From NCBI GenBank assembly GCA_034520945.1, contig JAXHNB010000002.1, positions 256,001 to 320,000 of the forward strand: a stretch of 64,000 bases of DNA, read 5' to 3'. This DNA comes from Trueperaceae bacterium (GTDB lineage Bacteria > Deinococcota > Deinococci > Deinococcales > Trueperaceae). Below the pieces are notes generated by a model. The model did no database searches. It was not told the DNA's origin and saw nothing but the letters and a program-made list of their open reading frames with translations. Below are positions 1-64,000 of this stretch, piece after piece. How positions within the stretch are numbered: position 1 is the first letter of the stretch; each line of letters opens with the position of its first letter. Position numbers and translations under genes: made by a program.

Positions 1-414
1 GAACTGCTGGACGCGGTCGAGGAACTCGGGACCGGCGTGATCGCGTTCTCGCCGCTGGCGCAGGGACTGCTGAGCGACAAGTACCTGGGCGAGATCCCCG
101 AGGACGCCCGAGCACACCGCGCCCCCAGCTTCCTGCCCGACTTCCTGACCGACGCCAACCTGCAGAAAGTCCGGGCGCTGAACGACATCGCGCGCCGCCG
201 CGGCCAGAGCCTCGCCCAGATGGCCCTCGCCTGGTGCCTCCGCGACCCCCGCGTCACCACCGTGCTGATCGGCGCCAGCCGACCCGAACAGATCCGCGAG
301 AACGTCGCCGGCCTCGATCGGCTGGACTTCAGCGACGACGAGCTCGCCGAGATCGAGCCGCACGCCACCGACGCCGGCCTCAACATCTGGGCCGCCTCCA
401 GCGAAGCCGGCTGA
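1..414 (+). CDS. Aldo/keto reductase (YghZ/Gpr-like), 5' truncated by the window edge
   Basis: AKR C-terminal motifs IAFSPLAQGLLSDKY, SLAQMALAW and VLIGASRPEQIRENV; the frame is open to the window start. Confidence 0.9.
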   Translation, partial: ELLDAVEELGTGVIAFSPLAQGLLSDKYLGEIPEDARAHRAPSFLPDFLTDANLQKVRALNDIARRRGQSLAQMALAWCLRDPRVTTVLIGASRPEQIRENVAGLDRLDFSDDELAEIEPHATDAGLNIWAASSEAG

Positions 415-498
415 ACGCCGAAGCGAACGATTTCGACCTCGAAAACGACGCGTCCGGACCCACGAGCGCCCGCGGTGGGTCCGGACGCGTGCAAACGG

Positions 499-527
499 TT
501 GACGAATGGCGCATACCGAGGTAGATT
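499..527 (+). promoter_or_regulatory. Sigma70-type promoter with no downstream CDS
   Basis: TTGACG (499-504), 17-nt spacer, TAGATT (522-527). Confidence 0.55.
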
Positions 528-532
528 GAGGA

Positions 533-615
533 TAGAACGAACCAAGCCCCGATACCGAAGGTTGAAACCATCAAGGTCAAGAACATCGCCGCGCATTCGC
601 GCGGCGCGCTTCGTG
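533..615 (+). ncRNA. Candidate small RNA
   Basis: A-rich stretch after the promoter, ending in hairpin CGCCGCGC-ATTC-GCGCGGCG (587-606); no credible ORF before the convergent moaA stop. Confidence 0.3.
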
Positions 616-652
616 TGCGGTCCCTAGCCGGGGCGGCCCTGGTGTGGCGCGC

Positions 653-1636
653 TCAGCCCCCGATGCCCACCATGGTACGGCTCCGCATGGTGGGGGCGGT
701 CACGCCGCTGGCCACCTTGCGGTGGGCCGCGACCAGGAACGCATCGATCACCGCCGCGACCGGATCGTCCGCGCTCAACGCGGCCCGCAGCTCGAACTCG
801 CGGTCGTGCAACAGGCAGGGGCGCAAGCGACCGTCGCTGGTCACCCGCATGCGGCTGCAGGCGCCACAGAACGGGTTCGACACCGGATCGACGAAGCCGA
901 TCCGGCCCGCGAACCCCTCCAGTCGGTACAAACGGGCCGGGGCCGACGGATCCGTCGACACCGGCGTCAGCGCGCCCAACGCCGCCTCGATCCGCGCCCG
1001 GCTCTCGGCTCCCGACACGAACCGGCGGTGGTAGTCCTCCGGGTCGGCGTTGTTCAGGTGCATGTACTCGATGAACCGCACATGCCAGGGGTTGTCGCGT
1101 GCCAGCTCGGCCAACGGCACCAGCTGCGCGTCGTTGACGTCGCGGACCACGACCGCGTTCAACTTGATGGGCACCATGCCCGCGCGCTCCGCCGCGTCGA
1201 TCCCCTCCCAGACCTGACGCAAGGTGCCGCCGCCGGTCGCGTCGCGAAACGCGTCCGCCTCCGCCGCATCGAGGCTGATGTTCACGCGATCCAAGCCGGC
1301 CTCCAGCAGCGCATCCAGGCGCCGGGCCAACAGGCTGGCGTTGGTGGTCATGGCCACGTCCTCGACGCCGTAGCGGTGCTTGGCCAGCGACACCATCTCG
1401 GGAAGCTCCTTGCGCAACAACGGTTCGCCGCCCGTGAAACGGACCGACGTGATCCCGAGCTCCATCGCCGCGGCGAGGATGACGTCGACGTCCCGCACCG
1501 TAAGCGTTCCGATCGGATCGGCCGCGCCGTCCCCGAGCGGGTCGCAGTAGAAGCAGGCATAATTGCAGCGCGGCGTCACCGACAAGCGCAGGTCCCGCAC
1601 CACACGGCCATGTTGGTCGACCAGAGAACGTGTCAT
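653..1636 (-). CDS. moaA: GTP 3',8-cyclase MoaA (radical SAM)
   Basis: LRLSVTPRCNYACFYC, FTGGEPLLR, second cluster FCGACSRMR...CL, C-terminal IGG; start trimmed to MTRSLVD. Confidence 0.95.
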   Translation of the reverse strand: MTRSLVDQHGRVVRDLRLSVTPRCNYACFYCDPLGDGAADPIGTLTVRDVDVILAAAMELGITSVRFTGGEPLLRKELPEMVSLAKHRYGVEDVAMTTNASLLARRLDALLEAGLDRVNISLDAAEADAFRDATGGGTLRQVWEGIDAAERAGMVPIKLNAVVVRDVNDAQLVPLAELARDNPWHVRFIEYMHLNNADPEDYHRRFVSGAESRARIEAALGALTPVSTDPSAPARLYRLEGFAGRIGFVDPVSNPFCGACSRMRVTSDGRLRPCLLHDREFELRAALSADDPVAAVIDAFLVAAHRKVASGVTAPTMRSRTMVGIGG

Positions 1637-2121
1637 CGCGTCTCCTTTTCGGTCTCGGGCCGCGCGGCCCCGGCCGGCGCCGGCACGACCTGGGGCAGGG
1701 TCCACGTCACGAGATCGCCGCGGCGCACCATACCCCCACGGGCCACGCGAAGGTAGACGCCGCGGCGTCCGTACGCAGCTTTCGGCAGGGCCGGATCGAC
1801 CGCGGCCAGCGCCTGGCACACCGTGCAGGCCGAGGCGACCACGGTCCGCACCGGACCCAGCGTCACCCACGTGCCGGCAGGCGGAGCCATGGTCATGCCG
1901 TAAGCGACCACGTTCTCGCCCAGCCGTCCCGCCGTTAACTCGAACCCCTCGGACCGCAATGCCACGTAGCACGCCTCGGGCACCAGCAACAATGCCCGCG
2001 CGGGATCCCTGCCGTGATGCCGGTCGCCACGGGCCCCGCCCGTGTCGACGCGAAGCGCCTCCGCCGGCTCCTTCACGAACCCGCGGCCGGCCGCAAACAG
2101 GTGCGAGACACGGCCGGGCAT
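1633..2121 (-). CDS. MOSC domain protein
   Basis: GDRH, LGENVV, CxxC (CTVC), RRGVYLRVARGGMVRRGD; 4-nt overlap with the moaA start. Confidence 0.85.
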   Translation of the reverse strand: MPGRVSHLFAAGRGFVKEPAEALRVDTGGARGDRHHGRDPARALLLVPEACYVALRSEGFELTAGRLGENVVAYGMTMAPPAGTWVTLGPVRTVVASACTVCQALAAVDPALPKAAYGRRGVYLRVARGGMVRRGDLVTWTLPQVVPAPAGAARPETEKETR

Positions 2122-2353
2122 CAAGCCCGGCGTGGTGCCGACGCGCCGCCCACCGCGACGGTGGGGCGAGCCGACGCGCGGAAACGCGCGCAAAACGGAC
2201 GTCTGGTCATTCGGGCCTCGATCCATGGGCAGGCCGGGCGCCCCCGGCACGGGGCGACGAGACGTGCGAGACGTACCTAAGAGTATGCGACAGCGACCCC
2301 CGCACGTTCAACGGACCGCCGCCGGAGGTCGGTCGCAGGCGCACGCGCTTCGC

Positions 2354-3622
2354 TCAGGAGGCCGCGTCGACGCGCCGCGGCGGGCGGAGCGCCAACGAGG
2401 CCACGGCCAACACCGCCGGCACCAGCGCCGAGAGCAGCAGGACCGGCAGGTAGCTTCCGGACACGTCGCGCCCCACCGCGAACACCAGGGGACCGATCGC
2501 GGTGCCTGCCACGCTGATGGTGGTGGCGAAGCCCTTGATGCTGCCGATGTGGCGGCGACCGAAGTAGTACGCGTACGCCGAGCCGGAGATGGCGCCCTTC
2601 ATGCCCTGCGCCAGACCCACCAGCACGCCGTACACCGGAAGCCACAGCGGCGAGACCCACCCCGCCAGGACCAACGCGCCGCTCAGGAACGCGAGCATCG
2701 CCGCCAACGCGAAGCGCGGCGGCATCCGGTCCAGCAGCGCGCCCGTCCCCACGTTGGCGCCGGCCGTCACCAGGCCCAGGGGCACGAACACCGCCGCCGC
2801 CGTGGCGCGATCCACGCCGCTGACGCCGAGAATGTCGAAGTGGTGAAACACCAACCCCGTCCCCAGCGCCGCCACCGCCACGTCGCCGACCGTCACGAAC
2901 CAGAAGGCGGCCGTCCGTCGGGCCTGCCCCAACGAGAGGTCCATCTCGTCGACCGCATCGGCATCGGTCGGCGTCCGTGGGCGGTGGCCGTCGGGCCGTT
3001 CGCCGTACTCCTCGGGGCGACCGCGGAAGAAGGTCACGCCCAGCGGCACGGCGATCAACGCCACGGCGGCCGCCATCGCCGCGTACGAGGCGCGCCAGCC
3101 GAGCGTGGCGATGAGGCGCTCCAGCAGGGGCGGAAAGAACGCCGTCGCGATCGACATGCCGAGTCCCAACAGGCCGATGGCCAACCCGCGCCGCCGCACG
3201 AACCACAGGTTCACCACGTGCAGCCCCACCAGGCTCAGCGACCCCTGCCCCAGGCCCCGGATCAGCACGAACCCGACCGCCAGCATCGCCAGGCTGGCGA
3301 CGCTGCTCATGTACAGGCACGCCAGCGCGAAGGCGCCGGCCACCACCGCCACGCCGAGCCGCGGCCCGCGCCGATCGACGAAGCGCCCTACGAACGGCAG
3401 CACGAACGAGCCGATCAGGGTGCCGATGGTGTACAGCAGCGACACCGTGCTGCGGGTCGCGCCCAGATCCACCAGGATCGGGTCGAGGAACACCGACACG
3501 CCGATGGTTTGCCCCGGCACCGTCATCATCGTCGTGACCAATGCCGCCGCCAGGACCACCCAGGCGTACGGCACGGGCGAGCGGTCGATGACGCGGCTGT
3601 GGCGTAGGGGGGCGTCGTGCAC
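2354..3622 (-). CDS. MFS transporter
   Basis: About 12 hydrophobic segments; motif A GRFVDRRGPR; WFVRRRGLAIG. Confidence 0.9.
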   Translation of the reverse strand: MHDAPLRHSRVIDRSPVPYAWVVLAAALVTTMMTVPGQTIGVSVFLDPILVDLGATRSTVSLLYTIGTLIGSFVLPFVGRFVDRRGPRLGVAVVAGAFALACLYMSSVASLAMLAVGFVLIRGLGQGSLSLVGLHVVNLWFVRRRGLAIGLLGLGMSIATAFFPPLLERLIATLGWRASYAAMAAAVALIAVPLGVTFFRGRPEEYGERPDGHRPRTPTDADAVDEMDLSLGQARRTAAFWFVTVGDVAVAALGTGLVFHHFDILGVSGVDRATAAAVFVPLGLVTAGANVGTGALLDRMPPRFALAAMLAFLSGALVLAGWVSPLWLPVYGVLVGLAQGMKGAISGSAYAYYFGRRHIGSIKGFATTISVAGTAIGPLVFAVGRDVSGSYLPVLLLSALVPAVLAVASLALRPPRRVDAAS

Positions 3623-3750
3623 GAAGCGGGGACTCCTGACGTGAAGCGTGGTGAGGGTCGGGTAGGGCCGGACCGGCCCGCGACCGGCGCGCGACCGCCC
3701 TCGAGCCTACACGGCGTTCCCGGGCGTGCACGTCGCCCGTGGCCGGCACC

Positions 3751-4566
3751 TCACTCGACCGGAACGTAGGCGTCCGCGATCAGTTCGAACGGCCCGCTGC
3801 CGGACTCCGAATAGGAGGTCACGATGACCTCGTACCGGCCGGGCTCCAGCTGCAGGTACAGCGCCGAGTCGGTCGTGCCACCCGCGTCGTCGTTCTCGTC
3901 CACGAACCCGTCCTCGTCGGCGACGGTGAGGATGGTGTCGAACGCGTCCGAGCGGGCGGCGAAGCGGACCAGCATGGCCGCCTCGGACAGCACCACCTCG
4001 AAGCGCCTCGCCGGCCCGGGCTGCGCCATGGGGTGCGGCGCGTCGGTCTGCGCGAGGGTCGCCTCCAGCCTGCCGGGAACGGGCAGGCGCGCCGTGGGAT
4101 CGGTTCGTGCCTCGCGCGCCGTGGCGCGGTAGGAACCGAGGTCTTCGGGTCCGTAGCCGCTAACCACCAGCAGGTGCGCACCGCCGCGTTCGAAGGTGAG
4201 CGTGCCGCGTGGGTTCAAGCCCTCGGGCCCGTCGTCCACGGACGCCAGGACCTCGCCTTCGGGATCGAACACCGTCATGAACGGATCGAAGTCGGCTGAC
4301 GTCACCTCGAGGGTGAGGGCGTCGCCCGCGTCGGGACGTAGCACCAGCACGTCCACGCGCCGGCCGTCCACGAAGTTCTGGCCGTCGTCGCGCGTCAACG
4401 CACCTTCGACGGGTGCGCCCGGCGCCAGGACCGGGGCCGTGACCAGGTAGTAGTGCGGACTGATCAGCGGTCGCTGCGCCACGACGAACGACGCCGCGAG
4501 CGCCAAGGTCGCGAGAATCGGCCAGCAGCGTTGGGTCGTGCGCGTCGTGCGGCTCGATCGGGTCAT
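3751..4566 (-). CDS. Secreted protein with two PPC-like (pre-peptidase C-terminal) beta domains
   Basis: Signal peptide; repeated SxxFDxxxxV...DD motif (SADFDPFMTV..VDD; SDAFDTILTV..NDD). Confidence 0.7.
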   Translation of the reverse strand: MTRSSRTTRTTQRCWPILATLALAASFVVAQRPLISPHYYLVTAPVLAPGAPVEGALTRDDGQNFVDGRRVDVLVLRPDAGDALTLEVTSADFDPFMTVFDPEGEVLASVDDGPEGLNPRGTLTFERGGAHLLVVSGYGPEDLGSYRATAREARTDPTARLPVPGRLEATLAQTDAPHPMAQPGPARRFEVVLSEAAMLVRFAARSDAFDTILTVADEDGFVDENDDAGGTTDSALYLQLEPGRYEVIVTSYSESGSGPFELIADAYVPVE

Positions 4567-4802
4567 CGGCAGCCTCCTCTCGGGCCCGTCGCTTGGGTCC
4601 GCCTCGCGGGTTCGTGCGTGTCGGCGGCGGCACCGGCCCGAGGCGATCGTACGATGCGTCGCCCGGCGGGGGGTCGCCTCGAAACATGCCCCCGACGCCG
4701 CCGGCGTTAGCCCCGTCGCGGCGCGGGGCGGGGGCGGGTGGTACGCTCTTCGCTCGGAACGAACGGTTCATCTTCGAACGTCTCATCCCTGGGAGGACCC
4801 GC

Positions 4803-5882
4803 ATGACGCGATTCGCCGGCCCGATCCTCGCCTGCCTGTTGGCCCTGCTCCCCACTGCGGTGGCGCAGGACGACGCGACCTGGACCTGCCCGGAGGGGTT
4901 CGAGGGGGAGCGCCTGTCCGTGTACAACTGGACCACCTACATCGCGCCGGACACGATCCGAAACTTCGAGGAGGCGTGCGGCGTGGAGGTCACCTACGAC
5001 ACCTACCCCACCGACACCGACATGGTGGCCCGCATTCGTCAGGGCAACCCGGGCTACGACGTGGTGGTGCCCAGCGACGTGAACGTGTACCTGATGGTCG
5101 AGGAGGGGCTGGTGGAACCGCTCGACCACGCCCTTCTGCCGAACCTCGAGCACATCGATTCCACCTTCCTGGACCTGCAGTTCGACCCGAACAACCGCTA
5201 CACGGTGCCGTATCAGTGGGGCACGGTCGGACTCGGCTACGACGTGAACGCCGTCGGTCACGAGATCGAAGGTTGGCGCGACATGTTCGCCTACGACGGC
5301 CCCGTGTCGTGGCTCGAGGACGTGCGCGTGATGATGGGCGTCGGCCTGCTCCTGTTGGGCGAGGATCCGAACACCGGCGATCCCGAGGCGATCGACGCCG
5401 CCAAGGAGCACCTGATCGACAACGGCGACAACGTGGTGTACATCAACCAGGACGACGGCCAGGAGGTGTTGTTGCGCGGCGAGGCCGACATCGTGGTGGA
5501 GTACTCCGGCGACATCTTCCAGATCATGGAGGAGTGCGACTGCGATGATTATCGCTACGTGATCCCGGAGGAGGGGACCAACTTCTGGGTCGACAACCTG
5601 GCGATTCCCGTGGACGCGCCCAACCCCGAGCTGGCCCACGCCTTCATCGACTACGTGTTGGACCCGCAGGTCTCGGCCGACATCGCCAACTACACCGCCT
5701 ACGGCAGCCCCAACGCCACGGCCATCGAGAACGGCCTGATCGACGAAGACCTGCTGAACAACCCCGGCGTGTACCCGTCCGAGGAAACGCAGGAGCGCAT
5801 GTTCGAGGTCGTGCAGGACAGCGAACTCGAACAGTTGTACAACGACGCCTGGGACGAGATCAGGATTCGCGTCGGCCGGTGA
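4803..5882 (+). CDS. potD: Spermidine/putrescine ABC transporter substrate-binding protein
   Basis: Signal peptide; YNWTTYI, GYDVVVPS, YTVPYQWGT, PEEGTNFWVDNLAIP; GGAGG RBS. Confidence 0.9.
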   Translation: MTRFAGPILACLLALLPTAVAQDDATWTCPEGFEGERLSVYNWTTYIAPDTIRNFEEACGVEVTYDTYPTDTDMVARIRQGNPGYDVVVPSDVNVYLMVEEGLVEPLDHALLPNLEHIDSTFLDLQFDPNNRYTVPYQWGTVGLGYDVNAVGHEIEGWRDMFAYDGPVSWLEDVRVMMGVGLLLLGEDPNTGDPEAIDAAKEHLIDNGDNVVYINQDDGQEVLLRGEADIVVEYSGDIFQIMEECDCDDYRYVIPEEGTNFWVDNLAIPVDAPNPELAHAFIDYVLDPQVSADIANYTAYGSPNATAIENGLIDEDLLNNPGVYPSEETQERMFEVVQDSELEQLYNDAWDEIRIRVGR

Positions 5883-7060
5883 ACGTCGCCGGTGCGCCCC
5901 CCCGGCCCGAACGCCCGGGACAGGGAAGCACGGACGGCGCCGCGCGGGCCACCCCCGCGGTCGAGCTGCGCGGGCTGGTCAAGGAGTTCCCCGGGCCGAG
6001 CGGGGGGGAGGGCGTGCGGGCGCTCGACGGGATCGACGTGGACGTGTCGGAAGGCGAGTTCTTCGCGCTGCTCGGCCCGTCGGGCTGCGGCAAGACCACC
6101 ACGCTGCGCATCATTGCGGGGTTCGAGGCTCCCACCGCCGGGGAGATTTTGATCCGAGGACGGCCCGTGCAGGGCGTGCCCCCCTTTCACCGGCCGGTGA
6201 ACACCGTGTTTCAGGATTACGCGCTGTTCCCCCACATGAACGTGCTTCAAAACGTCTCGTTCGGGTTGCGCATGGCGCACGTGCCGCGCGCGGAGGCCGA
6301 GGCGCGCGCCGCCGAAGCGCTGGAGATGGTGCGGCTGCCCGGCGCCGCCCGCCGCAAACCGGCGCAACTCTCGGGCGGTCAGCGCCAGCGCGTCGCGCTG
6401 GCCCGGGCGCTGGTGAACCGCCCGTCGGTGCTGCTTCTCGACGAGCCGCTGGGCGCGCTGGACCTGAAGCTGCGCAAGGCGATGCAGTTGGAGTTGGCAC
6501 AGCTCCAGCAGCAGGTCGGGATCACCTTCGTGTACGTGACGCACGACCAGGAGGAGGCGCTCACCATGTCCGACCGCGTGGCGGTGATGTCGGAGGGCCG
6601 CATCCATCAGGTCGGCCCTCCGGCCGAGGTGTACGAGCGGCCGCGCGACGGGTTCGTCGCCGACTTCATCGGGGAGACCAACTTCCTGGATGGCACGCTT
6701 GATGCGCGCGAGGGCGGGCGCGGCCGCGTGCGGCTGTCCAGCGGTCGGAAGCTGGTCGGCGAGGTGCGCAGCGACGGGCTCGAGACGGGCGCCGCGGTGC
6801 GGCTGGCGATCCGGCCCGAGAAGCTGGCCCTCCACCCGCGCGACGGGCACGCCGGTCCGGGCGACGGACTGGCCCGGCTCGACGGCGCCGTCGAGCGGGT
6901 CCACTACCTCGGCACGGACACCCGCTACCACGTTCGCACCGACGACGGCGTGGTGATCGTGCGCGCCCAGAACCGGCACGAGGGCTTCGCCGACGCGTTC
7001 CGGGCGGGCGACCCCGTGCGCGTTCATTGGGATCCCCGGCACGCCAGCGTGCTGCGGTGA
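5879..7060 (+). CDS. potA: Polyamine ABC transporter ATP-binding protein
   Basis: GPSGCGKT, LSGGQRQR, LLLDEPLGALDLKLRKAMQ; TOBE-like C-terminus. Confidence 0.9.
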   Translation: MNVAGAPPRPERPGQGSTDGAARATPAVELRGLVKEFPGPSGGEGVRALDGIDVDVSEGEFFALLGPSGCGKTTTLRIIAGFEAPTAGEILIRGRPVQGVPPFHRPVNTVFQDYALFPHMNVLQNVSFGLRMAHVPRAEAEARAAEALEMVRLPGAARRKPAQLSGGQRQRVALARALVNRPSVLLLDEPLGALDLKLRKAMQLELAQLQQQVGITFVYVTHDQEEALTMSDRVAVMSEGRIHQVGPPAEVYERPRDGFVADFIGETNFLDGTLDAREGGRGRVRLSSGRKLVGEVRSDGLETGAAVRLAIRPEKLALHPRDGHAGPGDGLARLDGAVERVHYLGTDTRYHVRTDDGVVIVRAQNRHEGFADAFRAGDPVRVHWDPRHASVLR

Positions 7061-7082
7061 GTGGGACCACGGAGGCCGGGGC

Positions 7083-8009
7083 ATGATCACCGTGGTGGGA
7101 AGCCTGAACCTGGACATGGTCGTCCGCGTGGACCGCATGCCGGATCCGGGCGAAACCTTGCTCGCCCGCGGGTACGCCGAACACCACGGCGGCAAGGGCG
7201 CAAACCAAGCCGTCGCTGCCGTGAGGGCGGGCGGACGCGTGGCGATGATCGGCCGCATCGGACGGGACGAGGCCGGCTCGCGCCTCCGGGACGGACTGGC
7301 GTCCGACGACATCGACGTTGCCGAGGTTCGGACGGTGGAGGCGCCGACGGGCCGCGCCCTGATCGAGGTGGACGCCGCCGGCCAGAACCGCATCGTGGTC
7401 GTGCCCGGCGCCAACGCCGCGTGGACGGCGGACGACCTGCCGGGCGAGGCGCTGATCCGCAGCGACGTGATCGTGCTGCAGCGCGAGGTGCCCGACGACG
7501 TGGTGGCGGCCGCGATCCGACGGGGGGCCGCCGCGGGCCGGCGGACGGTGCTGAACCTGGCGCCGGCCGGCGCGATGCCGGACGACGTCCTCGCCGCCTG
7601 CAGCGTGCTCGTGGTGAACGAGTCCGAGGCCGCCTTCCTGGACGGCTGTGCGGCGGACGACGTCGCGGCCGATCCGTTGGGCGCCGCGCGCCGTTTGGCG
7701 TCGCGCGCCCTGGGGGACGTCGTGGTGACGCTCGGGGCGGACGGCGCCGTGCACGCGGGCGCCGGCGGGGAGGGACGCATCGAGGGATTCCCGGTGCACG
7801 CCGTGGACACCACCGCGGCGGGCGACGCCTTCGTCGGTGCGCTGGCCACCCGTTTGGACGAGGGCGCCGTGATGGGCGAGGCCGTCCGGTTCGGTTGTGC
7901 TGCTGGTGCCGAAGCCGTCACACGCGAGGGGGCGCAACCGTCGCTTCCGGATCGGGCGGCGATCGAGGCGCGCTTGGGTGGAGGCGCCCCTCTCTCGCGA
8001 CCTGCCTGA
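7083..8009 (+). CDS. rbsK: Ribokinase (PfkB family)
   Basis: VVGSLNLD, GGKGANQAVA, DTTAAGDAFVG. Confidence 0.88.
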   Translation: MITVVGSLNLDMVVRVDRMPDPGETLLARGYAEHHGGKGANQAVAAVRAGGRVAMIGRIGRDEAGSRLRDGLASDDIDVAEVRTVEAPTGRALIEVDAAGQNRIVVVPGANAAWTADDLPGEALIRSDVIVLQREVPDDVVAAAIRRGAAAGRRTVLNLAPAGAMPDDVLAACSVLVVNESEAAFLDGCAADDVAADPLGAARRLASRALGDVVVTLGADGAVHAGAGGEGRIEGFPVHAVDTTAAGDAFVGALATRLDEGAVMGEAVRFGCAAGAEAVTREGAQPSLPDRAAIEARLGGGAPLSRPA

Positions 8010-8022
8010 GCATGGCCTGCTT

Positions 8023-8290
8023 GTGAGTGTACGCCGCAACGTCGCCACCCACGGCGGACGACTCAGCGACCGCGCTTCGAGTGCGCAGTGGAACGCGGAC
8101 CGTGCCGTGCGGCGTCCGAAGGTCGTGAAGCTGGTGGCGAATCCGGCCCTGCGGTAGTACGTGCAAGAGCGCGTCTCGCACGAGGCGAACTCCCAGGCGC
8201 ACTACGTGCAAGCCGGGGGCGCGCCGAAACGCGAGCTGACCGCGTGCCTCCGCCCCTTCAGGGCGCCACGCCAACGACGGATCGGAAAGG
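8023..8290 (+). mobile_element. Degenerate IS30-family transposase remnant
   Basis: One frame reads RRNVATHGGRLSDRASSAQWNADRAVRRPKVVKLVANPALR*YVQER-VSHEANSQAHYVQAGGAPKRELTACLR. This recalls IS30 transposase segments, with an in-frame stop at 8155-8157 and the WSPEQI region missing. Confidence 0.65.
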
Positions 8291-8357
8291 TCCGTAGGGC
8301 ACGGGACTGGAGCGGTAGGAGATTCGCACTGGAAGCGGCATGAGCTTCTCGGGTCTC

Positions 8358-8591
8358 TCACGGTGCTTCCTCGTCACCCAATGGAAGATGCAACAGCCGT
8401 TCGCTGCGCCAGACCCGGACGATCCTCAGCCGCTGGGGATCGCGCCGGTACACGATGCGGAAAGGCGGGTGGATGAGTTCCCGCAGGAAGGGTTGATCGA
8501 ATTCGGGCACCCCTTTCTCCGCATACCAAGCCTGCGCCGCCTCCAGGTCACGGAGTGCAGATTCGGCGAAACTGATGCCCGTCCGGGGTAT
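8358..8591 (-). pseudogene. RelE/ParE-family toxin with ATA in place of ATG and an internal deletion
   Basis: Manual translation (I)PRTGISFAESALRDLEAAQAWYAEKGVPEFDQPFLRELIHPPFRIVYRRDPQRLRIVRVWRSERLL..., 77 aa, 4 nt downstream of the antitoxin stop. Confidence 0.75.
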
Positions 8592-8595
8592 GGCG

Positions 8596-8865
8596 CTACT
8601 CGAGGCCGAGCCGCGCCCTGGCCTCGTCGAGGGAAACCTCGCGCCCCGCCTCTAGGTCCGCAAGGCCCGTGACCGCCGCCCGCATGAAGTCCCGTTCTTC
8701 CTGGGCTTTCTCGTAGTCGCCAAGCGACTGGATCACGGCGACACCCCGTCCCCGGCTGGTGAGCAGCACGGGGCGGTGGACCTCGGTCGCATGCTTCACG
8801 ACGCGGCCCGGATTCACCTTCAGATCCGTCAGGGGAACCAGATCCTGAGAAAATTTGATCGTCAT
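8596..8865 (-). CDS. Phd/YefM-family antitoxin
   Basis: VPLTDLKVNPGRVV...PVLLTSRGRGVAVIQSLGDYE; GGAGG RBS; 89 aa. Confidence 0.88.
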   Translation of the reverse strand: MTIKFSQDLVPLTDLKVNPGRVVKHATEVHRPVLLTSRGRGVAVIQSLGDYEKAQEERDFMRAAVTGLADLEAGREVSLDEARARLGLE

Positions 8866-9204
8866 GACCGCCTCCACACAAGACCTATGATCAGCACCGA
8901 ACATTCGCACCTGGTATCGGACCTCGTAAGGGCCACGGAGGGTCATTGCGGTCGAGGTGCTGTACGCCGGACCTTCGCAAGCCCGCCGTCGGTGGGTCAA
9001 CCTTGGGCCTGATCGCCATGCTCTGCCCGGGTGGGTCTGGCGGCGTCTTCGGGACCGGCCCGTACGTCGGCGCCGTACTGGGGGTGCCGGCAAGCGAGGC
9101 TGGCGCGTCCGCGGCCAGCGCGCGAATGTCACTATGCGCGTGAGACACGCACATTCAGAGTCGGACCTCGATTTCGCTTCCCGAAGCCGGTCGATCCACA
9201 CCGC

Positions 9205-9465
9205 TTACATGGATACCCCAATCCTGCCGATGCGCACCCGCCACACCTCGGCCCCGGATTCGAGGGCTGCCCAGGTGAACTGGCCCTCGAGCTCGGCCGC
9301 GAACGGGTAGTAGAGCGGCTTCGGGCCGTGATCGTTGACGAGCACGAACGCTTGGTTCGGCTTCAGGGCTTGGAACGTCTCGAAGATCAGCTCGTGGCGC
9401 CTGGCCGGCGCGAAGCTGCGAACGTCCAGCGGTACGTCCTCCTGCGGACGGCCAGCGTCGCTCAC
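9205..9465 (-). CDS. DUF2249-like protein, possibly decaying
   Basis: LDVRSFAPARRHELIFETFQAL...VLVNDHGPKPLYY...VWRVRI; GTGA overlap with the upstream frame. Confidence 0.75.
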   Translation of the reverse strand: MSDAGRPQEDVPLDVRSFAPARRHELIFETFQALKPNQAFVLVNDHGPKPLYYPFAAELEGQFTWAALESGAEVWRVRIGRIGVSM

Positions 9466-9840
9466 GTTCGGGGTGGACCCTCGGGCCACCCAGCTGACGC
9501 TCCCTTGCGAAGCACCAGCCTGACGCCATGCGTCAATTGCTCGGTGCGAATCCCCACGCCCCGCTCCTCGAGCTCTGGGGATAGGAACACCGGCGCGCGG
9601 TCGTTGTAGACCTCGAGCACCCGCATCATCGGCTCGGGCGGAGCGAGGCCGCGATCGTTCAGCGACCGCGAAGCGTCGGGCCAATCCTCGTCGTCACCCT
9701 GGACAGCGCCGCCCCCCTTGTGCCGTTGCTCGGGTGCCTCGCTGGGCTGCACGCCGGCGCGGGGACGGAACATCACCTGCCAGTCCCCCTTGCAGGTCGT
9801 CACGGACGTCGAGATGAACGACGTCTTCGCTTCCCTCCAT
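9462..9840 (-). pseudogene. Two-domain DUF2249-like protein, internally deleted and frameshifted
   Basis: MEGSEDVVHLDVRDDLQGG jumps with a frame change (about 9785) to GDWQVMF; the second domain RGLAPPEPMMRVLE-VYNDRAPVFLSPELEERG lacks its middle segment. Confidence 0.6.
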
Positions 9841-9920
9841 CGAGTTCGCCTCCATTCCTCATGCGCGAGCGGAGTGCGTTGGGTCGGCCGGGCCGTCCCA
9901 CCTTGGCTCCCCCGGCGACA

Positions 9921-10814
9921 TCAGCCCCGGTCCGTACGCCGCTGCAACAGGAGCGACATGCTCACCAGCACGATCGACGCCAGGATCATCAGCGCGCTGA
10001 CGGCGTTGATCTCCGGCGGGACGCGCTGCTTCAGCAGGCCGTACACGAACAGCGGCAACGTCGTGGTGCCCACGCCGGCGGTGAAGAAGGTGATCACGAA
10101 GTCGTCGAGGCTCAACGTGAACGCCAACAGCGCGCCCGCCAGGATGCCGGGCGCGACGCCGGGAAGCGTCACGCGCCAGAAGGTCTGCAAACGGTTGGCG
10201 CCCAGGTCCTGCGCTGCCTCCTCCAGACTGGGGTTCATGCCTTGCAGGCGGGCCCGCACCGTGATCAGCACGAAGGCGATGTTGAACGACACGTGTCCGA
10301 TGATGATGGTGGCGAAGCCGGTCACGAAGCGGTGGCCGCTCACCAGTTCGATCGCTTCGAACGCGATGCGGAAGAACACCGCCAGCGACACGCCCTGCGT
10401 GATGTCGGGGATCACGACCGGCAGGTAGTACAGCGCGTCGAAGGTGCGCCGGCCGCGAAAACGCCCGCGGGTGACCGCCAGCGCGAACGCCGTGCCGATG
10501 GCGGTCGCCAGCACGGTGGAGACCGTCGCCACGAACAGCGAGTTCCGCACGGCGGAGAGGAGAAGCTCGGTGCGGAACGACCCGGGACCCGCGCCGTTCA
10601 GCGAGCCTTCGAACAACCCGCGGTACCACCGCAACGAGAAGCCGCGCCAGACCGAGACGCTGTCGGCGTCGTTGAACGAGAACACGATCAGTACCACGAT
10701 GGGGAGCCACAAGAACGCGTACACGACCCATGGGACGAGGTTCAGCAGGGCGCGGCCGACGCGGCGGCCGGCCAGGTCGCGCGCCAGGGCGCCCGGGCGT
10801 TCAGCGGGTGTCAC
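9921..10814 (-). CDS. potC: Polyamine ABC transporter permease (PotC-like)
   Basis: EEAAQDLGA loop; AFTLSLDDFVITFF; PPEINAVS. Confidence 0.9.
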   Translation of the reverse strand: MTPAERPGALARDLAGRRVGRALLNLVPWVVYAFLWLPIVVLIVFSFNDADSVSVWRGFSLRWYRGLFEGSLNGAGPGSFRTELLLSAVRNSLFVATVSTVLATAIGTAFALAVTRGRFRGRRTFDALYYLPVVIPDITQGVSLAVFFRIAFEAIELVSGHRFVTGFATIIIGHVSFNIAFVLITVRARLQGMNPSLEEAAQDLGANRLQTFWRVTLPGVAPGILAGALLAFTLSLDDFVITFFTAGVGTTTLPLFVYGLLKQRVPPEINAVSALMILASIVLVSMSLLLQRRTDRG

Positions 10815-11655
10815 GCGTCCCCCATCGCGCGTAGATCAGGACGCTGACGAACACCAGGACCAACAACACCATCGACACGGCCGAGCCGAGGGGGATGTTG
10901 CCGCGGCCGCCGTACTGGGTCTGGATCAGGTTGCCGATCATCAGGCCCTGCGTGCCGCCCATCAGGTCGGGCGTGAGGAACGCCCCGACGCTGGGGATGA
11001 ACACCAGGATCGAGCCGGCCACGATGCCGGGCATGGTGAGGGGCAGCACCACGCGGCGGAAGGCGCGCCAGTCGTTGGCGCCCAGGTCGTACGCGGCCTC
11101 GACGAACCGGAGGTCCAGGCGGCCCACCGACGCGTAGATCGGCAGCACCATGAACGGCAGGTAGCCGTAGACGAGCCCCAGAACCACCGCCCCTTCGGTG
11201 AAGAGGAACCGGATGGGCTCGTCGATGAGCCCGGCCCGCTGCAGCAGGCCGTTCAGAAGGCCGTCTCGCTCCAGCAGGGTGATCAGCGCGTAGGTGCGGA
11301 CCAGGAAGTTGGTCCAGAACGGCAGCAGCACCAGGAACAGAAGCACCATCCGCACCCGTGGGTCACGGCGCCTGGCGATGAAGTACGCCAGCGGGTAGCC
11401 CAACGATAGGCACAGGACCGTGCTGAGCAGCGCGAACCACAGGGTCCGCCACAAAACGGTATCGAACACGGTCAGCGTGCGGACGTAGTGCTCCAGGGTG
11501 GCGGGCGGTACGGGGACGCCGCCTGTACCGCGCGACAGGAAACTGGACACGGCGACGAAGGCGAGCGGCAGCAGGAAGAACACGATCAGCCAGGCGACGG
11601 CGGGCGACGCCAACCAGGCGGCCCGGCGTCGATCGCGTCGGGAAGGGTCGTTCAC
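10801..11655 (-). CDS. potB: Polyamine ABC transporter permease (PotB-like)
   Basis: LPFWTNFLVRTYA, YGYLPFMVLPIY, EAAYDLGA; start (GTG 11655) uncertain. Confidence 0.9.
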   Translation of the reverse strand: MNDPSRRDRRRAAWLASPAVAWLIVFFLLPLAFVAVSSFLSRGTGGVPVPPATLEHYVRTLTVFDTVLWRTLWFALLSTVLCLSLGYPLAYFIARRRDPRVRMVLLFLVLLPFWTNFLVRTYALITLLERDGLLNGLLQRAGLIDEPIRFLFTEGAVVLGLVYGYLPFMVLPIYASVGRLDLRFVEAAYDLGANDWRAFRRVVLPLTMPGIVAGSILVFIPSVGAFLTPDLMGGTQGLMIGNLIQTQYGGRGNIPLGSAVSMVLLVLVFVSVLIYARWGTRDTR

Positions 11656-11935
11656 CGGGCCAGCTTCCCCGTGAGGCGCATGGGGTCCGAGAATACCCCA
11701 CGCCTCGCGGCGCGGCGACGCGCCGACGGTGCCCCGTAAGGTCCGGAGCCCCACCGAGGCCGGGCGTGTGCTAACATACGTCCCACACGGCTACGAAGGA
11801 GCGTGAAAGCTTTCGAGCGACCCTACGGCGCGCGGTTCGACCGGAACGGATTCGTTCCTCGGCCGCGGTCATCCCGGCCCTCGTTCCCCGGTGGGGCACG
11901 CGCGGGCCGCGCGCGGGGCGCCCGTGGCGACATCC

Positions 11936-12664
11936 ATGCCGACCTCCGACGAATCTTCGCGAGCGACGAACGACCCGCCGCTGCCGTTCCACGTCGTGCG
12001 GACGGAACCGCGCCACGCGGAGGCGGTTGCTCGCCTGATGCGGCGTGCGCACGGCATCGGCGATGATGAGCCCTGCCCCAGTTGCCCCACGCCGGCGATG
12101 GTGCTGAGGCAGGTTCAGCGCTTTCCCGACGGGCAGTTCGTGGCGGTCAGCGAAGGCGATGACGACGAGGTGATCGGCGCGGGTACGTTGATGCGCACCG
12201 ACTACCCACCGACGGCACGTCCGTTGCCCTGGCTCCGCATGGTGGGGGGTCTGAGCCTCCGGAACCACGACCCGAACGGGCGGTGGTTGTACGGCGTCGA
12301 GCTGGTGGTGGACCCCTCCGCCCAGGGCCGCGGGGTGGGCAGCGCCCTGTACGAGCGACGACTCGCGCTGGTGCGCGAACTGGGGCTTGCGGGCATGTAC
12401 GCGGGCGGCATGCTGAAGGGGTATGCCCGCTATCGCGACCGGATGTCCCCGCGCGCCTACGCCGAGCGGGTGCGACGGGGTCAAATCGACGATCCCACCG
12501 TCAGCATGCAACTCAGGCGCGGCTTCGAGGCGGCCGGCGTGATCGAGAATTACGAGGACGACGACGAATCGGGCCACTGCGCCATGTTGATCGTGTGGCG
12601 GCCCGAAACGGCCGAGACCGAGAAGCATACGCGCCGCGGGGCGCGACCCAAGCCGACGGCCTGA
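11936..12664 (+). CDS. GNAT-family N-acetyltransferase
   Basis: FPDGQFVA, HDPNGRWLYGVELVVDPSAQGRGVGSALY (acetyl-CoA motif QxxGxG), DPTVSMQL. Confidence 0.85.
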   Translation: MPTSDESSRATNDPPLPFHVVRTEPRHAEAVARLMRRAHGIGDDEPCPSCPTPAMVLRQVQRFPDGQFVAVSEGDDDEVIGAGTLMRTDYPPTARPLPWLRMVGGLSLRNHDPNGRWLYGVELVVDPSAQGRGVGSALYERRLALVRELGLAGMYAGGMLKGYARYRDRMSPRAYAERVRRGQIDDPTVSMQLRRGFEAAGVIENYEDDDESGHCAMLIVWRPETAETEKHTRRGARPKPTA

Positions 12665-12676
12665 GGGGATGCGCGA

Positions 12677-13444
12677 TCACACGCCGGCGTCACGCGACCG
12701 GCGCGCCTCGTCCCGTGCGAGCGCGTGCGGCGCCAGGGCCGCGTCCAGGTCGCGTTGCGGTCGGCATAGGCCGAAGCCCTGCCCTAGGGCGATGCCGAGG
12801 GCACGAAGGTTGGGCACCACGGCCGGGTCCTCGATCCCTTCCGCCGTGAGGCGCATCCCCGCCTCGGCCAGGCGCCGCACCGCACGTCCCGACGCGCCCC
12901 ATGGCGCCAGCAGCACGTCCTCCACCACGCTTCGGTCCAGCTTGATGCCGGCGACGCGAAGGTTCCGGGGGAAGCGCACGGGCAGGTCGGCGGGCCGGAC
13001 GTCGTCCAGGAGCACCTCGATGCCGAGCTGGGCCAGGTACGTCACCGAGGCGGCATACGAAGACAGGTCGGGGATCCGTTGCTCGGTCAGCTCGACGCGC
13101 AGGCGGCGCCGGATTTCGGGCCGGAGCGCGCGGAGGCGGCGACTGGTGGAGGGGAGGGCCAGTTGGACGGGCGACAGATTCAAGTGCAGCGGTGGGGCCG
13201 TCGGGTGCGACGCCAACAGGTCCCCCAGGGCGGCGACGCCGTAGCGGGTGAACGCGTCGAGGCCGTCGCCGTGCAGGATCGGGTCGAGGAAGTCGGCGGG
13301 GCCGCGGACGGTTCCGTCCGGTTTGGGCCAACGTACGAGCGCTTCGAGCCCGTCGATGTGGCCGGTCGCGAGGTCCACCACGGGTTGAAGATGAAACGTC
13401 AGCTCGTGAAGGTGGGGGCGTTCCCGGGGATCGGGAGGGAGCAT
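12677..13444 (-). CDS. Stand-alone EAL-domain protein with altered loop 6
   Basis: QPVVDL..EALVRW, NLS, ELTE, KLDRS, AEGIE and QGF present; DDFGTG replaced by DDVRPA. Confidence 0.85.
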   Translation of the reverse strand: MLPPDPRERPHLHELTFHLQPVVDLATGHIDGLEALVRWPKPDGTVRGPADFLDPILHGDGLDAFTRYGVAALGDLLASHPTAPPLHLNLSPVQLALPSTSRRLRALRPEIRRRLRVELTEQRIPDLSSYAASVTYLAQLGIEVLLDDVRPADLPVRFPRNLRVAGIKLDRSVVEDVLLAPWGASGRAVRRLAEAGMRLTAEGIEDPAVVPNLRALGIALGQGFGLCRPQRDLDAALAPHALARDEARRSRDAGV

Positions 13445-13502
13445 GTCTTCGCCCTTTCCGGGGCGTGATCGGCGCGTGCGTTCATGGCCGTGAGGGCATG
13501 GC

Positions 13503-13531
13503 CACGGCCGCTGGTCGGACCAGCGGCCGTG
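13503..13531. terminator. Perfect 13-bp hairpin between the repeat-peptide gene and the EAL gene (stabiliser or attenuator)
   Basis: CACGGCCGCTGGT-CGG-ACCAGCGGCCGTG; no U-tract. Confidence 0.6.
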
Positions 13532-13553
13532 TTCCGGAGGTGTACGGTCGGGA

Positions 13554-13907
13554 TCAACCCACGTCGGGGATCACGACCGAGCCGCTGCCTGCCAGGAGCT
13601 CGTCGAGGTCGAGGCTCCCCACGTCCGGAATCACCACGGACCCGCTCCCCGCGAGCGAAGGCGCCTCGAGGGGCGCGGCCCCCACGTCCGGGATGACGAC
13701 GCTGCCGCTGCCGGCGTGCAGGTCCGTGTCGTCGCTCGAGGTCGTCCCTACGTCGGGGATCACGACCGAGCCGCTGCCCGCCGTGCTCGGCGCGGTGGCG
13801 TGATCCGCACCCGTGCCCAGGGCCAACGCGAGGCCGATCACGAGTACCGACACCAGGACGAACAACGGGGCGACGAACTTCGGAAGCTGCAGCGTACGGG
13901 TCATCAC
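13554..13907 (-). CDS. Secreted multi-core repeat-peptide precursor (4x AGSGSVVIPDVG)
   Basis: GAGGAGG RBS; hydrophobic N-terminus FVAPLFVLVSVLVIGLALAL; four identical 12-aa cores, the last ending at the stop codon. Confidence 0.85.
   Translation of the reverse strand: MMTRTLQLPKFVAPLFVLVSVLVIGLALALGTGADHATAPSTAGSGSVVIPDVGTTSSDDTDLHAGSGSVVIPDVGAAPLEAPSLAGSGSVVIPDVGSLDLDELLAGSGSVVIPDVG
13557..13781 (-). repeat. Four 36-bp coding repeats, protein-identical but synonymously diverged
   Basis: Copies at 13746-13781, 13680-13715, 13617-13652 and 13557-13592, with spacers of 10, 9 and 8 aa. Confidence 0.95.
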
Positions 13908-14158
13908 AAGGTCCTCCTCGGGAAACGCGGACGTGTGGGCCGGGACGGGTATGCCCCGTGACCTTCACTCGTCCGCAGCCTAGTGCGACCCGATTTAATC
14001 TCCGCCTAAGCCCGAGGCCCCGAGGCCTTGGACGCCGGTTGGCCGCGCGGCGCCTATCGTCTGGAGAAGCAGCGCGGGTCGCCTGCCACACCTCTTGAAC
14101 CGTCCGCCCGCATGCGCCGTGCCCGATCTCGTCCTCGACGTCTCGAAAGGACCTCTCC

Positions 14159-14338
14159 ATGACCCGAACCGAAGCGCTTCACCGCCTCCGAGGCACCTGG
14201 CGATTCGAACTGCGCGCCGGACGCGTGCGCGTCGCCGACCTGTCCCTGCTCCGCGCCCTGGACGCCGATCTCGGCGAGGCGCACGGCGAGGCCGCCACCG
14301 GGGACGGACGCGCCGCCACGACCTCGTTGGCTGGCTGA
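14159..14338 (+). CDS. Small hypothetical protein, 59 aa, absent from the ORF track
   Basis: GAAAGGA RBS then ATG: MTRTEALHRLRGTWRFELRAGRVRVADLSLLRALDADLGEAHGEAATGDGRAATTSLAG*. Confidence 0.5.
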   Translation: MTRTEALHRLRGTWRFELRAGRVRVADLSLLRALDADLGEAHGEAATGDGRAATTSLAG

Positions 14339-14399
14339 CCCCCCCGCAGCGCCACCGCGGCGCTCACCCCCGGCGGCTTCGCTCCCGTATGCTCGGGGT

Positions 14400-16865
14400 G
14401 TGTGGACGACGCGCATTCATGAGGCGCTGGCCTGCGACGCCGGCCCCCACCTGCTGTTGGGGGGCGAAGCGTACGGTGTCCCCTACCTGATCGAGGATCT
14501 CGGCCGCGACGCGAAGCTCGCCTGGATGCGGGCCACGCCGGCCGATCGGGACGATGCCGTCGCGCAAGGCAACCTGCTGGCGGAAGCGGTCAACCGCGCC
14601 GTCGGGGGGCAACTGCTCGCGGGCGCGTTGCCGTTCGCGTATCAACTCCGGGTGCTCCGTCACCACCTGGTCGACCTGGCGCCGCTCACGCTGGCCCTGT
14701 CCGAAGCGCAGCACGCGGCCGCGTTGGCCCGCGCGCTGGCCGAGGCCCACCGGCCCGGCCTGTGCGTCCTCCTGGATGCGTCCGAGCGGATCCCCGACCT
14801 GCACGTCCACGAGATCCCGCCCGAGGTGCTGGCGTTGCGCCGCGACGAGGCGCGCGCCTTGGCGCCGCACGGCCTCAGTGATGCCACGGTCGAGCAGTCG
14901 TGGCGCACCAGCGGGGGGCGGATGGCGGACTTCCTGGTGCGCGTGCTGCGCGCCGCCCGGATGCCCGTCCCGACCCTTCCCACCCCAGACGCGCGCGTCC
15001 TGCCGCCCCAGGAGGCGCGGAGCGAGGATCCCGGGCGCGTCGTGCGGGCGCTGGTCCGCGAGCGCCGCTTCGTCGAAGCACTCGAACTGGCCGTCATGGC
15101 CCAGCCCGACGCGGTCGAAGGGCTGTTGCGGGAGGCCGGCCCGGCCTATCAGGAGCGGGGCCTCCTCGGGCGGCTGCACCTCCTGCTCTCGAGCCTGGAC
15201 GCGCCGCACCGCACCGAGGAACGCGTCCTCGAATGGCGGCTGGTCGCGGGGTTCGCCGCCCATGATCTCGACGTGGTCCCGGAGGTCGACCGCCACCTGG
15301 CGGCCTTCGACGCGCCACGCCTGCGCGCACGCCGCGCCGGCCTTCTGCCGCCCGAAGAGGCGCGGAAGATGGCGCGGGAGGCGCTGCACGGCCTGCGGGA
15401 CCCCTTGACGCTGTTCCAGGCGGGCCGCTTCGCCGAGGACGAGGCCGAGGCCGCCGACCTGCTGCTGGCGTCGGTTCGCGTGGCGGAGGATGAGGGCACC
15501 GCCTACGACGTCGTCCGCAATGCCGGCATGCTCGGTGAGCGCTACCTGCACGACGGCCGCCTGGACGAGGCGGCCACCTGGTTGGAATGGGCGTTGGACA
15601 CCTACGCCCGCAAAGGGATCCAGGACGGCAGCCGCCGCTTGCGCATCTTGAACGACCTGGCGGTGGCGCGGCTCCTCCTCGGGGCGTCGGCCGGCCTTCG
15701 CATGCAGCTCGAGGAGGCCCAACGTTCGCTGGAGGGCATCCTGCCCAGCTTGGCGCTGCTGTTCCGAACCACCCTGGCCGACATGGCCCGTGCCGCCGGC
15801 CGCGAGGACGAGGCGCACGAACTACTTGTGAGCGTGCAGGAGGGGGCCCCACGCAGGCTTCGGGCCCACTTCGCGCTGCCGTGGGTGCTGCACTGCCTGC
15901 GCCGGGGCGAGATCTCCGCCGCGCAGCAGGCGGCCCGAGAGGTGGAAGCCCTCTCCCGCGTGGACGGCGGCACCGTGCGTGCGCCGGCCCGGATCGCGAT
16001 GGCGGTGATCGCCTCCGTGACCGCACCGGACGACCCCGACACGCGGAGTGAGCTCCTGGCCGCCATCGATGCGCCGCACCTGCAGCTCGAGCAGGCCGTC
16101 ATCGGGGGCTGCGCCGCCCTGGCGGCCGGTGCGGCGCTGGACGACGTGCCGGTCCGGGTCGGGCGGGTGCTGCGCCGTGTGCCGGACGCCATGCTGGAGG
16201 CGTTCTGCACCGGGCCGCGCACGGCCCGCGTGGTCCGCTCCGCCGTGCGCGGCGACCGCGCGCCCCTGGTCCTCGCCTTCGCCGCCGACGGGCCGCCCCG
16301 GGCCCGACTGGACGGCGAGCCGCTCGAGCTGAGCGGGCGCCTGTTCGAGGTGGCCCTGATGCTGACCCTTCACCCCGACGGGCTCGGGGACGAACGGTTG
16401 CACGACCTGCTGGTGGGGGACGGCGGGGCGTTCGGGCTGAGCGCGTTGCGGACCCACGTGAGCCGCCTGAGGGCCCGGGTGCCTATCAGCCGCGCGCCGT
16501 ACCGCTTCGAGGTTCCGGTCGAGACCGACGTAGGCGAAGCGCGGGCCCTGCTGGCCCGCCGCCGCGTCCGCGAAGCCATGGCGTGCGCCCCGGGGCCGAT
16601 GCTTCCAGGTAGCGACGCGCCGGGCGTGGAGGCCGTGCGCGAGGAGTTCGCGGAGGAACTCCGCCAAGCGGCCCTGGCCAGCGGCGACGGCGAGGTGCTG
16701 GTCGAACTGGGCGACCGCATGCCGCACGACCTGGAGATCTGGGAGGCGGCGTTGGGCGCCCTGACCGACGGCGACGCCCGCGTGCCGTTGATCAAGGCGC
16801 GGATCGCGCGGCTGCAGCGCGCCTACGACCTGCCCGGCGCGCCGTGGGCCGATGCCCATGCCTGA
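14400..16865 (+). CDS. Large transcriptional regulator: degenerate MalT-like N-terminus, helical (TPR-like) middle, C-terminal winged-HTH/activator-like domain
   Basis: AWMRATPADRDD (MalT-like), Ala/Leu-rich helical repeats, C-terminus LMLTLHPDGL..LRTHVSRLRAR..PYR..GPMLPGSDAPGV; TATGCT box 6 nt before the GTG. Confidence 0.7.
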   Translation: MWTTRIHEALACDAGPHLLLGGEAYGVPYLIEDLGRDAKLAWMRATPADRDDAVAQGNLLAEAVNRAVGGQLLAGALPFAYQLRVLRHHLVDLAPLTLALSEAQHAAALARALAEAHRPGLCVLLDASERIPDLHVHEIPPEVLALRRDEARALAPHGLSDATVEQSWRTSGGRMADFLVRVLRAARMPVPTLPTPDARVLPPQEARSEDPGRVVRALVRERRFVEALELAVMAQPDAVEGLLREAGPAYQERGLLGRLHLLLSSLDAPHRTEERVLEWRLVAGFAAHDLDVVPEVDRHLAAFDAPRLRARRAGLLPPEEARKMAREALHGLRDPLTLFQAGRFAEDEAEAADLLLASVRVAEDEGTAYDVVRNAGMLGERYLHDGRLDEAATWLEWALDTYARKGIQDGSRRLRILNDLAVARLLLGASAGLRMQLEEAQRSLEGILPSLALLFRTTLADMARAAGREDEAHELLVSVQEGAPRRLRAHFALPWVLHCLRRGEISAAQQAAREVEALSRVDGGTVRAPARIAMAVIASVTAPDDPDTRSELLAAIDAPHLQLEQAVIGGCAALAAGAALDDVPVRVGRVLRRVPDAMLEAFCTGPRTARVVRSAVRGDRAPLVLAFAADGPPRARLDGEPLELSGRLFEVALMLTLHPDGLGDERLHDLLVGDGGAFGLSALRTHVSRLRARVPISRAPYRFEVPVETDVGEARALLARRRVREAMACAPGPMLPGSDAPGVEAVREEFAEELRQAALASGDGEVLVELGDRMPHDLEIWEAALGALTDGDARVPLIKARIARLQRAYDLPGAPWADAHA

Positions 16866-16877
16866 GCAGGGGCGGCC

Positions 16878-18317
16878 ATGAGCTGGCACGAGAGTTACGT
16901 CGGTCGCGTGCTCGAACCCGACTACCGGTTCGCGGCGCGGCACCTGGCGCCCCACCTGTTGGATGCGCTGGCGGCGCATCTGCGGACGGTGGCCGACCTT
17001 CCCATCGCCCAGGCGCCCGCGGCGCGCGCGCAGATCCGTGCTGCGCACCAGGCGCTCCTGCGTTGGCACGACCGGCCGCTGCCGGACTTTTCACCGGAGG
17101 TGCCCGACGCCTTCTTCGCCGTCTACCGGGCCCTCGAGGAGGAGCTGGGCGCGGCCAGCGCCGGTTGGTTGCGGGTGGGTCTCTCCCGAAACGACCTCGA
17201 CATGACGGTGTACAAGTTGCGGGCGCGGGCGCAGGCGTTGCAGTTGGGGGGCCGGCTGCTGACGCTGCGCGCCGCCGTGCTGGAGCAGGCGGAACGTGGG
17301 ATCGACACGGTGCTGATCGCCCAGACGCACCACCAACCGGGCCAGCCCACCACGGTGGCGCACTATCACCTGGCGATCGCCGCGTTGGCGGCGCGCGACA
17401 CGGCGCGATTGCTGGACGCCTGGGTGCGCCTGGATACCTGCCCGATGGGGGCGGCCGCGCTGGCGGGCAGCAGCCACCCGCTCGACCGCGCCGCCACCGC
17501 GCGGCGTCTGGGGTTCGCCGCCCCGGTCGAGAACACCTACGACGCGGTCGCCGCCAGCGATTGGGGCGTCGAGCTGGTCGGCGTGGCCCAAAGCGTGGCC
17601 TTGAACGCGTCGAGGTTGGTGTGCGACCTGTTGGCCTGGACCGCGGCGGGCTGGTACCGGCTGCCGGACGCGCTGGTGCAGGGCTCGTCCATCATGCCGC
17701 AGAAGCGGAATCCCGTTCCGCTGGAGCACGCACGGGCGCGCTTCTCGCGCGCGGCCGGCGCGGCGCAGATGGTGGCGTTCAGCAGCCACAACATCCCCTT
17801 CGCCGACCTGAACGATTTCGGTCCGGACCTGCAGGGCACGTTGCAGACGCAGCACACGCAACTGCTCGGTGGCCTGGACCTGCTTCACGCCTGCGTCCGC
17901 GAGGGGCGGTTCGACACCGAGGCGCTGGCCGAGGTGGCGGCCGCCACCGACACCAGCGCCACCGAACTGGCGGACGAACTGGTACGGCGCGCCGGCATGG
18001 ACCCTGCGGCCGCCCAGGGCGTGGTCGGCCGGATGGTGAGGCGAGCCGGGGCGGAGGGGCGTTCCGCGGCGTCGCTGGGGCCCGACGACCTCGAGGCGGC
18101 CGGAGGTCCGCGGGTGGAGGCCGAGATCGTCCGCGACGCGCTCGACCCCGCCCGTTTCGTGGCGCGCCGCGACGGCCTGGGTGGGCCCGCGCCGACGTCG
18201 GTGCGGGCCCAGCTGACGCGGGCGCGCGAGGCGCTGGATCGCGATCGCGCGCGCTTGGCGGGTCACGAGGAGCAGGCGGAGGCGGCACGACGCGAACTGC
18301 GTACGCCCTGGTCGTGA
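16878..18317 (+). CDS. Argininosuccinate lyase-like protein (fumarase/aspartase superfamily)
   Basis: SRNDL, THHQPGQP, CPMGAAALAG, signature GSSIMPQKRNP. Confidence 0.85.
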   Translation: MSWHESYVGRVLEPDYRFAARHLAPHLLDALAAHLRTVADLPIAQAPAARAQIRAAHQALLRWHDRPLPDFSPEVPDAFFAVYRALEEELGAASAGWLRVGLSRNDLDMTVYKLRARAQALQLGGRLLTLRAAVLEQAERGIDTVLIAQTHHQPGQPTTVAHYHLAIAALAARDTARLLDAWVRLDTCPMGAAALAGSSHPLDRAATARRLGFAAPVENTYDAVAASDWGVELVGVAQSVALNASRLVCDLLAWTAAGWYRLPDALVQGSSIMPQKRNPVPLEHARARFSRAAGAAQMVAFSSHNIPFADLNDFGPDLQGTLQTQHTQLLGGLDLLHACVREGRFDTEALAEVAAATDTSATELADELVRRAGMDPAAAQGVVGRMVRRAGAEGRSAASLGPDDLEAAGGPRVEAEIVRDALDPARFVARRDGLGGPAPTSVRAQLTRAREALDRDRARLAGHEEQAEAARRELRTPWS

Positions 18318-18325
18318 CCCCGGCG

Positions 18326-18937
18326 TCAGGTTCTGCCGCGTGCGCCCGGGGTCAGTCGCGCCGGGGTCGCCGCGCCGGCCGGCAGCTCCACCACCCCGCC
18401 GGGCAGCGCGAGGTGCGTGACGCGCACGTCGTGGGGGGCCAAGGGCAGGGATGCGGCCAGCAATTCGGGGTGAGCCACGCCCACCCGTGCGGCGTCGGGT
18501 CGCGCCTCGGCCAGCAAGCGGTCGTAATGTCCGCCGCCGTAGCCGAGGCGTCCCCCCGCGCGGTCGAAGGCGAGCCCAGGCACCAGGAACAGGTCCACCT
18601 CCGCGGCGAACACCCGCGGCGCGTCGGCGGGCGGCTCCAACATGCCGAAGCGGTGACGGGACGGGGCGCCCACCAGACGGTGCAGCGTCAGGGGCCCGTC
18701 GCCTGCCGCCATGCGGGGTGCGACCACCCGCGCGCCGTCTTCGAACAGTGCCGACAGGTCGGCCTCGCTGCCGAACGCCAGGTACACCGCCACCGTGCCG
18801 GCCGCGTGGTAGGGCGCCCAGGCGCGTAGCGCCTTCACCACGGCGGCCGACCACGCGGCGTGGTCCAGCCGCCCGCGCGCGTCGCGCGCTGCGGCGCGCC
18901 ATGCCTGCTTGACGGCGGCGTTCGGGTCGGGACGCAT
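18326..18937 (-). CDS. 5-formyltetrahydrofolate cyclo-ligase
   Basis: FGMLEP, VPGLAFDRAGGRLGYGGGHYDRLL, PHDVR. Confidence 0.9.
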   Translation of the reverse strand: MRPDPNAAVKQAWRAAARDARGRLDHAAWSAAVVKALRAWAPYHAAGTVAVYLAFGSEADLSALFEDGARVVAPRMAAGDGPLTLHRLVGAPSRHRFGMLEPPADAPRVFAAEVDLFLVPGLAFDRAGGRLGYGGGHYDRLLAEARPDAARVGVAHPELLAASLPLAPHDVRVTHLALPGGVVELPAGAATPARLTPGARGRT

Positions 18938-19023
18938 CGACGGCGAGCCTACCGCCGGCCGCAGCCTCGCGGACCGTGTGCGGCGCGACCCGCCCCGAGG
19001 GGGCGCGGCCGCATACTCTGCGC

Positions 19024-19455
19024 ATGGCCCGAACCAGTGAGACCACCGTGCACCAGCTCGTCGACAAGCGATTCGTCGGCATCACGCCCGACGGCATGCG
19101 CGTCATGATCGATGGCGAGGCCGAGGCGCAGACCGGGATGCGGCCCATGCAGCTGTTGCTCAACGCGGTCGGGGCGTGCGCCGGCTACGACATCGTCGAG
19201 ATGCTCCGCAAACGGCGCTTGGAGGTACGCGGCTACGAGATCGAACTGCGGGGCGACCGCGCGGAGGGCACGCCCAGTGGCTTCACCCGGATCCACGCGC
19301 GCCACCGGTTCGACGTGCCGGGTCTGGACGAACGAACCGCGCGCCGCTTCGCCGAGTTGGGGATGACCAAGTACTGCTCGGTCGCCGCCAGCCTGAAGGC
19401 CGACATCGACGTCGAGGTGGAGCTTCTGCACGAGCCGGCCCCCACGGGCACATGA
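19024..19455 (+). CDS. OsmC/YhfA-family protein
   Basis: GMRPMQLLLNAVGACAGYD...KYCSVAASL (two conserved Cys). Confidence 0.88.
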   Translation: MARTSETTVHQLVDKRFVGITPDGMRVMIDGEAEAQTGMRPMQLLLNAVGACAGYDIVEMLRKRRLEVRGYEIELRGDRAEGTPSGFTRIHARHRFDVPGLDERTARRFAELGMTKYCSVAASLKADIDVEVELLHEPAPTGT

Positions 19456-19482
19456 CGCGCGGGGGTGCCGGACGGGGTCGGC

Positions 19483-19731
19483 TCAGGCTTGGAGTGGACC
19501 GCTGCCCCCGCTCTCGGGCTCGCCTTCGCCCGACACGCCGGCCGCGAACCCCGATTGCAAGCCCATCAGGTACCCGAGTTTGAGCATGAACAGGAGCGTG
19601 TCGACGTCGCCGGCCGCGACGCGCTCCTCCACGTAGGCGCGCGTCCCTTCGGGCAGGTCGATGGCGTCGATCCGATCGGCGTGTTGGGCCTGCATCTGTT
19701 CCAAGAAGGCCCGAATGGCGTCCTTGCTCAT
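19483..19731 (-). CDS. Small protein resembling Deinococcus DdrH
   Basis: FLEQMQAQH...LPEG...GDVDTLLFMLKLGYLMGLQSGFAAG matches a recalled DdrH-like pattern; 4-nt overlap with the mgsA stop. Confidence 0.55.
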   Translation of the reverse strand: MSKDAIRAFLEQMQAQHADRIDAIDLPEGTRAYVEERVAAGDVDTLLFMLKLGYLMGLQSGFAAGVSGEGEPESGGSGPLQA

Positions 19732-20111
19732 GGACCCCCCTCCAGCCAAGACACGATCGCCAGCGCCGTGCCCAGGTTGGTGGCCAACGGGACGCGGTGC
19801 ACGTCGCAGATCCGCAACAGGGCGCTGACGTCGGGTTCGTGCGGTTGCGCCGTCAACGGGTCGCGGAAGAAGATCACCGCCGCGATGCGGCCCTCGGCGA
19901 TGCGGGCACCGACCTGAAGGTCGCCGCCCTGCGGGCCGGACTGCACCCGTTCGATGTCGAGCCCCGTGCGTTCGCTCAGCACCCGCCCCGTCGTGCCGGT
20001 CGCCACCAGGGCGTACGCCCGCAGCACGTCGAGGTGATCGTGCACGAAGGTGGCGAGGTCCGGCTTTTTGGCGTCGTGGGCGATGAGGGCGACGGCCTTG
20101 GCGGCATTCAT
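19728..20111 (-). CDS. mgsA: Methylglyoxal synthase
   Basis: ALIAHDAKK, ATGTTG, SGPQGGDLQVG, DPLTAQPHEPDVSALLRICDVH. Confidence 0.95.
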   Translation of the reverse strand: MNAAKAVALIAHDAKKPDLATFVHDHLDVLRAYALVATGTTGRVLSERTGLDIERVQSGPQGGDLQVGARIAEGRIAAVIFFRDPLTAQPHEPDVSALLRICDVHRVPLATNLGTALAIVSWLEGGP

Positions 20112-21691
20112 GTGTCCGAGTCTAGCCGTTCGACGCGCACCTCGCCGCGGCGCGCGTCCAGCAGCCACACCTCGTCGCCGGGGCGGGCTTGGGCCAGGCG
20201 CCACAGGTCGCGCGGGTCGACCACCGCCGGTTTCGGGTAGCCGCCGGTCCGGCCACGGTCGGCCAGCAGCACGATCGGACGCCCGTCGGGCGGAATCTGG
20301 ACCGCTCCCCACGGCGTGCCGTCGCTCTCGATCTCCTCCCCCTCCCATGGAACCGGCGGGCCGTCCAGTCGGGCCCCGGTCCGGTCCACGCCATGGACCC
20401 GGAACGCCGTCGACACCAGGGCATCGAACGCCCGCGGCGCGTACTGCGGGCCCGGATGCACGTGCACCGCCACGCGCGCGGAGTAGACCGGCCGACCCGG
20501 ATGGGGCAGCGGGGGGCCGGTCCCCGACGCGTCCAGCGGGAGGACGTCGCCCGCTTGCACCCAGCGGCCCGATCCCCCCGCGCCCGCGCGGACGTCGGTG
20601 GCGTCGGACCCGCGCCACTGCTGAGCCCGGTACCCGCCGCCCACGGCCAGGTACGCCGTCCGCCCCGGCACGGCGGCGTCGGGGATCAACTCCAGGACCG
20701 CCCCCGCCGGCCACGCGAAGGCGCGCCAGCTTCGGATCGAGGCGCCGTCCAACGTCACCGATACGCCCCCTCCCGTCACGGCGGCCGTCAGATCGACCTC
20801 GCTGCGCAGCGCGATCGGTTGCCCCAGCACCTCCAGGGCGGCCCGGTGCGCCGGGTTGCCGACCATGCCGTTGGCGGCCTCCAACGCCAGCGGATCGAGG
20901 GCGCCGGCCTGCGCCAGGCCGAGATGCCCGCCCCCCCACCGTGGGCGTCCCTGCAACGAGGCACTGCCCGGCACGGCGCCCACGACCTCGAGGTTCGGCC
21001 CGTCGGCGCCAGCGAGCACGCCCTCGCCCGGGTCGCGGACGGGCGCGCTGCGCAGGGCGTCGATCCCGACAGGCTCGAAGACGACGGTGTCGCCGGCGCC
21101 CAACCACGCGGGGTCGTCGCGCCAGGGGTCGAACAGGGGGGCGTCGGTCCGTCCCAGCACCCACCATCCGCCCGGGCTGGCGCTGGGATAGATGCCGCCG
21201 CGGCCCGCCGCGATGGCCACCGCGCCGGCCGGCATCCGCGAGGCCGGCCGGTCGCGGCGCGGAAGGTGCAGAGCCTCCGGCAGGCCCAGCAGGTAGGGAA
21301 AGCCGGGCGTGAAGCCGATGAAGGCCACCGTCGGCCGGTGTGCCGCATGGCACGCGACGACCTCGTCGAACGGCATGCCGAGCCGGGCTTCGAGGGCCTG
21401 GGCGTCGGCATCCTCGCCGTACGCGACGCGCACCGTCCGCGTGCGGCCATGCGCCGCGTCGCGAGGCAGCGCGGCGGCGCGCTGGAGCCAGGCCCGACGC
21501 GCGTTCGCTGACAGCGTCGGTCGGTGCTCGACCGACAACGAGGTGAATCCCAGAACGAGATCGCGGATCTCCGGCGGGGCGGTGGCGGCGAGCCGCCTGC
21601 GAAGGTCGGCCAGCCGCTGCGAGGTCGCCGGCGAAGCCGGACCGTCCTGCTGCAGCACCGAGGCGTACGGCCCGGTGGTCATGAGCTTCAC
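20108..21691 (-). CDS. Fused PxpB-PxpC (5-oxoprolinase/allophanate hydrolase subunits 1+2)
   Basis: GFTPGFPYL and YPSASPGGW (PxpB); DRTGARL and GAVQIPPDGRPIVLLADRGRTGGYPK (PxpC); TACAAT 7 nt before GTG 21691. Confidence 0.85.
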   Translation of the reverse strand: MKLMTTGPYASVLQQDGPASPATSQRLADLRRRLAATAPPEIRDLVLGFTSLSVEHRPTLSANARRAWLQRAAALPRDAAHGRTRTVRVAYGEDADAQALEARLGMPFDEVVACHAAHRPTVAFIGFTPGFPYLLGLPEALHLPRRDRPASRMPAGAVAIAAGRGGIYPSASPGGWWVLGRTDAPLFDPWRDDPAWLGAGDTVVFEPVGIDALRSAPVRDPGEGVLAGADGPNLEVVGAVPGSASLQGRPRWGGGHLGLAQAGALDPLALEAANGMVGNPAHRAALEVLGQPIALRSEVDLTAAVTGGGVSVTLDGASIRSWRAFAWPAGAVLELIPDAAVPGRTAYLAVGGGYRAQQWRGSDATDVRAGAGGSGRWVQAGDVLPLDASGTGPPLPHPGRPVYSARVAVHVHPGPQYAPRAFDALVSTAFRVHGVDRTGARLDGPPVPWEGEEIESDGTPWGAVQIPPDGRPIVLLADRGRTGGYPKPAVVDPRDLWRLAQARPGDEVWLLDARRGEVRVERLDSDT

Positions 21692-21707
21692 GTGCGACAT
21701 TGTATGC

Positions 21708-22529
21708 GTGAGCATCTCTCTGGCCCCCATCCGAATCGGCCCGGTGGCGCTGTCCGGCGAACGCCTGCTGGTGGCCGTTGCCGTCCTGGCCGCCCTGGTG
21801 TGCGTCGAGCTGGTGGCGCGGCGGCGCGGCCGCGACGCCGACTGGGCGTGGACCGCCGTGATCGTAGGTCTGCTGGCCGCCCGCTTGGCGTGGGTCACGG
21901 CCCACCTTCCCGCCTACCTGGCGCGCCCGCAGGAGATCCTGTTCGTGTGGCAGGGAGGGTTCACGGCGTGGGCGGGCGCCCTTGCCGCGGTGGCGTGGGC
22001 GGTGGGGCGGTCGTGGCGCGCACCGGGGCCACGCATCCGCGATCTCCTCCCCGGGTTGGCCGCGGCCGGTGCGGCCGGCGTCGTGACGTTGGCCCTTCTC
22101 CCCGCCGAACCGGCGCCCCCGAGCCTGGACACGGTGCGGGCGCCGCTCACCTCGATGTCGGGCGAGGTGGCCGCTCCGGCCGATTGGGTCGGCCGGCCGC
22201 TGGTGGTCAACCTGTGGGCGACCTGGTGCGGCCCCTGCCGTCGCGAGCTCCCCATGCTGATCGAGGAGCTGGAGGCGCGGGAGGGGATCGACCTCGCGCT
22301 GGCGTCCCAGGGGGAGGCGCAGGGGACGGTCGCGCGCTACCTGGAGGCGGAGGGGTTGGCGGCGCAGGCGGTCTGGTTGGATCCCGAGCAGGCGTTGTCG
22401 AGGGCCTACGGAGTGGTGGGGTTGCCCACCACGCTGTTCGTGGACCGATCGGGCGAGGTTCGACGGGTCGCCTTCGGCGAGCTGAACCGCGCGCGGCTCG
22501 CGGCCTCTCTGGGGGCGCTCGGGCCGTGA
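21708..22529 (+). CDS. TlpA-family thiol-disulfide reductase with an N-terminal Lgt-like membrane region
   Basis: VVNLWATWCGPCRRELP, GLPTTLFVD; N-terminal GLLAARLAWV..WQGG; start uncertain. Confidence 0.85.
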   Translation: MSISLAPIRIGPVALSGERLLVAVAVLAALVCVELVARRRGRDADWAWTAVIVGLLAARLAWVTAHLPAYLARPQEILFVWQGGFTAWAGALAAVAWAVGRSWRAPGPRIRDLLPGLAAAGAAGVVTLALLPAEPAPPSLDTVRAPLTSMSGEVAAPADWVGRPLVVNLWATWCGPCRRELPMLIEELEAREGIDLALASQGEAQGTVARYLEAEGLAAQAVWLDPEQALSRAYGVVGLPTTLFVDRSGEVRRVAFGELNRARLAASLGALGP

Positions 22530-22560
22530 ACGCCGGCGGGGCTCGGCGCCGCGGGCGGGG

Positions 22561-22590
22561 TTGACATGCTCTCGGCCGCAGGTATAGACT
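22561..22590 (+). promoter_or_regulatory. rRNA promoter driving 23S-5S-tRNA
   Basis: TTGACA at 22561-22566 and TATAGACT at 22583-22590. Confidence 0.8.
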
Positions 22591-22623
22591 CCTTTTTGCC
22601 GCTCGCGAGAGTGGCGCGAACGA

Positions 22624-22647
22624 TGACAAGCGAAGACGAAGCGAGAC
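22624..22647 (+). other. 5' strand of the 23S processing stem; pairs with 26356-26380
   Basis: TGACAAGCGAAGACGAAGCGAGAC is complementary to GTTTCGCTTCGTCTTCGCATTGTCA. Confidence 0.8.
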
Positions 22648-23430
22648 ATCCGCGCTCAGACGATCTTTTTGCCGTTTTCGGCCGATCGGATGAGCGTAAG
22701 CGCAAAGCCGGATTTCGATCCGGAACTGCGCGTCCAACTCTTAGTACTTGCGACCGAGAAGGTTACGTTACTAAGGGCGCACGGTGGATGCCTTGGCACT
22801 CGAACCGATGAAGGACGTGGCTACCTGCGATAAGCCTCGGTGAGCTGGAAGCAAGCTTTGACCCGGGGATGTCCGAATGGGGAAACCCACGCGAGCGAAC
22901 CTCGCGTACCCATGCGTGAATCCATAGCGCATGTGGAGGGAACCCAGGGAACTGAAACATCTTAGTACCTGGAGGAAAATAAAGAAAACTCGATTCCCTT
23001 AGTAGTGGCGAACGAAGAGGGAACAGCCTAAACCGCCTCCTACGGGGGGCGGGGTCGTAGGACCGGCAACGTGGACCGGAATGCCTAGTCGAAGCGCACT
23101 GGAAAGGCGCGCCAGAGCGGGTGATAGCCCCGTAGACGAAAGGCGTGAAGGCCTAGCCGGCACCTGAGTAGCGCGAGCCACGTGGAATCTCGCGTGAATC
23201 CACGGGGACCACCCCGTAAGGCTAAATATTCCGAGTGACCGATAGCGAACCAGTACCGTGAGGGAAAGGTGAAAAGCACCCCGTGAGGGGAGTGAAATAG
23301 TACCTGAAACCGTGCGCTTACAAGCAGTCACAGCCCTATGCCCGTCTTCGGACGGGAACGGGTGGTGGCGTGCCTATTGAAGCATGATCCTGCGACTTAC
23401 TGACAGTGCCGAGTTTAAGCCGTTAGGCGG

Positions 23431-23463
<33 letters not shown>

Positions 23464-24731
23464 CAGGCGCTGTTAGTAGACCCGAAACCGGATGAGCTAG
23501 CCATGGCCAGGATGAAGCTCCCGTAACAGGGAGTGGAGGTCCGAACCCGTTGAGGTTTAAAACTCTTGGGATGAGCTGTGGTTAGGAGTGAAAAGCTAAC
23601 CGAATCCGGAGATAGCTGGTTCTCCCCGAAATAGCTTTAGGGCTAGCCTCGGGGGTTCACCGTTGGTTGTAAAGCACTGATTGGGCTAGGGGGCCCACCA
23701 GCTTACCAAACCCTGTCAAACTCTGAAGGCCAACGGTTCATACCCCGGGAGTCAGTCCGTGTGAGCTAACTTTCACGGACAAGAGGGAAACAACCCAGAC
23801 CGCCGGTTAAGGTCCCCAAGTCATGGCTGAGTGGAGAAGGATGTGGAGACGCTAAGACAGCTAGGAGGTTGGCTTAGAAGCAGCCATTCCTTGAAAGAGT
23901 GCGTAATAGCTCACTAGTCGAGCGTCTCTGCGCCGAAGATGATCGGGGCTAAGCCATGCACCGAAACCGCGGCAGTGCAGCCAAGCTGTACTGGGTAGGG
24001 GAGCGTTCCGTAGGCCGTCGAAGCGGTACCGCAAGGAGCCGTGGAGGTATCGGAAGTGCGAATGCAGGAATGAGTAACGATAAGAAGGGTGAGAATCCCT
24101 TCCGCCGAAAGCCCAAGGGTTCCTGAGCAAGGGTCGTCCTCTCAGGGTTAGTCGGGACCTAAGGCGAGGCCGAAAGGCGTAGTCGATGGACAGCAGGTCA
24201 ACATTCCTGCACCACTTTCGTGGAGCGATGGGGTGACGCATTAGGATAGGCCAACCGGAGCCACGGTCGAGCCCGGCGGCGTGCGAAGCCAGGGAGGATA
24301 GGCAAATCCGCCTCCCGTGTTGGTGACGTACGTCGGGAAGGCCCTACGGGGCTGATAACTGGTCGAATCCACGGTGCCAAGAAAAACCTCTAAGTGTCGA
24401 AGCGAGAGTGCCCGTACCAAAACCGACACAGGTGGGCGAGTGTAAGAGCACTAAGGCGCGCGAGAGAACTCTGGTCAAGGAACTCTGCAAAATGGCCCCG
24501 TAACTTCGGGAGAAGGGGTCCCACGCGTACGGTGATCATTCGTGATTGCCGGAGGTGGGCACAGTTAATTGGCTCCAGCGACTGTTTACCAAAATCACAG
24601 CACTCTGCGAACCCGAGTAGGGGATGTATAGGGTGTGACACCTGCCCGGTGCCGGAAGGTTAAGGGGAGGCGTGCAAGCGCCGAACTGAAGCCCCGGTGA
24701 ACGGCGGCGGTAACTATAACCGTCCTAAGGT

Positions 24732-25357
24732 TAAGTAACGCTAGCCTTAGTAAAACCGAACCATATGCGGGAAACTCCTCGAAAACCGTCCGGTACTCGC
24801 CGATGCTTCGGCAGTAAAAATCCGGCGGACATGGGGACGATCCGCAGGGAAGACTTGGTGAAGATGCCAAGAACCCTCAGAGACCATACGTTCGGGATCG
24901 ACGGGTGAAGCTCGACAGCCAATGGGTGGTCGGGTTCGTGGATGGCGAAGGGTGTTTTCACGTCGGGATTGCAACGCATGCCGACATGGCGGTGGGACGA
25001 CAGGTCCTGCCCGAATTCACCGTCGTCCAGCACGAGCGCGACGTCCAGGTGTTGCACGCGCTGAAAACGTTCTTCGGCTGCGGCGTGGTTCGAAGCAACC
25101 ACGGCGAGCGAATGGCGTATCGCGTGCGCACGTTCGAGCACCTGCACGATGTCATTGCCCCGTTTTTCATGAAGCACACCTTGAAGACGATGAAGAACGT
25201 CGACTTCAGAAAGTTTCGACAGGTGTTGCTCGCGATGAAGGACGGTGAGCACCTGACGCCGGAAGGCGTCGACAAGATCCGCCGATTGGCGGCGGAGATG
25301 AATCGTGGTCGATCAAGATAGAGTCCGGCCCTCCTGGAAACAGGATGGGATGAACCG
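24732..25357 (+). mobile_element. Group I intron at 23S position L1931 (E. coli numbering)
   Basis: Splits CCTAAGGT|AGCGAAATTCC. P1 CTAAGGT/GCCTTAG has a U-G pair at the splice site; P10 guide CGCT; P ATATGCGGGAAA; Q ATCCGCAG; R TCAGAGACCA; S AAGATAGAGTCC; P3 CCGAAC/GTTCGG; terminal G at 25357. Confidence 0.95.
24905..25321 (+). CDS. Single-motif LAGLIDADG homing endonuclease (intron-encoded)
   Basis: WVVGFVDGEGCF motif, EFTVVQH, FFGCGVV; 138 aa; the stop codon overlaps the S element. Confidence 0.93.
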   Translation: MKLDSQWVVGFVDGEGCFHVGIATHADMAVGRQVLPEFTVVQHERDVQVLHALKTFFGCGVVRSNHGERMAYRVRTFEHLHDVIAPFFMKHTLKTMKNVDFRKFRQVLLAMKDGEHLTPEGVDKIRRLAAEMNRGRSR

Positions 25358-25473
25358 AGCGAAATTCCTTGTCAGGTAAGTTCTGACCTGCACGAATGGT
25401 GTAACGACTGGAGTGCTGTCTCGACCAGAGACTCGGTGAAATTGAACTGGCCGTATAGATGCGGCCTACCCGC

Positions 25474-25505
<32 letters not shown>

Positions 25506-25658
25506 ACAGCTTGATGTTGGCGTTTGGACCGATCCGTGTAGGATAGGTGGGAGACTGGGAAGCCAGGCCGCTAGGCTTGGTGGAGTCATTGGTGAAATAC
25601 CACCCTGATTGGTTTGGCCGTCTAACCTGCGCCCGTTATCCGGGCGAGGGACAGCGTG

Positions 25659-25690
<32 letters not shown>

Positions 25691-25832
25691 CAAAGCGTAA
25701 CGGAGGCGCACAAAGGTTCCCTCAGCACGGTCGGAAATCGTGCATAGAGCGTAAGGGTACAAGGGAGCTTGACTGCGAGACATACACGTCGAGCAGGGAC
25801 GAAAGTCGGTCCTAGTGAACCGGTGGTACCTC

Positions 25833-25886
<54 letters not shown>

Positions 25887-25994
25887 ACCGCCCGAGAGTT
25901 CACATCGGCGGCGGTGTTTGGCACCTCGATGTCGGCTCGTCATATCCTGGGGCTGGAGAAGGTCCCAAGGGTCCGGCTGTTCGCCGGTTAAAAT

Positions 25995-26046
<52 letters not shown>

Positions 26047-26160
26047 GTGGGCGTAGGAAAACTGAGGAGAGCTGTTCCTAGTACGAGAGGACCGGAATGG
26101 ACGCACCGCTGGTTTCTCGGCTGTTCCACCAGGGGCATATGTCGAGTAGCTACGTGCGGA

Positions 26161-26195
<35 letters not shown>

Positions 26196-26390
26196 GACTC
26201 CAAGATGAGTTTTCCCACCTCCTCGTGAGGGTAAGTCCCCCGGTAGACCACCGGGTCGATAGGCCGGGAGTGTACGCACGGCAACGTGTTTAGCTGACCG
26301 GTACTAATCGGACGAGGACGTAACCTTTTTTGCAATCATCCTCGAGTTGGATGGCGTTTCGCTTCGTCTTCGCATTGTCACTATTTGTTT

Positions 26391-26510
<120 letters not shown>

Positions 26511-26563
26511 ATATTTTGCGAACGGAAGGCACCGACCCTGCGGGTGGGTGCCTTCTCGTCCTC

Positions 26564-26639
<76 letters not shown>

Positions 26640-26649
26640 GAACGGTGAT

Positions 26650-26677
26650 AGGGGCCGCCCGCGAGGGCGGCCCCTTT
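26650..26677 (+). terminator. Intrinsic terminator of the rRNA operon
   Basis: GGGGCCGCCC-GCGA-GGGCGGCCCC-TTT. Confidence 0.85.
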
Positions 26678-26707
26678 GCCGTGTCGGGTCTCGGACGGCG
26701 TTTGGCG

Positions 26708-27734
26708 TCAGCCGGCCACGCCCGTTCGGGACGGCGGCGAGGCGGGGTGCCACGAATCCAGCGTCGCCTTGTAGTTCGCGCGCGTGAATGCCTCCTCGTC
26801 GCGCATTCCCTTGCGGCTCATGCTGCCGCGCAGCTGCGCCGCCGACACGTACTCGTTGTCTTCCAGCCACGCACGCATGTCGGCTTCGATCGCCGCGAAG
26901 CGCTCGGGGCCGTTGCGGAGGATCTCCGAGGTCAACATCGTCACGCTCGCGCCCGCGGCGATGCCCTTCAGGGCCGTTTGGGCATCGTGCACGCCGCTGG
27001 TCAACGCCAGGTCGGCGGGAACGAGGCCGTGCAGCAAGCCGATCCAGCGCACGCCCAGGCGCGCCTCCTCTGGCGTCGACAGGGCAAGGCGCGGGCGTAC
27101 CTCGAGGGCGTCGAGGTCGATGTCCGGCTGGTAGAAGCGGTTGAACAGCACCAAGGCGTCGGCGCCGGCGTCGGCCAGGCGGTCGGCCATGCGCATGGTG
27201 GCGCTCCAGTACGGCGAGACCTTGACGGCCACGGGGATCGACACCAGCTCGCGGACGTCGCGAAGGACACTGGCGGTGCGATCCTCGATCTCGGTGCCGG
27301 TGACGTCCGGGTCGGTGGGCAAAAAGAACACGTTCAGCTCCAGCGCGTCGGCCCCCGCCTCCTCCAGAAGCGTCGCGTAGCGCGTCCAGCCGCCCGGGGT
27401 GGCGCCGTTCAGGCTGGCGATGACCGGGACGTCGACGGCCTCCTTCGCACCGCGAAGCAGCTCGAGGTAGCCCTCGGGACCGGGCGAGCGCTGCGGCGTC
27501 GGCACGTAATCCAACGCCTCGGCGAAGCTCTCGGTTCCGTACGCCAGGTAGTGGTCGAAGGCGTCCTGCTCGCCCTGGATCTCTTCCTCGAACAGCGAGT
27601 GCATCACGATGGCGGCGGCGCCCCCGTCCTCCAGGCGGCGGAAGCCGTCGGGCTCCTTGGTCAGCGGCGATGCGGAGGCCACCAGCGGGACTGGCCAGGT
27701 CCAGGCCGAGGTACCGGGTACGTAGGTCGATCAC
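26708..27734 (-). CDS. Dihydroorotate dehydrogenase-like protein; one-base frameshift near 27687-27689, probably a sequencing error
   Basis: N-terminus VIDLRTRYLGLDLASP continues as VASASPL..SLFEEEI, PVIASLNG, VKVSPY, LFNRFYQPDID; GTGA overlap with the PFOR stop. Confidence 0.85.
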
Positions 27735-30700
27735 GAGGTGGCTCCCTTCGTGCCGGTGTCGTCTGCGTCGGCAGGGGTGTCGGATGGGTCGTGGGCCGCC
27801 ATGCGCTCCAGCGCGGCCCAGCGTTCGTCGACGGCGTCCTGCGCCGCGTCGAGAAGTGCCTCGGCTTCGTCCGGGGCCGTCATGCGGAGCATGCGGTAGC
27901 GGTTCTCCTTCAAGGCGTACTCCCGGAAGGGGATCTTCGGCGGGCGGGAGTCGAGCTTCAGCGGGTTGGCGCCTTCCTCGGCGCGTCTCGGGTCGTAGCG
28001 GAACAACGGCCAGTACCCGCTGGTGGTGGCGAGTTTCTGCTGTTCCATGCCCTTGGACATGTCGATGCCGTGCGCGATGCAGTGCGAGTAGGCGATCACC
28101 AGCGACGGACCGGGGTAGGCCTCGGCCTCCAGCAGCGCACGGACGGTTTGCCCGTCGTTCGCGCCCATCGCGATCTGCGCGACGTAGACGTGCCCGTACG
28201 ACATCGCCATGCGCCCGAGGTCCTTCTTGGGGGTGCGCTTGCCGCCGGACGCGAACTTCGCGACCGCGCCCAGGCCGGTGGCCTTCGAGGCCTGTCCGCC
28301 GGTGTTGCTGTACACCTCGGTGTCGAGGACCAGCACGTTGACGTCCTTGCCGGAGGCGAGCACGTGATCCAAGCCGCCATACCCGATGTCGTAGGCCCAG
28401 CCGTCGCCGCCCACGATCCACACGTCGGTCCGGACCAACGCGTCCGCCAGGGCGTGAAGGTCGCGGGCCACCGGATCGTCGCGCCCGGCGAGCTTCGACT
28501 TCAACTCGCGCACCAATTCACGTTGGCGGGCCAGCGACGCCTCGTCCGCGCCGGCAGCGGCGTCGAGGGATTCGGCCAGCTCGCCGAGCCCCAACTCGGG
28601 ATCGCCCAGCAGGCGCCGCGCGTGCGCGGCCTGGGCGTCGATCGCCATCCGCATGCCCATCCCGAACTCCGCATTGTCCTCGAACAGCGAGTTGGACCAG
28701 GCCGGGCCGCGCCCTTCGGCGTTCTTCGTCCACGGCGTGGTCGGCAGGTTGCCGCCGTAAATGGACGAACAGCCGGTCGCGTTCGCGATCACGCTGCGGT
28801 CGCCGAACAGCTGGCTGAGGAGCTTGACGTACGGCGTCTCGCCGCACCCGGAGCAGGCACCGGAGAACTCGAACAGCGGCTCCAGCAGCTGCACCGACTT
28901 GACGTCCTTGAACGCCATGCCGTCGTGCCGCGGCACCTGGGGCAGCGACAGGAAGAAGTCCCAGTCCTTGCGCCCCTGCTCGCGCCGGGGAAGCTGCGGC
29001 TCCATCATCAGCGCCTTGCGGCCGACCTCGCTCTTGTCTTTGGCGGGGCAGACCTCGGCACAGAGCGTGCAGCCGGTGCAGTCCTCCACGGCGACCTGCA
29101 GGGTGTAGCGCACATCGCCGGCATCCTTGAAGCGTGGGGCCGCGTGCAGGAAACCGTCCGGGGCCTCCTCGAGCGCCTCGGTGGGGGCCAGGGTGGCGCG
29201 AATGGTGGAGTGCGGGCAGACCAGCACGCACTTGCCGCACTGGATGCAAATGTCCGGATCCCACACCGGGATCTCCTGCGCCAGGTTGCGCTTCTCGAAG
29301 CGCGCGGTGCCCACCGGCCAGGTGCCGTCCTCCGGCAGCGCCGACACCGGCAGCTCGTCGCCGCGATCCTCGAGCAGGACGGAGGTGACGTCACGGACGA
29401 AGTCCGGCGCGTCCGGCGCGACGGTGGGCGGACGGGCGGCGCCGAAGCCGTCCGTCGCCGGGAATCTCCACGCGCGCCAGGTGGTCGGTCGCGGCGTCGA
29501 CGGCGGCCAGGTTGCGGCGCACGATCGCCTCGCCGCGCGCGCCGTAGGTGGTGCGGATCGCTTCGCGGACCTTCGCGAAGGCGTCCTCGCGCGGCACCAC
29601 GTCGGTGAGCGCGAAGAAGCAGGCCTGCATGATGGTGTTGATGCGCGGCCCCAGTTCCATCTCCTCCGCCAGCGCGTCGGCGTGAATCGTCCACAGCGTC
29701 AGCTCGCGTTCGCGAATCACGCGCTGCGCCTCTTCGGGAAGGTGTTCCCACACTTCACTGGCCGGGTAGGGGGCGTTGATCAGCACCGTGGCGCCGTGCG
29801 CGGCCCGGTCCAGCACGTCGTAGCGCCAGAAGAAGTCGAACTGGTGCACGCCCACGAACTCGGCGCGGCCGATCAGGTAGGCGCTGCGGATCGGGTCGGG
29901 CCCGAAGCGCAGGTGGCTGATGGTGCGCGCACCCGCCTTGCGGGAGTCGTACACGAACGAGCCTTGGGCTTCGAGGCCCGCCTCCTCGCCGATGATCTTG
30001 ATGGTGTTCTTGGCGGCGCCGACGGTCCCATCCGACCCCAGGCCCCAGAACACCGCCCGACGGACGGTGTCCGGCTCGATGTCGAGCGTGTCGTCGTACG
30101 TCACGCTGCTGTCGGAAAGGTCGTCGCGGATGCCCAGCGTGAGGCGGCCGCGCGGACGTTCCTCCGCCATCTCGGCCAGCAGGCCCACCAGCATGGCGGG
30201 GGTCAGTTCCTTGGAGGAAAGCCCGTAGCGCACCCCGATGGCGCGCGGAGGGCTGCGCGAAGCGTGGCGCCTCGGCGTGCGCGTCCTCGTGAAGGGCGGT
30301 CTGCACGTCCTGCAGCAGCGGTTCGCCGGCCGAGCCCGGCTCCTTGGTGCGGTCCATCACCGCCAGCATGCGGGTGGTGTCGGGCAGGGCGGCCAGCAGC
30401 CGCGCGCCGTCGAACGGGCGGAACAGCCGCACCTTGAGCACGCCGACGCGTTCCCCGCGTGCGTTGGCCCACGCCACCGTCTCGTCGGCGGTGTCGGCCG
30501 CCGAACCCATCACGACCAGGACCCGATCGGCATCGGGGGCGCCGACGTAGTCGAACGGCCGGTAGTGCCGGCCGGTTCTGGCCGCGAAGGCGTCCATGGC
30601 CTCCTCGACCACGTCGGGCAGCGCGCGGTAGAGGGGCTCCACGCGCTCGCGGGACTGGAAGAACACGTCCGGGTTCTGCGCCGTGCCGCGCAGCACCGGC

Positions 30701-31335
30701 CGCGCGGGCGTGAGCGCCCGGGCGCGGAAGGCCCGGATGTCCGCCACGTCGATCAGCGCGCGCAGGTCGTCTTCGCTGACGAGGTCGACGCGGTGCACTT
30801 CGTGCGAGGTGCGGAACCCGTCCATCACGTGCACGAAGGGAATGCGACCACGTAGGGTCGCCGCCTGCGCGATCGCGGCCAGATCGTGCGCCTCCTGCAC
30901 CGACGCGGCGAACAGCATCGCCACGCCGGTGGCACGTGCCGCCATCACGTCCGAGTGATCCCCGAAGATCGACAGCGCGTGCGTCGCGACCGAGCGGGCC
31001 GCGACGTGGATCACCGCCGGGGTCAGCTCGCCGGCGATCTTGTAGAGATTCGGGATCATCAGCAGGAAGCCCTGGCTGGCCGTGAAGGTGGTGGTCAGCG
31101 CACCGGTTTGAAGCGAGCCGTGCACGGCGCCGGCGGCGCCGCCCTCGGCCTGCATCTCCTGCACCGTGGGGACCGAGCCGTACAGGTTGGGGCGGCCCTG
31201 CTGGGCCCAGGCGTCCGCGAGCTCGCCCATGGGCGAGGACGGGGTGATGGGGTAGATGGCGACGACTTCGTTCAACGCGTAGGCGACGTGCGCCACCGCC
31301 TCGTTGCCGTCGATGGTTCGAACGTTCGGTGCCAT
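27731..31335 (-). CDS. nifJ: Pyruvate:ferredoxin (flavodoxin) oxidoreductase; two frameshifts near 30251 and 29461, probably sequencing errors
   Basis: YPITPSSPMGE, RYGLSSKE, GLGSDGTVGA, two ferredoxin CxxCxxCxxxCP motifs, FSGACSGCGETPY, GGDGWAYDIG, spread over three frames. Confidence 0.93.
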
Positions 31336-31484
31336 GCGGCCTCCCGCCCCCGGCAGGCTCGATTCGTACCTCTGAGCCTACGGCCGGCGCCGCGGGGGCG
31401 GTAGGGATGAACGTCCGGCGGTGCGAGCCAAAGCGGCCGGTCTTCCGGTGCCCCGGATGACGGGCGGCCGCGTCGCCCCGGCCG

Positions 31485-33344
31485 TTACTCGCCCGGCGGG
31501 CCGCCCTGACGCTCCATGCGGTCCAAGCCTTGGTACACGCGCACGTTGGTCCATACCGCCTGCAGGTACTCGCGCGTCTCGAGCGCGTCGATCTCGCGAA
31601 GCAGGTCGTCCTTGTCGCGGCGGACCTCCTCGCCGTCGTACAGCCGGCCGATATAGCCCTGCCCCCGGTTGTAGCTGGGGACGACGAGTTCGAGGTCGCC
31701 GCGGAAGTAGTCACGCAGCCAGCCCAGGTAGTGGGTGCCGTAGCGAATGTTCGTGGCCGCGTCGAACGGATCGCCGGGGGGCTCTTCCTGGAGTTCGGCG
31801 ATCCAGTCCCAGGTGGAGGGCATGACCTGCATCAGTCCCTGCGCGCCCGAACGCGACACGGCGCGGGGGAAGAACGCGGATTCCTGGCGCATGACCGCCC
31901 ACACCAGTTCCGGCGGGACGTCGGCCTCCTTGGCTTCGGCCCGAACCAGACCCTCCCAGGCCCGCGGCCAGGCAAGGCGCCAGGTGCGGTACTGGCGACT
32001 GCCATCGTTCACGAACCGAGATGCTGCCCGTGAGGGACGTCGGTACTCGCCCAACGCCACCAACGCCTCGCCGAGCGCCACCACCGTCGCCTCGTCCGCC
32101 TTCGTCTCCGTCGCGGCCCCGGACTCGGTGGGGGGCGCATCGGACATGTCCGGGGCCAGGGCGTCCCGGAGGGCGAACGACAGCACGCCCCGCGCCGCCG
32201 TTTCGTCGCCCAGCTCGGCCAGCCAGCCGGCGGTGTCCAGTGCCGCGGGACGAACCTGCGCCAGGTCGTCCCGGTCGGGCAGCGCGGGATCGCCCCCCAG
32301 CCGGAGGTCGAAGTAGCTTCCCTCCGGGATGCTGCGTTCGGCCTCCGCGCGCGCCTCATCATTCCCCAGCCGGCCCGCCAGGACGTAGGCGCGGTAGGCG
32401 GCGTCGTCGGCGTAGGCGGAATCGCGCCCGGCGAGGTCGAGGTACACCTCGATCGCCGCGGCCTCCTTTTCCTTCTCCTCGAGCCAACCCGTCGCCAGCC
32501 ACAGGTGGGTCGGCGCACCGGCGCGCAGCAGAAAGTCCACGCCCGCCTCGCGGTCGCCGCGCCGGTTGGCCACCAGCGCGCGGCCGTAGAGGGCACGGGG
32601 TCCACCGAGCGCGGCGAAGGCGGCGTCGGCCGCGGCGAGGTCCTCCAGGTACCAGTGCGACCACGCCACGCCCTCCCGCGCGCCGCGGTGGCCCGGGACC
32701 TGCGCCAGCCAGCGCCGGTACGCGTCCAGCGCCTCTTCGTACCGCCCCAACGCCCGGTACGCCGGCGCTTCGATCGACGGCGCGGACAGCTCCCCCAACG
32801 CGTCCAGCGCCTCTTCGTCGAGGTCGGCCTGCAGGAACAGGTTCGCCAACTGATACGGATCGTCGCCCAGGCGCTTCAGTCCCTCGATCGCCTCCTGTTC
32901 CGGCAGCGCCTCGCGGAAGGCGAGGGTGGCCCGCCGGGTCCGCCCCAGCGCTTCGGCCAACCGGGCCACCTCCACATGCAGCGCGCGACGCTCGGCGCGG
33001 TCGAGGGGGTCGTCGATGCGCAGGTCCAGCTCCCGTTCGTACGCCGCCAGCCTGAGCTCCGGGTCGGCGTCCTCCATGCGCGCCAGGTGACGCGCCGCCT
33101 GGTACGCGGCGTAATCATTGGCGCGCGTCAGCTCGGCCAGCGCCTCCACGTCGTCGTCCGCGGCGGCGTGGGCGTGCCGTACCAAGCGCGTGGCGCCGGG
33201 CGGGGCGGCGTCCGGCGCGACCTGGGCCAACGGCGGACGCTCGTCGTCGGCGCCAGGCATGACCGGCCTTGGCAGCTGCAGCGCCACGGCGAGTGCCAGG
33301 GCGCCGGCGAGAAGCGTGAGCAGGATCGAGCGGCGGCGCGTCAT
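31485..33344 (-). CDS. Soluble lytic transglycosylase with TPR-like N-terminus
   Basis: AVMRQESAF, SGAQGLMQVMPST, SYNRGQG, ETREY; N-terminal signal/anchor. Confidence 0.9.
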   Translation of the reverse strand: MTRRRSILLTLLAGALALAVALQLPRPVMPGADDERPPLAQVAPDAAPPGATRLVRHAHAAADDDVEALAELTRANDYAAYQAARHLARMEDADPELRLAAYERELDLRIDDPLDRAERRALHVEVARLAEALGRTRRATLAFREALPEQEAIEGLKRLGDDPYQLANLFLQADLDEEALDALGELSAPSIEAPAYRALGRYEEALDAYRRWLAQVPGHRGAREGVAWSHWYLEDLAAADAAFAALGGPRALYGRALVANRRGDREAGVDFLLRAGAPTHLWLATGWLEEKEKEAAAIEVYLDLAGRDSAYADDAAYRAYVLAGRLGNDEARAEAERSIPEGSYFDLRLGGDPALPDRDDLAQVRPAALDTAGWLAELGDETAARGVLSFALRDALAPDMSDAPPTESGAATETKADEATVVALGEALVALGEYRRPSRAASRFVNDGSRQYRTWRLAWPRAWEGLVRAEAKEADVPPELVWAVMRQESAFFPRAVSRSGAQGLMQVMPSTWDWIAELQEEPPGDPFDAATNIRYGTHYLGWLRDYFRGDLELVVPSYNRGQGYIGRLYDGEEVRRDKDDLLREIDALETREYLQAVWTNVRVYQGLDRMERQGGPPGE

Positions 33345-33649
33345 GACCTGACAGCCTACGTCAGGTCGGCATGAAGCGGGTGAAGCAAACATGACGCGGC
33401 CGTTTCGTGGGTGCCGTGCGCGACAGCGCGCGCGCACGAATGCACCTATGCTTCTCCTGCGCTGCCGGGTGTCCATCGTCGGCACCCCTTCGCGGGATCG
33501 CCCGCGTTGGGAAGGTGGCCGTATGTCGTGCGCCGGGGCGGATCGTGCCGCGGGCGTGGCCGCACGCTCGAGCGAGCACGTCGTCCGTGATCGCATGCAC
33601 CGGTCCAAACCGGTGCCCACCGTTCGAACGAGTGGAAGTGGAGGAAGAC

Positions 33650-34603
33650 ATGAAGAGAACGTTCACCATCATCGCCCTGAGCGTGGCCATGGCCTTCGGC
33701 GCCAGCGCCTTCGCCCAGGCCCCCAACGCCGGAGACCCCATCGTGGTGGGCTCGAAGCAGTTCACCGAGCAGATCGTGCTGGGCAAGGTCATCGTGAATG
33801 CCCTGCGCGGCGCCGGCTACGAGGTCACCGACCGCACCAACCTCGGCGGCACCGCCGTCAACCGCGACGCCCTCGAGGCCGGCGAGATCGACGTGTACCC
33901 GAACTACACCGGCACGGCGATCAGCAACTGGTACCGCGACTACGAATGGGCCCAGGAGGCCATCGCCGAAGGCACGTCGGGGGACGCGTACGCGAGCTAC
34001 GCGACGGTCGCCTCGTACGATGCCGCCCTCTTCGACCTGGTGTGGCTGCGTCCCGCGCCGGCCAACAACACCTACGCGCTGGCCGTCACGAGCGCGTTCG
34101 CGGAAGAGAACGACGTCACCACCATGTACGACTTCGCCGACTACGTGAACGACGGCGGCGAGGTGGTGCTGTCGACGGGCGACGAGTTCGCCCAGCGTCC
34201 CGACGGCCTGCAGGCGTTCGAAGAGACGTACGGCTTCGACCTCAGCGAGGATCAGATGATCGTGATCGCGGGGGCCACGCCGGCGCAGACCGAGCAGGCG
34301 CTGGCCAGCGGTCAGAGCGGCGTCAACGTCGCGATGGCGTACGGGACCGACGGCGCGTTGATGGCGTACGACTTCGTGGTGCTCGAGGATCCGGACGGGG
34401 CGCAGCCGGTGTTCCAGCCGACCCCGGTGTTCCGCGGCGAGACCATCCGCGCGTACCCCGAGATCGCTGGGGTGCTGAATCCCATCTTCGCGCTGTTCGA
34501 CAACCGCACCCTCCAGGACCTCAACGCGAAGGTCGAGGTCGATGGCCTCAGTGCGGAAGAGGTCGCACGCACCTTCCTTCAGGAGAACGGCTTCATCGAC
34601 TGA
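33650..34603 (+). CDS. Glycine betaine/osmoprotectant ABC substrate-binding protein (OsmF-like)
   Basis: VGSKQFTEQ, NYTGT, ANNTYALAV, EFAQRPDGL, MAYGTDG. Confidence 0.9.
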   Translation: MKRTFTIIALSVAMAFGASAFAQAPNAGDPIVVGSKQFTEQIVLGKVIVNALRGAGYEVTDRTNLGGTAVNRDALEAGEIDVYPNYTGTAISNWYRDYEWAQEAIAEGTSGDAYASYATVASYDAALFDLVWLRPAPANNTYALAVTSAFAEENDVTTMYDFADYVNDGGEVVLSTGDEFAQRPDGLQAFEETYGFDLSEDQMIVIAGATPAQTEQALASGQSGVNVAMAYGTDGALMAYDFVVLEDPDGAQPVFQPTPVFRGETIRAYPEIAGVLNPIFALFDNRTLQDLNAKVEVDGLSAEEVARTFLQENGFID

Positions 34604-34731
34604 GCACGACGACGTGCGTGGCCCGGGTCCTCATCCGCCCGGGCCACGTGCCTTGGGGCCGCCGGCCCGCGCACGGAGCACGTTCGAGCAACGTCGTTCG
34701 GGCCTGATCGGCCCGGAGGAGGGGTATCGCT

Positions 34732-36366
34732 TTGAACCGCATCGCCATTCTGGGTGGGCTGATCGGGGGATTTGGGTTCTTCTTCCTTCCCATCCTCGCC
34801 CTCAAGCCGAACCGCTTGGCCCCCGGCACGCCGTTCAACCTGCTCGAGTTTCAGGGCGACGACCGCTATTTGATTCTTTTCGTATTGGCGCTTCTGCCCA
34901 TGGTCCTGGCGTTCCGCGAGGACGTGGGCAGCCGCGGTTGGATGTTGGTGGGCGTCGGCAACCTGGTCATGATCCTTACGCTGGTGTTGCCCGCCATGGC
35001 CGGCCAGGGGCTGCTCGCCGAGCCCGAGGCCTACCTGGGCGAGGGCGCGATGGTGCGCAATCCGCGCATCATGCCCTCAGGTGGGTTGGCCCTGGGTCTG
35101 GTCGGCGCGTACGTCGCGGTGTTCGCCGGGGTGCGGGACCTGACCCGGGCCGGCGTCGCCGGCTGGGTGCGCGGGATCGGCGCATGGATCGGGCCCGTGC
35201 TCGCGCTGATCCTGATGCTCAACGGCACCTTCGACGTGTACTCGATCCTGGTGGAGTTCTACGCCAACGGCGAGGCGCTGGAACAGAAGTTCATCGAGCA
35301 CCTGATGTTCGTCATCATCTCGCTGTTGGTCGGGTTCGTGGTCGGCGTCGGCTTGGGCCTGTGGGCGTCGCGGGAGGCGCGGTTGGCCCCGGTCATCCTG
35401 TACGCGGTCGGCATCATCCAGACCATCCCGTCGCTGGCGTTGTTCGGCGTGCTGTTGGTGCCGATGGCGCGGCTCGGCGATCAGGCGTTCCTGCCCACCC
35501 TCGCGTTTTTCGGCGCCAGCGCGGTGGTGGCCGTCCTGCTGGGCGGGGCCTACGTGCTGCTGGGGGGGCGCGAGCCGCCTCGGCTGCGCGTCTTGCACAT
35601 GCTGCTCGCCGCCTTGGCCGCCGCGGTGCCGCTGGCCCTGGCGACCGGCGTGCTGGTGACGTTCGTGTTCCGCCTGGCGAACGTCGGCTTCACCAGCGGC
35701 AACTACCCGGCCGCCGCCTCGTCCGTGGGCGTGTTGGCGCTGGTGGGGATCGTCCTGTGGGCGGTGGGGCGCTGGCTGCTCCGGCCCGACGCGCCGCTGC
35801 GCAGGTGGGTTCATCGGGCCACCGCGCTGGTGTTCGTAGGGGCGTTCGGGGCGCTGATGGTGCTGTTCGTGCAAGCGTCCGGGTCCAGCTCGCTGCTGGG
35901 CGGCGTGGCGTCCGTGCGGGAGTTGACGATCCGTGACCTCGGCGTCTCAGGCATCGGCGTCGCGCCCGCTCTGGTCGCGCTGACGCTGTACTCGCTGTTG
36001 CCGATGGTGCGCAACACCTATGCGGGCCTGAATAACGTCGACAACGCCATCATCGACTCCGGCCGCGGCATGGGCATGACACCCCGGCAGCGATTCTTCC
36101 AGATCGAGCTTCCGCTGGCGTTCCCGGTGATCATGGCGGGCGTCCGCAACGCGGGCGTAGCGCTGGTCGGCATCGGCACGGTGGCGACCGTGATCGGGGC
36201 GGGCGGCCTGGGCGACTTCGTGATTCAGGGGATCGTGAACACCTCGATCGACCAGATCCTGCTGGGGGCCGTGCCGGCGATCGCCCTGGCCCTGGTGCTC
36301 GATGCGGTGCTTCGTGGGATGGAAGGCATCCTGACCTCGCCCGGCATCAAGCAGGTGCAGAGCTGA
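34732..36366 (+). CDS. Osmoprotectant ABC permease (YehY-like)
   Basis: KPNRLAPG, QTIPSLALFG, SGRGMGMT..IELPLA, IGAGGLG. Confidence 0.88.
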   Translation: MNRIAILGGLIGGFGFFFLPILALKPNRLAPGTPFNLLEFQGDDRYLILFVLALLPMVLAFREDVGSRGWMLVGVGNLVMILTLVLPAMAGQGLLAEPEAYLGEGAMVRNPRIMPSGGLALGLVGAYVAVFAGVRDLTRAGVAGWVRGIGAWIGPVLALILMLNGTFDVYSILVEFYANGEALEQKFIEHLMFVIISLLVGFVVGVGLGLWASREARLAPVILYAVGIIQTIPSLALFGVLLVPMARLGDQAFLPTLAFFGASAVVAVLLGGAYVLLGGREPPRLRVLHMLLAALAAAVPLALATGVLVTFVFRLANVGFTSGNYPAAASSVGVLALVGIVLWAVGRWLLRPDAPLRRWVHRATALVFVGAFGALMVLFVQASGSSSLLGGVASVRELTIRDLGVSGIGVAPALVALTLYSLLPMVRNTYAGLNNVDNAIIDSGRGMGMTPRQRFFQIELPLAFPVIMAGVRNAGVALVGIGTVATVIGAGGLGDFVIQGIVNTSIDQILLGAVPAIALALVLDAVLRGMEGILTSPGIKQVQS

Positions 36367-36382
36367 TGCGAAAGGAGCAAGC

Positions 36383-37525
36383 GTGATCGAATTCCAGAAC
36401 GTCGTCAAGCGGTTCCCGGACGGGTTCGCCGCCGTGAACGACCTGAGCTTGACGGTGCACGATGGGGAGATCACCGTTCTGATCGGTCCGTCCGGCTGCG
36501 GCAAGACGACGTCGATGCGGTTGGTGAACCGGCTCCTATCCATCACCGAAGGCAAGATCATGGTCGAGGGGCGCGACAACCGAGACTTCCCCGCCGAAGA
36601 GTTACGCCGCAAGATCGGCTACGCGATTCAGCAGATCGGACTGTTTCCGCACTTCACGGTGTTCGAGAACATCGCGGTGGTGCCCCGCATGCTGGATTGG
36701 GACGAGGGCCGCATCCGCAAGCGCGTCGACGTACTCCTCGAACTGGTCGGCCTGGATCCCGACATCAACCGCGACAAGTACCCACGGCAGCTCTCGGGCG
36801 GGCAACAACAGCGCGTCGGCGTGGCGCGCGCGCTCGGCGCCGACCCGCCGATCATGTTGATGGACGAGCCGTTCGGCGCGATCGATCCGATCACCCGCGA
36901 AGTACTGCAGGAGGAGTTCCTGCAGATCCAGAAGGAGATCTCGAAGACGATCATCTTCGTGACGCACGACATCGATGAGGCCATCAAGATGGGGGACCGC
37001 ATCGCCATCCTGCGCGAGGGGCGCCTGATCCAGTACGACACGCCCGACAGCATCCTGGCCCACCCCAAGGACCGCTTCGTGCGTGACTTCGTCGGTGCGG
37101 ACCGGGCCCTCAAGCGCCTGGGCCTGGTGCAGGTGCGCGACCTCATGGACACGGATCTGATGCCGGTGGTGCGCATGCGCGACAGCGCCGAGGACGCGCG
37201 CCGCGTGATCAAGGACTACGGCGACCCCATTCGCAGCGCCTTCGTGGTCGACGAAGAGGGCGTGCTGAAGGGCTGGGTCGACCGTGACGCGCTGCGGCAG
37301 AGCCCCGACAGCCTGTTGGAGGCGATGATCGACGCGGATGCGCACGACATCGGGGTGCGCCCCAACAACACCGCCCGTGAGGCCCTGTCCGCGATGGTCG
37401 GGCGCGGGTTTCGCAATACGCCGGTGGTCGACAAGCACGGCAAGCTGGTCGGCAGCATCACGCTCCGGTCGCTGCAGGAACTCGCCGACCAGGACTGGTC
37501 GGACGAGGGGGCGGAGGCGTCGTGA
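36383..37525 (+). CDS. Osmoprotectant ABC ATP-binding protein with CBS domains
   Basis: GPSGCGKT, IGYAIQQIGLFPH, LSGGQQQR, MDEPFGAIDPITR; C-terminal CBS pair. Confidence 0.92.
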   Translation: MIEFQNVVKRFPDGFAAVNDLSLTVHDGEITVLIGPSGCGKTTSMRLVNRLLSITEGKIMVEGRDNRDFPAEELRRKIGYAIQQIGLFPHFTVFENIAVVPRMLDWDEGRIRKRVDVLLELVGLDPDINRDKYPRQLSGGQQQRVGVARALGADPPIMLMDEPFGAIDPITREVLQEEFLQIQKEISKTIIFVTHDIDEAIKMGDRIAILREGRLIQYDTPDSILAHPKDRFVRDFVGADRALKRLGLVQVRDLMDTDLMPVVRMRDSAEDARRVIKDYGDPIRSAFVVDEEGVLKGWVDRDALRQSPDSLLEAMIDADAHDIGVRPNNTAREALSAMVGRGFRNTPVVDKHGKLVGSITLRSLQELADQDWSDEGAEAS

Positions 37526-38631
37526 ACTGGCGGACCGTGCCGGGCCCCGCGGCCCTGGGATGGGCCCTCTTCGCCGTGATCCTGTTCGCCCTCGAACCGG
37601 CGGAGGTGCCGATCACCGACCCGCAGCTGCGCCAAGCGGTCGGCGAGCGCGCGTCGCTCACGCCGGACCTGTGGTTGCCGACCCTCGGGCTCAGCGATCG
37701 GACCGTGATCGACCTGGGCGCGACCAATGATTTGCGCGTGCTCGGCTTCGGGCTGTTCGATGCCGAGGTCGACCCCGAGACCGCGCTCGGCGAGGTCACG
37801 GGCAGCGCGTCGCTCGGGTGGTTCGTGGCGTTGATGGCGATCATCGAGGCGTTCCTGGCCTGGGCGTTCCGGCAACGCGACGAGAAGCTGGTGCGGCCCC
37901 TGGTGCGCGCCGCCGGCATCTTCATCGTGATCTGGTCGTTCTACGGGCACGAGCCGTTCTGGGACTGGATGCTCCGCGGGCTGTTCCCGAGGAGCCCGGA
38001 CCTGCTCTACAACTCGAACACCCTGATCAGCCTGGCGGGGCAGCACCTGGAGCTGGTGGTCTTCAGCTCCATCATCACCATCGCCATCGGGCTCACGCTC
38101 GGCATCACCGTCACGCGCGGTGCGTTCCGGGAGTTTCTGCCGTTGGTGAGCGACGTGGTCAACTCGGGCCAGACGGTGCCGACGCTCGCGATCGTGGCGA
38201 TCATGGCGCCGATCATCGGGTTCGGCTTCTGGCCGGCCGTCGTGGCGTTGATCCTGTACGGCCTGCTGCCGGTCGTGCGCAACACCATCGTCGGTCTCGA
38301 GGGCGTGGACCCCTCCATGATCGATGCGGCCAAGGGGATGGGAATGACCGGGTCGCAGATCCTGCTGCAGATCGAGATCCCCAGCGCGTCCAGCATCATC
38401 CTCGCCGGGGTGCGCACCAGCGTGGTGATCAACGTCGGCACGGCGGCGCTGGGCGCGTACGTGGGCTCCGGCGGTCTGGGCAATCCGATCGCGTCGGGCC
38501 TGAACCAGTCGATCGATCCCTGGGTCCTGCTGGGGGCGTTGGCGGCGGCGCTTCTGGCCATCTTGCTGGACTACGTGCTAGGCCGGGTCGAGTACGTGCT
38601 GACCCCGAAGGGGCTGCAGATCGAGGGGTAG
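37522..38631 (+). CDS. Osmoprotectant ABC permease (YehW-like)
   Basis: GQTVPTLA, DAAKGMGMT, VINVGTAALG, GSGGLG. Confidence 0.88.
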   Translation: MNWRTVPGPAALGWALFAVILFALEPAEVPITDPQLRQAVGERASLTPDLWLPTLGLSDRTVIDLGATNDLRVLGFGLFDAEVDPETALGEVTGSASLGWFVALMAIIEAFLAWAFRQRDEKLVRPLVRAAGIFIVIWSFYGHEPFWDWMLRGLFPRSPDLLYNSNTLISLAGQHLELVVFSSIITIAIGLTLGITVTRGAFREFLPLVSDVVNSGQTVPTLAIVAIMAPIIGFGFWPAVVALILYGLLPVVRNTIVGLEGVDPSMIDAAKGMGMTGSQILLQIEIPSASSIILAGVRTSVVINVGTAALGAYVGSGGLGNPIASGLNQSIDPWVLLGALAAALLAILLDYVLGRVEYVLTPKGLQIEG

Positions 38632-38758
38632 CGCGAACGCCCCCGTCCTGCGCAGTCTCGTGCTACGATTCTCCAAATTCGACGAACCGCGCGCTTGCCT
38701 CCGCCCAGGGGGCAAGCCGCTTCCATACGAACGACGCGGGTGAACCGAGGAGGTGCCC

Positions 38759-39226
38759 ATGGCACGGGAAGTGCGCGTGACCCAACAAGGCTACGAACGG
38801 CTCCAGAAAAGCCTGGAGCAGGAGCGCGGGCGGCTCGAGGAAGCCACCCGCATTCTGCGCGAGTTGTCGGGGACGTCGGACGACTACGACGACACCGGCC
38901 TGGAGGAGGCTAAGCGCGAGAAGGCCGTGATCGAAGAGCGCCTCGACGACCTCGAGGACCAGTTGTCGCGCGCGGTGGTGATCGAGGCGAAGGACGCCGA
39001 CCACGTCGATCTCGGCACGGTCGTCGAGTTGAAGGACGAGGACGGCGAGACCTTCGCGGTGCAGGTCGTGGCCCCGGTCGAGGCGGGGGTGCTGGAGGGC
39101 GAGGTGCCGAGCATCAGCGACCAGTCCCCGATGGGCAAGGCGTTGATGGGACGCAAGCCCGGCGACGAGGTCGAGGTGGTGACGGGCCAACGCGCGGCGC
39201 GCTACAAGGTCCTGTCGATCGGGTGA
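38759..39226 (+). CDS. gfh1: Gre-family anti-cleavage factor Gfh1
   Basis: MAREVRVTQQGYERL...SDDYDDTGLEEAK; the DDYDD tip is characteristic of Thermus/Deinococcus Gfh1; ISDQSPMGKAL. Confidence 0.8.
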   Translation: MAREVRVTQQGYERLQKSLEQERGRLEEATRILRELSGTSDDYDDTGLEEAKREKAVIEERLDDLEDQLSRAVVIEAKDADHVDLGTVVELKDEDGETFAVQVVAPVEAGVLEGEVPSISDQSPMGKALMGRKPGDEVEVVTGQRAARYKVLSIG

Positions 39227-39269
39227 CGCGCGCCGGCCCGACCGGCCTCGAACCGATATCCTGAGCGCC

Positions 39270-40760
39270 ATGTCGCAGTCGTCGCTCGAGGAACAACGCC
39301 AGCAACGGCTCCGCAATCTGGACGCGCTCGTCCAGCGGGGCTTCGACGCGTACCCCTACGGGTTTCGCGCCACCCACCGGGCGGCCGAACTGCACGAGGC
39401 GCATCCCGACCCGACCCCGGGCGAGGCCTGGTCGGACGAGGTGGCGAGCGTCGCCGGTCGCGTCATGACCGTGCGGCGCATGGGCAAGGTGAGCTTCGCC
39501 ACTTTGCAGGACGCCAGCGGGCGGATCCAGGCCTACTTCCGCAGGGACGCGCTGGAGGATTATGGCGCGCTGAAGAAGATCGACCTGGGCGATTGGCTCG
39601 AGGTGCGCGGCACGCCGTTCGTCACCAAGACCGGCGAGTTGACCCTCGACGTGGCGGCGTTCCGCCCGCTGGTCAAGAGCCTTAGGCCGCTGCCCGACAA
39701 GTTCCACGGCTTGACCGACAAGGAGCGGCGCTACCGCGACCGTCACCTCGACCTGATGCTGGACCCGTCCGTGCGGCGCACCTTCGAGCTGCGCAGCCGC
39801 ATGGTGTCGGGGATGCGCCGCTACCTGGACGCACGCGGCTTCCTCGAGGTCGAGACCCCCGTGCTTCAGGCGCTGCCGGGCGGGGCCGAGGCGCGTCCGT
39901 TCGTGACCCACCACCGGGCATTGGATCACGACTTCTACCTCCGCATCAGCCTGGAGCTGTACCTCAAGCGGCTGATCATCGGCGGGTTCGACGCCGTGTA
40001 CGAGATCGGGCGCAACTTCCGTAACGAGGGGATCAGCCACAAGCACAACCCCGAGTACACGATGATGGAACTGTACTGGGCCGGCCGTGACTACCTGGAC
40101 GTGCTGGCGCTGGTCGAGGACATGTACGCCACGCTGGTCCGCGAGGCGACCGGCGGAACGGTCCTCACCTGGCAGGGCACGGAGCTGGACTTCACGCCGC
40201 CGTGGCCGCGCGTGGACTACACCGGGGAGCTGCGGGCGCGCAGCGGCATGGACGTCGACCCGCTGGACGAGGACGCCGTGCGGGCCTGGGTCGCGGCGCA
40301 CCATCCCGCCGCGGACGAGGGCGAGGGGCCGCTGGCGGAGCGGCCCCTCGCCGACATCTACGACAAGCTGTACGACGCGTACGTCGAACCGCACCTGGTC
40401 GGCCCGACCTTCGTGATGGATCACCCGCAGGCGATCAGTCCGTTGGCGAAGGCGCACCGCGACCGGCCTGGCCTGGTGGAGCGCTTCGAGCCGGTCGCGG
40501 TGGGCATGGAGCTGGGCAACGCGTTCAGCGAGCTCAACGACCCGGTCGAGCAGCGCAGGCGCTTCGAGGCGCAGGCCGGCCTGCGCGGCGAGGGGGACGA
40601 GGAGGCGCAACGCCTCGACGAGGCGTTCCTGGCTGCGCTGGAGTACGGCATGCCACCTACAGGCGGCCTGGGGTTGGGGATCGACCGCTTCGCGATGCTG
40701 CTGGCGGACGTGCCCAGCATTCGCGACGTGATCCTGTTCCCGTTGCTGCGCCCGTCGTAG
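39270..40760 (+). CDS. lysS: Lysyl-tRNA synthetase, class II
   Basis: LPDKFHGL, YLRISLELYLKRL, FRNEGISHKHNPEYT, YGMPPTGGLGLGIDR. Confidence 0.97.
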   Translation: MSQSSLEEQRQQRLRNLDALVQRGFDAYPYGFRATHRAAELHEAHPDPTPGEAWSDEVASVAGRVMTVRRMGKVSFATLQDASGRIQAYFRRDALEDYGALKKIDLGDWLEVRGTPFVTKTGELTLDVAAFRPLVKSLRPLPDKFHGLTDKERRYRDRHLDLMLDPSVRRTFELRSRMVSGMRRYLDARGFLEVETPVLQALPGGAEARPFVTHHRALDHDFYLRISLELYLKRLIIGGFDAVYEIGRNFRNEGISHKHNPEYTMMELYWAGRDYLDVLALVEDMYATLVREATGGTVLTWQGTELDFTPPWPRVDYTGELRARSGMDVDPLDEDAVRAWVAAHHPAADEGEGPLAERPLADIYDKLYDAYVEPHLVGPTFVMDHPQAISPLAKAHRDRPGLVERFEPVAVGMELGNAFSELNDPVEQRRRFEAQAGLRGEGDEEAQRLDEAFLAALEYGMPPTGGLGLGIDRFAMLLADVPSIRDVILFPLLRPS

Positions 40761-40775
40761 GCGGCCCCGAGAGGC

Positions 40776-41138
40776 TCAGGCCGGCGCCCGTTCGACCGGC
40801 GTCAACGCCTCGGCGTCCTCCTCGCCGGTCCGAATCCGGATGACGCGTTCGAGCGTTTGGACGAAAATCTTGCCGTCGCCGACGTCGCCGGTCTTGGCCG
40901 CGCGAACCACGGCGTCCAGGGCGGGCTGCACGTAGGCGTCGGTGACCGCGATTTCGATGCGGACCTTCTTGCGGAACTCGACCACGTAGGGACTGCCGCG
41001 ATAGGTGTCGCGCACGCCGCCCTGTCCGCCGTGACCGGCGGCGTGCGTCAGGGTGATGCCGCGAATGCCGGCGGAGAACAGCGCCTCCTTGACGGCCTGC
41101 AGGCGTTCGGGTCGGACGATGGCGATGATCAGCTTCAT
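40776..41138 (-). CDS. glnK: P-II nitrogen regulatory protein
   Basis: MKLIIAIVRP, YRGSPY T-loop, TGDVGDGKIFV, IRIRTGE; downstream of amtB. Confidence 0.9.
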   Translation of the reverse strand: MKLIIAIVRPERLQAVKEALFSAGIRGITLTHAAGHGGQGGVRDTYRGSPYVVEFRKKVRIEIAVTDAYVQPALDAVVRAAKTGDVGDGKIFVQTLERVIRIRTGEEDAEALTPVERAPA

Positions 41139-41148
41139 GGCTTTCTCC

Positions 41149-42426
41149 TCAATTCCCCGTCGAAGCCACGACGGGATCGTGCAGGGTGTCGTGCGCCTGA
41201 TAGGCGGGGCCGCCGTGCTCGGCGATGTCGAGGCCGCGGACCTCCTCGGCGGGGCTGACGCGTAGGCCGAGCGTGGCCTTCAGGATCATGAATACGACGT
41301 AGCCGGCCACCAGTGCGCCGAGCGCGTAGGAGAACGCGCCGAGCAACTGGATGGGAATCGAGGCGCCGCCGAACACCCCGACCGCGACGGTGCCCCAGAT
41401 GCCCGCCACGCCGTGCACGCTGATCGCGCCGACGGGGTCGTCCACCTGCAGGCGGTCCAGGCCGATCACGCTGGCGACCACGATGACGCCGCCGATGGCG
41501 CCGGCGGCCACGGCCGCCAGGCCGACCACGACGTCCGGCCCCGCGGTGATCGACACCAGCCCGCCCAGCACGCCGTTAATGGTCATCGACACGTCGGGCT
41601 TGCCGAACGCGGCCCAACTGACCGCCATGGCCGCCACGCCGCCCGCCGCGGCCGCGAGGTTGGTGTTGAGGAACACGTTGGCGATGGCCTCCGCGTCCGC
41701 CTGCGTCGAGAACGCCAACTGCGAGCCGCCGTTGAAGCCGAACCAGCCGATCCAGAGGAGGAACATGCCCAGGCCGGCGTAGGCCAGGTTGTGGCCGGGA
41801 ATGGCCTGGGGCCGGCCGTGCAGATAGCGGCCCAGGCGCGGCCCGATCGCCAGGACCGCCCCCAGGGCCGCGAAGCCGCCGACGGCGTGCACGACGGAAC
41901 TCCCGGCGAAGTCGGCGAACCCCAACTCCGACAACCATCCACCGCCCCATTGCCAGGCGCCCATGAAGGGATAGATGAAGCCGGTCATCACCACCGAGAA
42001 GATCAGGTAGGCGGGAAAGCGCATGCGCCCCCCCACGGCGCCGGACACGATGGTGGCGGCGGTGGCGGCGAACACCATCTGGAAGAAGAAGTCCGCCTGG
42101 CTGGGGACGTTCATGCCGGTGACGTACTCGGCGAGGAACAGGCCGCCCCCGTACATGATCGTAAAGCCGACGGCCCAGTAGGCCAGGCCGGCCACGGCGA
42201 AGTCGGCGATGTTCTTCATGAAGATGTTGACGACGTTCTTGCTTTCGTGCAGCCCCGCCTCCAGCAACGCGAAGCCGGGCTGCATGAGGATCACGAGCAG
42301 GGCGCACACCAGGAGCGCGAAGGTGTCGAGCGCGAAGGCGACGTCCGCGACGCCTTCTTCTTGGGCGTAGGCGAGCGACGAGGCGAGGAATGCGGCCGAT
42401 AGGAACACGAGCCGGCAAATGTGCAC
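41149..42426 (-). CDS. amtB: Ammonium transporter
   Basis: FQMVFAATAATIVSGA, DFAGSSVVH, GWFGFNGGS, DDPVGAISVHG; AAGGAGGT RBS. Confidence 0.95.
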   Translation of the reverse strand: MHICRLVFLSAAFLASSLAYAQEEGVADVAFALDTFALLVCALLVILMQPGFALLEAGLHESKNVVNIFMKNIADFAVAGLAYWAVGFTIMYGGGLFLAEYVTGMNVPSQADFFFQMVFAATAATIVSGAVGGRMRFPAYLIFSVVMTGFIYPFMGAWQWGGGWLSELGFADFAGSSVVHAVGGFAALGAVLAIGPRLGRYLHGRPQAIPGHNLAYAGLGMFLLWIGWFGFNGGSQLAFSTQADAEAIANVFLNTNLAAAAGGVAAMAVSWAAFGKPDVSMTINGVLGGLVSITAGPDVVVGLAAVAAGAIGGVIVVASVIGLDRLQVDDPVGAISVHGVAGIWGTVAVGVFGGASIPIQLLGAFSYALGALVAGYVVFMILKATLGLRVSPAEEVRGLDIAEHGGPAYQAHDTLHDPVVASTGN

Positions 42427-42480
42427 GGTGGGACCTCCTTGGGGAGACGCCGCGGCGGGATCTCCGCGACGATGCGCCAC

Positions 42481-42530
42481 ACTTTAGAGGCGATCGTGCA
42501 AGCTGTCAACTGAGAAGCGTTCAGATGACA
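42481..42530 (-). promoter_or_regulatory. amtB-glnK promoter with an overlapping palindrome
   Basis: Minus strand: TTGACA (42509-42504), 17-nt spacer, TAAAGT (42486-42481); inverted repeat TGTCA-A-CTGA-N7-TCAG-A-TGACA at 42504-42530. Confidence 0.7.
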
Positions 42531-42680
42531 CAGAAAAAGCATACGATCTGCATGAGAAGGCGCTTCATCGCGCAACGTGGTCAACAATAACCGGTCCAGT
42601 GACGTAGATTGCGATAACGCCACGAAACGAGCGCGGCCCGTGGGGACCGCGCCTCGCGTCGCCTGCTTCCGTTGGGACGC

Positions 42681-43751
42681 TCAGGTGTCCGCCAGCACCA
42701 ACCGTCCGTAGTCGCCGATCACCAGGGCGTGCGAGCGCGGGCGCGTCTCGTTCCCCTCCACGACGACGGAGGCGCCGATCAGGCTGGAGGCGATCCGGCC
42801 GTGCACGGCACGGACCGACGCACTCGGCCCCAACACGGCGTACTCGAGCTCGGCGTCGCGGACGGAGGACCCGTCCCCGAGCGTGGTGAACGGGCCGATG
42901 TAGGCGTCCTCGACCACGCACCCCGCACCGATCAGGGCGGGGCCCACGACGGTGCTGCGGCGCACTGTCGCGCCGGCCTCGACCACGACCTCGCCGAGCA
43001 GTCGGCTCTCATTCACGTCGCCGTCGATCCTCCGACGGCTTCTCGACAGAATCAGGCGGTTGGCGTCGAGGATGTCGTCGGGCTTGCCGGTGTCCTTCCA
43101 CCACCCTTCGAGCTGGACCGGCGCGACCTTCAGGTCGCGGCGAATCAGGCGGTGGATCGCATCGGTGATCTGGTACTCGCCCTTGGCGCCGGGCTCGAGC
43201 CCGTCGAGGGCGTCGTGGATGGTGGCATCGAAGACGTACACACCCGCAACGGCCAGGTTGGACGGCGGGTGCTCGGGCTTCTCCACCAGGTCCGTGATGC
43301 GGCCGTCCTCGACCTTCGCCACGCCGAACGCGCGCGGGTCGTCCACCGCCACCAGCGCCAGAACCGCGTTGACGCCTTCCTCGGGACGGAACGCCTCCAC
43401 GAACGGTCGGATGCCGTGCTCGAACAGGTTGTCGGACAGGTACATCACGAACGGTTCATCGGCCAAGAAGTCCCGCGAGACCATGACCGCATGGGCGAGG
43501 CCCTCCGGCGGATCCTGAAGCAGGTAGGTGAACGAGGCGCGATCACTGTACGATTCCAGCGCCTCGCGCAGGGCATCGCGCGTGTCGGGGCTCACCACGA
43601 CGCCGATGTCACGGACGCCTGCGTCCAAGAGATCGTCGACGGCGTAGTGGATGAGGGGCCGATTGGCCACGGCGATGATCGGTTTGGGGCGGAGGCTGGT
43701 GATGGGGCGCAAGCGCGTGCCCAGGCCGGCCGCCAGGATCAGTCCCTTCAT
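42681..43751 (-). CDS. Glucose-1-phosphate thymidylyltransferase, long form
   Basis: ILAAGLGTRLRPIT, EKPEHP, GEYQITDA, WWKDTG; C-terminal hexapeptide repeats. Confidence 0.9.
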   Translation of the reverse strand: MKGLILAAGLGTRLRPITSLRPKPIIAVANRPLIHYAVDDLLDAGVRDIGVVVSPDTRDALREALESYSDRASFTYLLQDPPEGLAHAVMVSRDFLADEPFVMYLSDNLFEHGIRPFVEAFRPEEGVNAVLALVAVDDPRAFGVAKVEDGRITDLVEKPEHPPSNLAVAGVYVFDATIHDALDGLEPGAKGEYQITDAIHRLIRRDLKVAPVQLEGWWKDTGKPDDILDANRLILSRSRRRIDGDVNESRLLGEVVVEAGATVRRSTVVGPALIGAGCVVEDAYIGPFTTLGDGSSVRDAELEYAVLGPSASVRAVHGRIASSLIGASVVVEGNETRPRSHALVIGDYGRLVLADT

Positions 43752-43826
43752 GCTTCACGCTCCTTCGTCGGACGATACCGCACCGCCCCGTCCCGTCCTC
43801 CGGGCACGCGCGGGTATCGTGCCGCC

Positions 43827-44189
43827 ATGAGCGCGCACCGTCACGACATCCATCTCTACGTCGGCATGGACAATGACGGCGTCACCGGCATTCGCTGGGA
43901 GGCCGACGACGCACCCGAGCCCGGCGTTCACGACGCACGCGCCATGCTGTTGGCGTTGTGGGACGCCGACGCCCGCAACGCCATGCGCATCGACCTGTGG
44001 ACGCAGGAGATGACCGTCGAGGACATGAACGACTTCCTGTTCCAGACCCTGCTCACCCTCGGGGACACCTACCAGCGGGCGACGGGGGACAAGGACCTGA
44101 TGGCAGAGATGAAGATGTTCGCCCGCGAGTTCGCCGACAAGGCCTCGGCCCGCGAACGACGGCGACAGGGAGGGGCCGACGCCGGCTGA
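43827..44189 (+). CDS. GldC-like protein
   Basis: W.A.D...ARAMLLALWD...MRIDLWTQEMTVEDMNDFLFQTL...TYQRAT resembles the GldC pattern; TATCGT 6 nt before the ATG. Confidence 0.75.
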   Translation: MSAHRHDIHLYVGMDNDGVTGIRWEADDAPEPGVHDARAMLLALWDADARNAMRIDLWTQEMTVEDMNDFLFQTLLTLGDTYQRATGDKDLMAEMKMFAREFADKASARERRRQGGADAG

Positions 44190-44304
44190 CGCGCCCTGTG
44201 CGCTACGCTCCGAAGGGTGAGGGCCTGGCTCGCATCGCATGCGTTCCGGCGCGTCCCGGCGACGTGGCGTTCGAGGTGATCCTCGCGTCCGGCCGGGGTG
44301 CGGC

Positions 44305-45054
44305 TCAGTACGGGTAGGACCGTGATTCCTCGCCCACCACAAGGTCGGGGACGAGCGCGCGGGCGGCGGGGAGGTCCCGTTCGAGCTGGGCAGCAGGGGG
44401 GAGGTGCACCAGGATCAAGCGGCCGGCGCCGGCGTCCAGGCAGGCGCGCGCGGCCTGGGCGGCGCTGCTGTGCACCGACCCTTCGCCGGTCGCCTCGTGG
44501 ACGAGGAGGTCGCTGGCCCGGGCGAGGGCGACGATGTCCGGCGCGGGCGCCGTATCGCCCGCGTAGGTGGCGACGCGGCCGCTGGCCTCGTCCTCGAAGC
44601 GAAGGCCGACCACCGGCACGGCGTGGCGCCCGGGCGTGGCGCGCACGTGCCAGCCGTGCGCCCGGAGCACGAGTGCGTGTCGTTCGTGCGGCACCTCGTG
44701 CGGCTCCAGGCCGCCGTAGCCGTCGAACCCCGACACGTCGAACGCGTCGTGGACGCGCATCGCCTGCGCCAAGGCCGGCGCGATGCCGTAGACCGGTACG
44801 GGGGCGCGCCGGCCCATCAGCCACAACCGTTCCATCATCAGGGGCAGACCGGCGACGTGGTCGGCGTGCTCGTGGGTCACGATCAGGGCGTCCAGCGCGA
44901 CGGGATCCAGGCCTGCCGCCACCATGCGCGGCACCACGTCCCCACCGCAGTCGACCAAGAGGACCCCGCGGCCGTTGTCGAGGGCCATCATCGTCGCGGT
45001 GCGATGGGGGTCGCTGACCACGGCTCCGGTTCCCAGCAGGTGAAGCGTCGGCAT
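44305..45054 (-). CDS. MBL-fold hydrolase (RNase Z-like)
   Basis: LLGTG, LVDCG, THEHADH, YAGDT, HEAT, HSSA, LVHL. Confidence 0.85.
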   Translation of the reverse strand: MPTLHLLGTGAVVSDPHRTATMMALDNGRGVLLVDCGGDVVPRMVAAGLDPVALDALIVTHEHADHVAGLPLMMERLWLMGRRAPVPVYGIAPALAQAMRVHDAFDVSGFDGYGGLEPHEVPHERHALVLRAHGWHVRATPGRHAVPVVGLRFEDEASGRVATYAGDTAPAPDIVALARASDLLVHEATGEGSVHSSAAQAARACLDAGAGRLILVHLPPAAQLERDLPAARALVPDLVVGEESRSYPY

Positions 45055-45152
45055 CGTCGGTCCCCTCCCGAGGTACGTCGCTATGATAGGCGGCTCGTGG
45101 CGCGCGCCGGCGGCCATGCGTCACGTCGCGGTCGCGGGCCGGCGTGCCGGCC

Positions 45153-45518
45153 TCAGGTGAGACGCGTTCCGTTGGCGACGGGACGCTCCACGGTGGCGAG
45201 GACGACGCCGTCGGGCCCCTCGAAGCCGGTGACCAGGCACTCCGAGGTGAACGGGCCCACCTGGCGCGGTGGGACGTTGACCAACGCCACCACCTGCATG
45301 CCGACGAGGTCCTCGGCCGCGTACAGGTCGGTGATCCGCGCGCTGGAGGCGCGCGTGCCGATCGCGGGCCCGAAGTCGACCCACAGCTTCCAGGCGGGCT
45401 TGCGCGCTTCGGGGAACGGCGCGACCTCCCGGATGGTTCCGACGCGAAGGTCGGTGGCGAAAAAGGTGTCGGTGTCCGTGGTCGGCGCGAGGGGATTGCG
45501 CGTCGGGTCGGAGTGCAT
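45153..45518 (-). CDS. csaA: CsaA-like tRNA-binding/export chaperone
   Basis: DLRVGTI..FPEARKPA..SSARIT..VNVPPRQVGPFTSECL. Confidence 0.88.
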   Translation of the reverse strand: MHSDPTRNPLAPTTDTDTFFATDLRVGTIREVAPFPEARKPAWKLWVDFGPAIGTRASSARITDLYAAEDLVGMQVVALVNVPPRQVGPFTSECLVTGFEGPDGVVLATVERPVANGTRLT

Positions 45519-45644
45519 GCGCCAAGGCTACCGCGTCCAGAATGCACCCGAGTCCGTCCACGGCGGCCTGGTCGCCGTAGGGGCGACCTGGTACCTTGTG
45601 CCGAGTTCGGCGGCGGGCGTCGCCCGCGCCGATCCGGAGGTGCC

Positions 45645-46109
45645 ATGATCGAACCGCAGACGTTCCGAGACGCGCTCGGGCGCTTCGCCACCGGCGTCAC
45701 CGTGGTCACCATGGATCAGCCGGGCGGACCGCGTGGCATCACCGTCAACGCGTTCCTGTCGCTGTCGTTGACGCCACCGCTGGTCGGCATCGCGATCGAC
45801 CGAAGCGCCGGCGCGCACGGAACGCTGCTCGAGGTGCCCGCCTACGGCGTGTCGGTATTGGCGGCGTCCCAACGAGAGCTCTCGGATCGGTACGCGGGCC
45901 GCACCACGGCGGCCGAGGCCACGTTCGGGCGCCTCGGGGCGGTGCCCGTCGTCGAGGGCGCCATCGCGCAACTGGCATGCCGGATCGCGCAACGCCTGCC
46001 GGTCGGCGATCACACCCTGTTCGTCGGCGAGGTAGAGGAGGCCGTCACGAGGGCGGGAACGCCGCTGCTGTACTACCAGGGCCGCTACGGGGTCGACGAC
46101 GCCCCCTGA
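45645..46109 (+). CDS. Flavin reductase-like protein
   Basis: FRDALGRFATGVTVVT, SLSLTPP, GDHTLFVG, PLLYYQGRY. Confidence 0.9.
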   Translation: MIEPQTFRDALGRFATGVTVVTMDQPGGPRGITVNAFLSLSLTPPLVGIAIDRSAGAHGTLLEVPAYGVSVLAASQRELSDRYAGRTTAAEATFGRLGAVPVVEGAIAQLACRIAQRLPVGDHTLFVGEVEEAVTRAGTPLLYYQGRYGVDDAP

Positions 46110-46135
46110 ACGCCCGCACGTTCCGCGGAGCGCGA

Positions 46136-47413
46136 CTACGACACCTGGGGGCGAAGCGCGTCCGGCCGGACGGGCCGTCCCGAGCGCCGCGACGCTTCGG
46201 CGGCGAACGCCATCACGTGGCTGTCGATCGATGCCGATAGCGCCGTCCGTCCGGCCCCGTCACCACGGCGCAGTCGCGTCAGCAGGTCGAACACCAGCGT
46301 GTCGTCCGCGGCGGCGTGACCCAGGGAGGACCCGACGTGCACGACCTCCTCCCGGCCCGCCGCGAAGTCGTGAAGGCGCAGCGTCCCCTGCGCCATGTGA
46401 CCGCGGATCTCCCCGTGCGTACCCATCAGGTGGATGGTTCGGGTGTTCTCCTCGCTGAACGCGGTCACCGTCAGCGTGGCCGTCACGCCGCCCGCGAAGC
46501 GCAGCGAAACCACCTGGTGATCGGGTTGGTCGTTGTCGCCGTGGTACACGCAGCGGCCGTACGGCCCCTCTCGCAGGGCGTCCAGCAGGGCCCCCGGGCC
46601 GCCGCCCGGCGCGACCACGTCGTTGGGCCACCCGGCGTCGCCCCCGAAGCGCTCCAGATAGATCCGGATCGCGGAGTAGGGGCAGCGGCGTTCCACCGCG
46701 CAGCCGCCCAGGCAGCGGTCGGTGGCGCCTTCGGGGGCGTTGCCGGGCCGAAAATGGTGCAGCGCCCCGAGGGAGTGGACCTCTTCGCAGGGTTCGTCCA
46801 CCAGCCAACGAAGCAGGTCCAGGTCGTGGCACGCCTTGGCGAGGATCATGGGGCTGCTCTCGTCCTGGCGGCGCCAGTTTCCGCGCACGTAGGAGTGGGC
46901 GAAGTGCCAGTGGCCGACGTTCTCGACGTGGTCCACGCCCACCAGGTCGCCGATGCGTCCCGCCCGAAGGAGCTCCCGGAGGGTGGCGAAGAACGCGGCG
47001 TGGCGAAGCACGTGTGCCACGGTCACGGTGCCGCTCGACTTTGCGGCGGCGTCCTCGAGCGCCAGCACCTCCGACAAGGTCGGGGCGATGGGCTTTTCCA
47101 GCAACAGGTGGATCCCCCGGGCCAGGGCGGCCTGGGCCGGCGCCACATGCAGCGTGTCCGGCGTCGCCACCACCAGCAGTTCAGGCGGACGGGGCGCGGA
47201 CAGCAGGGCCTCCCAGCCGTCGAAGCGGCCCTCGGGCGGCACCTCGTGTCGCGCCGCCAGCCGTTCGCGCCGGTCTTCGTCGGGATCCGCCACGGCCACG
47301 ATGCGTGCCATGCTGGGACGGCGCGCCAGTGCCTCGGCGTACACGCCGGCCCCACGCTGGCCGGCGCCAACGATGCCGACGCGGAGGGGCGTCTCGTTCA
47401 TCTCTTCGTCCAT
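46136..47413 (-). CDS. Gfo/Idh/MocA-family oxidoreductase
   Basis: GIVGAGQRG, LLEKPI, HFAHSYVRGNW, KACHDLD, YGRCVY. Confidence 0.9.
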   Translation of the reverse strand: MDEEMNETPLRVGIVGAGQRGAGVYAEALARRPSMARIVAVADPDEDRRERLAARHEVPPEGRFDGWEALLSAPRPPELLVVATPDTLHVAPAQAALARGIHLLLEKPIAPTLSEVLALEDAAAKSSGTVTVAHVLRHAAFFATLRELLRAGRIGDLVGVDHVENVGHWHFAHSYVRGNWRRQDESSPMILAKACHDLDLLRWLVDEPCEEVHSLGALHHFRPGNAPEGATDRCLGGCAVERRCPYSAIRIYLERFGGDAGWPNDVVAPGGGPGALLDALREGPYGRCVYHGDNDQPDHQVVSLRFAGGVTATLTVTAFSEENTRTIHLMGTHGEIRGHMAQGTLRLHDFAAGREEVVHVGSSLGHAAADDTLVFDLLTRLRRGDGAGRTALSASIDSHVMAFAAEASRRSGRPVRPDALRPQVS

Positions 47414-47439
47414 GGGCGCCACCTCCTGAACGGCCGTGC

Positions 47440-48279
47440 CTACAGCCCGCGCAGCGTCGCCAGGTCGCGCGCGTGCCCCTCGCCGTCGTCCCCGAGGGGC
47501 GTCTCCAGGATCATGGGCAGATCGTCGAAGCGTTCGTCGTGCACCAAGCGTGCGAAGAAGGCGCGTCCGAGCTCGCCCTCGCCGATGTTGGCGTGGCGGT
47601 CACGGAACGATCCCAGCCCTTGCTGGGCGTCGTTGAGGTGCCACGCGCTCAGGCGCGCGCGGCCCGGCCCGGCGTCCAGCTCGTCCAGCAGTCGGTCCAG
47701 TCCGCCCGCGTCGCGCAGATCGTAGCCGGCCACGAACGCGTGGCAGCTGTCCAGGCAGATCTCCAGCCGGTCTGGCTCGGCCACGCCCTGAACGATGCGG
47801 TCGAGCTCATCGACGCTCAATCCCAGGGTGTTCCCCTGACCGGCCGTGTTCTCCAGCAGCACCTTGGTGCGGACCGACGGGTGCTCCGCGAACACGGCGT
47901 CCAGGCTGCGCGCCACCGCGTCCAGGCCCTCCTCGCGCGTCCGGCCGGTGGCCGACCCGGGGTGAAGGACCAGGCCCGGGACGCCCAGCGCATGGCAGCG
48001 TTCCAACTCGTCCCCCAGCGAAGCGCGGGACTTGGCCAGCACCTCCTCCTTGGGGCTCGCCAGGTTGATCAGATAGCCGGAATGCGCGATCACCGGCATG
48101 CCCGAGGCGTCGCGCGCCTGACGAAACGACTGCGCCTCCTCTTCGGAGCGCGGCTTGTTGCGCCACTGGTTGGGGCTCTTCACGAAGATCTGGAAGGCGT
48201 CGCAGGCCAGGTCGTTGGCCCGTGCCACCGCCTTGGGTGCGCCGCCGGCGACGGACACGTGTGCTCCGAGTCGTCCCAT
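47440..48279 (-). CDS. nfo: Endonuclease IV
   Basis: GAHVSVAGG, HSGYLINL, HPG, ENTAGQG, DSCH, HLND, DRHANIG, ETP. Confidence 0.95.
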   Translation of the reverse strand: MGRLGAHVSVAGGAPKAVARANDLACDAFQIFVKSPNQWRNKPRSEEEAQSFRQARDASGMPVIAHSGYLINLASPKEEVLAKSRASLGDELERCHALGVPGLVLHPGSATGRTREEGLDAVARSLDAVFAEHPSVRTKVLLENTAGQGNTLGLSVDELDRIVQGVAEPDRLEICLDSCHAFVAGYDLRDAGGLDRLLDELDAGPGRARLSAWHLNDAQQGLGSFRDRHANIGEGELGRAFFARLVHDERFDDLPMILETPLGDDGEGHARDLATLRGL

Positions 48280-48334
48280 GAGGCCGAGTGTACCGGGGGC
48301 GAGGGCCGGGAACGCGGGTGGTAGCATCCAGCGC

Positions 48335-49096
48335 GTGGTCGCCGCGCAGCTGTTCGCCCCCAGCGCCGAGGAGCTCGTCGCGTTCCTTCGCGCGCACCTG
48401 GGCGTGGCGGGCCGGCTGCTTCAGGTGGGCGGCGAGATGGAGGTCCTCTATCACGGCCGCGCCGCCAGCAGTGCCGACGCCGGCGACTACCTGCTGCTGT
48501 TGAAGCCCGACGGCAGCCTTCAGGTGCATGCGGCGCGCGGCATCAAGCCGCTCAACTGGCAGCCGCGCACCGACGAGACGACGATCGAGATCGACGACGG
48601 CCGCGCCGTGCTGGTCGCGCAACGCACCAGCCCCCGTGAGATCGTTCGGGTGACGTTCACGGAGACGGCGTTCGCCCTCGCCCTGGCGCCGCGGGACGAA
48701 GGGGGTCTCACCCTCCGGGGCAGCGAAGCGCAGATGCGCAGGGCGCTCGCCCGCGCGCCCGACCTGATCGAGTTGGGCCTCGAAGTGCTGGACGAGGAGC
48801 TTCCCGTCGGGGTCGGCGGCATCGATCTGTACGGCCGGGACGTGCACGGACGGCTGGTGGTGGTGGAGCTCAAGCGCGGCAAGGCGACGCACGAAGCGGT
48901 TCACCAGCTCGAACGCTACGTGCTGCGCATCCGGGAGGAGACCGGCGCGGAGGTGCGCGGCATCCTCGCCGCACCCGAGATCACCGTCCCCGCGCGGTCG
49001 CGACTTGCGGAGCGCGCCCTGGAGTACCGCGAGGTCACCGCGTTGCCGGACGACGACGACGACGACGTGGTTCAGCCGTCGCTGTTCGACCCCTGA
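48335..49096 (+). CDS. nucS: Mismatch endonuclease NucS (EndoMS)
   Basis: YHGRA.S, KPDGSLQVH, KPLNWQP, GSEAQM, IDLYGRD..VVVELKR, QLERY, RGILAAP. Confidence 0.9.
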   Translation: MVAAQLFAPSAEELVAFLRAHLGVAGRLLQVGGEMEVLYHGRAASSADAGDYLLLLKPDGSLQVHAARGIKPLNWQPRTDETTIEIDDGRAVLVAQRTSPREIVRVTFTETAFALALAPRDEGGLTLRGSEAQMRRALARAPDLIELGLEVLDEELPVGVGGIDLYGRDVHGRLVVVELKRGKATHEAVHQLERYVLRIREETGAEVRGILAAPEITVPARSRLAERALEYREVTALPDDDDDDVVQPSLFDP

Positions 49097-50211
49097 CCGC
49101 CGGTGCCGGCACCGGGGTCGAGCGAGGGGGCGGGGGCGCCGTCGGCCGCCTCGCGATCGAGGCGTGCCAGCAGGTCGGGATCGTCGCGCAACACCTGAAT
49201 GAACGCGTCGACCACGCGAGGTGCGAACCAACGTCCCCGCTGCTGGCGGATCTCGGCCACGGCCGTGTCGACCGGCCAGGCCGGCTTGTACGGGCGTTCG
49301 TTGACGAGGGTGTCGAACACGTCCGCCAGCGCGACCAGCTGCCCCTCCAGCGGAATCTCGTCCCCGGAGAGCCCGCGCGGGTAGCCGCTGCCGTCCCACC
49401 GCTCGTGGTGCGTCAGCGCGACCGTCCGCGCGAGCGCCATCAGCTCGCTGTGGCCCTCGGCCAACAACTGGGCGCCGACGTCGACGTGTTCCTGCATCGC
49501 TTCGAACTCGGGCGTGGACAGGCGCCCGGGCTTCAGCAAAATGGCGTCGGGGATGCCGATCTTTCCGACGTCGTGCAGCGGGGCGGCCCGCTCCAGCAGC
49601 TCGACGCGGGACGCTTCCATGCCCAACCGGCCGGCCAGCAAGGCCGCCAGCCGCCCGACGCGCTGCGTGTGCCTCCCCGTGACGTAGTCGCGAAACTCGG
49701 CCGCCAGCGCCAATCGTTCGAGAAGGTCCAGGCGCGCCATTTCGAGCTCGGTGGTGCGCGCTCGCACTTGGGTCTCCAGGTGCGCGGCGTGCTGCACGAG
49801 CGCTTGGTGGTAGAAGCGCGTCCGCAGTAGGTTCTGCACCCGGAGGTGGATCTGCGCGGCGCGGAACGGTTTGGTGATCACGTCCTTGGCGCCACGCTCG
49901 AGCGCCTCCTGTTCGGCGTCGGGCGAGGTGTCGGCGGTGATGACGGCGACGGGGAACCAGTCGTCCGGCGGCCGGCCGGCCATGACCTGCGAGATCAGCT
50001 CGAGCCCGTTCAAGGTCGGCATGCGCAGGTCGGTGATCAGCAGGTCGACGTCGTGCTCGGTGATCAGGCCCTGCGCACGGTGCGGGTCGTCGCAGGTGAG
50101 GACCGCGCGGTACCCCTGACGTTCCATGATTCTGCGGAGCAGCACCAGGTTGACCTCTTCGTCGTCGACGAAGAGGATGCGGGCATCCTTGGGATCGCGC
50201 AACAGGTCCAT
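49072..50211 (-). CDS. Response regulator with HD-GYP phosphodiesterase domain
   Basis: Receiver domain (FVDDE, TDLRMP, KPF) plus LHDVGKIG, HHERWDGSGYP, ADVFD. Confidence 0.92.
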   Translation of the reverse strand: MDLLRDPKDARILFVDDEEVNLVLLRRIMERQGYRAVLTCDDPHRAQGLITEHDVDLLITDLRMPTLNGLELISQVMAGRPPDDWFPVAVITADTSPDAEQEALERGAKDVITKPFRAAQIHLRVQNLLRTRFYHQALVQHAAHLETQVRARTTELEMARLDLLERLALAAEFRDYVTGRHTQRVGRLAALLAGRLGMEASRVELLERAAPLHDVGKIGIPDAILLKPGRLSTPEFEAMQEHVDVGAQLLAEGHSELMALARTVALTHHERWDGSGYPRGLSGDEIPLEGQLVALADVFDTLVNERPYKPAWPVDTAVAEIRQQRGRWFAPRVVDAFIQVLRDDPDLLARLDREAADGAPAPSLDPGAGTGGQGSNSDG

Positions 50212-50336
50212 GCGAACCTCTCCGTGCCGGCGGCCTCGAACAGGGCTAGCATACAAGGCGCGATGCCGGCCTGCAGCGGAGGGGCGAATGGGGAACGCCA
50301 CGTCGCGCCGTGAACGTCGCTTGCTAGACTCGCCTC

Positions 50337-51332
50337 GTGTCGGTGTTCCGCAAGGATCCATTCGGCGCCGCCTGGGTGCTGATTTCGCCCGAGCGTGGTC
50401 TCGAAGCGTCGGACTTCGGGAACACGACAAGACGGGCGTCGCGGTCGCCGCTGTCGCCCGGCGGCGACGGCGACCTCGAGGAGATCGATGCGCGCAGGCC
50501 GTCGGGTTCGCGGACGGGGGACCCCGATTGGCGGATGCGCGTCGTGCGGCAGCCCGCCGCCCTGCTTACGCCACGTCGCTTCGCGCGGGAGGACGACGGC
50601 CTGTTCCGGCAGGCGCCGGCCCACGGCCGCCAGGAGATCGTGGTCGAGCACCCCGACGCCGCCGCCCGCATCGAGTCGTTCCCTGAGGGGCACCTGGTCG
50701 AGGTGTTGCGGCTGTGGCGCGAGCGGCTGGCGGGCTTCGCCGCCGATCCGCACATCCGCCACGTTCAGGTGACCCGCAACGTGGGCGAGGTGGCCGGCGC
50801 CGCGTACGCGCACCCCCACTCGCTGTTGCTCGCCTCGCCCGTTCCCAGCCGGTGGGTCGAGGACGAGGTCGCCGCCGCCAGCGCCCATCATGCCGCGAGC
50901 GGCCGCTGCCTGTTCTGCGACGTGGCGGACGCCGAGCGCCGCGCCCGCGAACGCGTGGTCGCGACCAACGACGCCTACCTGGCCATCGCGCCGTACGCCA
51001 GCAAAACGCCGTTCGAGACGTGGATCCTGCCGCGGCGGCACGGAAGCGCCTTCGCGGAGGAGCCCGTGAACGACCTATCCGAGCTGGCGTCGATGCTGCG
51101 GGTGGTGATTCGCGCGACGGCGACCGCGTTGAGCGATCCACCCTACAACCTGGTCCTGCACACGCTGCCCCATGCCGGAAACGACGCCTACCACTGGCAC
51201 GTGGAGGTATTGCCGCGTCTGACGCGCCAGTCGGGGTTCGACTGGGGGAACGGCTTCTACGTGAATCCCACCCCGCCCGAGTACGCCGCCACCTTCCTGC
51301 GCGAGGCGATGGCGATGTCGGCGTCGACGTGA
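50337..51332 (+). CDS. GalT-like nucleotidyltransferase (HIT superfamily)
   Basis: HPHS, CLFCD, PYASKTPFETWILP, PPYNL, YHWHVEVLPR, NPTPPE. Confidence 0.85.
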   Translation: MSVFRKDPFGAAWVLISPERGLEASDFGNTTRRASRSPLSPGGDGDLEEIDARRPSGSRTGDPDWRMRVVRQPAALLTPRRFAREDDGLFRQAPAHGRQEIVVEHPDAAARIESFPEGHLVEVLRLWRERLAGFAADPHIRHVQVTRNVGEVAGAAYAHPHSLLLASPVPSRWVEDEVAAASAHHAASGRCLFCDVADAERRARERVVATNDAYLAIAPYASKTPFETWILPRRHGSAFAEEPVNDLSELASMLRVVIRATATALSDPPYNLVLHTLPHAGNDAYHWHVEVLPRLTRQSGFDWGNGFYVNPTPPEYAATFLREAMAMSAST

Positions 51333-51685
51333 GCGGGCCCGTCCGAAGCGCGGGGGAGCCCGTACCCGCGGAGCAGGCGCGAGGTGGCGCGCACGATCGC
51401 GCCACCTCGCGCGGCTTGCGCGTCCTCGGCGTGTTCGCGGCGCTGGGCGCGCTGCAGCTGCTGTTCCTGATCGGGGTCGAGCTCGACCGGACGGTGCGCC
51501 ATCGCGCGGCCATCGACGAGCTGCGCCAGCAGGTCGAATCGTTGCGCGCGGAGGCCGACGCGCTCCACGCCGTGGCGGAGCACGCCGACGACGATGCCTA
51601 CCGCGAACAACTCGCGCGGTTGCAGGGCTTCATGTATCCCGACGAGACGCGTGTGGTGGTGCTGCGCGATTCGTCGGGGCCGTAG
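51329..51685 (+). CDS. FtsB/DivIC-like septum formation initiator
   Basis: One TM helix, a coiled coil, YREQLARLQGFMYPDE. Confidence 0.7.
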   Translation: MSGPVRSAGEPVPAEQARGGAHDRATSRGLRVLGVFAALGALQLLFLIGVELDRTVRHRAAIDELRQQVESLRAEADALHAVAEHADDDAYREQLARLQGFMYPDETRVVVLRDSSGP

Positions 51686-51714
51686 CGTCCGGGACGGGGC
51701 GGTATTCTCCGCGC

Positions 51715-53277
51715 ATGGACGAAGGTGGCGAGGCGCGCATTCAGGAGTTGACGGCCGAGATGGAGGAGCGCCGCAAGCGCATCTCGCGCGGCGGCGGCGA
51801 GGACCGCATAGGACGGCAACACGAGGCCGGCAAGGCCACCGCGCGGGAGCGCATCGCCATGCTGCTGGACGAGGGGAGCTTCTGCGAGCTCGGCGTCTTC
51901 GTCGAGCCGATCGGCGGCAACGGCGCTCCGCTGGACGCGCCCGGCGAGGGGGTGGTGACGGGGCACGGCACCATCGACGGCCGGACCGTGTACGTGTTCA
52001 GTCAGGACTTCACCGTCATGGGCGGCAGTCTCGGCAAGATGCACGCCAGGAAGATCACCAAAGTGATGGATTTGGCCGCGCGGGCGGGCGCGCCCATCGT
52101 GGGCCTGAACGATTCGGCCGGCGCCCGCATCCAGGAGGGCGTCGACGCCCTCTCGGGCTACGGCGAGGTGTTCTACCGCAATGCCGTCTACTCCGGTGTG
52201 GTGCCCCAGATCAGCGCGGTGCTGGGCCCGTGCGCGGGCGGGGCGGTGTACAGCCCGGCGCTGACCGACTTCGTGCTGATGGCCAAGCACACGTCGTACA
52301 TGTTCATCACCGGTCCCGACGTGATCCGCTCGGTCACCAAGGAGGAGGTCGGGTTCGGTGACCTCGGGGGGGCCGAGGTGCACACGCGCCGATCCGGCGT
52401 GGCCCACCTGGCGTGCGAGGACGACCAGGAGGTCATGCAGCGCATCCGCGACCTTCTTGGCTTCCTGCCGTCCAGCGCGCGTGAGATGCCGCCCGAACGT
52501 CCCACCCGCGACCCGCTCGACCGCGAGACGCCGGAGCTGGCCCGCATGGTGCATCCCGATCCCAAGCGGCCGTACCCCATGCGGAAGGTGATCCGGACGC
52601 TGGTGGACGAGGGCAGGATGTTGGAGATCCAGCCGGACTGGGCGCGGAACATCGTGATCGGGTTCGCGCACCTGGGCGGTCGGTCGATCGGCGTCGTCGC
52701 CAACGACCCCAAGCACCTCGCGGGCACGCTGGACATCGATGCCAGCGACAAGGCGGCGCGGTTCATCCGCACCTGCGACGCGTTCAACGTTCCGGTGCTG
52801 ACGCTGGTGGACGTGAGCGGGTTCCTTCCCGGGGTGGGCCAGGAGCACGCCGGCATCATTCGTCACGGCGCAAAGATGTTGTACGCCTACGCCGAAGCCA
52901 CGGTGCCGAAGATCACCCTGATCACCCGCAAGAGCTACGGCGGTGCCTACTTGGCGATGAACTCGCGCGACATGGGCGCCGACGTGGTGCTGGCCTGGCC
53001 GACGGCGTCCGTGGCGGTGATGGGGGCGGAGGGGGCCGCCAACGTCATCCACCGCCGCGAGATCCAGGCCGCGGCCGACCCCGAGGCGCTCCGGGCCGAG
53101 AAGGTCGCGGCGTATCGCGCCGCTTATGACAACCCCTGGCGGGCGGCCGCCCGTGGCTACATCGACGACGTGATCGACCCCATCCGTACGCGCGGCGTGC
53201 TGGCGCGCCACCTGCGCGCGTTGGACGGCAAGGAGCTGGAACGTCCCTACCGCAAGCACGGCAACCTTCCGCTCTGA
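51715..53277 (+). CDS. pccB: Acyl-CoA carboxylase beta subunit (PccB-like)
   Basis: QDFTVMGGSLG, GARIQEG, GPCAGGAVYSPA, GFLPGVGQEH, KHGNLPL. Confidence 0.92.
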   Translation: MDEGGEARIQELTAEMEERRKRISRGGGEDRIGRQHEAGKATARERIAMLLDEGSFCELGVFVEPIGGNGAPLDAPGEGVVTGHGTIDGRTVYVFSQDFTVMGGSLGKMHARKITKVMDLAARAGAPIVGLNDSAGARIQEGVDALSGYGEVFYRNAVYSGVVPQISAVLGPCAGGAVYSPALTDFVLMAKHTSYMFITGPDVIRSVTKEEVGFGDLGGAEVHTRRSGVAHLACEDDQEVMQRIRDLLGFLPSSAREMPPERPTRDPLDRETPELARMVHPDPKRPYPMRKVIRTLVDEGRMLEIQPDWARNIVIGFAHLGGRSIGVVANDPKHLAGTLDIDASDKAARFIRTCDAFNVPVLTLVDVSGFLPGVGQEHAGIIRHGAKMLYAYAEATVPKITLITRKSYGGAYLAMNSRDMGADVVLAWPTASVAVMGAEGAANVIHRREIQAAADPEALRAEKVAAYRAAYDNPWRAAARGYIDDVIDPIRTRGVLARHLRALDGKELERPYRKHGNLPL

Positions 53278-53377
53278 GCGGGGCTTCGCACGGGTAGCAT
53301 GCCCAGCGTAGGCGGCGCAGCGCCCGCGAACGCCGTGGGCCGGTCGTACTCGCCCCAAGCCGACGAGGAGGACGAAC

Positions 53378-54208
53378 ATGGACGTCGAGGTACTGGGACG
53401 TGCCGCATTGGGCATGGCCGTGGACGTGGTCGCGGCCGGCGCCATACTGGTGGTCGGTTGGACGGTGGCCGGCTGGGCTTCGCGCCTGGTCGGCCGCTCA
53501 GCGGAGAAGAACGCGCATTTGGACCGGACGATCGCGAGCGTGCTGATCCGGCTGGTGCGGTGGGGCATCATCGCGTTCACCGTCATCGCCGTGCTGGGGC
53601 GGTTCGGGATTCAGACCACCAGCCTGGTGGCGCTGTTGGGGGCGGCCGGCCTGGCCGTCGGTCTGGCGCTGCAGGGCGCCCTCTCGAACGTGGCGGCGGG
53701 TGTGATGATCCTGGGCCTGCGCCCGTTCCGGCTCGGCGACGTCGTGGACATCGGTGGCACGTTCGGGACGGTCGACGAGATCGGCCTGTTCAGCACGCGC
53801 CTCGAGATGTTCGACGGGGTGGTGGTTCACCAGCCCAACACCAACATCTGGGGCACCGAGATCAAGAACTACTCGCAGGCCAAGCTTCGGCGTGTCGACG
53901 TGGCCGTGGGCGTCGGGTACGGCGTCGACCTCGGCAGGGCGATGGAGGTCGCGCGCGGGATGTTGGACGAGGAGACACGCATCCTCGGGGACCCCGAGCC
54001 CTTCGTCGCCGTGGAATCGCTGGGGGACGACGCCGTCGGTCTGATGGTGCGTGGATGGACCGCGCCGGCGGACTACTTCGTCACCAAGCTCGACCTGACC
54101 CGGCGCATCAAGGAACGCTTCGACCAGGAGAAGATCGGCATTCCCTACCCTCAACGCGATCTTCACCTGATCCAGGACGGCCCCATCGACGTTCGCAACG
54201 TGTCCTGA
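53378..54208 (+). CDS. mscS: Small-conductance mechanosensitive channel
   Basis: GAAGLAVGLALQGALSNVAAG, PFRLGD, IGIPYPQ. Confidence 0.92.
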   Translation: MDVEVLGRAALGMAVDVVAAGAILVVGWTVAGWASRLVGRSAEKNAHLDRTIASVLIRLVRWGIIAFTVIAVLGRFGIQTTSLVALLGAAGLAVGLALQGALSNVAAGVMILGLRPFRLGDVVDIGGTFGTVDEIGLFSTRLEMFDGVVVHQPNTNIWGTEIKNYSQAKLRRVDVAVGVGYGVDLGRAMEVARGMLDEETRILGDPEPFVAVESLGDDAVGLMVRGWTAPADYFVTKLDLTRRIKERFDQEKIGIPYPQRDLHLIQDGPIDVRNVS

Positions 54209-54229
54209 GCCCGGCCCGCGCCGCGGAGC

Positions 54230-55411
54230 TCAGCGCGAGGGGCGCACGCGCCCCGTCCGGAGCTCGGGCAGGAAGACCACCAAGGCGGCCGCCCCCAACG
54301 CCGCGCTGAGCGCGAACAGCGAGCCGTACCCGCCGAGCCCTGCCTCCAGCCAGGCGCCGAGGCCCCACTGAAGCGCGAAGCCGCCTGCGAACATGAACAG
54401 GTTCACGGCGGTCACGGCCCGCCCGGTCAGGGACAGGGGGAACGAGGCGCGGGCCAGCGTGAACAGCAACGCCGAGGTGGCGCCGCTGACGCCCAATGCG
54501 GCGAACGCCACGCTCAGCACGCCGCCCCCCGGCTCCGGCAACCACGCCAGCACCACCTGCACGGCGATGAACGCCCCCGTCGCGATCGCCAAAGCGCGCG
54601 CCGCGCCGACGCGTGCGCCCAGGGCGCCGAGCACCAGGTAGCCGGCCGAGACGCCCACGCCGAACGCCAGCAACACGTTGCCCGTCGATAGGCGCGTCAG
54701 GCCGAGACCCTCTTCGAGGTACGGCCCGGCCCACAGGCTCTGAAAGGCGAAGATCACGCTGGTGGTCGCCACGGCCAGGGCGGCCGCCCGCCAGAACGGC
54801 GGCCGCCGGAACACGTCCGCCAGGCTTCCCTCGGCGGCCGAGCGGCCGGCCTCGTGTCCCGGTGCGGCCCGGCCGAACGCCAGGATCAGCGCCGCGGAGG
54901 CGGCCAGGGCCACGGCGCCGAACACGAACACGGCCCGCCACCCGAACGCGTCCGCCGCCCAGGCCAACGGCGTGGAGGCGAGCAGCGCGCCGCTGGTTCC
55001 GATGGCCACCATCGCCCCCGACGCGGCCGCGAAGTGGCCGACGTCGAACCAGCCGGCCAGGGCCTTGAGGCCCCCCATCAGGATGCCGGCCGTTCCCAGC
55101 CCCATCAGCGCCCGCCCCGCTGCCAAGGTCCAGAAGTCGGGTCCGACCGCGAACACCAGACTGCCGACCACCGCGGCCAGCATCAGCGCGGGCGTGGTGA
55201 CGCGGGCGCCCCACCGGTCGAGGGCGCTGCCCAGGGGGAGCTGCGCCGCTGCGAACGCGAGGAAGTAGGTGCTGGTCATGAACCCCAGGTCGCCGGCGTC
55301 CAGCCCGACGTCGGCCTTCAGGTCGCCTGCGATGACCGCGTTGGCGCTGCGGACGAAGTTGGAGAGAAAGTGCGCCAGGGCGAACACGAGGAACACGGCC
55401 GCGCGGTGCAT
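54230..55411 (-). CDS. MFS transporter
   Basis: QLPLGSALDRWGAR; about 12 TM segments. Confidence 0.88.
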   Translation of the reverse strand: MHRAAVFLVFALAHFLSNFVRSANAVIAGDLKADVGLDAGDLGFMTSTYFLAFAAAQLPLGSALDRWGARVTTPALMLAAVVGSLVFAVGPDFWTLAAGRALMGLGTAGILMGGLKALAGWFDVGHFAAASGAMVAIGTSGALLASTPLAWAADAFGWRAVFVFGAVALAASAALILAFGRAAPGHEAGRSAAEGSLADVFRRPPFWRAAALAVATTSVIFAFQSLWAGPYLEEGLGLTRLSTGNVLLAFGVGVSAGYLVLGALGARVGAARALAIATGAFIAVQVVLAWLPEPGGGVLSVAFAALGVSGATSALLFTLARASFPLSLTGRAVTAVNLFMFAGGFALQWGLGAWLEAGLGGYGSLFALSAALGAAALVVFLPELRTGRVRPSR

Positions 55412-55611
55412 GGCGGCCAGCCTAGCAGCCCGGGGGGCCCGTCCCGTTTCCTGCCGGCGCGCATCCCACGGGGCGCAGCGGCGGGCCGTGGCGCCGGCCT
55501 AGGCTCGTTTCACGCCGCCTCGACGCCCGGAGATCCGGGTCGGCGCGTCCGGTCTTCCCGCGACCGGCGGGTCGGGGGTGCCGGCGCCGTCGCGGGCCCG
55601 AGGAGGACGAC

Positions 55612-56394
55612 ATGGCACTCGGACTGAATCACGCCCTGCTGGTCGGCACGTTGGTGCGCGATCCCGATCTTCGCTACACCCCCGCCGGGCTGGCCGTGCT
55701 GCGGTTGGACCTGGCGGGCGACGACCACCTTCACGACGAGGACGGCACGCTCCGGGCCCGGCCCTGGTATCAGCGGGCCACGGTGTTCGGCGCGCAGGCG
55801 GAGCGGGTCGTCGACCACCTGCGGACGGGCACGCCGGCGATGGTGGACGGTCACCTCGAGCAGCGCACCTTCGAGGGGGAGGACGGCGAGACCCGGCGCT
55901 CGCTGGACGTGGTCGGGCGTCGCGTCGAGATCCTCGGCCTCGGCGCACGGGACGGTGAGGACGCCTTCGCGGTGGATGCGCGCGACCAACCCCGGCTTCG
56001 CGACGCCGTGAACGCCATGCGGCTGGTCGGGAATCTGACCCGCGACGTCGACATGCGTCGCACCGAAGGCGGGCACGCGCTGGCCCGGTTCTCGGTGGCC
56101 GTCAACGAGCGCTCGGGCGGCGAGTCGTCGACCCACTTCGTGGACGTGCAGGCCTGGCGGGAGGTGGCGCTGGGCTGCGAGGGCCTGGACAAGGGCGCGC
56201 CCGTCTACGTGGAGGGGAGGCTGGTGACCGACGCGTGGACGGACGCCGAGGGCCGACGCCGGTGGAGCAGCAAGCTCGAAGCGCGCCGCGTCGAGGTGAT
56301 CGTTCGGCTTCCCAGGCCCGCCGATCCCGCGCCGCCGCCCGAAACGGGGGCGGCGCGCCCCGGGGAGGAGGCGGAGGCCGAGCTCTCGGCCTGA
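55612..56394 (+). CDS. ssb: Single-stranded DNA-binding protein with tandem double OB-fold (Deinococcus-Thermus type)
   Basis: OB1 GLNHALLVGTLVRDPDLRYTPAG; linker DARDQPRLRDAVN; OB2 LVGNLTRDVDMRRT...VEGRL. Confidence 0.88.
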   Translation: MALGLNHALLVGTLVRDPDLRYTPAGLAVLRLDLAGDDHLHDEDGTLRARPWYQRATVFGAQAERVVDHLRTGTPAMVDGHLEQRTFEGEDGETRRSLDVVGRRVEILGLGARDGEDAFAVDARDQPRLRDAVNAMRLVGNLTRDVDMRRTEGGHALARFSVAVNERSGGESSTHFVDVQAWREVALGCEGLDKGAPVYVEGRLVTDAWTDAEGRRRWSSKLEARRVEVIVRLPRPADPAPPPETGAARPGEEAEAELSA

Positions 56395-56498
56395 TTCGGG
56401 CCGGCGCCCGGCGTTCGTTCCATGACGGTGGGCTGCGCCCGCTCGCTCTCCGGAGGGCGTCGCGGCCGTGATGACGAGACGGTCGCATGGCCGTCTCG

Positions 56499-58107
56499 TC
56501 ATCCTGGTAGCGACGCGGAGGCGCCCGCCTCCACGGCGGTCGACGGCTCGGTGGGGGCTGCCAGCCAGGTGCTCAGGTCCTCCCGAAGCCGGGCGAGGTC
56601 CAAGGTGCGGCGCGCACGGGTCACACCGACGTACAGGAGATTCAGCTCGCTCCGGGCGGCTTCGCGGTCGGGGGCGGCGCGAAGGGCCCCCGCATCCGTC
56701 GGCACGCGCGGGAAGTCGTGCCACAGCGTGACGTGATCCCACTCTCGCCCCTTCGCCTTGTGGGCCGTGGACAGCACCACCGGCGCGTCGGCTTCGCGGG
56801 GCAGGTGTGCCCGCTCCAGCGCCCGGCACAGGGCGGGCGTGTCGTGGCCGTACGCCTCGACCCGCGTACGCAACATGCTCAGCGCCCCGCGGCGCCGCTC
56901 GGCCGCCTCCACCAGCGCGTCCCACGTGTTCAGGCCGGCCAGCTCGGGATGGGCGGGCCCGTCCGTGCCGCAGGGAACCTGGGCACGCCCCCGCCCGTTC
57001 CGCCTCCCGGCTGGCGGCCTGCTGCGGCCTCGGTCGGCCCACAGGGCGTACGCCGCCCGCAACAGCCGTACGGTCTCCGCCACGCCGCCGACGACGTGCA
57101 CGCCCCCCTCGCCGAAGGCGAGGGCGGCCTCCAGCACGCCGGCGTTGGTCCGGCACAGGACGGTACAGGGCGGCTGCGCCGCTTCGGGCACGGTGCGGAC
57201 GCTGCCTGCCGCCCCCGAACCACTCAGGCGGGGTCTGCGGTCGATCACGGTCAAGATGCGCCGCGCCACGGCGGCGATCTCGGGCCCGAACCGGAACGAG
57301 CGCGTCAGGCGCGTCTCGGGCAGTCCGGAGGCGGCCATGGCGTCGACGGCGCCCCGCCAGGCGTAGATTCGCTGGGCGGGATCCCCGACCAGGAGTCGTC
57401 GTGGTGCGGCGTCGTCCAGAAGCGTGAGCATGACCGGCGCCAGGTCCTGGGCCTCGTCGACGAGCAGCAGCTCGGCCGGCAGCGTGGGCCGTGCCAGCGC
57501 GAACAACTTCAGGTAGGCGTCGTGGTTCAGGGGCGCGTCGTCGTCGGGATCCGCGATGCGGCGCCACGCCCGCGCGGCCCGCCGGCTCAGCCACCGGATC
57601 CGTTCCGCGGCCCGGTCGCGGCCCAAGGTGGCGATCAGATCCGCCCGCACGGCTTCCGGGCACGTGCGACGCGTCCGGGCCTTCCGTTCCGTCCGCCGCG
57701 AAGGTCGCGAACACCGACCGCAGGTGCTGAACGTGGGTCCAACGGCCGGGATCGTTCCGCGACAGGTCGGCGAGGTCGGCGAGCGTGGCCAGCGGCAGCG
57801 TCCCGTCGGCGGACCGGAACTTGCGCTCGTAGCGGGCGTGCCCGGCCACGACGTGCTTGAAGGCGAGCGCGTGCAGGGTGGTGGCGCGCACGTGCGCCGG
57901 GACGCGGGCGGCGGCCTCACGGGCGATGGCCCGATTGAATGCGAGGAACAGCGTCGGTGTCGGCGCCGTCCGGGAGGTCACGGCCAGAAGGGTGTGCGTC
58001 TTGCCGCTCCCGGCGCGTGCCGTGACGGCCAGCGCGTCCCCTGACGCCGCGCGATCGACCACGCGGCGTTGTTCGTCGCTGAGCGGAGGGGCCGCGGACG
58101 AGCTCAC
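56499..58107 (-). CDS. UvrD/SF1-like DNA helicase; frameshift near 57658-57660, probably a sequencing error
   Basis: ARAGSGKT, AFNRAIA, VDEAQD, VGDPAQRIYAWRGA, SFRFG, STAHKAKGREWD, LYVGVTRA, across two frames. Confidence 0.85.
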
Positions 58108-58294
58108 GATGTCGCAGGCTACGACCGGCGGGCGGTGCGCGCAGCGCCCAGCGGGCGCGCTGCCCGCCGACGACCGGCCCGGCGCCGCGCGTGGCACGGG
58201 AGGACGGGCGCCGCGATCGGCGTTGGCCGAGTGGGACCCGTGCACGCCCGAGAGGCACGGGCGACGTGCCGAGCGTCAGGGTCGTTCGACGCCG

Positions 58295-58663
58295 TCACGC
58301 GATGGGGCGGAGGTCCTCCATCACCTGCCATCCCACGCCCGGCGGCGTGGTCTCGAGGGCGGCCTGAAGGGTTTCGGCCAGCCAGGGCACCAACCGGCCC
58401 GCGGTCTCCTCGTCCTCGTCGAAGGTGAGCACGGTGAACTGGTACACCCGTTGCGTCTCCGCGGGCGTGCCGTCGTCGAAGAACGTGAACGGCGGGCGCG
58501 GCATCTCGTCCCACAACACGTGCACGTCGGGCTCGAGCCGCCGCGGAAGGTAGTCGGCGAAGTCGATGTCCAGGCTCCTGGGGTGCCACACGTAGCCCTG
58601 CAGCAGTTTGATGGGTCGGGTGTCGCTTTGGCCGACGTCGGGTCCGCCCGGCCCGTTCGTCAC
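58295..58663 (-). CDS. DUF3208-like protein
   Basis: IKLLQGYVWHP..LWDE..FFDDGTP..TQRVYQFT..TPPGVGW; GTGA overlap with the HAD stop. Confidence 0.7.
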   Translation of the reverse strand: MTNGPGGPDVGQSDTRPIKLLQGYVWHPRSLDIDFADYLPRRLEPDVHVLWDEMPRPPFTFFDDGTPAETQRVYQFTVLTFDEDEETAGRLVPWLAETLQAALETTPPGVGWQVMEDLRPIA

Positions 58664-59277
58664 GTCGTCTCCAGGCCCGTGGGGACGTCCGGGACGACCG
58701 CGCGCCACTGCACGACGAAGTCGTCGAGATCGGCGAAGTGGATGCCGTGGAACCCGAGCGCGCGGCAGGCATCGACGTTGGCCGCGCTGTCGTCGACGAA
58801 CACCGTCTCGTGGGGGGCGACACCGAGCGCGTCGCTCAAGGCCGCGAAGGCGTCCGGATCGGGCTTGCGAACGCCGATCTCGTTGCTGAACACGAACGAC
58901 TCGAAGCGCCGCATGCGTGGGTCGTCGCGCACGCGGTCGCACAACTCCGGCACGTTGTTGGACAGCATGCCTACGCGGTAGCTCGTCGGGATGCCCCCCA
59001 GCACCGAGAACATGGCGATGCGTTCCTGGACCGAGCCCAGAAAGGTCTCACGGAACGTGGCCAGGTCGAGATCCAGACCCGCGGCCTCGGTCAAGCGGCG
59101 GTGAAAGGTGGCCATGTCGAAGGCGCCGACCTCGAACTCCGCCATCAGCGGCAGGTAGGCCGCCTCCACGCGTTCGGGCGGAACGTCGCCGGCCGCGGCG
59201 AGCGCCTGGATGGCGCGTCCGTCGAAGGTGCCTTCGGTGAAGATCCCCCCCCAGTCGAAGGCGATGGCTCGGATCAC
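58660..59277 (-). CDS. HAD-family phosphatase
   Basis: FDWGG, LSNN, KPDP, FVDD. Confidence 0.9.
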   Translation of the reverse strand: MIRAIAFDWGGIFTEGTFDGRAIQALAAAGDVPPERVEAAYLPLMAEFEVGAFDMATFHRRLTEAAGLDLDLATFRETFLGSVQERIAMFSVLGGIPTSYRVGMLSNNVPELCDRVRDDPRMRRFESFVFSNEIGVRKPDPDAFAALSDALGVAPHETVFVDDSAANVDACRALGFHGIHFADLDDFVVQWRAVVPDVPTGLETT

Positions 59278-59347
59278 GTGGCCTCCCTCCGCGCCGCTCT
59301 GGCGGCGCCGGCGCGCACCCTATCGCACGTGGCGTCGCGCCCAGGCG

Positions 59348-60190
59348 TCATGCCGCGCCCGTGGCGTCGCCTCCGGCGGCCGGCACGGCGGCTCTGGGAC
59401 CGACCTCGTCCTGGTACCAGCGGAAGAAGATCGCGATGAACGGAATGCCGAACGCGAACAGGCCCGCCACCTTCATGACCGCTCCGCCGAGGGCTTGCTC
59501 CGACAGGGCCGGCATGCCGAGGGTCCAGGCGGCGTTGGCGTAGGTGGGGTACAGGACCTGGTCCGAGAAGGTGATCGCGCCGAATACCGGGATTTGGAAC
59601 ACGGGGAGCAGGAACAGGTAGATCAGGCGCACCACGTGCGGCGGACGGGGCAGTTCCGGTAGGGGACTCAGCAGGGGCCACCACAGCAGAAGCGAGGTCG
59701 CCAGGAAGATCAGGTGCTCGGTGTGGTGCAGCGTGCCGTTGTTCAACGCCCCTTCGTACACCGCCGGAATGTGCCATGCGGAGAAGGTGACCGTGAACAC
59801 GGCGAACGCGACGAGCGGCTGCGTGAGGACGCGCGCCACCGGCGCCGTGAACCGTCCGAGCATCAACGGGCGTAGCATCCACGCGGGGACGCTGGCCAGA
59901 AGCAGCGGCGCGGCCAGGTACGCGATGCCCAGGTGTTGCACCATGTGTGCCGTGAAGCTGTAACGCTCCGCCAGGTCGTGCAACGGCGAGCCTTCGAGCA
60001 GGTACAGCAGGATCAGGCTGGCGTAGTACCCGGCGGCGGAGCGCCTGGGGAACGGCGTGCCGGGTGCCAACCGGGCCCGAAGCGGTCCCGCGGCCAGACC
60101 GTAGACCGTCGCGAGGGTCACGAGCCCGCCGAGAAGGACCGGATCGGTTTGCCAGCTTAGGTAGAGAGGCGAGGGTGGCATCGACGACAT
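59348..60190 (-). CDS. ctaG: Cytochrome c oxidase (caa3) assembly factor, CtaG-type
   Basis: SPLHDLAERYSFTAHMVQH, WHIPAVY, HHTEH, EQALGG.VMK. Confidence 0.88.
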   Translation of the reverse strand: MSSMPPSPLYLSWQTDPVLLGGLVTLATVYGLAAGPLRARLAPGTPFPRRSAAGYYASLILLYLLEGSPLHDLAERYSFTAHMVQHLGIAYLAAPLLLASVPAWMLRPLMLGRFTAPVARVLTQPLVAFAVFTVTFSAWHIPAVYEGALNNGTLHHTEHLIFLATSLLLWWPLLSPLPELPRPPHVVRLIYLFLLPVFQIPVFGAITFSDQVLYPTYANAAWTLGMPALSEQALGGAVMKVAGLFAFGIPFIAIFFRWYQDEVGPRAAVPAAGGDATGAA

Positions 60191-60264
60191 GCTACGACGC
60201 GGGCCGGGTCAGCGCCCGGCCCGCGATTACGCGCCTACCGAGATGGGCCTGCCCAGGCCCGCCA

Positions 60265-62375
60265 TCAGGGCAGGGACAGCTCTTCGCGTTCGTCGTGTTG
60301 GTCTTGGGGGGTGAGGTTTTGGTCGCGTTGGTTGGCGATGTCGTTGGGGGTGATGGGGGGGATGTCGTTGGGGGTGGTGGTGTCACTGAGGGTGTAGAGG
60401 GTGTGGTTGAGGGTGGCGGCGAGTTGTTCGTCGTCGAGTTGGTTCCAGGCGGGCATGGCGCCGTTGTAGGTGGTGCCTTGCACGTCGATGGGGCCTTGGA
60501 GTCCGTAGAGGAGGACGTGCGTGAGGTAGGTGCGGCCGCCGTCGCGGGTGGCGAGGTCGCTGGTGTGCCCGGCGAGGGGTGGGAACGCGCCGGGGATGCC
60601 TTGCCCGTTTGCTTGGTGGCAGGAGGCGCAGTTGCTGGCGTAGGTGTCTTCGCCGAGCGTTTCGTTCCAGCTGGCCGCTTGCGCGTCGTTTTCGCCGTCG
60701 GCCGCCGCCTCTGCGTCGCCTTCCCCTTCGGGCGCGGGTTCTTCGCCTTCAGCTTCGTCGTCCGCCGCTGCGTCGTCCGGTTGGGCTTCGTCGGCCGCGG
60801 GTTCGTCGGTGTCGGCGAGGAGTTCTTCGCGTTCGTCGTGTTGGTCTTGGGGGGTGAGGTTTTGGTCGCGTTGGTTGGCGATGTCGTTGGGGGTGATGGG
60901 GGGGATGTCGTTGGGGGTGGTGGTGTCACTGAGGGTGTAGAGGGTGTGGTTGAGGGTGGCGGCGAGTTGTTCGTCGTCGAGTTGGTTCCAGGCGGGCATG
61001 GCGCCGTTGTAGGTGGTGCCTTGCACGTCGATGGGGCCTTGGAGTCCGTAGAGGAGGACGTGCGTGAGGTAGGTGCGGCCGCCGTCGCGGGTGGCGAGGT
61101 CGCTGGTGTGCCCGGCGAGGGGTGGGAACGCGCCGGGGATGCCTTGCCCGTTTGCTTGGTGGCAGGAGGCGCAGTTGCTGGCGTAGGTGTCTTCGCCGAG
61201 CGTTTCGTTCCAGCGGGTCGCTTGCGCGTCGTTTTCGCCGTCGGCCGCCGCCTCTGCGTCGCCTTCCCCTTCGGGCGCGGGTTCTTCGCCTTCAGCTTCG
61301 TCGTCCGCCGCTGCGTCGTCCGGTTGGGCTTCGTCGGCCGCGGGTTCGTCGGTGTCGGCGAGGAGGGTTTCGCGTTCGTCGTGTTGGTCTTGGGGGGTGA
61401 GGTTTTGGTCGCGTTGGTTGGCGATGTCGTTGGGGGTGATGGGGGGATGTCGTTGGGGGTGGTGGTGTCACTGAGGGTGTAGAGGGTGTGGTTGAGGGTG
61501 GCGGCGAGTTGTTCGTCGTCGAGTTGGTTCCAGGCGGGCATGGCGCCGTTGTAGGTGGTGCCTTGCACGTCGATGGGGCCTTGGAGTCCGTAGAGGAGGA
61601 CGTGCGTGAGGTAGGTGCGGCCGCCGTCGCGGGTGGCGAGGTCGCTGGTGTGCCCGGCGAGGGGTGGGAACGCGCCGGGGATGCCTTGCCCGTTTGCTTG
61701 GTGGCAGGAGGCGCAGTTGCTGGCGTAGGTGTCTTCGCCGAGCGTTTCGTTCCAGCTGGCCGCTTGCGCGTCGTTTTCGCCGTCGGCCGCCGCCTCTGCG
61801 TCGCCTTCCCCTTCGGGCGCTTCCATCGCCGCGTCCAACGACGCGAGCGTGTAGGAGGGTTCCGCCGCGGCCGGGGCCTCGATGCGGAAGGAGCGGTCCT
61901 TGGGGCGTGCCGCGTCGAGGATGCGGTCGGTGCCGCGGCTGTAGCCGTCACTTTCGATCAGTGCGACGACGTCTTCTGGGAGGTGCGCCTCGCCGTGTCC
62001 TCCCTCCTCGCCCTCTCCCGCGCCGAGGTATCGACCTTCGGGGGCGAGTTGTGAGCGTACGTAGTTCACGCTGGCGGGGACGGTCATCAGGAAGGTGAAC
62101 GCGATGAAGGTTCCCATCGCCAACACCATGCCGCTGGCGAAGAAGCCGGAGTAGGCGGGATGGTCCCCCTTGAGGTGCATGAAGTACATGATCACCATGA
62201 GGAACTTGACCAAGGACAGGATGATGAGTGTCCACAACGTGAGGGCGTCGCCGAGGAAGGGGATCTCGTACTCGACGATCGCGAACTCGACGTAGGTGAT
62301 GACGGCGAGGATCAGCGCGACGATGATGTAGCCGCGGACGCCGTGGTCGTGCTTCGAGTTGGGGTCTTGTGCCAT
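60265..62375 (-). CDS. Cytochrome c oxidase subunit IV fused to three tandem cytochrome c domains; 1-base deletion in the G run at 61441-61446
   Basis: N-terminal COX4-like ILAVITYVEF..KFLMVIMYFMHLK; three copies of YASNCASCHQANGQGIPGAFPPLAG...GAMPAW. Confidence 0.85.
60281..61820. repeat. Near-identical 543-bp tandem repeat, about 2.8 copies
   Basis: Heme motifs at about 60616, 61159 and 61701 (spacing 543 and 542); only a few substitutions near 61215 and 61366. Confidence 0.95.
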
Positions 62376-62382
62376 GCCGTCC

Positions 62383-63003
62383 TTAGATGAAGTCGACGAG
62401 GTAGACGAGGGTGAAGATCACGATCCAGACGATGTCGACGAAGTGCCAGTACAATCCAGCGACCTCGAGGTAGACGGCGTCTTTCGCGCGCATCGGTCGG
62501 ACGTAGCTCGCGATCACGATCGATAGGAGCCACAACACGCCGACGGCGACGTGGACGCCGTGCGTGCCGGTCAACACGTAGAAGGTGGAGCCGAACAGGT
62601 TGGCGTCCAGGGTGAGCCCCTCGGCGACGAAGTGGCTGAACTCGAACACCTGGAAGCCGAGGAAGATGGCACCGAAGAACGCCACGCCGAACGTCCACAG
62701 GCGGAAGCGTGGAATGTCGTTCTGGCGGAGGGCGTGCAACGCGATGACCATCAGGAACGAGCTCATCAGCAGCACGAAGGTGCTGATCGTGGTGAGCGGG
62801 ATGTCGAACAGGTCCAGCGGGTAGGGCCCCGTGATGCTGCGGCCCTTGTAAATGAGGTACGTCCCGATCAGCGTGCCGAAGAACATGCAGTCGGAGGCCA
62901 GGAAGACCCACATCAGCAGCTTGCTGTCCGGCAGGTTGCTGCTTCGGTACCCGTGGGCGTGTTCGCTCACGGGCGTCCCGGCGTCGTGCGCTTGGCTGGC
63001 CAT
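62383..63003 (-). CDS. Cytochrome c oxidase subunit III
   Basis: WVFLASDCMFF, TFVLLMSS, FYVLTGTHGVHV, GLYWHFVDIVW. Confidence 0.93.
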   Translation of the reverse strand: MASQAHDAGTPVSEHAHGYRSSNLPDSKLLMWVFLASDCMFFGTLIGTYLIYKGRSITGPYPLDLFDIPLTTISTFVLLMSSFLMVIALHALRQNDIPRFRLWTFGVAFFGAIFLGFQVFEFSHFVAEGLTLDANLFGSTFYVLTGTHGVHVAVGVLWLLSIVIASYVRPMRAKDAVYLEVAGLYWHFVDIVWIVIFTLVYLVDFI

Positions 63004-64000
63004 CAGTCGCCCACCCCCTCGTTCGCGCCGTGCGTGCGTGGATGCACGTGGTGACCGCCGACGCCTTCGAACGCCCAGGCGTACGTGGACGCCGTCACCA
63101 GCACGCCCATCAGGATCGCGAGCATCCAATTGTGATACAGCACGCCGTAGCTGCCCAGGAAGATGAACAGGGCCATGAAGAGCGGGTACCACGACTGACC
63201 GGGCATGTGGATGCCGCCGGCATCGTAGTCGACGCCTTCGTGCTCGCTGCCGTGATCGCCCTGATCCTCGGGCGCCAACTCGGGATGCTTCTGCGCCCAG
63301 AAGGGGTCACGGTCCGTGGCGATCGGCTGCTTGTCGAAGTCGTGGTCCAGGGGCGGGCTGGTGGTGCTCCACTCGAAGGTACGACCGTCCCAGGGGTCGT
63401 TGCCGGCACGCTCGCCGTACCGGAACGCCCACACCACGGACAGCAGGATCAGGATCATGCCGGTCCCCATCACGTACGTTCCCGACGTGGAGACGAAGTT
63501 CCACACCGTCAGACCGAGCCCTTCGTCGTACGTCTGGACGCGGCGCGGCATCCCCATCAGGCCGGCGAAGTGCTGCGGCATGAAGATGATGTTGAAGCCC
63601 ACGAAGAACAGCCCGAACGCCCATTTGCCGAGTCGTTCCGGCAACAGCTTGCCGGTCATCTTGGGGAACCAATAGTACAGCCCGGCCAGGAACGCGAACA
63701 GCGCGCCGCCGCCCATCACGTAGTGGAAGTGCGCCACGATGAAGTACGTGTCCTGTGCCTGCGCGTCGAACGGCGGCATCGCGACCATGATGCCCGTCAC
63801 CCCGCCGAGGGTGAACATGAACAGGAACGCGATGGCGTACAGCATCGAGGTGGTGTAGCGGATCGCGCCGCCCCACATGGTCCCGAGCCAATTGAAGATC
63901 TTCACGCCGGTAGGGACGCCGATCACGAAGCTGGTGAGGCTGAACGCGGTATTGGCGACGGGCCCGAGCCCGGTGGTGAACATGTGGTGGCTCCACACGG
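63003..64000 (-). CDS. Cytochrome c oxidase subunit I, 5' truncated by the window edge
   Basis: WSHHMFT, PTGVKIFNW, YFIVAHFHYV, GMPRR, DPWDGRTFEW. Confidence 0.95.
   Translation of the reverse strand, partial: VWSHHMFTTGLGPVANTAFSLTSFVIGVPTGVKIFNWLGTMWGGAIRYTTSMLYAIAFLFMFTLGGVTGIMVAMPPFDAQAQDTYFIVAHFHYVMGGGALFAFLAGLYYWFPKMTGKLLPERLGKWAFGLFFVGFNIIFMPQHFAGLMGMPRRVQTYDEGLGLTVWNFVSTSGTYVMGTGMILILLSVVWAFRYGERAGNDPWDGRTFEWSTTSPPLDHDFDKQPIATDRDPFWAQKHPELAPEDQGDHGSEHEGVDYDAGGIHMPGQSWYPLFMALFIFLGSYGVLYHNWMLAILMGVLVTASTYAWAFEGVGGHHVHPRTHGANEGVGD

Follow-up and report, generated by a model that had tools for sequence, protein, structure and literature searches.

We have identified, in a 64,000-nucleotide window of a Trueperaceae bacterium genome (JAXHNB010000002.1:256001-320000), a module of four genes encoding a secreted peptide precursor, a stand-alone EAL-domain protein, a 59-aa protein and an 821-aa regulator. 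On comparative sequence evidence, this four-gene module is conserved across Trueperaceae bacteria, and we tentatively interpret it as an autoinducing peptide circuit in which c-di-GMP hydrolysis is the fixed output, a possibility that we rate just short of even. The components of the locus are collected in Table 1. All features described in a sequence-only reading of the same DNA were found in place: the 117-aa gene with its ribosome-binding site, signal-like N-terminus and four identical cores, the last of them C-terminal (as seen in the ORF and the core alignment); the perfect hairpin followed by the EAL-only gene, both in the direction of the peptide gene; and the 59-aa and 821-aa ORFs, both divergent from it.

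Table 1. Features of the peptide-EAL and regulator operons, in coordinates of the window
Feature	Position	Strand	Remarks
Stand-alone EAL-domain gene	12677..13444	-	255 aa; downstream gene of the peptide operon; Pfam EAL
Perfect 13-bp GC-rich hairpin	13503..13531	-	3-nt loop, without U-tract; between peptide stop and EAL start
Pre-pro-peptide gene	13554..13907	-	117 aa from GTG, or 116 aa from ATG at 13904
Core 1	13746..13781	-	aa 43-54
Core 2	13680..13715	-	aa 65-76
Core 3	13617..13652	-	aa 86-97
Core 4	13557..13592	-	aa 106-117; runs up to the stop codon
Ribosome-binding site of the peptide gene	13912..13919	-	GAGGAGGA
Putative -10 element of the peptide-EAL promoter	13977..13982	-	TAGGCT; 10 nt past the second heptamer
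Box 1	13993..14010	-	heptamers CTTAGGC and ATTAAAT, 11-bp period; overlaps the -35 region of the peptide promoter
Box 2 (tentative)	14027..14044	+	CTTGGAC and GTTGGCC, 11 bp apart; picked by eye; toward the 59-aa gene/regulator operon
-10-like hexamer	14055..14060		TATCGT; 10 nt beyond Box 2
59-aa small-protein gene	14159..14338	+	first in the regulator operon
Regulator gene	14400..16865	+	821 aa
Regulator, NTPase-like (NOD-like) part	14400..14999	+	aa 1-200; alpha/beta, degenerate P-loop; alignment, model, Foldseek
Regulator, helical arm	15000..15389	+	aa 201-330; model
Regulator, TPR sensor	15390..16259	+	aa 331-620; proposed ligand-binding part; profile, model, Foldseek
Regulator, SARP-type domain	16260..16865	+	aa 621-821, then stop codon; OmpR-type winged helix and BTAD; Foldseek, profile

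The precursor encoded in the window (locus G000) consists of a Sec-type signal/leader (aa 1-42), in which basic residues are followed by a hydrophobic stretch of ~22 residues, and four identical 12-residue cores, AGSGSVVIPDVG. The spacers between the cores, of 10, 9 and 8 residues, are mutually unrelated in sequence. At the DNA level, the four copies of the core vary in 12 of 36 columns, and any two of them differ at 3-8 positions; an AGC/TCG switch of a serine codon is among the differences, and the encoded amino acids are identical throughout. When 5 substitutions were drawn at random in a simulation of 20,000 trials, every one of them was synonymous in only 0.085% of the trials. Because nucleotide variation leaves the amino acids of the cores unchanged and the spacers are unrelated, comparison of the copies marks the core as the selected unit in this locus. 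The natural variants listed for run X3 fall in the leader, in a spacer and at the Ala before core 3, and none of those listed falls in a core; at core 3, only the Ala preceding GSGS is altered.

To assess the generality of this arrangement, we compared 50 related loci, nearly all of which bear the name Trueperaceae in their titles. The EAL gene adjoins the regulator gene in 42 of them, and a small secreted pro-peptide gene lies between the two, likewise in 42; of the 8 loci without a peptide gene, 5 are without upstream DNA. The expectation that regulator homologues would be accompanied by small secreted-peptide genes was thus borne out, the EAL link is conserved, and repeated cores proved to recur in several lineages. 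Most precursors of the family are single-core proteins of 46-50 aa, in which a basic/hydrophobic signal comes first and the core, 9-13 residues long, closes the protein with D-[PVAG]-G directly before the stop codon; the residue ahead of the core is Ala in nearly all cases. Multi-core precursors are encoded by 7 of 43 genes, with four cores in G000 and L087, at least five in L044, three in L077 and two each in L059, L070 and L073, and single-core close relatives exist for some of them (for example, L080 and L086 versus L087). The x-x-Ala context is repeated in the spacers of some of these genes (L077, L059 and G000), and the cores of L087 and L044 are pure tandems without spacers. Both core termini are kept across genera, with D/G/Q-S/T at the start and D-x-G at the end. 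Such conservation may reflect processing, or a function independent of a receptor.

The association has exceptions. In the genus Truepera (G138, G141 and G142), the neighbour of the retained regulator is a small secreted peptide of another kind, and no stand-alone EAL orthologue accompanies it; G138 also keeps the 59-aa gene. In the g4 genomes (G013 and G058), no secreted peptide neighbours the regulator. Neither the D-x-G peptide nor the stand-alone EAL gene is present beside the Truepera/g4 regulator and 59-aa gene, and the regulator can therefore exist without this peptide.

Upstream of the peptide gene, 33 of 38 loci carry the direct repeat TGAAGCG-N4-TGAAGCG, with an 11-bp period (at most 1 mismatch allowed per heptamer; 200 shuffles gave a mean of 0.01 loci), followed in 32 of these 33, after exactly 10 nt, by a TAnnnT -10 box. 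In 30 of the 38 loci, a heptamer pair in inverted orientation points toward the regulator operon. Other heptamers in unchanged geometry are found in G000, G002, L079, L081, L091, L053 and L029, and the loci with variant boxes carry different recognition-helix residues at aa 680-693 of the regulator (alignment A3), a correspondence drawn from 9 loci in which phylogeny is a confounder. Box 1 of the window, conserved in G002, has the geometry of the TGAAGCG loci; Box 2 is analogous to the inverted pairs of other loci, with no visible conservation in G002. Among the variants listed for run X3, none lies inside either box. According to a published account, SARP regulators bind repeats spaced by 11 bp (or 22 bp) at a fixed distance from the -10 element, in place of a -35 element, the afs box being centred at -29.5 (PMC10936776). 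The module promoters fit both this rule and the position of the afs box, in pairing and in spacing alike. We propose Box 1 as the binding site of SARP domains, and there is good support for the regulator controlling the peptide promoter.

The AF2 model of the 821-aa regulator is confident (pLDDT 91.3). Its best Foldseek match is the STAND-TPR protein 6mfv_A (E 7.7e-8, 649 columns, TM 0.49 by target), and model and Foldseek together give the order characteristic of STAND proteins, namely, a NOD fold, an arm and a repeat sensor. However, the Walker A/B signatures of STAND NTPases are lacking: the P-loop position reads GGEAYGVP, where all 10 orthologues compared have the Pro and none has a Lys, and the Walker-B Asp is not invariant among orthologues. 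Given the absence of the Walker A lysine, control of the regulator by ATP is unlikely. The helical middle noticed in the sequence-only reading is predicted with high confidence to be a TPR sensor, from profile matches to TPR proteins, the all-helical hairpins of the model and Foldseek, whereas the supposed HTH-like end is not a simple HTH but an OmpR-type winged helix followed by a BTAD, the succession that defines the SARP-family fold. By Foldseek, this C-terminal domain matches the AfsR SARP domain (8hvr_I/8k60_J; TM 0.59, rmsd 3.8-4.0, 225-228 columns, 22% identity), and the winged helix of 5za3_A was matched by profile (E 9e-4); by sequence alone, Pfam Trans_reg_C remained below its cut-off. 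The only Pfam match of the regulator in the window was TPR_12 (E 0.01), AimR scored below its cut-off on the homologues (E 0.015), and the profile search against PDB sequences gave one TPR-only match (5dbk_A, E 1e-3). Thus, neither Pfam nor that profile search revealed homology to the Rap, Rgg, NprR, PlcR, PrgX or AimR receptor families.

The product of the EAL gene is a probable c-di-GMP phosphodiesterase: the Pfam EAL domain matches residues 11-229 of 255 (E 8e-32), and alignment to solved EAL domains shows the EAL, NLS, ELTE, DD, KLD, EGIE and GQGF motifs intact. The hairpin upstream of this gene lacks a U-tract, and a terminator scan found no terminator; among 37 other loci, 5 have a perfect stem of at least 8 bp in the equivalent place, a feature hence recurrent, not universal. 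The hairpin is possibly an attenuator or an RNA-stabilising stem that would set the peptide:EAL ratio. The 59-aa protein, aligned in 10 loci with the N-terminal 35 residues conserved, matches no family in Pfam, NCBIfam or the Atlas; its AF2 model is a helix-strand-strand-helix (pLDDT 64), and the protein may be an accessory factor or an anti-activator.

The domain and promoter architectures of the module are established by the sequence comparisons above; export, cleavage, re-import, peptide-TPR binding and the physiological output we infer as follows. The peptide-EAL operon would be transcribed from a regulator-dependent promoter without a usable -35 element, and the Sec-type signal would export the pre-pro-peptide. 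Cleavage behind a small residue, either Ala or the last Gly of the previous core, would yield peptides of ~11 residues, GSGSVVIPDVG in this locus, where one precursor would give four of them. The peptide would build up outside and be re-imported through one of many oligopeptide ABC importers. Import is feasible in G000, with 19 matches to the oligopeptide-binding family PF00496, although the presence of importers is permissive only. Protease and transporter genes are absent from the module, and no importer is linked to it. The host presumably has an outer envelope layer, which the peptide would cross twice. In the cytoplasm, the re-imported peptide would bind to the TPR part of the STAND-like regulator and thereby free the C-terminal SARP domains to sit side by side on heptamers 11 bp apart, centred near -29.5, and to activate the peptide-EAL operon, a positive feedback; from the inverted box, they would also activate the operon of the 59-aa gene and the regulator. 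The EAL enzyme would lower c-di-GMP and so bring about a lifestyle switch of the population.

The best-surviving alternative, which we consider unlikely but by no means negligible, is that the peptide is an output: the regulator would sense some other cue, through its TPR part or the 59-aa protein, and switch on EAL together with a secreted effector, whether antimicrobial, matrix- or surface-active or metal-binding, multi-core precursors merely raising the yield. SARP-type activators, according to one account, classically turn on the synthesis of secreted products rather than sense them (PMC10936776). The conservation of core termini across genera would fit a shared non-receptor function, and both the Truepera/g4 regulators without a D-x-G peptide and the module without a linked importer are in line with it. 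However, the peptides, of 9-13 residues, are very short, hydrophilic and, as far as the locus shows, unmodified; known bacteriocin features are absent from them, and the only other conserved gene of the operon encodes a cytoplasmic signalling enzyme rather than an immunity or export function. Furthermore, the same box stands before the regulator's own operon in most loci, and this feedback wiring is typical of autoinduction, although alone it is no proof of sensing.

It is improbable that the regulator only controls production, the signal being sensed outside by an unlinked membrane receptor or the precursor remaining a small membrane-anchored protein with repeated ligand motifs. Release by signal peptidase is not certain, given the length of the hydrophobic segment and the 10-14 residues that separate it from the proposed cut, and the lack of a linked importer is also compatible with external sensing. 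Yet the spacer-free tandems (L087 and L044) and the spacers that copy x-x-Ala (L077, L059 and G000) argue for cutting into units, and the conserved neighbours of the module include no sensor kinase. Quite improbable, too, is a multi-core RiPP precursor whose enzymes are encoded elsewhere and whose mature product is modified or cyclised. Some RiPP classes typically have multi-core precursors in which the recognition residues flanking the cores are conserved, and the multi-core form, the conservation of both core ends and an S58-family peptidase gene within the module at L027 and L031 would suit such a product, but that gene occurs in these 2 loci only, most precursors have just one core, with which they terminate exactly, and the cores have no Cys and few of the Ser/Thr patterns of common RiPP chemistries. 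As the sequence-only reading had remarked for the window, a modifying enzyme is absent from the conserved module, in which the only neighbours are EAL, the 59-aa gene and the regulator, and this holds for all 42 peptide-bearing loci. Finally, spurious ORFs are plentiful in high-GC genomes (71 ORFs in 9 kb here), but a chance ORF over a DNA repeat, of vanishingly small probability, is ruled out by the comparative data, given the purely synonymous core differences, the strong ribosome-binding site, the orthologues with the same signal and C-terminal motif and the conserved promoter upstream.

The proposed autoinducing circuit resembles the RRNPP(A) systems of Bacillota (Rap-Phr, NprR-NprX, PlcR-PapR, AimR-AimP and Rgg-SHP), with which it shares a pro-peptide gene beside a cytoplasmic TPR regulator, an active part at the C-terminus of the pro-peptide and autoregulatory wiring; an adjacent pro-peptide of this type, with export signal and C-terminal active part, was present in 42 of 50 loci. 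Some RRNPP(A) precursors are described as carrying tandemly duplicated pheromones (PMC11343458). The neighbouring peptides, the recurring multi-core forms, the TPR part, the EAL link and the lack of a modifying enzyme speak for the interpretation given in the sequence-only reading, which is partly upheld, and none of the refuting outcomes within reach of computation was seen. The STAND-like anatomy with its C-terminal SARP domain, the predominance of single-core precursors and the Truepera/g4 exceptions depart from its RRNPP analogy. RRNPP(A) receptors have an N-terminal HTH or Rap 3-helix/phosphatase domain and then TPR, as opposed to the NOD-like, arm, TPR and C-terminal SARP order found here, and the resemblance of the regulators goes no further than generic TPR similarity. 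The module peptides are also longer (9-13 residues, with a D-x-G end), the host belongs to Deinococcota, and the output is a co-transcribed EAL enzyme.

AfsR, a large SARP of Actinobacteria, shares with the regulator the SARP fold and the NOD and TPR domains, and its targets also have two direct repeats 11 bp apart that overlap the -35 region and keep a constant spacing to the -10 element. However, the SARP domain is N-terminal in AfsR and in the described small and large SARPs but C-terminal in this regulator, where it occupies aa 621-812 of 821; the regulator also differs in lacking the Walker A lysine, in its target, a peptide/EAL operon rather than an antibiotic cluster, and in phylum. The order of NOD, arm, TPR-like sensor and C-terminal DNA-binding domain is shared with MalT/STAND activators and the archaeal 6mfv, although MalT/STAND activators have a LuxR-type DNA-binding domain and a metabolite ligand, in contrast to the SARP-type domain, proposed linked peptide and degenerate P-loop found here. 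In the general STAND model, a ligand on the sensor relieves autoinhibition (PMC10936776).

In the literature searched, we found no description of this peptide/regulator/EAL system. Quorum sensing controls c-di-GMP turnover in, for example, Vibrio and Pseudomonas, via regulatory cascades, whereas here the phosphodiesterase gene shares the operon of the signal gene. With this module, an undescribed system of cell-to-cell signalling by peptides seems to lie outside the Gram-positive bacteria, the group from which such systems are known. Somewhat more tentatively, and with the balance leaning against it, it may represent a family of peptide quorum-sensing systems that is native to Deinococcota and arose independently of RRNPPA, in which a pseudo-ATPase STAND/TPR-SARP receptor would respond to re-imported D-x-G peptides of 9-13 residues, the signal gene and a c-di-GMP phosphodiesterase gene would be directly co-activated, multiplication of cores (from 2 to at least 5) would tune the dose, and the 59-aa protein would be a new receptor accessory factor.

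All the features attributed to the locus by the sequence-only reading, namely a 117-aa gene with a strong ribosome-binding site (RBS), a signal-like N-terminus and four identical cores, a hairpin, an EAL-only gene and divergent 59-aa and 821-aa ORFs, were found in the window as described (see the table). The 117-aa precursor starts with basic residues followed by a hydrophobic stretch of ~22 residues and contains four identical cores of 12 residues each, the fourth of which terminates at the stop codon. The DNA sequences of the four core copies vary in 12 of 36 columns and differ from each other at 3-8 positions per pair, including an AGC/TCG serine switch, with no amino-acid change among the copies; when five substitutions were placed at random in a simulation, all five proved synonymous in 0.085% of 20,000 trials. 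Furthermore, the three spacers between the cores are mutually unrelated. Thus, the peptide unit is under purifying selection, rather than being a recent DNA repeat.

Coordinates of the module, of its promoter elements and of features at related loci
Feature	Sequence	Position	Strand	Remark
Peptide gene	window	13554..13907	-	117 aa; RBS GAGGAGGA before start
Hairpin	window	13531..13503		Perfect 13-bp stem, no U-tract
EAL gene	window	12677..13444	-	255 aa
59-aa ORF	window	14159..14338	+	
Regulator gene	window	14400..16865	+	821 aa
Box 1	window	14010..13993	-	CTTAGGC + ATTAAAT; kept in G002
Putative -10 hexamer	window	13982..13977	-	TAGGCT; 10 nt past box 1
Box 2 (tentative)	window	14027..14044	+	Faces regulator operon
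Lyase gene	window	16878-18317	+	479 aa
GNAT gene	window	11891-12664	+	
Alpha/beta domain	regulator	aa 1-200		AlphaFold model
Helical arm	regulator			AlphaFold model; between alpha/beta domain and TPR hairpins
TPR hairpins	regulator	about aa 331-620		AlphaFold model
Winged helix	regulator	about aa 621-710		AlphaFold model
Helical bundle	regulator	aa 710-808		AlphaFold model
Truepera-genus peptide	L097	6134-6250	-	
Truepera-genus peptide	L098	6253-6429	-	
Truepera-genus peptide	L096	1042-1245	-	
S58 peptidase gene	L027	5113-6330	-	
S58 peptidase gene	L031	5531-6700	-	
ORF beside paralogue	L035 (G021)	6520-6741	+	~54 aa
Regulator paralogue	L043 (G000:C6:788000-803000)	6336-8849	+	837 aa
Run of N in peptide gene	L069	about 3216-3488		
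Run of N in peptide gene	L085	about 3349-3669		

The window belongs to contig 2 of a 3.47-Mb genome (G000), and the related loci come almost only from MAG records titled Trueperaceae or Deinococcales. The family loci were reached through the regulator; the 117-aa protein used as a query retrieved a single true relative, in genome G002, and its match in G018 was due to chance (in a 376-aa frame on another contig). An exact-repeat scan of neighbouring ORFs also found only G002, because most of the relatives are single-core. The typical precursors are 46-50 aa long and consist of a short basic N-terminus, ~20 hydrophobic residues, ~10 more residues nearly always ending in Ala, and the core. In these precursors, the core spans 9-13 residues; its first residue is D, G or Q, followed by S/T, and D-[P/V/A/G]-G closes it at the stop codon.

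Multi-core precursors are encoded by 7 of the 43 peptide genes. In three of these, with four (G000), three (L077) and two (L059) cores, each spacer ends in x-x-Ala; two others, L044 of G002 (at least 5 cores, cut by the contig end) and L087 (4 cores), are pure tandems without spacers; and L070 and L073 carry 2 cores each. L080 and L086 are single-core relatives of L087 with an identical core. The cores were therefore multiplied on several occasions. The unit that was repeated is the core plus the residue preceding it, which argues for cutting into free peptides; we infer that the precursor would be cleaved after a small residue on each side, releasing peptides of ~11-13 residues. The peptide genes of two MAG loci, L069 and L085, contain runs of N. 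These probably represent masking, or gaps in the assembly, where cores are repeated, and the number of multi-core forms in assemblies may thus be an underestimate. The Logan contigs of the window's own locus likewise break at the repeats.

The first set comprised 21 loci, 10 of them with a regulator at least 37% identical; in 7 of these 10, the EAL gene is located upstream of the regulator in divergent orientation, and two of the remaining 3 are cut by contig ends. In a larger, partly overlapping set, an EAL orthologue adjoins the regulator in 42 of 50 loci (one match being weak). The survey of regulator neighbourhoods suggested by the sequence-only reading indeed uncovered small secreted-peptide ORFs: an ORF with an N-terminal signal lies between the EAL and regulator genes, on the EAL strand, in 42 of 50 loci (2 of these ORFs are interrupted by runs of N). 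Eight loci lack such an ORF: in five, the upstream DNA is missing or very short, and in the other three (L072, L082 and L090) it is present and the filter for small signal-bearing ORFs found none. No further gene is conserved around the module in either set. In the window, a gene for an argininosuccinate-lyase-family lyase (Pfam Lyase_1, ASL_C2) starts 13 nt past the regulator stop codon, and the EAL gene converges with a gene for a GNAT acetyltransferase, their ends being 13 nt apart; neither neighbour is conserved at other loci.

A search of 1.84 billion proteins with a regulator profile built from ten orthologues matched 421 cluster representatives at E <= 1e-30, a number that rises to 1053 at E <= 1e-10. 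The names seen for such homologues in their sources are 'hypothetical protein', 'TPR repeat protein' and 'transcriptional regulator domain protein'. When a protein encoded in G138, identical to one source-named Truepera radiovictrix, was used as the query, matches at E <= 1e-60 were obtained in 93 of 128 family genomes, a tally that counts paralogues and G118, a genome flagged as unpublished on which no other claim rests. In the Truepera genus (G138, G142 and G141), a stand-alone EAL orthologue is absent and the regulator has another small secreted peptide as its neighbour, about 38 aa in length, with a conserved signal and a variable tail ending in S-S-x-R/K; G138 also has the 59-aa gene, convergent with the regulator. 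In the g4 group of family genomes, no peptide gene neighbours the regulator.

Several family genomes hold 2-3 regulator paralogues. At 11 loci of the first set, the paralogous regulators are 23-29% identical to the window protein (alignment A1); none of these loci has an EAL neighbour, and a plausible small secreted ORF lies near the paralogue in just one of them, L035. The paralogues are therefore placed outside the module. The L035 ORF is convergent with the paralogous regulator gene and encodes a signal peptide and an acidic Cys-containing tail; the two may constitute a separate peptide/regulator pair. In the window's own genome, a paralogue with 26% identity (L043; alignment A1) lies beside a divergent gene for a helical-repeat protein of 403 aa; neither an EAL gene nor a gene for a small secreted peptide is close by.

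By sequence, the regulator matched no Pfam or NCBIfam family above the cut-off and no PDB entry. Many of the homologues (P0001-P0054) carry the precomputed Pfam accession PF27103, which may already name part of the protein. A profile of 21 homologues matched TPR proteins over positions 330-560 and an OmpR-type winged helix over positions 636-701 (E 9e-4). The AlphaFold model (pLDDT 91.3, pTM 0.74) resolves five parts (see the table), and its top Foldseek match is a solved STAND protein with a TPR sensor (6mfv_A, E 7.7e-8, 649 columns). For the C-terminus, the matches were to the AfsR SARP domain as present in two transcription complexes (8hvr_I and 8k60_J; TM 0.59, rmsd 3.8-4.0, 22% identity). 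Thus, the helical middle and the HTH-like C-terminus proposed initially are borne out by the modelled TPR hairpins and winged helix, with the correction that the C-terminus is of the SARP type, combining the winged helix with a helical bundle. At the P-loop position (G-G-E-A-Y-G-V-P), Pro is invariant and Lys is absent in all 10 orthologues; the NTPase is therefore degenerate. Judging from the model, the regulator is a STAND-like pseudo-NTPase with a TPR sensor and a C-terminal SARP domain, an arrangement which, to our knowledge, has not been described before.

Upstream of the peptide gene, a TGAAGCG-N4-TGAAGCG pair, with at most 1 mismatch per heptamer, is present in 33 of 38 loci; 200 shuffles yielded such a pair in 0.01 loci on average and never in more than 1. 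In 32 of the 33 loci, the second heptamer is followed, after exactly 10 nt, by a TAnnnT hexamer; when the hexamer is placed at -12..-7, the 22-bp box occupies -40..-19 and is centred at -29.5. For the window, transcription is predicted to begin near 13970. The same geometry is described in PMC10936776 for SARP targets, where repeats 11 bp apart stand at a fixed distance from the -10 element and the afs box is centred at -29.5. In 30 of 38 loci, an inverted heptamer pair, directed towards the operon of the 59-aa gene and the regulator, is located another 35-46 bp upstream. The five loci lacking TGAAGCG, as well as L029, have different heptamers in an unchanged geometry, and residues of the recognition helix (aa 680-693) differ between heptamer types (alignment A3; nine loci, confounded by phylogeny). 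Scans of 12500-14500 for consensus sigma-70 promoters and intrinsic terminators found none. Collectively, the promoter comparisons make it likely that the peptide-EAL operon, and probably the regulator's own, is under direct activation by the regulator. The locus is present in DNA runs of at least 2 studies (salt pan and sediment); among the runs listed for it, none is of RNA. In the diverged strain of run X3, the three differences listed for the peptide gene alter one residue of the leader, one of a spacer and the Ala preceding core 3; the listed intergenic differences flank both boxes and none falls inside, a weak hint, given the low depth, that variants spare the cores and the boxes.

The EAL gene product consists of nothing but an EAL domain (Pfam E 8e-32), with all catalytic motifs aligning to solved EAL domains, and its gene is separated from the peptide gene by the hairpin. 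The 59-aa ORF is alignable in 10 loci, with the N-terminal 35 residues conserved, and has no match in Pfam, NCBIfam or the Atlas; by these comparisons it is a genuine small protein belonging to no known family. Its AF2 model (pLDDT 64) is too low in confidence for a fold search.

We tentatively favour the possibility that the secreted peptide is an autoinducer. It would be secreted and later re-imported, which is feasible given 19 matches to the oligopeptide-binding family in G000, and would then bind the TPR sensor, freeing the SARP domains to close a positive loop; the co-transcribed EAL enzyme would subsequently lower c-di-GMP. The hairpin may set the peptide:EAL ratio and the 59-aa protein may modulate the receptor. 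Co-folding of the regulator (alignment A3) with precursor residues 88-117 gave a score of 0.14 against a mark of 0.32, which speaks neither for binding nor against it. Several points weigh against an autoinducer: the module has no linked protease or importer, the conserved core ends could serve a function other than receptor recognition, and in the Truepera genus and g4 the regulator occurs with a different peptide and no stand-alone EAL, or with no neighbouring peptide, respectively. Somewhat unlikely, yet the strongest of the alternatives, is that the peptide is the output of a SARP-type production switch. It is improbable that an unlinked receptor outside the cell senses the peptide, or that the peptide remains anchored in the membrane. 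Slightly less credible still is a RiPP precursor with enzymes encoded elsewhere: only in two loci of one subclade, L027 and L031, does the module contain a peptidase gene, of the S58 (DmpA-like) family (Pfam E 1e-108), between the 59-aa and regulator genes, and this enzyme could process or degrade the peptide. A chance ORF is hardly credible for cores that differ only synonymously.

Signalling by peptides that act on cytoplasmic receptors is considered characteristic of Bacillota and of their mobile elements. The proposed circuit would work like the RRNPPA systems of that phylum, including the tandemly duplicated pheromones described in PMC11343458, but the module falls outside these systems by homology, architecture and host. 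The DNA-binding end of the regulator and the promoter resemble those of SARP systems, but the domains come in the opposite order; the overall plan is that of STAND proteins, but without a working P-loop. In searches of an open-access library, we found no such system in Truepera or Deinococcota, and the accessible parts of the RRNPPA papers PMC9765709 and PMC10075063 contain no occurrence of Deinococcus or 'Deinococc-'.

If true, the autoinducer reading would add a second, non-homologous receptor class in another phylum, implying that the solution of a peptide and a TPR receptor evolved more than once. The ligands of SARP and STAND regulators are mostly unknown, and the peptide would be a genetically encoded candidate. 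The promoter box is sharply defined (heptamer pair, 10 nt, -10) and varies between lineages, which makes the variants ready orthogonal building blocks when synthetic circuits are designed for high-GC or extremophile hosts. The joining of a signal gene and c-di-GMP turnover in one operon makes a connection between density and lifestyle testable with four genes and one synthetic peptide. Even if the peptide is an output, the module still represents an unannotated family of 421 cluster representatives (E <= 1e-30) with a clear regulon.

Follow-up and report, generated by a model that had tools for sequence, protein, structure and literature searches.

A LAGLIDADG-encoding group I intron at position L1931 in the 23S rRNA gene of a Trueperaceae-like bacterium and its relatives among bacterial phyla

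The L1931 introns tabulated by Haugen et al. 2007 (PMC1995217) are inserted at the same site of the 23S rRNA as the element reported here, and they are 654-700 nt long as compared to 626 nt in our case. According to the description given in that article they share with our element a single-motif LAGLIDADG open reading frame, which starts in a peripheral loop and reaches the ribozyme core, and the Synechococcus L1931 intron, as far as its text description goes, has likewise no P2, a complex P5 region and an ORF entering the core. The proteins in the table of the same article have 143-167 aa, and ours is shorter with 138 aa. Group I introns of CPR/Patescibacteria, among them ones at position 1931 of the 23S rRNA, were described to encode LAGLIDADG_1 single-domain proteins (Tsurumaki et al. 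2024, PMC11270868). Nawrocki, Jones and Eddy (2018, PMC6125680) list archaeal introns at LSU/1931 that the IB4 subtype model had detected. The Simkania intron, located at the same site, was reported as unspliced, judging from the title of Everett et al. 1999 as cited in PMC11270868. In their statements on distribution, recent articles still call rRNA introns rare or restricted to few species outside CPR (PMC11270868, 2024; PMC12641178, 2025), the former describing them as abundant in CPR and present elsewhere in few species.

The window, i.e. the whole stretch of DNA that was analysed (64,000 nt), contains a full-length bacterial LSU rRNA at 22761-26327 (Rfam RF02541, 2724.8 bits, model positions 1-2925). 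Within this 23S gene the group I intron model was matched along its full length (Rfam RF00028, Intron_gpI, model positions 1-253 of 253) with 53.1 bits and an E-value of 1.2e-10, a margin of only 3 bits over the gathering score of 50. A single insertion of about 629 nt was seen at the intron point in the Rfam LSU alignment, and the intron itself was delimited to 24732-25357 (626 nt), where the 5' exon ends with ...CCTAAGGT and the 3' exon begins with AGCGAAATTCC.... The first base of the 3' exon was aligned with base 1932 of the annotated 2904-nt E. coli 23S gene (for the E. coli numbering the gene start was locus base 270 and the first 3'-exon base was locus base 2201), thus the insertion site is L1931, between positions 1931 and 1932; this part of the 23S rRNA, which follows helix 69 directly, is highly conserved. 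When other rrl copies were looked for, the genome was found to hold one place matching the region, and this 23S gene is the sole copy in the assembly. The features of the locus are the following.

22761..26327, + strand: 23S rRNA host gene (Rfam RF02541)
24725..24731, + strand: final 7 nt of the 5' exon (CUAAGGU), 5' strand of P1; U24731 is E. coli U1931
24732..25357, + strand: group I intron, 626 nt, without P2 and with an extended P5 region (Rfam RF00028)
24739..24742, + strand: P10 guide (CGCU), pairs with 25358-25361 (AGCG), nt 1-4 of the 3' exon
24744..24750, + strand: internal guide sequence (GCCUUAG), 3' strand of P1, with U24731 and G24744 as the U·G wobble at the splice site
24756..24761, + strand: 5' strand of P3, partner 24890-24895; also in the MFE fold
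24766-24771 / 24841-24846, + strand: P4, encloses P5, P5a and P5b
24775-24778 / 24833-24836, + strand: P5
24786-24793 / 24822-24828, + strand: P5a
24799-24803 / 24808-24812, + strand: P5b
24847-24849 / 24874-24876, + strand: P6
24854-24858 / 24867-24871, + strand: P6a
24880..24884, + strand: 5' strand of P7, G[A]GAC with a bulged A ('R' element), partner 25323-25326 (GUCC, 'S' element)
24897..24902, + strand: 5' strand of P8, partner 25308-25313; its loop houses the ORF
24905..25321, + strand: homing endonuclease gene (HEG), 138 aa, GTG start (ORF list; Pfam PF00961; PDB 5gkk_A)
25329..25349, + strand: P9 hairpin with a GAAA tetraloop
25357, + strand: terminal guanosine (omega G), 3' splice site
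26393..26509, + strand: 5S rRNA of the same operon, downstream of the 23S gene
26564..26639, + strand: tRNA-Gly (GCC), downstream of the 5S gene

All elements which the earlier note had read from the letters (a 626-nt insertion after U1931, the U·G of P1, P10, P3, the P/Q/R/S elements, and the terminal G) could be located in this way. The guide sequence is separated from P3 by 5 nt only, and P2 is absent. The unconstrained MFE fold of 24720-24910 yielded P1 and P3-P6a by itself (z = -3.3), and none of 200 shuffled sequences folded as well. Housed in the loop of P8, the HEG starts 2 nt downstream of the 5' strand of this helix and ends with a TAG codon (25319-25321) that falls within the J8/7 / 'S' element, AAGAUAGAGUCC; the ORF between R and S with a stop overlapping S had been recognized correctly.

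A single Pfam stretch was detected in the protein, LAGLIDADG_1 at residues 9-107 (PF00961, 79.1 bits against a gathering score of 23.1, E 5.2e-22), which places it in the single-motif class. Its LAGLIDADG motif, VVGFVDGEG, occupies residues 8-16 and includes the catalytic Glu15, which is kept in 79 of 79 relatives, and the protein agrees with the family in all 58 columns having at least 95% conservation. The start codon is at the homologous position in 66 of the 79 relatives; upstream of the GTG no strong Shine-Dalgarno sequence was evident by eye. Compared with seven relatives the HEG has dN/dS values of 0.13-0.32, which corresponds to purifying selection, and the retained invariant residues together with this selection fit a still-functional element. 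The copy of the same-genus genome G010 stands on a long branch (0.57) and gives a dN/dS of 0.32 against the window copy, therefore the constraint on the HEG is uneven in the host lineage. The antisense 173-aa ORF (24731-25252, - strand) and other overlapping ORFs were taken as high-G+C by-products opposite a conserved gene and were rejected.

It was confirmed that 24732-25357 of the window is an L1931 group I intron, which carries an intact single-motif LAGLIDADG gene as had been suggested. The possibility of a new meganuclease, raised at the same time, was not supported: the sequence is new, its best match in the protein database being 77% identical, but its family has thousands of members (4446 related clusters, with proteins mostly of 138 aa), and the structure of a relative, 5gkk (E 1e-49), has already been solved. 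The window protein was absent from the ESM Atlas, where a 76%-identical stand-in (P0006) led to generic LAGLIDADG_1 clusters only. Since the L1931 relatives all stand at the same highly conserved target, a new cleavage specificity of the window protein is unlikely.

In order to compare the element with its relatives, species-representative genomes were scanned, and at least 177 of them were found to encode a relative. The comparison of introns covered 82 rows (80 loci kept, the window and G010), and helices were counted in 77 distinct rows of an alignment made with MAFFT from sequence alone and not fitted to structure. The intron is at identical junctions in 79 of the 82 rows, which are spread over 15 named phyla, has a length of 616-715 nt and ends with G in 79 of 79 cases; many of these loci are on megabase contigs or complete chromosomes. 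The assumption of the earlier note that L1931 introns occur in a few bacteria is not supported by these counts: the window element is an ordinary member of a family that is far commoner in bacteria than was first assumed.

P1 has seven standard pairs, the U·G included, in every one of the 77 rows, and P10 is paired in 52-71 of the 77 depending on the pair. All six pairs of P3 are formed in every row, with compensatory CG-to-TA and AT-to-GC changes. P4, paired in 77/77, and P7, with its four pairs in 77/77, are nearly invariant, one TA at one pair among the 77 rows being seen in P4. Many compensatory changes were found in P5a and P5b, the pairs of P6a are of the CG, TA, GC and AT types, and in P8 covariation is strong, as many as 6 pair types being seen at a position. 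Double-sided compensatory changes are numerous altogether in P3, P5a, P5b, P6, P6a, P8 and P9, and such changes support the predicted helices. The same architecture in 79 of 82 rows, with covariation and with the E-value of the Rfam match, is thus more than chance.

We infer the following course of events for splicing, dimerisation and cleavage. Once the pre-23S rRNA is transcribed, the intron would fold into a P3-P9 ribozyme core, in which the internal guide sequence would align the 5' exon through P1 with its U1931·G pair. An external guanosine bound at P7, which we take to be the guanosine-binding helix, would bring about cleavage after U1931; the terminal G and the 3' exon, docked by P10, would then allow ligation of the exons at the junction ...CCUAAGGU-AGCGAAAUU..., so that the rRNA around helices 69-71 would be made whole again. 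Judging from other members of its family and from its single-domain size, the 138-aa protein is expected to act as a homodimer, which would cut an intron-less 23S allele near the insertion site, and repair would copy the intron in (homing). For enzymes of this family a cut leaving a 4-nt 3' overhang is expected. The protein possibly also assists the folding of the intron in a maturase-like manner. The element is a real and probably active homing intron.

Public RNA runs contained only 13-19% of the sampled words, and no transcript of the organism of the window was found in them. In one of these runs, X16, the only joined-exon signals were 14-16-nt loose ends on pieces 46 nt long, whose exon sequence is universally conserved; these joined forms could stem from any intron-less bacterium and are uninformative on the organism of the window. 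A related intron was represented in the same run by one 46-nt piece (24739-24784, at a depth of 5.5), which is too short to interpret.

The host looks like a member of the Trueperaceae (Deinococcota), and with high confidence we consider the single 23S gene of this bacterium to carry a mobile group I intron belonging to the L1931 lineage, which looks like an old vertical resident there. Other explanations have to be weighed against this reading. An assembly or binning artefact, which would mean that the rRNA locus came from another organism, could be imagined because the genome consists of 10 contigs with an estimated contamination of 5.13% and rRNA genes are often mis-binned; nevertheless it is practically untenable, since the locus lies inside a contig of more than 320 kb (the window is C2:256001-320000), its exons are 95.6-96.9% identical to those of G010 and 95-97% to those of three same-genus genomes, the POR gene downstream of the 23S gene is found also on the rRNA contig of G010, and contigs of independent runs (X1, X2) cross both junctions. 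A run from another study (X3) gave a close variant in two separate contigs, one per junction. A chimeric assembly, the objection that the earlier note had raised against itself, was ruled out by the exon identity, the synteny and the run contigs. No joint skipping 24732-25357, as expected from an intron-less allele, was listed in the contigs of the DNA runs X1-X3, which is no evidence of absence because contigs drop rare variants. A recent horizontal acquisition from an unrelated organism would be in line with the distribution over 15 named phyla, with a family tree on which 25 label changes are needed against a minimum of 14 and on which cross-phylum pairs occur (including Omnitrophota with Planctomycetota nested inside Chloroflexota), and with the fact that the window protein is about as close to Acidobacteriota or Actinomycetota copies (72% identity) as to the same-genus copy (70%). 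However, the dS between the HEG of the window (genome G000) and that of G010 is 0.78, the lowest among the HEG comparisons and equal to the dS of a syntenic flanking host gene (0.72), and this parity, calculated with one host gene, argues for long residence and against recent horizontal gain. The six copies of the host family form one clade in the best tree, although with weak support (73), and close homologues within Deinococcota were confined to the host family (10 of 128 genomes, G000 included, against none of 236 in the other five families). No close homologue of the protein was present in the phage collection, the plasmid collection gave two Peribacillus records only, with 33-37% identity, a distant-mode search of the same collection with the DNA of the intron had no match, and no mobile vector was identified in the two collections. 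We regard a recent transfer as highly improbable, and the horizontal acquisition proposed earlier, if it is taken as recent, disagrees with the dS values and with the clade of the host family. Among the 13 genomes of the host family (f1) in which this 23S region is assembled, the intron with HEG was found in 3, an ORF-less intron in 2, no intron in 7 and a region cut at the junction in 1; such patchy presence fits the gain-and-loss cycle of homing elements. An in-frame TAA was seen in the HEG of one relative. From these comparisons the intron looks like an old resident of the host lineage, vertically inherited and sporadically lost, rather than a recent import.

Two other explanations concern splicing and the role of the protein. 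The intron might be left unremoved or poorly removed, and so persist in or fragment the mature 23S rRNA, as has been reported for Simkania under the title 'An unspliced group I intron in 23S rRNA...' (Everett et al. 1999, via PMC11270868). We judge this to be very improbable here, since the helices are upheld by compensatory changes over 77 distinct sequences, which one would scarcely expect unless folding and splicing were selected for, since P1, P7, P10 and the terminal G are all intact in the window, and since the insertion interrupts the conserved stretch next to helix 69 in a genome with a single rrl gene. Rather unlikely, too, is the explanation that the protein now serves mainly as a maturase of its own intron, helping it to fold, and that the element has in effect become fixed in the host lineage and no longer moves. 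The LAGLIDADG protein of the Thermotoga neapolitana 23S intron was stated in a review (PMC3984707) to have maturase-like activity. The parity of dS with the host gene implies a long vertical residence for which homing is not needed, and a single rrl copy offers no intragenomic target. Pure maturases tend to lose catalytic residues, whereas in this family the catalytic Glu is kept without exception and the highly conserved columns of the window protein are all intact; intron-less relatives in the host genus and family (G005 and 7 others) are available as targets; moreover, the maturase and endonuclease roles are compatible and do not exclude each other.

Taken alone, the element of the window matters little, being one more intact L1931 intron with a LAGLIDADG gene, and the comparative result is the more useful one. 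We propose tentatively, and with more doubt than confidence, that the L1931 intron with its 138-aa endonuclease could be a large and old family that has persisted mostly by vertical descent in the 23S genes of free-living bacteria of different phyla, and not a curiosity limited to some thermophiles, chlamydiae and organelles. If this were true, bacteria and not organelles would be the main reservoir of the L1931 lineage, the statements about an organellar origin of the bacterial copies and about few non-CPR species would need revision, and the copy of the window would be the first described for Deinococcota; a literature search for group I introns combined with Trueperaceae found no related report. 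Insertions of this kind can affect rRNA annotation and primer- or probe-based surveys. In the debate on the persistence of homing introns, vertical descent with patchy loss can here be compared directly with horizontal transfer, and in this family thousands of natural variants of a homodimeric LAGLIDADG enzyme face a single conserved target, so that the evolution of specificity and stability could be followed in them.

The CPR endonucleases resemble the window protein in being LAGLIDADG_1 single-domain proteins of a 23S position 1931 intron (as described in PMC11270868), but our host and most relatives are non-CPR, with one of the 80 related loci (L060) titled 'Patescibacteria group'. The archaeal LSU/1931 introns, as presented in PMC6125680, occupy the same rRNA position in a different domain of hosts. 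Chain A of PDB 5gkk ('Putative homing endonuclease', 170 aa) was aligned over residues 2-136 with an E-value of 9.7e-50; it is also single-domain, shares the VGFVDGEGCF motif, which is preceded by an N-terminal part of equal length, and differs at about 40% of the aligned residues. A full-text literature search for '5GKK' found no paper. I-CpaI is presumably the named algal enzyme for the L1931 site, which the literature search did not confirm. Each half of the I-OnuI / I-SmaMI enzymes could be aligned with the whole window protein (E about 1e-20 to 1e-25 per domain); they belong to the same fold family and have the same catalytic motif. In these enzymes of fungal mitochondria two domains are fused into a monomer of about 300 aa, with asymmetric sites in protein-coding or rRNA genes, whereas the window protein has a single domain and must pair with itself.

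The whole window was scanned with Rfam at the gathering threshold, and the intron and its endonuclease gene (HEG) were read from the sequence.

Features of the rRNA locus (window positions)
22761-26327: bacterial 23S rRNA, complete (Rfam, 2724.8 bits)
24699-25347: group I intron model RF00028, full-length match within the 23S gene (53.1 bits, gathering score 50, E 1.2e-10)
24732-25357: intron, 626 nt
24905-25321: HEG ORF, GTG start, 138 aa
26393-26509: 5S rRNA (Rfam)
26564-26636: tRNA-Gly(GCC) (Rfam, identity by ARAGORN)

In the alignment to the LSU model a single extra segment, about 629 nt long, separates ...GUCCUA from AGCGAAAUUCC, and since the exons read ...CCTAAGGT and AGCGAAATTCC..., the intron is 24732-25357. 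For site numbering the 3' exon (25358-25560) was aligned to E. coli genomes: its first base corresponds to E. coli locus base 2201, where the annotated 2904-nt 23S gene begins at locus base 270, thus it is E. coli position 1932 and the insertion site is L1931. The earlier note had described a 626-nt group I intron with an intact LAGLIDADG ORF at this place, which was correct in every detail, and the covariance model it had proposed as a check matched at full length, above its gathering score. The single 16S rRNA copy of the genome (L092, C5:86379-87903) and the 23S-5S-tRNA-Gly cluster (22761-26639) are on different contigs, therefore the rRNA genes are unlinked and the operon is split; the 23S-5S-tRNA order was identical in all four relatives scanned (L003, L004, L007, L008).

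The same note had named a chimeric rRNA locus as a refuting condition. The assembly (3.47 Mb, 10 contigs; the window is C2:256001-320000) is 97.36% complete with 5.13% contamination, and the 23S region is present once in it. The exons are 95.6-96.9% identical to those of three genomes of the same genus (L003 in G010, L005 in G005, L006 in G004), 91-95% to L063 ('Deinococcota bacterium') and L032 ('Trueperaceae bacterium'), and 72-80% to other phyla; going by the record titles, Trueperaceae is the most likely family of the host. Some 3.4 kb downstream from the 23S gene there is a POR gene (pyruvate:ferredoxin-oxidoreductase type, Pfam POR_N), whose homologue in G010 shares a contig with the 23S gene of that genome. 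Furthermore, both junctions are spanned, with one letter different, by contigs of two DNA runs labelled salt pan metagenome (X1, X2), possibly the source sample, and in a run of another study (X3) each junction is covered by a separate contig from a close variant. On the basis of exon identity, POR linkage and these contigs a chimera is very unlikely.

Elements of the ribozyme (window positions)
24725-24731 (CUAAGGU) / 24744-24750 (GCCUUAG): P1, closing with the wobble U24731·G24744
24739-24742 / 25358-25361: P10, partner is the 3' exon
24756-24761 / 24890-24895: P3
24766-24771 / 24841-24846: P4
24775-24778 / 24833-24836: P5
24786-24793 / 24822-24828: P5a
24799-24803 / 24808-24812: P5b
24847-24849 / 24874-24876: P6
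24854-24858 / 24867-24871: P6a
24880-24884 / 25323-25326: P7, with a bulged A
24897-24902 / 25308-25313: P8, its loop holding the ORF
25329-25336 / 25341-25349: P9, GAAA tetraloop
25357: terminal G of the intron

P2 is absent, only 5 nt lying between the guide sequence and P3. An unconstrained MFE fold of 24720-24910 (-71 kcal/mol, z = -3.3) reproduced P1, P3, P4, P5, P5a, P5b, P6 and P6a, and none of 200 shuffles was as stable.

The earlier note had regarded such introns as rare in bacteria, a view that could not be maintained. A pattern-seeded scan, in which each prokaryote species was represented by one genome, gave 267 candidate stretches, 177 of which encode a relative, the best 80 of the 177 with 63-75% identity. 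Strict 20-nt exon anchors found both junctions in 62 of these 80 loci; with shorter anchors the intron was bounded by CTAAGGT and AGCGAAATTCC in 79 of 82 rows (window, G010 and the best 80 loci), two of the three other rows (L042, L058, L087) ending at a contig end. These 79 introns measure 616-715 nt, all with a terminal G, and by record titles they belong to 15 phyla: Pseudomonadota (22), Chloroflexota (15), Acidobacteriota (8), Actinomycetota and Myxococcota (5 each), Gemmatimonadota and Chlamydiota (3 each), Planctomycetota, Deinococcota and Eiseniibacteriota (2 each) and five phyla with one row, seven rows being without a phylum label. Many of the copies are on megabase contigs or complete chromosomes. 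Of 4496 candidates in a database of 5.8 billion proteins, 4446 clusters reached E <= 1e-10 (top identity 77%), and most of the 120 matches listed are 138 aa long. The L1931 intron family is large and phylogenetically broad in bacteria, and the kind is already well known. Separately, two unannotated records catalogued as Peribacillus plasmids, NZ_CP110133.1 and NZ_CP110134.1, carry 10 and 4 LAGLIDADG matches (33-37% identity), an unusual density for a bacterial plasmid.

For covariation the non-ORF parts of the 79 introns were aligned with MAFFT on sequence only (77 distinct rows) and the window helices were projected onto them. All seven pairs of P1, the U·G included, and all six pairs of P3, with CG/TA and AT/GC exchanges, are formed in every row; P4 and P7 are always paired and nearly invariant; P5a, P5b, P6, P6a, P8 and P9 are paired in 59-77 of the 77 rows with as many as six standard pair types at a position, and P10 in 52-71.

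The ORF begins 2 nt past the 5' strand of P8, its final codons double as the P8 3' strand and its TAG stop is within the J8/7 element AAGAUAGAGUCC; in 66 of the 79 introns the longest open frame likewise stops in J8/7, 35-38 nt before the intron end, and in 64 the protein is exactly 138 aa long. The window ORF matches Pfam LAGLIDADG_1 (PF00961, 5.2e-22) in a single stretch (residues 9-107), and among solved structures the closest is chain A of 5gkk (deposition name 'Putative homing endonuclease'; E 9.7e-50, residues 2-136), followed by both halves of fungal I-SmaMI, I-OnuI and related enzymes. Glu15 of the motif VVGFVDGEG stands at the catalytic position and is kept in all 79 family proteins; the window ORF has the consensus residue at all 58 alignment columns that are at least 95% conserved, and 66 of the 79 have a start codon at the homologous place (ATG 57, GTG 8, TTG 1). 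Pairwise dN/dS against seven relatives was 0.13-0.32. Helix pairing with covariation, conserved residues and dN/dS together show that in this family the intron RNA and the HEG protein are both under selection, and no defect is seen in the window copy. The element is an intact L1931 homing intron, most likely active; it would splice, and its protein is predicted to dimerise and cleave DNA. A 173-aa open frame antisense to the HEG (minus strand, 24731-25252) probably arises as a side effect of codon usage at high G+C.

Among the 41 nearest genomes (the window's own, G000, included) the relevant part of the 23S gene was present in 19, and in 13 genomes of the host family.

State of L1931 in the host family
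Intron with ORF: G000, G010 (same genus), G018 (different genus); 624-655 nt in the relatives
Two ORF-less group I introns, L1917 and L1931: G015, G020 (Rfam 50-76 bits)
Uninterrupted: G005, G011, G012, G013, G016, G019, G021
Not readable: G004 (L006, C180:1-337), contig starting at the first 3'-exon base, E. coli position 1932

The contig start in G004 suggests that the assembly broke at the intron junction, as could happen where cells with and without the intron are mixed. Outside the host family, L1931 was uninterrupted in every assembled copy that these genomes have from other families of the order. G015 (L007, minus strand, about 2430-1850) and likewise G020 (L008) have a 14-nt micro-exon AACGGTCCTAAGGT between the two introns; the L1931 intron of L008 ends in G, and that of L007 appears to end in the non-canonical A (...GATCGATA|AGCGAAATT) provided that mature rRNA keeps the canonical sequence.

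When the HEG protein was searched in 364 genomes of the phylum, many of them draft bins where non-detection does not mean absence, close homologues (66-75% identity) were found in nine genomes besides G000, so that the host family has them in 10 of 128 genomes and the five other families in none of 236. One of the family's HEGs (G318:C12:325478-325885, 69% identical) has an in-frame TAA, which fits the degeneration step of the homing gain-and-loss cycle. Six Deinococcota genomes (G282, G268, G304, G309, G345, G188) have distant LAGLIDADG matches only (30-34% identity), which may represent endonucleases belonging to other intron sites in rRNA; two of these matches lie about 800 bases apart in G282 (C2:2790623-2792182).

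The earlier note had taken the intron as horizontally acquired, and with regard to a recent event the comparison with a host gene speaks otherwise. Between G000 and G010 dS was 0.78 for the HEG, the lowest of seven window comparisons, versus 0.72 for the POR gene, and between G000 and G018 (L012) it was 1.44 versus 0.96. In the HEG protein tree (quick search, 138 columns, many forks unresolved) the window, G010 and four host-family rows (L012, L032, L046, L063) stand together on one side of a branch with support 73 in the best tree. The tree follows phylum strongly (25 label changes, where shuffling gave 45.5 on average and 14 is the minimum); cross-phylum placements are present, which are no proof of transfer because bins can be mislabelled. 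The window copy has the look of an old resident of the host lineage, not of a recent horizontal acquisition. The simplest reading, based on one host gene and on dS values of which some are near saturation, is that the common ancestor of G000 and G010 already had the intron, and that relatives such as G005 later lost it or never had it fixed; on this reading transfers from one phylum to another fall in the deeper history of the family. L040 (an Anaerolineales bin) and L065 (a 2059-nt contig titled Syntrophus aciditrophicus) have HEG branches of 0 and 0.025 under differing phylum labels, either by very recent transfer or by a mis-binned short rRNA contig.

In open-access full texts we found neither a survey of such introns in non-CPR bacteria nor a group I intron report for Trueperaceae. 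Nawrocki et al. 2018 (PMC6125680) describe many archaeal LSU/1931 introns, detected by means of their IB4 model. Tsurumaki et al. 2024 (PMC11270868) find LAGLIDADG_1 at position 1931 in CPR bacteria and state that outside CPR bacterial rRNA introns are restricted to few species, and a 2025 paper (PMC12641178) again calls them rare in most bacteria. The review of Hausner et al. 2014 (PMC3984707) notes maturase-like activity of the T. neapolitana protein. The table of Haugen et al. 2007 (PMC1995217) gives the bacterial L1931 introns known at that time: those of Simkania (654 nt, 143 aa), two in Synechococcus (675 nt/162 aa; 666 nt/167 aa) and three in Thermotoga (about 699 nt/162 aa). As far as that source describes them, these introns and the window intron are alike in their single-motif LAGLIDADG protein, the absence of P2, the complex P5 and the extension of the ORF into the core.
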